16,880 nt of DNA, from NCBI GenBank assembly GCA_964244895.1, contig CAXTKV010000113.1:1-16880 (forward strand). Reading direction: 5' to 3'. How positions within the stretch are numbered: position 1 is the first letter of the stretch; each line of letters begins with the position of its first letter. The stretch comes from an uncultured Deinococcales bacterium. Lineage in GTDB: Bacteria > Deinococcota > Deinococci > Deinococcales > JAAFIG01. The translations under genes were made by a program, and so were the position numbers. The notes under the pieces are model-generated. The model was not told the origin of the DNA and made no database searches. It worked only from the letters and a program-made list of their open reading frames with translations. This document shows, in pieces, positions 1-16,880 of this stretch.

Positions 1-502
1 AGGTCGCCAGGAGCGTGATGGCGACCCCGCCGAAGATCAGCCGCGCCAGACCGCGCGCGAAGCTCATCATGGCGAGCGTCACCACGAACGACGGGATGCG
101 CAATCCGGTGGTCACACCGCCGTTGACCATGCCCAACGCGGCTCCGGCCAATAAACCCAACGCGATGGTCGGCAACGTGCCGAAGCCCGTGCTGGTCAGC
201 AAGTAAGCGCTTAGCGTGGCGACGAACGCCAGGATTGCGCCGACCGACAGGTCAATCTCGCCGACCAGAATCACCAGGGTCATGCCGATGGCGATGATGC
301 CGGTCTCGGCGACGTAGCGCAGAATGTTCATCTGGTTGGGCACGTCCAAGAACAGGTTCGTGCCGTCGCGCACGGGCGCAAAAATCGCGCCGACGATGAA
401 CACGATCACCAACCCGAGGTACCCCTGGAATCGAACGAGCGTCTCGAACAGGCGCTTGCCCGTGCTGCGCGGCTGTGGGATCTGAACCGAAGGGGAAGTC
501 AT
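1..502 (-). CDS. Sugar ABC transporter permease (RbsC/BPD_transp_2 family), 3' end beyond the window
   Basis: Not in the ORF track because it is open at the edge. Manual translation from ATG at 502 (ATGA overlap with the ATPase stop) gives MTSPSVQIPQPRSTGKRLFETLVRFQGYLGLVIVFIVGAIF...NILRYVAETGIIAIGMTLVILVGEIDLSVGAI...GMVNGGVTTGLRIPSFVVTLAMM. GMTLVI..GEIDLSVG and IPSFVVTL are family signatures. Confidence 0.93.
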   Translation of the reverse strand, partial: MTSPSVQIPQPRSTGKRLFETLVRFQGYLGLVIVFIVGAIFAPVRDGTNLFLDVPNQMNILRYVAETGIIAIGMTLVILVGEIDLSVGAILAFVATLSAYLLTSTGFGTLPTIALGLLAGAALGMVNGGVTTGLRIPSFVVTLAMMSFARGLARLIFGGVAITLLAT

Positions 503-2121
503 GAGTAGGTCCTCGGGGTCGCGCTGGAAGGGTCGCTGGAAAGATGGGCGTGCTGGCTGAAACGCGTGGCCAGATCCAGAATTTTTTCCTGCGTGGCCTC
601 GGCCTGGGTCAGTTCGCCGGAGATGCGGCCTTCGCACATCACCAGGATGCGGTCGCACAGCGCCAGCAGCTCGGGCATCTCGCTCGAGGCCAGGATCACG
701 GCGGCTCCTTCCTGGGCCAGTCGGTCAATCAGGGCGTAGATTTCCGCTTTTGCGCCGACATCAATGCCCTGGGTCGGTTCGTCCAGCAAGAAGACCTTGG
801 GGTTGGTGATCAGGAATTTGGCCAGCACGACCTTCTGCTGGTTCCCGCCCGAGAGCGACATGGCCGGGGTGTTCAAACTGGGCGTCTTGACGCGCAAGCG
901 CTGCACGACCTCGGCGACCTTTTTGGCCTCGCGTTTCAGGTCAATGAACAGGCCGCGCGTGAACTGCGAGAGTCCAGCCAGGCTGGCGTTCTCGCCGACC
1001 GAGCGAATCAGCACGAGGCTCTGACCCTTGCGATCCTCGGTCACGAAGCCCACGCCCGCGCGGATGGCGTCCTGCGGCGAGGCGAACTTCTGGGATTTGC
1101 CCTCGAGTTGAATATCGCCCTGCACCCGAGCGCGGTTGGGAACCCCGTAGACCGCCTCGAGCACCTCCGTGCGACCCGCGCCGAGCAACCCCGCCAGGCC
1201 AACGATCTCGCCCGCGCGCACGTTGAAGCCCACCCCCGCCAGCGCTCGACGACCGGGAACGGCGCTGACGCTCAGGTTCGCGACGCGCAGCACCTCCGCG
1301 CCGGGTTGGCGCACGCTGGTCGGGTAGAGGTCGGTCAGTTCGCGCCCGACCATCATGGCGATCAGCGAATCTCTCGTCAGCTCCCCGATGGGTTTGGAAC
1401 CGACCAGCTTGCCGTCGCGCAGGATCGTGACCTGATCGGCGATGTTGAAAATCTCGTCCATGCGGTGCGAGATGTAGATGATCGCCATGCCGGAGGCGCG
1501 CAGGCGGCGCACGACCGTGAACAGCTGCGCGACCTCTTCGGCGTTGAGCGCGGTCGTGGGTTCGTCCATGACCATCACGCGGGCCTGAAAGCTGATCGCC
1601 TTGGCGATCTCGAGCAACTGGCGTTCGGCCACGCGCAGCTCGCGCAGTTTCCGATCCGGGTCAATCTCGAGACCGAGTTCTCCTAGCCAGCGCTTGGTTT
1701 CCCGGCGCATCAGGGCTTCGTCGAGCGCTCCGAAGCGGTTGCGTTTTTCGTGGCCCAGGAAGAAGTTCTCGAAGACCGTCAGTTCCGGAACCTGGTTCAG
1801 TTCCTGGTGGATGATCGCCAGACCGTGCCGTTGGGCCGCGCGCGGATCGCCGAGCGTCACCTGCTCATTGCCGAGCGCGATGCTGCCCTCGTCCTGGTGG
1901 TACACGCCCGTTAGGATCTTCATCAGTGTGCTCTTGCCCGCGCCGTTCTCCCCCATCAGCGCGTGAACTTCGCCTTCGCAAGCGCTGAAGCTCACGTTGT
2001 CCAACGCGACCACACCCGGAAAACGTTTGGTGATGCCCTGCATGTTCAGCAACGGCGACCGATGGCCGTCACCGGGCGGTATGGGTGGGGGGATAGAACT
2101 GGGCGACGGGTTGGTCAGCAT
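499..2121 (-). CDS. Sugar ABC transporter ATP-binding protein (RbsA/MglA-type, two NBDs)
   Basis: Walker A GENGAGKST, Walker B VMVMDEPT, ISH switch; second NBD has LSGGNQQKV and LLDEPTQGIDVGAK. Adjacent to the permease. Confidence 0.96.
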   Translation of the reverse strand: MLTNPSPSSIPPPIPPGDGHRSPLLNMQGITKRFPGVVALDNVSFSACEGEVHALMGENGAGKSTLMKILTGVYHQDEGSIALGNEQVTLGDPRAAQRHGLAIIHQELNQVPELTVFENFFLGHEKRNRFGALDEALMRRETKRWLGELGLEIDPDRKLRELRVAERQLLEIAKAISFQARVMVMDEPTTALNAEEVAQLFTVVRRLRASGMAIIYISHRMDEIFNIADQVTILRDGKLVGSKPIGELTRDSLIAMMVGRELTDLYPTSVRQPGAEVLRVANLSVSAVPGRRALAGVGFNVRAGEIVGLAGLLGAGRTEVLEAVYGVPNRARVQGDIQLEGKSQKFASPQDAIRAGVGFVTEDRKGQSLVLIRSVGENASLAGLSQFTRGLFIDLKREAKKVAEVVQRLRVKTPSLNTPAMSLSGGNQQKVVLAKFLITNPKVFLLDEPTQGIDVGAKAEIYALIDRLAQEGAAVILASSEMPELLALCDRILVMCEGRISGELTQAEATQEKILDLATRFSQHAHLSSDPSSATPRTYS

Positions 2122-2232
2122 TCGAGTTCCCTTCTCGCGGTGGTACGCGCTCGTTCAGGCGGGTGGACTGGAGCTTCGTGGTTCGGGCCGATGACCGCAA
2201 GCGCGATCACGCGGAGCCGAACGGACAGCGCT

Positions 2233-3060
2233 TCACGCGCTGCCCCTCGAGAAAATGTGTTCGATGGCCAAGGCTACGCCGTTTCGATCGTTGGTTTCAG
2301 TAATCCATCGCGCAACGGATCGCGCGGTCGGCGTGGCGTTGCCCATCGCGACCCCGAATCCAACGGCCTGAAGCATGGTGGCGTCGTTGTCCCCGTCACC
2401 GATTGCGGCCATGTCCTGAAGCGAAATGCCCAAGGTCTGACCCAGAGCGCGCAAACCTCGCGCTTTGTCCATGCCGTAAGACACGACCTCGAGATAGGTG
2501 TGCTGCGAGAACTGACCCTCGACGCTGGTCGGCAGGTCTCGAAGAAGCGCGTTCAGCGGTGCCGCGTCCGCGCCGGGCATCATCATGCATTGCAGTTTCA
2601 ACGGTGGCTGATCCAATCCGTTCAGCTCGGTCACTTCCGGTTGCACCTTGATGATTCCGGCCTCGCGTTGAATCACGTCTGTCAGGTTTTGAACCATCCA
2701 GCCGCGCTCGAGCATCCAGCCGATGTCCACGCCCAGTTGGACCGCCCTGGACGCGATGGCGCGGGCATCTGCCAGGTCAATCGCGGTTCTGGAAAGCACA
2801 GTCGCGTTGTTCCCTGAATCAATCTGGCAAATCAGCGCCCCCGTGTACGCGATCACGTACCCGCTGATGCCCAGGCGCTGCATGATCGGCGTCAAAGCGC
2901 GCGGCCCGCGCGCCGAGGCCAGCACCACGTAGACGCCCCTGTTCACCACAGCCTGAATTGCGTCTTTTGTCGCGTCGGTGACCTGGTGGTCGCTGGTCAA
3001 GAGCGTCCCATCAATGTCCAGCGCGAGCAATCGCACAGCTGTCGTGGTGGTCGTGTTCAT
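2233..3060 (-). CDS. Cof-type HAD-IIB family hydrolase (probable sugar-phosphate phosphatase)
   Basis: Motif I LALDIDGTLL, motif II ASAR, motif III K (DKARGL), motif IV IGDGDNDATML, plus GVAMGNA. Start moved to ATG 3060 (GAGG upstream) because the longer ORF start runs through the promoter region. Confidence 0.92.
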   Translation of the reverse strand: MNTTTTTAVRLLALDIDGTLLTSDHQVTDATKDAIQAVVNRGVYVVLASARGPRALTPIMQRLGISGYVIAYTGALICQIDSGNNATVLSRTAIDLADARAIASRAVQLGVDIGWMLERGWMVQNLTDVIQREAGIIKVQPEVTELNGLDQPPLKLQCMMMPGADAAPLNALLRDLPTSVEGQFSQHTYLEVVSYGMDKARGLRALGQTLGISLQDMAAIGDGDNDATMLQAVGFGVAMGNATPTARSVARWITETNDRNGVALAIEHIFSRGSA

Positions 3061-3210
3061 GCTGGCCTCGGGGTTCGCGGTTCGGTGATTTACGCAGGAT
3101 GTTTTCTTGAGTAGATCGCTTGTGTCGGTGAGGGCACAAGGCGCTCGGCGGCGCGTCAGGTCAGTGGATCGTTGCCAATTTCTGGCTTTTTGTGATTCTT
3201 TGGGTTGGTT

Positions 3211-3248
3211 GTGGAACAAAGTAGAACATCATCGAACAATTCTGTCAA
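3211..3248 (-). promoter_or_regulatory. Putative promoter/operator of the HAD-ABC operon
   Basis: On the minus strand: TTGACA (3248-3243), 19-bp spacer (longer than canonical), TACTTT (3223-3218). Three TGTTC units in exact 10-bp phase (plus-strand GAACA at 3214, 3224, 3234). 23/30 identical to 4476-4505. Confidence 0.6.
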
Positions 3249-3575
3249 GCCTCTGTCTCTAACCATTAAGGCCAGCCTGCGCGTCCGCGCCCATTCCACC
3301 TCGAGCCATCAACGCGATCCCGCGCGTCTGCCACGGTCTTGTGACAACACTTACGAGCTTTCCAGATTGACCGATCTTAGAAGCACGCCCACCCCGCTTG
3401 ATCTGAGATTGATGAACCCTTCTTCAGGAACGCTCAGAACGACACCGTGTGGAACGCAGCGAAACACGAGGGCGCTGTCCCATACGGCGTTTCTTGAGGC
3501 AAGACATGCGCACGAGCAGTTTGATGGTTCAAGCTCGAGCATCAGCCTCAAGGTGACGAGAGCTTAATAGCGTTT

Positions 3576-3623
3576 AAAAACAAAAAAACAGTGGAGCTTG
3601 GTAAAATACCAAGACATCCACTG
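3576..3623 (-). terminator. Rho-independent terminator downstream of the orphan membrane gene
   Basis: Plus strand CAGTGGA-G-CTTGGTA-AAA-TACCAAG-ACA-TCCACTG (3589-3623) forms a bulged stem; on the minus strand it is followed by TTTTTTTGTTTTT. Confidence 0.7.
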
Positions 3624-3666
3624 CACTCATCTCACGAAGCTAAAAGCTAGGTTGATGAGCTAAAAC

Positions 3667-4080
3667 CTATCCCTCCCAACGGAGATTTCCTGCAATGTAA
3701 ATTGCGAGGACTGCCACTGCAAGTGACAGGAGATAGGGCCAGTTGGACAAATTCCGATCAAGGTGCCACTCGAGAAACGGAGGCTGAAACTTGACGCGGA
3801 AAACCAACTGGGAACACACATTGTACATGACCAACGCTAAAATTAACGTTGGGCCTGCAAGCAGGTTGACATGGCCAAGCGTATTCTTTGTTGCTAGCAC
3901 ATACGCAAGATAGAACAGAACCATATGGCTCACAGAACTCGCAACGTTCCCAATAAGGAATAGTTGCCAGCTGAAATAATTCAGCTGCTCCTGCGAACGT
4001 ATCGCCAGGAAAAGCACCAACGAGCCGGTTTCCGTGGAAACCTTTAAGCCCTGCAATAGGTTGAAAACGAATTTGCTCAT
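3667..4080 (-). CDS. Hypothetical integral membrane protein (~137 aa, about 3-4 hydrophobic segments)
   Basis: Hydrophobic stretches FSWQLFLIGNVASSVSHMVLFYLAYVLA, LLAGPTLILALVMYNV and WPYLLSLAVAVLAIYIAG. AT-richer than its flanks and followed by its own terminator. Start uncertain (ATG 4080 or 4146). Confidence 0.6.
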   Translation of the reverse strand: MSKFVFNLLQGLKVSTETGSLVLFLAIRSQEQLNYFSWQLFLIGNVASSVSHMVLFYLAYVLATKNTLGHVNLLAGPTLILALVMYNVCSQLVFRVKFQPPFLEWHLDRNLSNWPYLLSLAVAVLAIYIAGNLRWEG

Positions 4081-4249
4081 AACATAGCCCAGAGGTTTCT
4101 CTGGAGATAAAGATCTGCGCACAAAATTGTGGCATGACAAAAGCATACGCAGAGCCCCAAGTCAGACCGCGTAAAAACCGCACAATCCGACTGTTCCCAT
4201 CAAGGGCGAAGATCTCTGGACGTTCTCGAGCAACGGCGGACGCATCAAG

Positions 4250-4297
4250 GAACACCGTCCAGCACACAAATACAAATATGTGTGCTGGACGGTGTTC
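4250..4297. repeat. Perfect 19-bp inverted repeat made of two copies of the GTGCTGGACGGT motif
   Basis: GAACACCGTCCAGCACACA (4250-4268), 10-nt loop, TGTGTGCTGGACGGTGTTC (4279-4297). Confidence 0.9.
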
Positions 4298-4475
4298 TCG
4301 ACCATTCGCCATTCGTGGCATAGGGCAAACTCGAGCCTTCAGGCAGAGCCAGAACGCGCGTCGTTGCCCAAGCGTCGTGGGGTTCGAGCGGTCGGGAAGG
4401 TGGGTTTCTCAAGATCATCTCGTCGGACAAGCCTTCAGCTTCGCTCGAGGCTCAAATGCATCTGGATGTCTCGAT

Positions 4476-4505
4476 GTTGTTCGTTGATGTGATACTTTGG
4501 TACAG
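4476..4505 (+). promoter_or_regulatory. Putative promoter/operator of deoR-pfkB
   Basis: Extended -10 TGaTACTTT at 4490-4498. The 30-mer matches the minus-strand box at 3211-3240 at 23/30 positions. Confidence 0.6.
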
Positions 4506-4522
4506 TTGAACACAACTCATTG

Positions 4523-4545
4523 TGTGACGCCAACCGAGCGTCACA
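4523..4545. repeat. 8-bp inverted repeat in the deoR leader
   Basis: TGTGACGC-N7-GCGTCACA lies between the putative -10 and the GGAGG RBS (4564-4568). Confidence 0.5.
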
Positions 4546-4573
4546 TTGATCGGCTTAAGACACGGAGGTCAGG

Positions 4574-5443
4574 GTGCTCGCACACGTTCGACATCAGTTG
4601 ATACTGGACTTGCTCAAACGCGACCAGTCCGTCACAAACGTGGAAATCGCGGAATCCATCGGGGTCTCCGCCATGACCATCCGGCGCGACCTGGTGCAAC
4701 TGGAACAACAGGGCTTGCTCAGGCGCGTCTACGGCGGGGCGCAGAACATCACGGAACTGGATGTCGGCTACGCGCAGCGCGCCAGGCGCGAGCATCAGGC
4801 CAAAGCCATGATCGGCGCGATGGCCGCCGAGCGCATTCAGGACAACGAAACCATTTACCTGGACGGCGGCACGACCGTGATCGAAATCGCGCGCGCCCTG
4901 CGGCGGCGCGGGGCGCGCAACGTCCACCTGTTCACGCACGCGATCAACATTTCCAACGAACTGATCGGCGTGCCCGACATTCAGGTCTACCAGATGCCCG
5001 GTCAGATGTACCGCGAAAGCTACAGCGCGGTCGGCCCGTTGACGCTCGAGACCATCCGCAGGTTTCGCTTCGACCGCCTGTTCCTGGCAGCCCAGGGGTT
5101 CGACGCGGAGGGCCTGACCAACCCGAACCTCCTGGAGGTCGAGGTCAAGCAGGCGCTGATTGACCGTTCCGCCTGGGTCTGCCTGGTGGCGGACGGAACC
5201 AAATGGGGCAAGTCGGCTTTTGCGCGAGTCGCCCCACTCACCGCACTGCACGCGATCATCACCGATTCGCGCATTCCACCGACGGGCATCGCGACGCTCG
5301 AGAAATCGGGGTTGAACGTGATGATCACCGATCTGAACGCGCAAACACTTCCCAAAGGAGCGCTCAACAGCAGAGCGCTACGGGTATCGAACCGGGCGGA
5401 AGCGAAGGCGATCGACCCGCGACGCAAGGGAGGCCACGAATGA
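4574..5443 (+). CDS. DeoR/GlpR-family transcriptional regulator
   Basis: HTH signature VSAMTIRRDLVQLEQQGLLRRVYGGA; sensor domain with K..IG..AA, IYLDGGTT, FDRLFLAAQG and LVADGTKWGK. GTG start with GGAGG RBS. Confidence 0.95.
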   Translation: MLAHVRHQLILDLLKRDQSVTNVEIAESIGVSAMTIRRDLVQLEQQGLLRRVYGGAQNITELDVGYAQRARREHQAKAMIGAMAAERIQDNETIYLDGGTTVIEIARALRRRGARNVHLFTHAINISNELIGVPDIQVYQMPGQMYRESYSAVGPLTLETIRRFRFDRLFLAAQGFDAEGLTNPNLLEVEVKQALIDRSAWVCLVADGTKWGKSAFARVAPLTALHAIITDSRIPPTGIATLEKSGLNVMITDLNAQTLPKGALNSRALRVSNRAEAKAIDPRRKGGHE

Positions 5444-6387
5444 AATCCGTTGATGTCGTCTGCGTCGGCAATCTCGTCGCTGACGTGATCGTCAAACCGG
5501 TCAACACCTTGCCACCGAGCGGAGAACTGCGGTTGGTTGACTCCATCGATTTGCGAGCGGGCGGCTGCGCGCTCACCACAGCCATCGGTCTGGCGCAACT
5601 CGGGGCGAGCGTGATCATGGCAGGATTCGTGGGCGACGACCCATTTGGGCGGTTCCTGGAAGAACAACTGGATGCGGCTGGGGTCGATCCGCGCCGCCCT
5701 GGACGACACCCGAATCTTCCCACCTCGACGACCGCGGTGCTGGACGGTGATTCCGGCGAACACGTCTTGTTGCACACGACGGGCGCGACCGCCGGTCTGA
5801 CGCGAGATTCGATACCGGATGAAATGCTGTTCGCGGGTCGGGCGCTGCACATCGCCGGAGCCGGGATCAATCCTGGTCTGGATGGTCAACCCACCGCCGA
5901 ACTGCTCGCGGAAGCCCAGGCTCGAGGCATCCTCACCAGCCTCGACACCGCTTTCGACTCGACGAATCGTTGGGAACGAGTTCACGCGGCTCTACCGCAC
6001 CTGGACGTGTTCTCCCCGAGTCTTTCTGAGGTTCGACCCATTTCTGGGTTGCACGCACCGGAGGACATCGCGGCCTGGGCTCGAGATCGCGGTGTGAAAA
6101 CCGTGATCATCAAGCAAGGTGGTGACGGGGCGTTCGTCTCGAGCGATGCCTTTAGCGGCCACATCCCCGCGCATCGCGTACCGGTTCTGGACACCACCGG
6201 CGCGGGCGAAAGCTTCAACGCTGGAGTCCTTTACGGCCTGACCCGAGATTGGTCTCTTCAAGATTCGTTGTTGATGGGTGCAGCCATGGGCGCACTGGCC
6301 GTCACCAGAATTGGCGCAGTTGATCGCCTGACCAACCTCGATCAGGTACTTCAGATGGCTGGGCTAAAACTGGCGCACCACGCTTGA
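5440..6387 (+). CDS. PfkB/ribokinase-family carbohydrate kinase (atypical active site)
   Basis: Starts MKSVDVVCVGNLVADV at ATG 5440 (ATGA overlap with deoR, GGAGG RBS). Motifs AGG, GFVGDDPFG, VIIKQGGDGA and the C-terminal VLDTTGAGESFNAG. Confidence 0.92.
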   Translation: MKSVDVVCVGNLVADVIVKPVNTLPPSGELRLVDSIDLRAGGCALTTAIGLAQLGASVIMAGFVGDDPFGRFLEEQLDAAGVDPRRPGRHPNLPTSTTAVLDGDSGEHVLLHTTGATAGLTRDSIPDEMLFAGRALHIAGAGINPGLDGQPTAELLAEAQARGILTSLDTAFDSTNRWERVHAALPHLDVFSPSLSEVRPISGLHAPEDIAAWARDRGVKTVIIKQGGDGAFVSSDAFSGHIPAHRVPVLDTTGAGESFNAGVLYGLTRDWSLQDSLLMGAAMGALAVTRIGAVDRLTNLDQVLQMAGLKLAHHA

Positions 6388-6527
6388 TCGGGCTAGCCAT
6401 CGAAGGGCGCTGAGTCGTTGCAATGTTGTTGCAATCGCGTTCAGTTTGTCTGATCGACCTCAGCGCAGCAACCCAATTCGGGTTGGGTACGGGCTGGATC
6501 GAAAAGCTCCAGGAACTGCTTTCAACC

Positions 6528-6560
6528 AACGCAAACGCTCGCGCAGACATCGCGCGAGCG
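6528..6560 (-). terminator. Probable terminator of the minus-strand block
   Basis: 9-bp GC stem CGCTCGCGC (6536-6544) / GCGCGAGCG (6552-6560), 7-nt loop, followed on the minus strand by a weak U tract (TTTGCGTT). Lies 20 bp past the stop at 6581. Confidence 0.55.
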
Positions 6561-6580
6561 AGTGGGAGGGGTGGGAAAGC

Positions 6581-7666
6581 TTAAGCGACAGCTTCGGCGG
6601 GCATTCTGGAGGGCTTGGAGCGCTTGTCCTCGACCTTCTGACCATCACCTGTGATCAATTCAGGCTGGTAACCGACGGGGCCGCGATCGTTCGATCCCAG
6701 ACGGCAGCGCACGCGTTGGTTGACGGTCTGGTTTTCACCGTTCAAGCCGATCACGAACAGGTTGTGTTCGAGGTTGTTCTGGCATTCGAGCTTGATGAAA
6801 CCCCAACCTTTCGTGCCGATGCGGGTCAGGCGGCCTTCGGCGGTCGCGTCGAGCACGAACACGTCTTCGGCGCGTTTTTCTTTGGTGTTGCGGATCGGCG
6901 GTAGGGCGTGGAACAGCACACGCGCGCCGCGTTTGAGGGCGGCCTGGACGACCAGGTTGCGGGATTGGAAGTAGTACAGTTCGCCCGCGTCGTCGCTGAT
7001 GAAACCGAACTTCGGGCCGATTCTCGAGATCACGCCTTTGCGCCACTCGGCGGGATTCAGGTCAGCGGTGGGCGTTTCGGCGTGCATGGCGCTGATGAAG
7101 GCGGCGCGAATGCCGAAGGCTTCTTCAGCCCAGACCAGTTCGTGGTACGTGATGGCTTCGGCGCGTTCGGTCAGTCGGATGGTTTGGGCATCGCCGAGAG
7201 GCGATTCTCTGGTCGCGTCGATCTCGAGGCGGGCGAGCGCGGCAGCTTGCGCGGTCGCGGCATCCATCAGGATCGCGCGGGCGTTGGCGGCGCGGCTGAG
7301 TTGCGCAGCCTGTTCCAGAGGTGAGCCCAGGTAATCGGTTCCGCGTTCTGGCGTTTCAAACCAGGTCAACGCGCCCGAGGCGATGCCCGCACCGAAACGC
7401 AGCCCGTGTTCTTTGGCGTGCGTTTGCGCGCGGATGGCGGCGTTGATGGCTTCGGTGGCGTGCGCCGGGTCGTAGGCGATGAAGATGCTGCGGTCGGCGT
7501 GCTTGAGGATGTCCCCACCGATTTCTGCGGTGGACTCGAGCACCAAGTCGTAAAGCTTCGCGAGAGACACATCATTTGGGTTGCCGGGAGCGTCCGTCAG
7601 GTTCAGCGCGACGATGGTTTTGCGAACCTGGAACTGCGGGTCGGCGGTGATCTGGCTGAGTTTCAT
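6581..7666 (-). CDS. Degenerate class III nucleotidyl-cyclase-like domain fused to two cold-shock (OB-fold) domains
   Basis: N-half follows the cyclase pattern: TIVALNLTD, GGDILKHADRSIFIAY, RFGAGIASG, DYLGSPLEQAAQL..AANARAILMD. C-half has two RNP1-like motifs, KGVISRIGPKFGFISDDAGELYYF and EGRLTRIGTKGWGFI...HNLFV. Strong RBS AGGAGG. Confidence 0.75.
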   Translation of the reverse strand: MKLSQITADPQFQVRKTIVALNLTDAPGNPNDVSLAKLYDLVLESTAEIGGDILKHADRSIFIAYDPAHATEAINAAIRAQTHAKEHGLRFGAGIASGALTWFETPERGTDYLGSPLEQAAQLSRAANARAILMDAATAQAAALARLEIDATRESPLGDAQTIRLTERAEAITYHELVWAEEAFGIRAAFISAMHAETPTADLNPAEWRKGVISRIGPKFGFISDDAGELYYFQSRNLVVQAALKRGARVLFHALPPIRNTKEKRAEDVFVLDATAEGRLTRIGTKGWGFIKLECQNNLEHNLFVIGLNGENQTVNQRVRCRLGSNDRGPVGYQPELITGDGQKVEDKRSKPSRMPAEAVA

Positions 7667-7710
7667 TTGAACCTCCTGTGATTTACCGAATCGGCTCTAG
7701 GCTGCGTGGG

Positions 7711-7764
7711 ACACCGTCCTGGACGGCATATTCATAAGGTTAGAATTCGCGTGCTGGACGGTCT
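7711..7764. repeat. Inverted pair of the 12-mer motif between sodC and the cyclase-like gene
   Basis: ACCGTCCTGGAC (7713-7724) and exact GTGCTGGACGGT (7751-7762), with 36 bp between the ACCGTCC and GGACGGT cores. Confidence 0.7.
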
Positions 7765-8340
7765 TTACCTCGAGTAGATCGCGCCGCAAGCCAGGCGAGC
7801 GCCGCTGCCACCCAACGCCGGAGTGTTCGTGTAGTTGTCCTCGTTGGCGTGAATCACGACCGCGCCACCTATGACGGACAACGGGCCGCTGGCGACCGTC
7901 AGTTTCTTGGTGGTGAATTCCAGCGAACCGTGGCCGTTGGCGGCGACCACCAGGTTCGGGAAGTCGCCCGCGTGACCCTCTTTTTCGCTCACCAGCGGCC
8001 CACCGTGGCTGTTGGTGTTCATCGGGTCGAAGTGCGCGCCCGCACCGCCGAATTTGACGGTGTTGCCGTTTGCGTCCGGGGCGTCCGCGCACGATGACTT
8101 GCCGTGGATGTGAACGCCGTGCTTGCCGGGCGTCAGGCCGCTCAGGGTGCGCACGGTGATGCGCGTGCCATCTGCGACCTCGGTGAAGCGAGCGACACCG
8201 ATTGCTTTGCCGCTCGCGTCCTTGATGACGGCGCTGGTGGTCTTGGCGGCGGACTGTGCGCTGGGTGCGCTGACGAGCAGCGCGATGCCGAGCGCGGCGA
8301 GGGTGGCGGTGACGGTCAGACGTGCGTTGAAGCTGTTCAC
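7765..8340 (-). CDS. sodC: Cu/Zn superoxide dismutase, exported
   Basis: All ligand motifs present: HGVHIH, GAHFDP, HGGP, GHAGD, VVIH, plus catalytic Arg and Cys in ARLACG and a partner Cys in SSC. N-terminal signal peptide. GTG start at 8340 with AGGAGG RBS. Confidence 0.94.
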   Translation of the reverse strand: MNSFNARLTVTATLAALGIALLVSAPSAQSAAKTTSAVIKDASGKAIGVARFTEVADGTRITVRTLSGLTPGKHGVHIHGKSSCADAPDANGNTVKFGGAGAHFDPMNTNSHGGPLVSEKEGHAGDFPNLVVAANGHGSLEFTTKKLTVASGPLSVIGGAVVIHANEDNYTNTPALGGSGARLACGAIYSR

Positions 8341-8416
8341 AAAAACCTCCTGTGGCCTTACCGCAGGCAGCTTAGGCGAGGTGCGCAACCATCAGGGTTG
8401 CCAGTTCACTTTGGGT

Positions 8417-10933
8417 TTATTTCTTGGCAACCTGCGGCGCACCGATGCGCGGTGGACGGACTGGTACCGAAAGCGCTTCCTGAATTTGCGCGCCGATTGG
8501 CTCGAGTTTCGCGGGTTGCGCTGGCTCGAGCGGTGGGGGTTGGCGCTCAGGTACAGCTTTGGGCTCGAGCTTTTCGGGAGGCTGCGATTCGAGGATCGGT
8601 TCGGGCTCGAGCGCAAACGTGCGTGCGACTGGTTTGGCTTCGCGCTCATCAGATTTTGGAGCTTCGGGGCGTTGGGCTTCGGGGCGTTGGGGTTTCAGGT
8701 TGCCGCTCGGGGCTTTGCTGGCTTGAGCAGGCTTGGCTTCACGGCGTTGCGGGGCGGGGCGGTTCTGGCTGGTTTTGGGGGCGCTGGACGCATCATTGCT
8801 GGGTGCGTCTCTCTTGGAGTCTGAGCGCGTGGCTTGCTTGGCCAGTACCGCCCAGAATTTCGTCAACCGGCTCAGCCCGAGGTGCGGGATCAGCAGGCGC
8901 TCACCGTCCGCGATCCAGCCTTTCTCGACCCATTGCGCCAGATCAGCCGGGATGGTCTCGAGCGCGCCCCGTTCGATACCGACCATGACGGGCTTGTCGC
9001 CGTCCATCTCGAGGCTCATGGTGACGTTGCGCTCGACCAGTCCGCCGAACCACGAGCGGAAACTCTCCGCGAACGGGTTCGGGGCGTTCTGCGCGGGCGC
9101 AGACGGCGCGTGGCTCGAGTCTGCCGGGTCGTTGAAGGTGGGAGCAGTGGCGGGATCGGGTTCGGCCATCACGCCAGGTTTGCGCAACTGCGGCGTCTGG
9201 TAGGTTTTCTTGATCTTGGCGTAGACGTTGGAGTACGGGTTCTGCGCCTGATCCAATCGGGGCATTTCAACTTTGGCGGGCGGCGCGCCGATGGTTTCAA
9301 TCACCGCGAAGCCATCGGGGAAGGTGCGCATGGCCTCGGCGGACAGCAGGAAGCGTTTGACTTCCTTGATGGATTGCGTGCGTTTGACCTCACCGAACGC
9401 ATCCGCCATCACGACGTTACCGGTCATGGCGTAGGTCGAACTGGCTTCAGCCACGGTGGTTTCGCCGAAGTTCTCGGCGAAATACTTTGCGTCCTCGAGC
9501 CGCAAGCTGCGCGGGAACACGACCATCTGCGCGAAATTGTTGTTGATCATGCCCGCGAAGGCCTCGCGCCCGTAAAGCGCCTGTCCCTGCGCCAGGTTCT
9601 GCATGGCGATGTGGTACGCGACCCGCCTGGAACGCATGGTCGCCAGGTTCTCAGCGATGTTCGGAATCGGGCCGAACGAGGGAAACTCGTCCAGGTAAAT
9701 CGAAAGGTGAACCGGCAAGCGCCCATCGTTCTGCGCGCAGACGTTCAGAATGGATTGATCCAGCACGCGCTTGATCAAGCGCAACAAGACCTGACCCTGA
9801 CCGCCCTGAATTTCTTCTTGCGGCATCCCAATGTACAAGAAGCTCGGGCGCTGGCAGACGGTATCCAGATCCAGGATCTGCCCCGGCCCGGCGCTGGTCG
9901 CGCGGTTCAGGTTCGGGTTCAAGAAGGGTTGCAGATCGCCCATCAACCCCGTGGCGATGCCCGTCAGCATGCTCTTGTTCAGTTCCAGCAGCGTTCCCAG
10001 GATCGGCTTGAGAAACGCCCTCGCGCTGACGTACTTGATCAGATCGTCCGTGCCGCCGCCCAGCAACTGGTAGATGCGGTACATCGAAGGTTCGGGTTCC
10101 TGGCTGACCGCCAGCACCAATCCGGCCAGCAACTGTCGTTCGTTGTTCTTGTAAAAAGACGCGTCCGATTCCTCGCCGCCCGCTGGTCGGAACGCCCCGG
10201 CGACATCCATCGCGTCCTGAATGGTTTTCACACCAGCCAGCAACGGGATGCGCACCGATCCAGGATCGAACGGCGTGAACGGATGCACGTGTCGGCCCCA
10301 GGCTTTGAAGTAATTGATGCACTCCAGAAAGCCGCTGCGCGGATCCGGGTATTTCAGGTCGAACACGACCGCGCTGACGCCATCCTTGGCGTCCATCAGC
10401 AAGTTCGGGTTGACGTAGCGCGTCGTCTTACCCGCGCCCGTACCGCCGATGATCAGCGTGTGCGCGCAACGCATGTTTTCCGGCGGTCGAATCACGTACT
10501 TGCTCTCGAGCAAGCCTAGGTAGCCCACGCGCGGCGAGCCTTTGGGCGCGTCCAGCAGGTACGGCTCGAGATCCTTCTTGTTCGCCCATCGCGCCTCGCC
10601 TGGGTCTTTGCGCGGCGCTTGATTGCGCAGGTAACGCGCCAGGAACAGCGACAAGATCGGCACGAGCGGAATGAAAAATAAAGTTGTCGGCATGCTCTGC
10701 GCCCAGACCTGATTCAAAGGCTGGTTGCATTTGGTGTCCATCGAGCATTTCAACAAGAACGTCTGTCCCGGTTTGGTATTCAGGTATTTTGCCCAGCCTT
10801 TGGCCGCCACCCGATCCGCCGCGACATTCAACGAATTCCAGCCCATCCAGCCCAGAAACGCGATCGACGCGATCAGCGCCAGGCCAGAAATCCAGGTCAT
10901 GGCCACCAGAGATGGTTTATTGCGGTTGATCAT
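8417..10933 (-). CDS. virD4: Type IV coupling protein (VirD4/TraG/TraD family)
   Basis: Two N-terminal TM helices, PGEARWA motif, Walker A HTLIIGGTGAGKT, FDLK, Walker B IYLDEFP, MRSRRV and QNLAQ...YG. Long Pro/Ala/Glu-rich C-terminal extension. Confidence 0.93.
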   Translation of the reverse strand: MINRNKPSLVAMTWISGLALIASIAFLGWMGWNSLNVAADRVAAKGWAKYLNTKPGQTFLLKCSMDTKCNQPLNQVWAQSMPTTLFFIPLVPILSLFLARYLRNQAPRKDPGEARWANKKDLEPYLLDAPKGSPRVGYLGLLESKYVIRPPENMRCAHTLIIGGTGAGKTTRYVNPNLLMDAKDGVSAVVFDLKYPDPRSGFLECINYFKAWGRHVHPFTPFDPGSVRIPLLAGVKTIQDAMDVAGAFRPAGGEESDASFYKNNERQLLAGLVLAVSQEPEPSMYRIYQLLGGGTDDLIKYVSARAFLKPILGTLLELNKSMLTGIATGLMGDLQPFLNPNLNRATSAGPGQILDLDTVCQRPSFLYIGMPQEEIQGGQGQVLLRLIKRVLDQSILNVCAQNDGRLPVHLSIYLDEFPSFGPIPNIAENLATMRSRRVAYHIAMQNLAQGQALYGREAFAGMINNNFAQMVVFPRSLRLEDAKYFAENFGETTVAEASSTYAMTGNVVMADAFGEVKRTQSIKEVKRFLLSAEAMRTFPDGFAVIETIGAPPAKVEMPRLDQAQNPYSNVYAKIKKTYQTPQLRKPGVMAEPDPATAPTFNDPADSSHAPSAPAQNAPNPFAESFRSWFGGLVERNVTMSLEMDGDKPVMVGIERGALETIPADLAQWVEKGWIADGERLLIPHLGLSRLTKFWAVLAKQATRSDSKRDAPSNDASSAPKTSQNRPAPQRREAKPAQASKAPSGNLKPQRPEAQRPEAPKSDEREAKPVARTFALEPEPILESQPPEKLEPKAVPERQPPPLEPAQPAKLEPIGAQIQEALSVPVRPPRIGAPQVAKK
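8661..8690. repeat. 15-bp exact tandem duplication in the virD4 tail (encodes QRPEA x2)
   Basis: GCTTCGGGGCGTTGG at 8661-8675 and 8676-8690. Confidence 0.85.
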
Positions 10934-11047
10934 TGAACCCCCTCGGGTGCGTCGTGGATCGAGAAGTCAGAGCAGTGTGAAAGGGAGTCGTCCGAACGCG
11001 GCGGTACGCGCGGCGCGAGCGGGTACTCGAGGCATTAAATTTCTAAA

Positions 11048-11103
11048 AACACCGTCCCAGACGCAATTTTTTGATTTCAAAAAACCTCGTGCAGGACGGT
11101 GTT
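11048..11103. repeat. 56-bp imperfect palindrome between virB6 and virD4
   Basis: Outer arms AACACCGTCC (11048-11057) / GGACGGTGTT (11094-11103) and inner arms TTTTTTGA (11067-11074) / TCAAAAAA (11077-11084) share one centre. Confidence 0.85.
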
Positions 11104-11158
11104 CCATGTTTCAGCGAGTCTTCGTAAATGTTTTAAACGACACCGACGTTTTGGAACA

Positions 11159-12742
11159 CTAAAGCCCAATGGGAGCCAACACAACTACAGCAGTCTCGGC
11201 AACTTCAGCCGCCGTAACACCCTCAGCCGCCGCGCCTCCGGCTTCAGCCGCTCCAGCAGATGCACCGCTCGAACCTCCGGCACTGCTGGAGGCACCACCG
11301 CCAGAACCACCCATCGGCGACCTGGGCGTTGGGCCGCCATTCGCGTAACTGGCCCACTCCTGATCTTCTGCAGCAGTATCGGCATTAATGATTTGTTGAG
11401 CCTCTGCATCTGACATACCGCCACCGCTTGGGCTCGAGCCATCACCCCCACCGCCTGGATTTGTACCACCGCCACCACCGGGTGTAGAAGATGAACTGCC
11501 ACCACCAAAGAAGGAACCCGCCGTTGCGGCAGCCCCACCAGCCAAAGCGAGTCCAGCACCGCCGACGCCCGCAAAGGCACCACCAGCGCCCGCTTTCCCA
11601 CCACCGCCAACGATGCTACCGATGAATGCTTGAATCTGCGCCTGGGCAGCAGCAACAAACATGACTGCAAAAGCAATACCGACGAACAGCATGACGATTG
11701 ACGCGATCATGCCAAAAAGAAGCGTTGTAGCAGAGCCAGCCAAATCACCAACAGCACCAGTAGCATTGCCATAAAAATTCTTGATGTAATCTAGTGCTTG
11801 AGTAGGATTTCCGTTCGGAATGAGCGCATTTAGCTTTTGAAAACTCGAGTTTAGCTGCGTTGCCGCACCATCTAAAGCCGTATTGAATCTTTTTGCAGGC
11901 TCAATAAATCCAATTGTCATTGCAGCGACGTAGGCAATCGGGTGAAGTAAAACTATAAGTATGGCGGCACTAGCGCTCTTGAGCCAGGTAGCGAACCAGC
12001 TTTGAAGCGCATTGCCTGGAAAAATAAGAAGTACGCCAGCCAGGGGAATAACGAGCGAAGCAATAATTATTGCAAATCCACTCAAAATAACCACAAGATA
12101 TTCTACAGTCACAATAAGACTGACACTCAAAACTACGTATTTAACGAGTTCAAATATCTGACTGGCGTTATTTCGTACTCCTATTCCTGCATCTTTTGTA
12201 GCTTCATCGAAATCCTTACCAGCTGCAACATGAGCGATCTCTGTTACGATTGGTGCTCCTATGTATACGACACTTAATCCTGCCATTGTAACGTTTAGGG
12301 CGGTAAGTTGATTTATTGCATCATCAGTTACTGTTTTTGAAAGATTATCGTGTCCCCATTGATAACATGCCGTCCACTCATCTCGAAGCAACTGTCCCAT
12401 CCAAGGACCAGAAAGTACGAGTGCGCCTGCAATCAACGAACGGACGAGAAATCCCTGAATTTCAACTGTTCCCCCGAGTGTGACTATTCGCAAACCGCTC
12501 CAGATAATGCCAGTGAGTAGCAAAGCGGCGCTGAACGCTTCAATATATTTACTTAATTGAGCTTTTTCAACAGTTTGCCAAATGGTATTAAGCCATTTTG
12601 CTGGATCAACTATCACTCCAGAAACAAAATCCATCAGCCAGGAGCCAAATCCAGGATCTTGAGTAGCAGCAAAAGCAGAGCCCGATAAAGCGCAAAGGCT
12701 TAAGGAGGTCACGATAAAAATCTTCGAATATTTTTTTCGCAT
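11159..12742 (-). CDS. VirB6/TrbL-like polytopic membrane protein of the T4SS
   Basis: Signal-like N-terminus, multiple TM helices (including FAIIIASLVIPLAGVLLIFP...SWFATWLK) and a long Gly/Ser/Ala-rich C-tail as in TrbL. Located between the VirB5-like gene and virD4. Start ATG 12742 or GTG 12751. Confidence 0.75.
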   Translation of the reverse strand: MRKKYSKIFIVTSLSLCALSGSAFAATQDPGFGSWLMDFVSGVIVDPAKWLNTIWQTVEKAQLSKYIEAFSAALLLTGIIWSGLRIVTLGGTVEIQGFLVRSLIAGALVLSGPWMGQLLRDEWTACYQWGHDNLSKTVTDDAINQLTALNVTMAGLSVVYIGAPIVTEIAHVAAGKDFDEATKDAGIGVRNNASQIFELVKYVVLSVSLIVTVEYLVVILSGFAIIIASLVIPLAGVLLIFPGNALQSWFATWLKSASAAILIVLLHPIAYVAAMTIGFIEPAKRFNTALDGAATQLNSSFQKLNALIPNGNPTQALDYIKNFYGNATGAVGDLAGSATTLLFGMIASIVMLFVGIAFAVMFVAAAQAQIQAFIGSIVGGGGKAGAGGAFAGVGGAGLALAGGAAATAGSFFGGGSSSSTPGGGGGTNPGGGGDGSSPSGGGMSDAEAQQIINADTAAEDQEWASYANGGPTPRSPMGGSGGGASSSAGGSSGASAGAAEAGGAAAEGVTAAEVAETAVVVLAPIGL

Positions 12743-12803
12743 ATTCACCACCCATTCATGACAGACTTTTTACGAGAGCTTTTGGTTTAGGTTAAAGGTA
12801 GAT

Positions 12804-13754
12804 TCAAGGAATAGTCGATAAATTTATTGTCGAATTTGATGCAGCCGAGATACTAGCGCTAGTTGATGTAAAGTAAGTACTTACATTCCCAGAAACAGTT
12901 TTTGCAAATTGCTGCATTTCATCAAGTCTAGCTTGACCACCAGCACCTTTTTGCTGCATTTCTTGATACTTCATACTTACAAGATGACTGATCTGCTGGG
13001 TCGTAAGGGCTTGCTGCTGAACAGAAGATGCAATCAACGATGTCAGATTCAAGTTATTTGACATAACGTGATCGAGGGTCTTAACAAGAATTTCATTGGT
13101 TATTCCAATTGTTGCTCGAGTTGAAACTGCTAGTTCGGATTCTTGAAGTAGTTTTGCACCATCGTCGCTCGCAGTCACAGCCCTGTCCGTCGCTGATTGT
13201 ACCGCTTGCGTTCCATTACTCGTAGCAAGAACAGCTGCAGCGTTAACGCCAGCAGCCGAGTTAACCAAACCTTTCGCAGCATCGGCGTTTATTGCCAGAC
13301 CGATAGCTTGGCCAGTGTCAGTTCCCGGATTTCCTGATGGATTTCCTGTTATTGATTGAATTCCAGTAGAGAAAGATGCGTTGATTATAGCATCAGCAGC
13401 ATTTTTACTATCGTTCACATCGGACGCAGATTTATTTTTAGAAAAGATGTCGTCGAACTTAAGCGCACCCATCGCAAATTTTGTTCCATTATCCAGCAAA
13501 CTGAGTAAATCGCCGCCGCGAGAAATTCCCTCCGCCGCTTTCGCCATGTCGTTGATTGCCGGCGAAACCTCAGCCAGCGTGTCGCAGTACGGGATTTTAT
13601 TTCCGGTAACCGTACCTGCAATCTTGCAAATTTGAGCCAGAACCGTCAGCACCTGATTTACATCTTTTGCGCTCAAACTCAGAGCGGATGCGCTCGAGCT
13701 GAAGGTCAGCGTCAACGCCAGGGCCAGCGCGATCATCGGTCTTGAATTCTTCAT
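12804..13754 (-). CDS. Exported helical protein, VirB5/TrbJ-like (minor pilin candidate)
   Basis: Real start is ATG 13754 (ATGA overlap with the virB4 stop): signal peptide MKNSRPMIALALALTLTFSSSASA, a Cys pair, and a Gln/Ala-rich helical C-half (QQQALTTQQISHL). Family assigned from position and composition only. Confidence 0.6.
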   Translation of the reverse strand: MKNSRPMIALALALTLTFSSSASALSLSAKDVNQVLTVLAQICKIAGTVTGNKIPYCDTLAEVSPAINDMAKAAEGISRGGDLLSLLDNGTKFAMGALKFDDIFSKNKSASDVNDSKNAADAIINASFSTGIQSITGNPSGNPGTDTGQAIGLAINADAAKGLVNSAAGVNAAAVLATSNGTQAVQSATDRAVTASDDGAKLLQESELAVSTRATIGITNEILVKTLDHVMSNNLNLTSLIASSVQQQALTTQQISHLVSMKYQEMQQKGAGGQARLDEMQQFAKTVSGNVSTYFTSTSASISAASNSTINLSTIP

Positions 13755-16336
13755 ACTTTCCTCGCTTTCTCTGGCCCGTAAGCCAACCACTTCAGTCCTT
13801 CCAGCAGATTGCCGCCAAAGCGCGCAATGGCATCCTCGCGCCGTTTCATGTCCTTGGCCGATGTCGTGAACGCCCAGTAATCGAGCGGTGAGGGGCGCAC
13901 CCAGATCACGTCGCCTTCGACGCCCGCTTCGCGGCGAATCCAGGTCAGCACCTCGCTGTACAAGCCATCCACGCGCTTTAACCCCCTGAAGGTTTCCATC
14001 GTGCTGGGTGGCAGGTGGAACATTTCCTGCACGGTTGCGTCCTCGCCGGGAACGCGCAGCAGGTAGTGGTAGGTGGTGTTCTGCAAAATGCCGTGCGCCT
14101 GGGGCCGCTTGAAATCTTCCAAGGATTGACTGATGCTCCAGACCGCCGCGTTGTACTTGCGGAAGCGTCGGTAGAGTTCGACCATGAAGTTCGCGGCGGC
14201 AGGAATTTCCAGCAAGGCCCAACCTTCGTCGAAGATCACGACTTTGCGCCGCGTGGTGTCGGCCTTGACGCGCCGCCAGACCAAGTCCGCGATCAATAGC
14301 GTCCCGACAACCGCGAGCGGCGAATCGAGCCGGAATTTCGAGGTGTCGTAACACACGATCCGTGCCGATGACATCGGCACGCTGGTCGGGCGGTCCACGA
14401 AGTGCCCGAGCGGACTTTTGCCCGTCCAGTTCTGAAGGGTTCGCGCCAGCGTGTCCGCGATCTGCTTGTCCTCTGCGGTGACGGTTTTTTCACCGATGCG
14501 CTCGAGGTTCGTCAGGGTGCGCACGAAATCGCGCAGCAGCAAACCCTCGAACTTGCGTTTCATGACGCCGTCCTCGAGAACCTCGTCGGTTTTTCTGGCG
14601 TAGGCGTTTCGGATCGCTTCGGTGATGATGGCGTCCTCTTCGGCTTCCAGGCGTTGATTGACCGTGCCGATCATGGCGCGAATGATGCTGGAAAGGAAAC
14701 CGACTTTTTCCTCGTCCGGTTCGACCTCGCCGGGGGCCAGGTCGAACGGGTTGACGGCCATCTCGCCGCCCGGTTCGACATCGATCATCGCGCCACCGAG
14801 GAGCTCGACCGTTTTCTCGTAACCGCGCCCACGATCAACGATGATCACGTCCACATCGTCCTGGCGCATCAATTCAGTGATCATGTACTGCGCGAAGAAC
14901 GTCTTGCCCTGCCCCGATCCGCCGACGATCAGGGCGTTCCAGTTGGTCATGCCCGGATCGAAAGGATCGATGTGCGTCAGGGACTTCCAGCGGTTGTGAA
15001 ACATCGCCACGGGTCGTTTGTTGCCATCCCAGGGTGAACCGACCGGGAAAAAATGTGCCGCGTTGGTCTCGAGCATGCTGACGCGCTGATCGATCATGTT
15101 GCCACCCATCGGGGCGCACTGCATGAACGGCTCAAACAGGCCGCTCTGCAAGACCGTGAACGGGCTGCCCGGAACGGACGCCGCCACGCTGAAAGCGCGC
15201 GTGATCCGATCCTCGAGATCCTTGGATTGCGTACCGACCACGATCAACGAAGCGCCGACCTGAAAGACGTGATCGCCGTTGGTGGAAATATGCTCGATCG
15301 CCGCTTCAGCTTCTCGCAAACCGGAGCGCACGTTTGGGTCGACGTAGTAGGTGGTGTCAATCGAAGCGGAGTAGAACCTGCGCGCCATCGACTTCAGGCG
15401 CGTGATCGCCTGATCGTAGGGTTCGTGCAACAGGTCAATCACCAGGTAAAACTCGCCGGATGCGTCCAGCAGGGCGTTCATCATGCCCAGTTGAGTTTCG
15501 TCCGGGCTTTGCGTCATGCCCATCATGCGCACGCGCTTCCAGCCCAGACCGAGTTCGTGCAATTTCGCGTTGTCCACTTCCGATTTTGCGAGTTGCGCCC
15601 GCAAGCTGGGCGGCGCGAGGCCCGTCAGTTTTTCCACTGCTTCTTCCGGTGAAACCTGCCACGTAGGTTTATAGGGCGGGATTGGAACGTGTTTCAGACC
15701 GGGATTGAAGAATCGAAAGCACAACCCGAACACTTCCTGATCTCCCATCGGTTTCGGTGATAACCCCGCCGAAGCCAGAAAGTTCGTCAACCGGGTTCGC
15801 GCCTCTCGAGCCAACGCCAGACGCTCGTCGAACTCGAACTGCGTGTAACCCACGTGCGTTTTGTTGCGCAAGAACGGCAACACCTGAGAGAGCGCGTAAG
15901 CGGGCAAGGACGGGCTGGTCGCCAGGCGTTTCTCGCCGAGGGTCACCGTCAAGAACGCGCGCCACGAAAGCACCTCGCTCGGTAAGGCCGCGAATGCCTC
16001 GTACTGCTCGGCGCGTTTTTCACCGATCAGTTGAGCCGCAGCGTTCTCAGAGGTCGTCTCTTCGCGGTACGGCAGGATCGCTTTCTTGCCCGCCGGGCCG
16101 ACCTCGACCACCAGACGCAAACGTTGACCTTGCGGCACGGCGTTGCGGATCACGTTCTTCAATTGACGGAAGATCATCTCGAGCCCGCCCTGGCTCAGAA
16201 ACGCGGCAGGAGCGAACTTCACCTCCACGCCGATCTCGACGCGTCCATCCACCAGGAACATCACACCGTCGTGCAACTCCCAGTACGGTAACGAGTCAGC
16301 CATTGAACGGGTTCGAGAAGCCGTGAGAACGGACAC
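13751..16336 (-). CDS. virB4: VirB4-family T4SS ATPase
   Basis: Walker A NALIVGGSGQGKTF, IIVDRGRGY, VNPFD, Walker B VVIFDEGW and RRFRKYNAAVWSISQSLEDF. 861 aa, AAGGAG RBS. Confidence 0.93.
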   Translation of the reverse strand: MSVLTASRTRSMADSLPYWELHDGVMFLVDGRVEIGVEVKFAPAAFLSQGGLEMIFRQLKNVIRNAVPQGQRLRLVVEVGPAGKKAILPYREETTSENAAAQLIGEKRAEQYEAFAALPSEVLSWRAFLTVTLGEKRLATSPSLPAYALSQVLPFLRNKTHVGYTQFEFDERLALAREARTRLTNFLASAGLSPKPMGDQEVFGLCFRFFNPGLKHVPIPPYKPTWQVSPEEAVEKLTGLAPPSLRAQLAKSEVDNAKLHELGLGWKRVRMMGMTQSPDETQLGMMNALLDASGEFYLVIDLLHEPYDQAITRLKSMARRFYSASIDTTYYVDPNVRSGLREAEAAIEHISTNGDHVFQVGASLIVVGTQSKDLEDRITRAFSVAASVPGSPFTVLQSGLFEPFMQCAPMGGNMIDQRVSMLETNAAHFFPVGSPWDGNKRPVAMFHNRWKSLTHIDPFDPGMTNWNALIVGGSGQGKTFFAQYMITELMRQDDVDVIIVDRGRGYEKTVELLGGAMIDVEPGGEMAVNPFDLAPGEVEPDEEKVGFLSSIIRAMIGTVNQRLEAEEDAIITEAIRNAYARKTDEVLEDGVMKRKFEGLLLRDFVRTLTNLERIGEKTVTAEDKQIADTLARTLQNWTGKSPLGHFVDRPTSVPMSSARIVCYDTSKFRLDSPLAVVGTLLIADLVWRRVKADTTRRKVVIFDEGWALLEIPAAANFMVELYRRFRKYNAAVWSISQSLEDFKRPQAHGILQNTTYHYLLRVPGEDATVQEMFHLPPSTMETFRGLKRVDGLYSEVLTWIRREAGVEGDVIWVRPSPLDYWAFTTSAKDMKRREDAIARFGGNLLEGLKWLAYGPEKARKV

Positions 16337-16339
16337 TGT

Positions 16340-16786
16340 TTACTCCTTCGATTTCTTGAGTCGCGGATTCGGGTTGCTCCCGACGAGCGCACCCAGTGGT
16401 GTCGATGTTTGCACTGGCCTGGTTCGAGGTCTGGATTGTGCCAGACGACGATTGATGGATTCCTCGTCTGGCACGATCAGCGGCAGGCAGCGTTTTTCGC
16501 GCTCCATGATGTAACGGTCACCGGCGGTCAGCCACGACAGCAAATGGTAGAACGCGCGTCCAGGGAAAAAGCGTTTGATCGTGCTGATGATTTTCAAAAG
16601 CAGCAGTCCAGTTGCGCCCGCTGCTGGAAACGGCAGAACAGAAGGCAGGAACGATTGGAACCACTGCAACGACACCACCGTGCCGATACCGACGACACCA
16701 AAAGCCCACAACTCCACACCCATCAAGGTGAAGGGGACGCTGAGCCTGAAAACGCGCATTCGAAGCACTGACTTCACCCCTGTCAA
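16340..16786 (-). CDS. VirB3/PrgI-like small membrane protein
   Basis: PFTLMGVE followed by two TM segments and a basic tail; ends 3 bp before virB4. Start uncertain (TTG 16786 or ATG 16759). Confidence 0.6.
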   Translation of the reverse strand: MTGVKSVLRMRVFRLSVPFTLMGVELWAFGVVGIGTVVSLQWFQSFLPSVLPFPAAGATGLLLLKIISTIKRFFPGRAFYHLLSWLTAGDRYIMEREKRCLPLIVPDEESINRRLAQSRPRTRPVQTSTPLGALVGSNPNPRLKKSKE

Positions 16787-16806
16787 TCAGAGAGATGCTC
16801 AGATGG

Positions 16807-16880
16807 TTACGGCGTGGGGTTGTTACCTGCTGCTGCAGTGCAGTCGCCAGTCACGGCAGCGCCACCATCGGTCACCAGAC
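16807..16880 (-). CDS. C-terminal fragment of an upstream gene (possibly VirB2-like pilin by position)
   Basis: Open frame ...LVTDGGAAVTGDCTAAAGNNPTP* ending at TAA 16809-16807. Identity inferred only from the usual virB2-B3-B4 order. Confidence 0.35.
   Translation of the reverse strand, partial: LVTDGGAAVTGDCTAAAGNNPTP

Follow-up and report, generated by a model that had tools for sequence, protein, structure and literature searches.

The genome of an uncultured Deinococcales bacterium (JAAFIG01; GenBank assembly GCA_964244895.1) carries 2,045 inverted pairs of a short arm, each arm being a 21-bp dyad, with the two arms spaced 25 to 26 or 35 to 36 bp apart. These paired elements occur about once per 2 kb, and they are restricted to one lineage. 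The best reading, in which we place roughly even confidence, is that they are predicted protein-bound chromosome-organizing sites whose spread was by copy-in and whose retention is due to selection.

The elements came to attention in a 16,880-nt stretch (positions 1 to 16,880 of contig CAXTKV010000113.1), analyzed over its full length and referred to here as the window. All seven sites of a 12-mer listed there in an initial annotation were present. Exact copies were confirmed at 4254-4265 (minus), 4282-4293 (plus), 5737-5748 (plus), and 7751-7762 (plus); the variants at 11089-11100 and 7713-7724 had one and two mismatches, respectively, and that at 11051-11062 was read directly from the sequence. 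The window held eight matches with two or fewer mismatches compared with a mean of 1.66 in shuffled sequence, and none of 200 shuffles reached eight, which bears out the proposed excess over chance. However, the repeated unit is not a nonpalindromic 12-mer as had been thought but a quasi-palindromic arm of ∼21 bp used in inverted pairs. The spacings of 26, 36, and 36 bp that had been given are obtained by measuring from inner end to inner end of the ACCGTCC/GGACGGT heptamers, whereas the gaps between the 12-mers are 16, 26, and 26 bp; the outer lengths of the three pairs are 40, 50, and 50 bp.

The first element, of the 40-bp class, spans 4250..4297 (core 4254-4293; no strand assigned; arms of 27.8 and 29.4 bits), with arm centers 25 bp apart. 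It lies in a divergent gap between a low-GC open reading frame and, to its right, a DeoR-family regulator gene (4574..5443, plus; PF00455 and PF08220) and could fold with a predicted −38.1 kcal/mol. The second, at 7709..7767 (core 7713-7762; no strand assigned; 19.8 and 25.2 bits), belongs to the 50-bp class, has centers 35 bp apart and a partly self-palindromic left arm, and folds weakly (z, −2.0). A Cu/Zn superoxide dismutase gene (7765..8340, minus; PF00080) ends at this element, its stop codon (7765-7767) falling within the outer flank of the arm. The third, also of the 50-bp class, occupies 11047..11104 (core 11051-11100; no strand assigned; 26.1 and 22.4 bits) between the end of a virB6-like gene and the start of virD4, 59 bp past the stop at 11159 and upstream of the VirD4-type coupling protein gene (8417..10933, minus; PF02534). 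The orthologous virB6-like/virD4 gap in three family relatives measured 60 to 75 bp and contained no arm. All three pairs had been described as upstream of minus-strand genes, but the second and third lie equally at the 3′ end of the preceding gene. The exact 12-mer at 5737..5748 (plus) is indeed in frame within pfkB (VLDG), but, at 14.2 bits and with a best partner of 0.8 bits, this lone arm is weak and taken singly is not distinguishable from chance. Two sites additional to the original seven were identified, namely, a low-scoring pair in the minor 45-bp class at 3444..3488 (no strand assigned; 13.4 and 10.0 bits, just above the pair threshold) and a lone arm within virD4 at 10212..10231 (minus; 16.4 bits).

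Across the assembly (∼91% complete), 964 exact 12-mers were identified, 882 of them (91.5%) in pairs, so that enrichment extends well beyond the window. They were evenly divided between the strands (485 versus 479). Lengths of 40, 41, 50, or 51 bp accounted for 1,875 of the 2,045 pairs, confirming genome-wide that the spacings differ by one helical turn; only five pairs had intermediate lengths of 43, 47, 48, 53, or 54 bp, and minor half-turn classes were found at 44 to 46 bp (32 pairs) and 55 to 57 bp (45 pairs). This geometry fits the earlier suggestion of a dimer-type protein. The center of the element is sequence specific (57 bits), and information fades outwards. Pairwise identity was 76 to 81% for the arms and 45 to 46% for the spacers, which have a weak consensus.

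Transcripts of the elements could form strong hairpins (medians of about −28 and −25 kcal/mol), and any two arms can pair. In the 50-bp class, no covariation between arms was detected at variable positions 6 to 9, real pairs folded no better than randomly re-paired arms (−25.7 versus −26.4 kcal/mol), and the sense strand was not more stable than the antisense strand. Pairing is not the conserved property in this class. The 40-bp class showed modest covariation at two positions (0.50 versus 0.36 and 0.57 versus 0.43) and folding of −27.9 versus −26.5 kcal/mol for re-paired arms. No G·U bias was found on the transcribed strand (1,246 G·T versus 1,347 A·C on the sense strand), and an Rfam search of the window gave no match to a known structured RNA at the gathering score. 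A resemblance to integron attC sites, which have AAC...GTT ends, was considered and dropped, given that complementarity of the arms runs fully through the stretch where an attC spacer would be unpaired and that cassette arrays are lacking.

We regard it as very improbable that the elements serve as intrinsic terminators acting in both directions or as operators for a single global dimeric regulator. They are enriched directly past stop codons and in convergent gaps, and in their dyad symmetry and A/T outer flanks they resemble the operators of winged-helix proteins. However, a U-tract is missing, the flanks are symmetrical on both strands, there is no orientation bias relative to transcription, and 10 terminator-like hits include none of the three window pairs; essential genes also hold in-frame copies. 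The promoter-operator option raised in the initial annotation is excluded because the sites number 2,045 and favor convergent gaps (419 of 574 occupied) over divergent promoter gaps (247 of 628), where they are rarest.

Placement was assessed using gene calls made for this analysis (4,527 genes, 81% coding, low-GC genes being missed). Co-directional gaps were intermediate in occupancy, and the median distance past a stop codon was 24 nt. The elements are placed singly and evenly: co-directional gaps of 150 to 500 bp held zero, one, or two elements in 379, 694, and 20 cases, respectively. Both short and long intervals between elements were underrepresented (<900 bp, 0.080 versus 0.150 to 0.156 in the nulls; >4 kb, 0.130 versus 0.152 to 0.162), and this evenness was matched by none of 500 permutations under either null. 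Adjacent gaps with a confidently called gene of ≤450 bp between them showed mutual exclusion (odds ratio, 0.28; P = 2.5e−5). Occupancy rose from 0.46 to 0.75 with growing length of the flanking genes, whereas that of GTAG REPs was flat. Accessory contigs, with IS, CRISPR, BREX, and PRTRC genes, carried 0.47 elements per 10 kb compared with 4.19 elsewhere, and in paralogous segments of 68% identity the element was retained in both.

Several of these features are shared with REPs and REPINs, which are likewise extragenic, lineage-specific doublets at preferred distances near stop codons, with the order convergent, co-directional, then divergent and with occasional in-frame copies (PMC3733652; PMC3116915). 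Here too, the many extragenic copies are biased toward gene 3′ ends and convergent gaps. Similarities also exist to MITEs and to in-frame palindromic elements such as Correia, RPE, and the Deinococcus SNRs, all of which are short and lineage specific and have inverted ends and some in-frame insertions. The view that the elements are a REP/REPIN- or MITE-like nonautonomous family, by now largely old, with a hairpin that functions in RNA (in 3′ end protection or translation control) or is idle, is nonetheless fairly unlikely in our estimation. It would explain the even spacing by insertion immunity or limited safe space, and transposition target immunity would also give even spacing and gap filling. 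The weak spacer consensus, the strong potential hairpins, and one intergenic gap ∼150 bp longer than in relatives are in its favor, as are the insertions in CopA and PheT described below. The SNRs, compared by description rather than by sequence, measure 60 to 215 bp (PMC11276467).

The detailed anatomy, however, departs from that of REPs, whose units are stem-loops footed by an unpaired GTAG or CGTC tag (PMC3733652). In the elements, CGTC lies inside the dyad, the center is 3 nt, and the commonest arm is mismatched. The genome encodes a RAYT-like protein (contig C12, 40619-41188; NF047646, 52 bits, below the cutoff of 80), whose gene was missed by the Pfam search and recovered by tblastn with proteins of relatives. 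It belongs to another, ordinary GTAG REP family of 106 copies, and the nearest elements are one gene away; a further RAYT may lie in the part of the genome absent from the assembly. The linker of the true REPIN in this genome is 79% identical between copies, a shared spacer that the elements lack, as they do the G·U bias. There is no master sequence; 907 of 908 40-bp copies and every 50/51-bp copy are unique. Their lengths, unlike those of REPINs, differ by one helical turn, and they are underdispersed, whereas REPIN doublets are described as near random (PMC3116915). They are also 6 to 20 times more numerous than the enterobacterial REPIN populations tabulated in PMC8049555 (91 to 323 copies). 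The initial proposal of an undescribed uptake sequence or REP-like repeat survives as an apparently undescribed genome-wide repeat, with its REP portion failing on tag, RAYT, spacer, and G·U bias.

Nor do the elements look like terminal repeats of a known IS or MITE: no target duplication of 2 to 8 bp was seen at 12 offsets tested, the ends are not sharp, and the interior is not conserved. CTCGAG as a target duplication was rejected, since it flanked both sides 11 times compared with ∼31 expected. No cognate transposase was evident at 16 facing lone-arm pairs, as judged by N-terminal sequence only, and a search of the genome for TnpB gave no match; tyrosine recombinases gave 11 matches.

Only 44 of the 964 exact 12-mers (4.6%) were in called genes. 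Lone arms in coding DNA were in 3- to 6-fold excess genome-wide, with just 83 strong ones in 2.9 Mb. Measured against random coding positions, strong lone arms inside genes (33 of 44 scorable) lay at roughly double the distance from other elements (1,264 versus 669 bp; P = 1e−5), as did pairs inside genes (18 scorable; 1,405 versus 684 bp; P = 8.5e−5). In-frame elements are carried by long genes, essential genes among them. Conservation in homologues was read from peptides rather than from the DNA of relatives. Both arms in PurD were kept in four proteins of 83 to 89% identity and only one arm in six of 71 to 76%; arm-encoded residues were absent from four outgroups. CopA carries a clean insertion of 17 codons (∼50 bp), present with a variable middle in all three homologues of 75 to 78% identity. 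In PheT, the arms are in place without an indel, which is at odds with a REP or MITE, although three of eight close homologues have a 13-residue insert at the left arm. MetH and further linker sites were uninformative. An RNA ligase had no orthologue among 120 other genomes, and a viral collection scanned with a PurD homologue gave distant matches only.

In-place gain within genes, here including essential ones, is also a trait of uptake sequences. Under a DUS/USS-like explanation, a multimeric uptake or transfer receptor would prefer fragments with paired sites, and drive with recombination would spread sites evenly through the core genome; we judge this unlikely. The ∼2-kb spacing, a copy number on the scale of at least 1,000, the lack of strand bias, the scarcity on accessory contigs, and the presence of ComEC in the genome are in keeping with it. 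In Neisseria, DUS clusters lie ∼1.5 kb apart, are missing from recent genes, and are often born of recombination (PMC2397512), and USS have phased A/T tracts (PMC3458573), as do the elements. In contrast, DUS and USS are nonpalindromic, mostly single copies, 35 to 70% of them coding and ∼10% inverted (PMC1939737; PMC2346458), and a single DUS is enough for uptake (PMC2397512), whereas here the arms are dyads at a rigid partner distance, forming a dyad of dyads. Coding DNA accepts lone arms easily, yet strong ones are few. The ComP profile PF16732 had no match, but the same profile was silent in 14 of 14 control genomes, and no analogous dialect was found in samples of 37 to 180 kb from five relatives. 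The low coding fraction and the high paired fraction weaken the uptake explanation, yet DUS likewise are evenly spaced, favor the core genome, and are gained in place inside genes (PMC2397512).

The flanks of the elements are helically phased. A/T dinucleotides are phase-locked at 11.2 to 11.4 bp out to ∼85 bp on each side, with an amplitude of 16 compared with 4.8 in a two-tract control and <8 in the null. For 809 coding flanks, synonymous recoding reduced the amplitude from 15.9 to 6.7 ± 1.5, so that ∼40% of the periodicity remained; bacteria generally show a weak periodicity of ∼11 bp (PMC4132750). Periodic flanks around a 36- to 50-bp center, intergenic and downstream of genes, also characterize E. 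coli BIME-2 and the strong gyrase sites of the Topo-seq motif (PMC6379681). The gyrase motif differs in its period (∼10 to 10.7 bp) and flanks (∼47 bp), and it lacks the sequence-specific center of the elements. Strong gyrase sites of this type also include the Mu SGS. GyrA in this genome is ordinary, without an extra domain, three HU paralogues look ordinary, and the search for a binding protein found none. Next to the two clusters with the highest arm density are genes for an aldo-keto reductase, a SpoIID-like protein, a DNA ligase, and two unannotated proteins.

The paired pattern was found in none of 363 other genomes of the phylum. Strict paired patterns had no match in GTDB, JGI metagenomes, or IMG/VR, nor did blastn in a plasmid collection, the genome itself and its very near relatives possibly lying outside these collections. 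Thirty metagenome loci of a neighboring gene (33 to 61% identity) carried no arm. Literature queries on RIB/BIME-1 and on thousands of phased palindromic sites gave no match; other queries covered repeat families rather than this sequence. HIP1 of cyanobacteria is comparable in being very abundant, selected, and nonrandomly spaced, with a proposed role in chromosome structure (PMC5861425). It is an 8-bp palindrome, however, whereas the element is a 50- to 60-bp cassette; the closer counterpart of HIP1 here is a family-wide excess of CTCGAG.

As chromosome-organizing sites, the paired elements would each probably be docked, as duplex DNA, by a multimeric protein, predicted to be a dimer of dimers. 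At gene ends, this protein would probably bend or wrap ∼200 bp and would thereby probably organize the supercoiled chromosome, with a putative role in topology or packaging. Recombination would have introduced the copies, in some cases as a clean insertion of ∼50 bp (CopA) and in others by overwriting resident sequence with little or no change in length (PheT, PurD, and a penicillin amidase), after which selection would hold the arms and their spacing while the spacers drift. Counting against docking are the strong possible hairpins and the 24-nt median stop distance, as in REPs; uptake drive, too, would be expected to give even spacing and to fill gaps. We put forward more tentatively, as a possibility less likely than not, that the elements form a sequence-encoded lattice over the whole core chromosome, in which ∼2,000 helically phased double sites at intervals of ∼2 kb each position a ∼200-bp wrapped or looped nucleoprotein unit and descend from a once-mobile cassette within a genus-level clade.

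REP, DUS/USS, and HIP1 sequences have long been suspected as chromosome organizers, to which uneven spacing and the lack of an intracellular partner have been raised as objections (PMC1939737). Here, even spacing, one-turn classes, phased flanks, and gap filling within essential genes co-occur, and the RAYT/REPIN system of the same genome provides a control; the question of chromosome organization is therefore testable. A lattice, if true, would be a hard-wired chromosome code resembling nucleosome positioning, which reaches even into essential proteins wherever the gaps are overlong, and would mean that a sequence-specific chromosome architecture had evolved recently. Should uptake instead be the explanation, the elements would be an uptake signal of a new kind, found outside the Proteobacteria.

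All seven sites of the recurrent 12-mer claimed for the window in the initial annotation were found at their positions, and eight matches at ≤2 mismatches exceeded chance (shuffle mean, 1.66; 0/200 shuffles reached eight). Its suggestion of genome-wide abundance was borne out in the assembly of which the window is contig C113 (5.12 Mb, 328 contigs, 91% complete; an NCBIfam match agrees with its Deinococcota label), where 964 copies were counted. Markov models of order 4, 6, and 8 predict 18, 104, and 511, respectively, and the last figure is raised by the motif's own abundance. The motif and its overlaps fill the genome's list of the 30 top 12-mers.

The window also holds low-GC patches (0.40 to 0.47 versus 0.60) at 12001 to 13500, in the virB6-like and a neighboring T4SS gene, and at 3501 to 4000, in a small ORF on the left side of the first element. 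Orthologues of its VirD4 occur at 56 to 63% in four relatives, and contig C190 has a distant paralogue. The 361-aa protein at 6581 to 7666 (minus strand) had no Pfam or NCBIfam match; two GWGFI/FGFI-type segments in its C-terminal half may be reminiscent of cold-shock folds. Three HU paralogues are encoded elsewhere in the genome (contigs C103, C117, and C10).

Distances between inward-facing ACCGTC/GACGGT hexamers peaked at 15 (n = 251), 40/41 (606/80), and 50/51 (322/122), with 0 to 4 cases at each distance from 43 to 48. An iterated matrix identified 2,045 pairs genome-wide and one in the reversed-genome control; 1,875 measured 40, 41, 50, or 51 bp, 76 were one base off, 32 measured 44 to 46 bp, 45 measured 55 to 57 bp, and five lay between. 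Each arm is an ∼21-bp dyad: the outer half (ACCGTC), preceded by AA, is strong, the inner half, followed by TT, is weaker, and three free bases separate them. Arm centers are therefore 25 to 26 or 35 to 36 bp apart. Each element carries 57 bits of information, fading outward, and together they cover 116 kb; 142 perfect dyads stand alone. Of the exact 12-mers, 882/964 were in pairs and 44/964 within called genes. The genome's densest arm cluster, three same-direction arms ∼35 and 49 bp apart, lies upstream of an unannotated 146-aa gene (L081:4060-4160; contig C2, 29060 to 29160). CTCGAG occurs at fixed registers within and beside elements; it reaches 4.3 to 6.7 per kb versus 0.2 to 0.3 expected from base composition in 6/6 family genomes (this one whole; G001 and G003 to G006 as samples), a HIP1-like excess predating the element.

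By our own annotation, which comprises 4,527 genes (81% coding) and misses low-GC genes, 1,162 elements lay between co-directional, 437 between convergent, and 257 between divergent genes; 57 were inside genes, 65 overlapped gene ends, and 67 were at contig ends. Among gaps of ≥50 bp, 419/574 convergent, 1,142/2,095 co-directional, and 247/628 divergent gaps were occupied. Elements follow a stop codon at a median distance of 24 nt and precede a start codon at a median of 105 nt. Density was 0.47 elements per 10 kb on nine poor contigs totaling 277 kb and 4.19 on the remainder. The four poor contigs that were annotated carry IS5/IS630, sugar islands, CRISPR I-C, BREX, and PRTRC genes; rpoD, gyrB, mdh, and folP are on element-rich contigs. 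One poor contig encodes a flavin monooxygenase (L040:11977-13185) matching the Tet(X) model below cut-off.

Gaps carry one element nearly independently of their length, and a lone arm was present in 276/955 element-free versus 79/1,414 occupied gaps. Across 2,330 gaps of 70 to 600 bp (contigs of ≥10 kb, the nine poor contigs excluded), the distance from one element to the next (median, 1,988 bp) varied less than in 500/500 permutations under two nulls and four measures. Where only a short gene lay between them, neighboring gaps excluded one another (OR, 0.28); with longer genes the exclusion was not significant. The longer the flanking genes, the more often gaps were occupied, in each of the three orientation classes; occupancy by the GTAG REPs, a separate ordinary family used as a control, was flat. 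Confident genes contained 83 arms of ≥20 bits and 20 pairs versus 13 to 27 and 2 to 4, respectively, in five codon-Markov controls, and these lay far from other elements. A drive through DNA uptake or transfer would account for the spacing and core bias but leaves the near-absence of single coding copies and the rigid pairing unexplained, and we consider it unlikely.

Pairs were found inside long genes 36 times; 19 such genes were annotated and seven, including MetH, aligned to relatives. CopA has a clean 17-codon insertion relative to 5/5 family orthologues, common to 3/3 homologues at 75 to 78%, with arm residues kept and the middle variable. PheT and a penicillin amidase were colinear with relatives at the element, and lengths there differed by one codon in PurD and by three to eight in Nqo3 and an LpxD-like protein. 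Both PurD arm peptides occur in four homologues at 83 to 89% and only one in six at 71 to 76%, varying in R/S/L as the DNA motif permits, and neither occurs in four at 50 to 58%; judged from peptides only, the arms were built up stepwise. At the PheT left arm, 3/8 homologues at 80 to 88% have a 13-residue insert resembling a further partial element (residues 60 to 77; P0128, P0129, and P0131 versus L126), which suggests that copy-in events went on. In several relatives PheT is also longer near residue 460. Contigs from run X1, holding DNA of an ∼90 to 94% relative, align through four elements with ≤6 gap letters; 59 and 32 contigs had loose ends at two further elements, and a fifth gap of similar length gave no alignment. 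A paired pattern gave 411 matches here and none in 363 other phylum genomes, including 18 of the family, and no analogous repeat was seen in samples of five relatives. The system is thus an old one in its clade, for which this genome is the sole GTDB representative.

Flanking A/T dinucleotides keep a fixed phase relative to the element; their periodicity of 11.2 to 11.4 bp reaches ∼85 bp and fades by 105 to 125 bp. The signal, three to four times that of two anchored controls, was seen in coding and noncoding flanks and both length classes, and the choice among synonymous codons accounts for over half of the periodicity in 809 coding flanks. Such flanks would be expected from a protein bending or wrapping DNA (compare PMC6379681 and PMC4132750).

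By the tests run, a replicating REPIN or MITE was rejected, given unique copies, variable spacers, and no target duplication (2 to 8 bp, 12 offsets checked). Sequences were unique for 907/908 40-bp copies and every 41-, 50-, and 51-bp copy, with nearest-neighbor distances only slightly under column shuffles. The control family comprises 48 copies of ∼140 bp (C45, 12825 to 12960, and 47 other places) at 85 to 96% identity, with terminal inverted repeats, often TA at the left, and an internal GTAG REP doublet; 21/48 have a paired element no more than 60 bp away. Linker identity between GTAG REPIN copies was 79% versus 45 to 46% for element spacers. The genome has 106 GTAG REPs and an intact RAYT-like gene (L114:3619-4188; C12, 40619 to 41188), found by tblastn, missed by Pfam PF01797, and containing two inverted GTAG REPs in its reading frame. 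Y1 transposases occur in 16/18 relatives without the element, and the assembly had no TnpB match. A second family (∼125 bp, two palindromes; C3, 2632 to 2758, and 10 other places) has its inner part in both orientations.

Elements showed no U-tract, G·U bias (1,246 versus 1,347), or orientation bias. In the 50-bp class, variable positions did not covary and folding was no better than for re-paired arms; the 40-bp class had modest covariation and a 1.4-kcal/mol advantage, consistent with correction by template switching or with weak selection for hairpins. As far as sequence can tell, RNA pairing is not what keeps the element; strong hairpins can still form, and therefore an RNA side effect is likely. 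An old REPIN or MITE with RNA effects would account for where elements lie and for the insertions, but it leaves the phase rule, the unique spacers, and the in-place conservation unexplained and seems rather improbable.

We give about even chances to the element being a duplex docking cassette for a putative multimeric DNA-bending protein. Recombinational copy-in would spread it, selection would keep copies, and the protein would dock on elements placed near gene ends at ∼2-kb spacing. In its working it partly resembles REPIN doublets, BIME-2 gyrase sites, USS, and HIP1, but it lacks traits that define REPINs, DUS, MITEs, and terminators. We rate it a variant of abundant lineage-specific repeats, new in itself; that it may constitute a new kind of chromosome lattice is a tentative suggestion.
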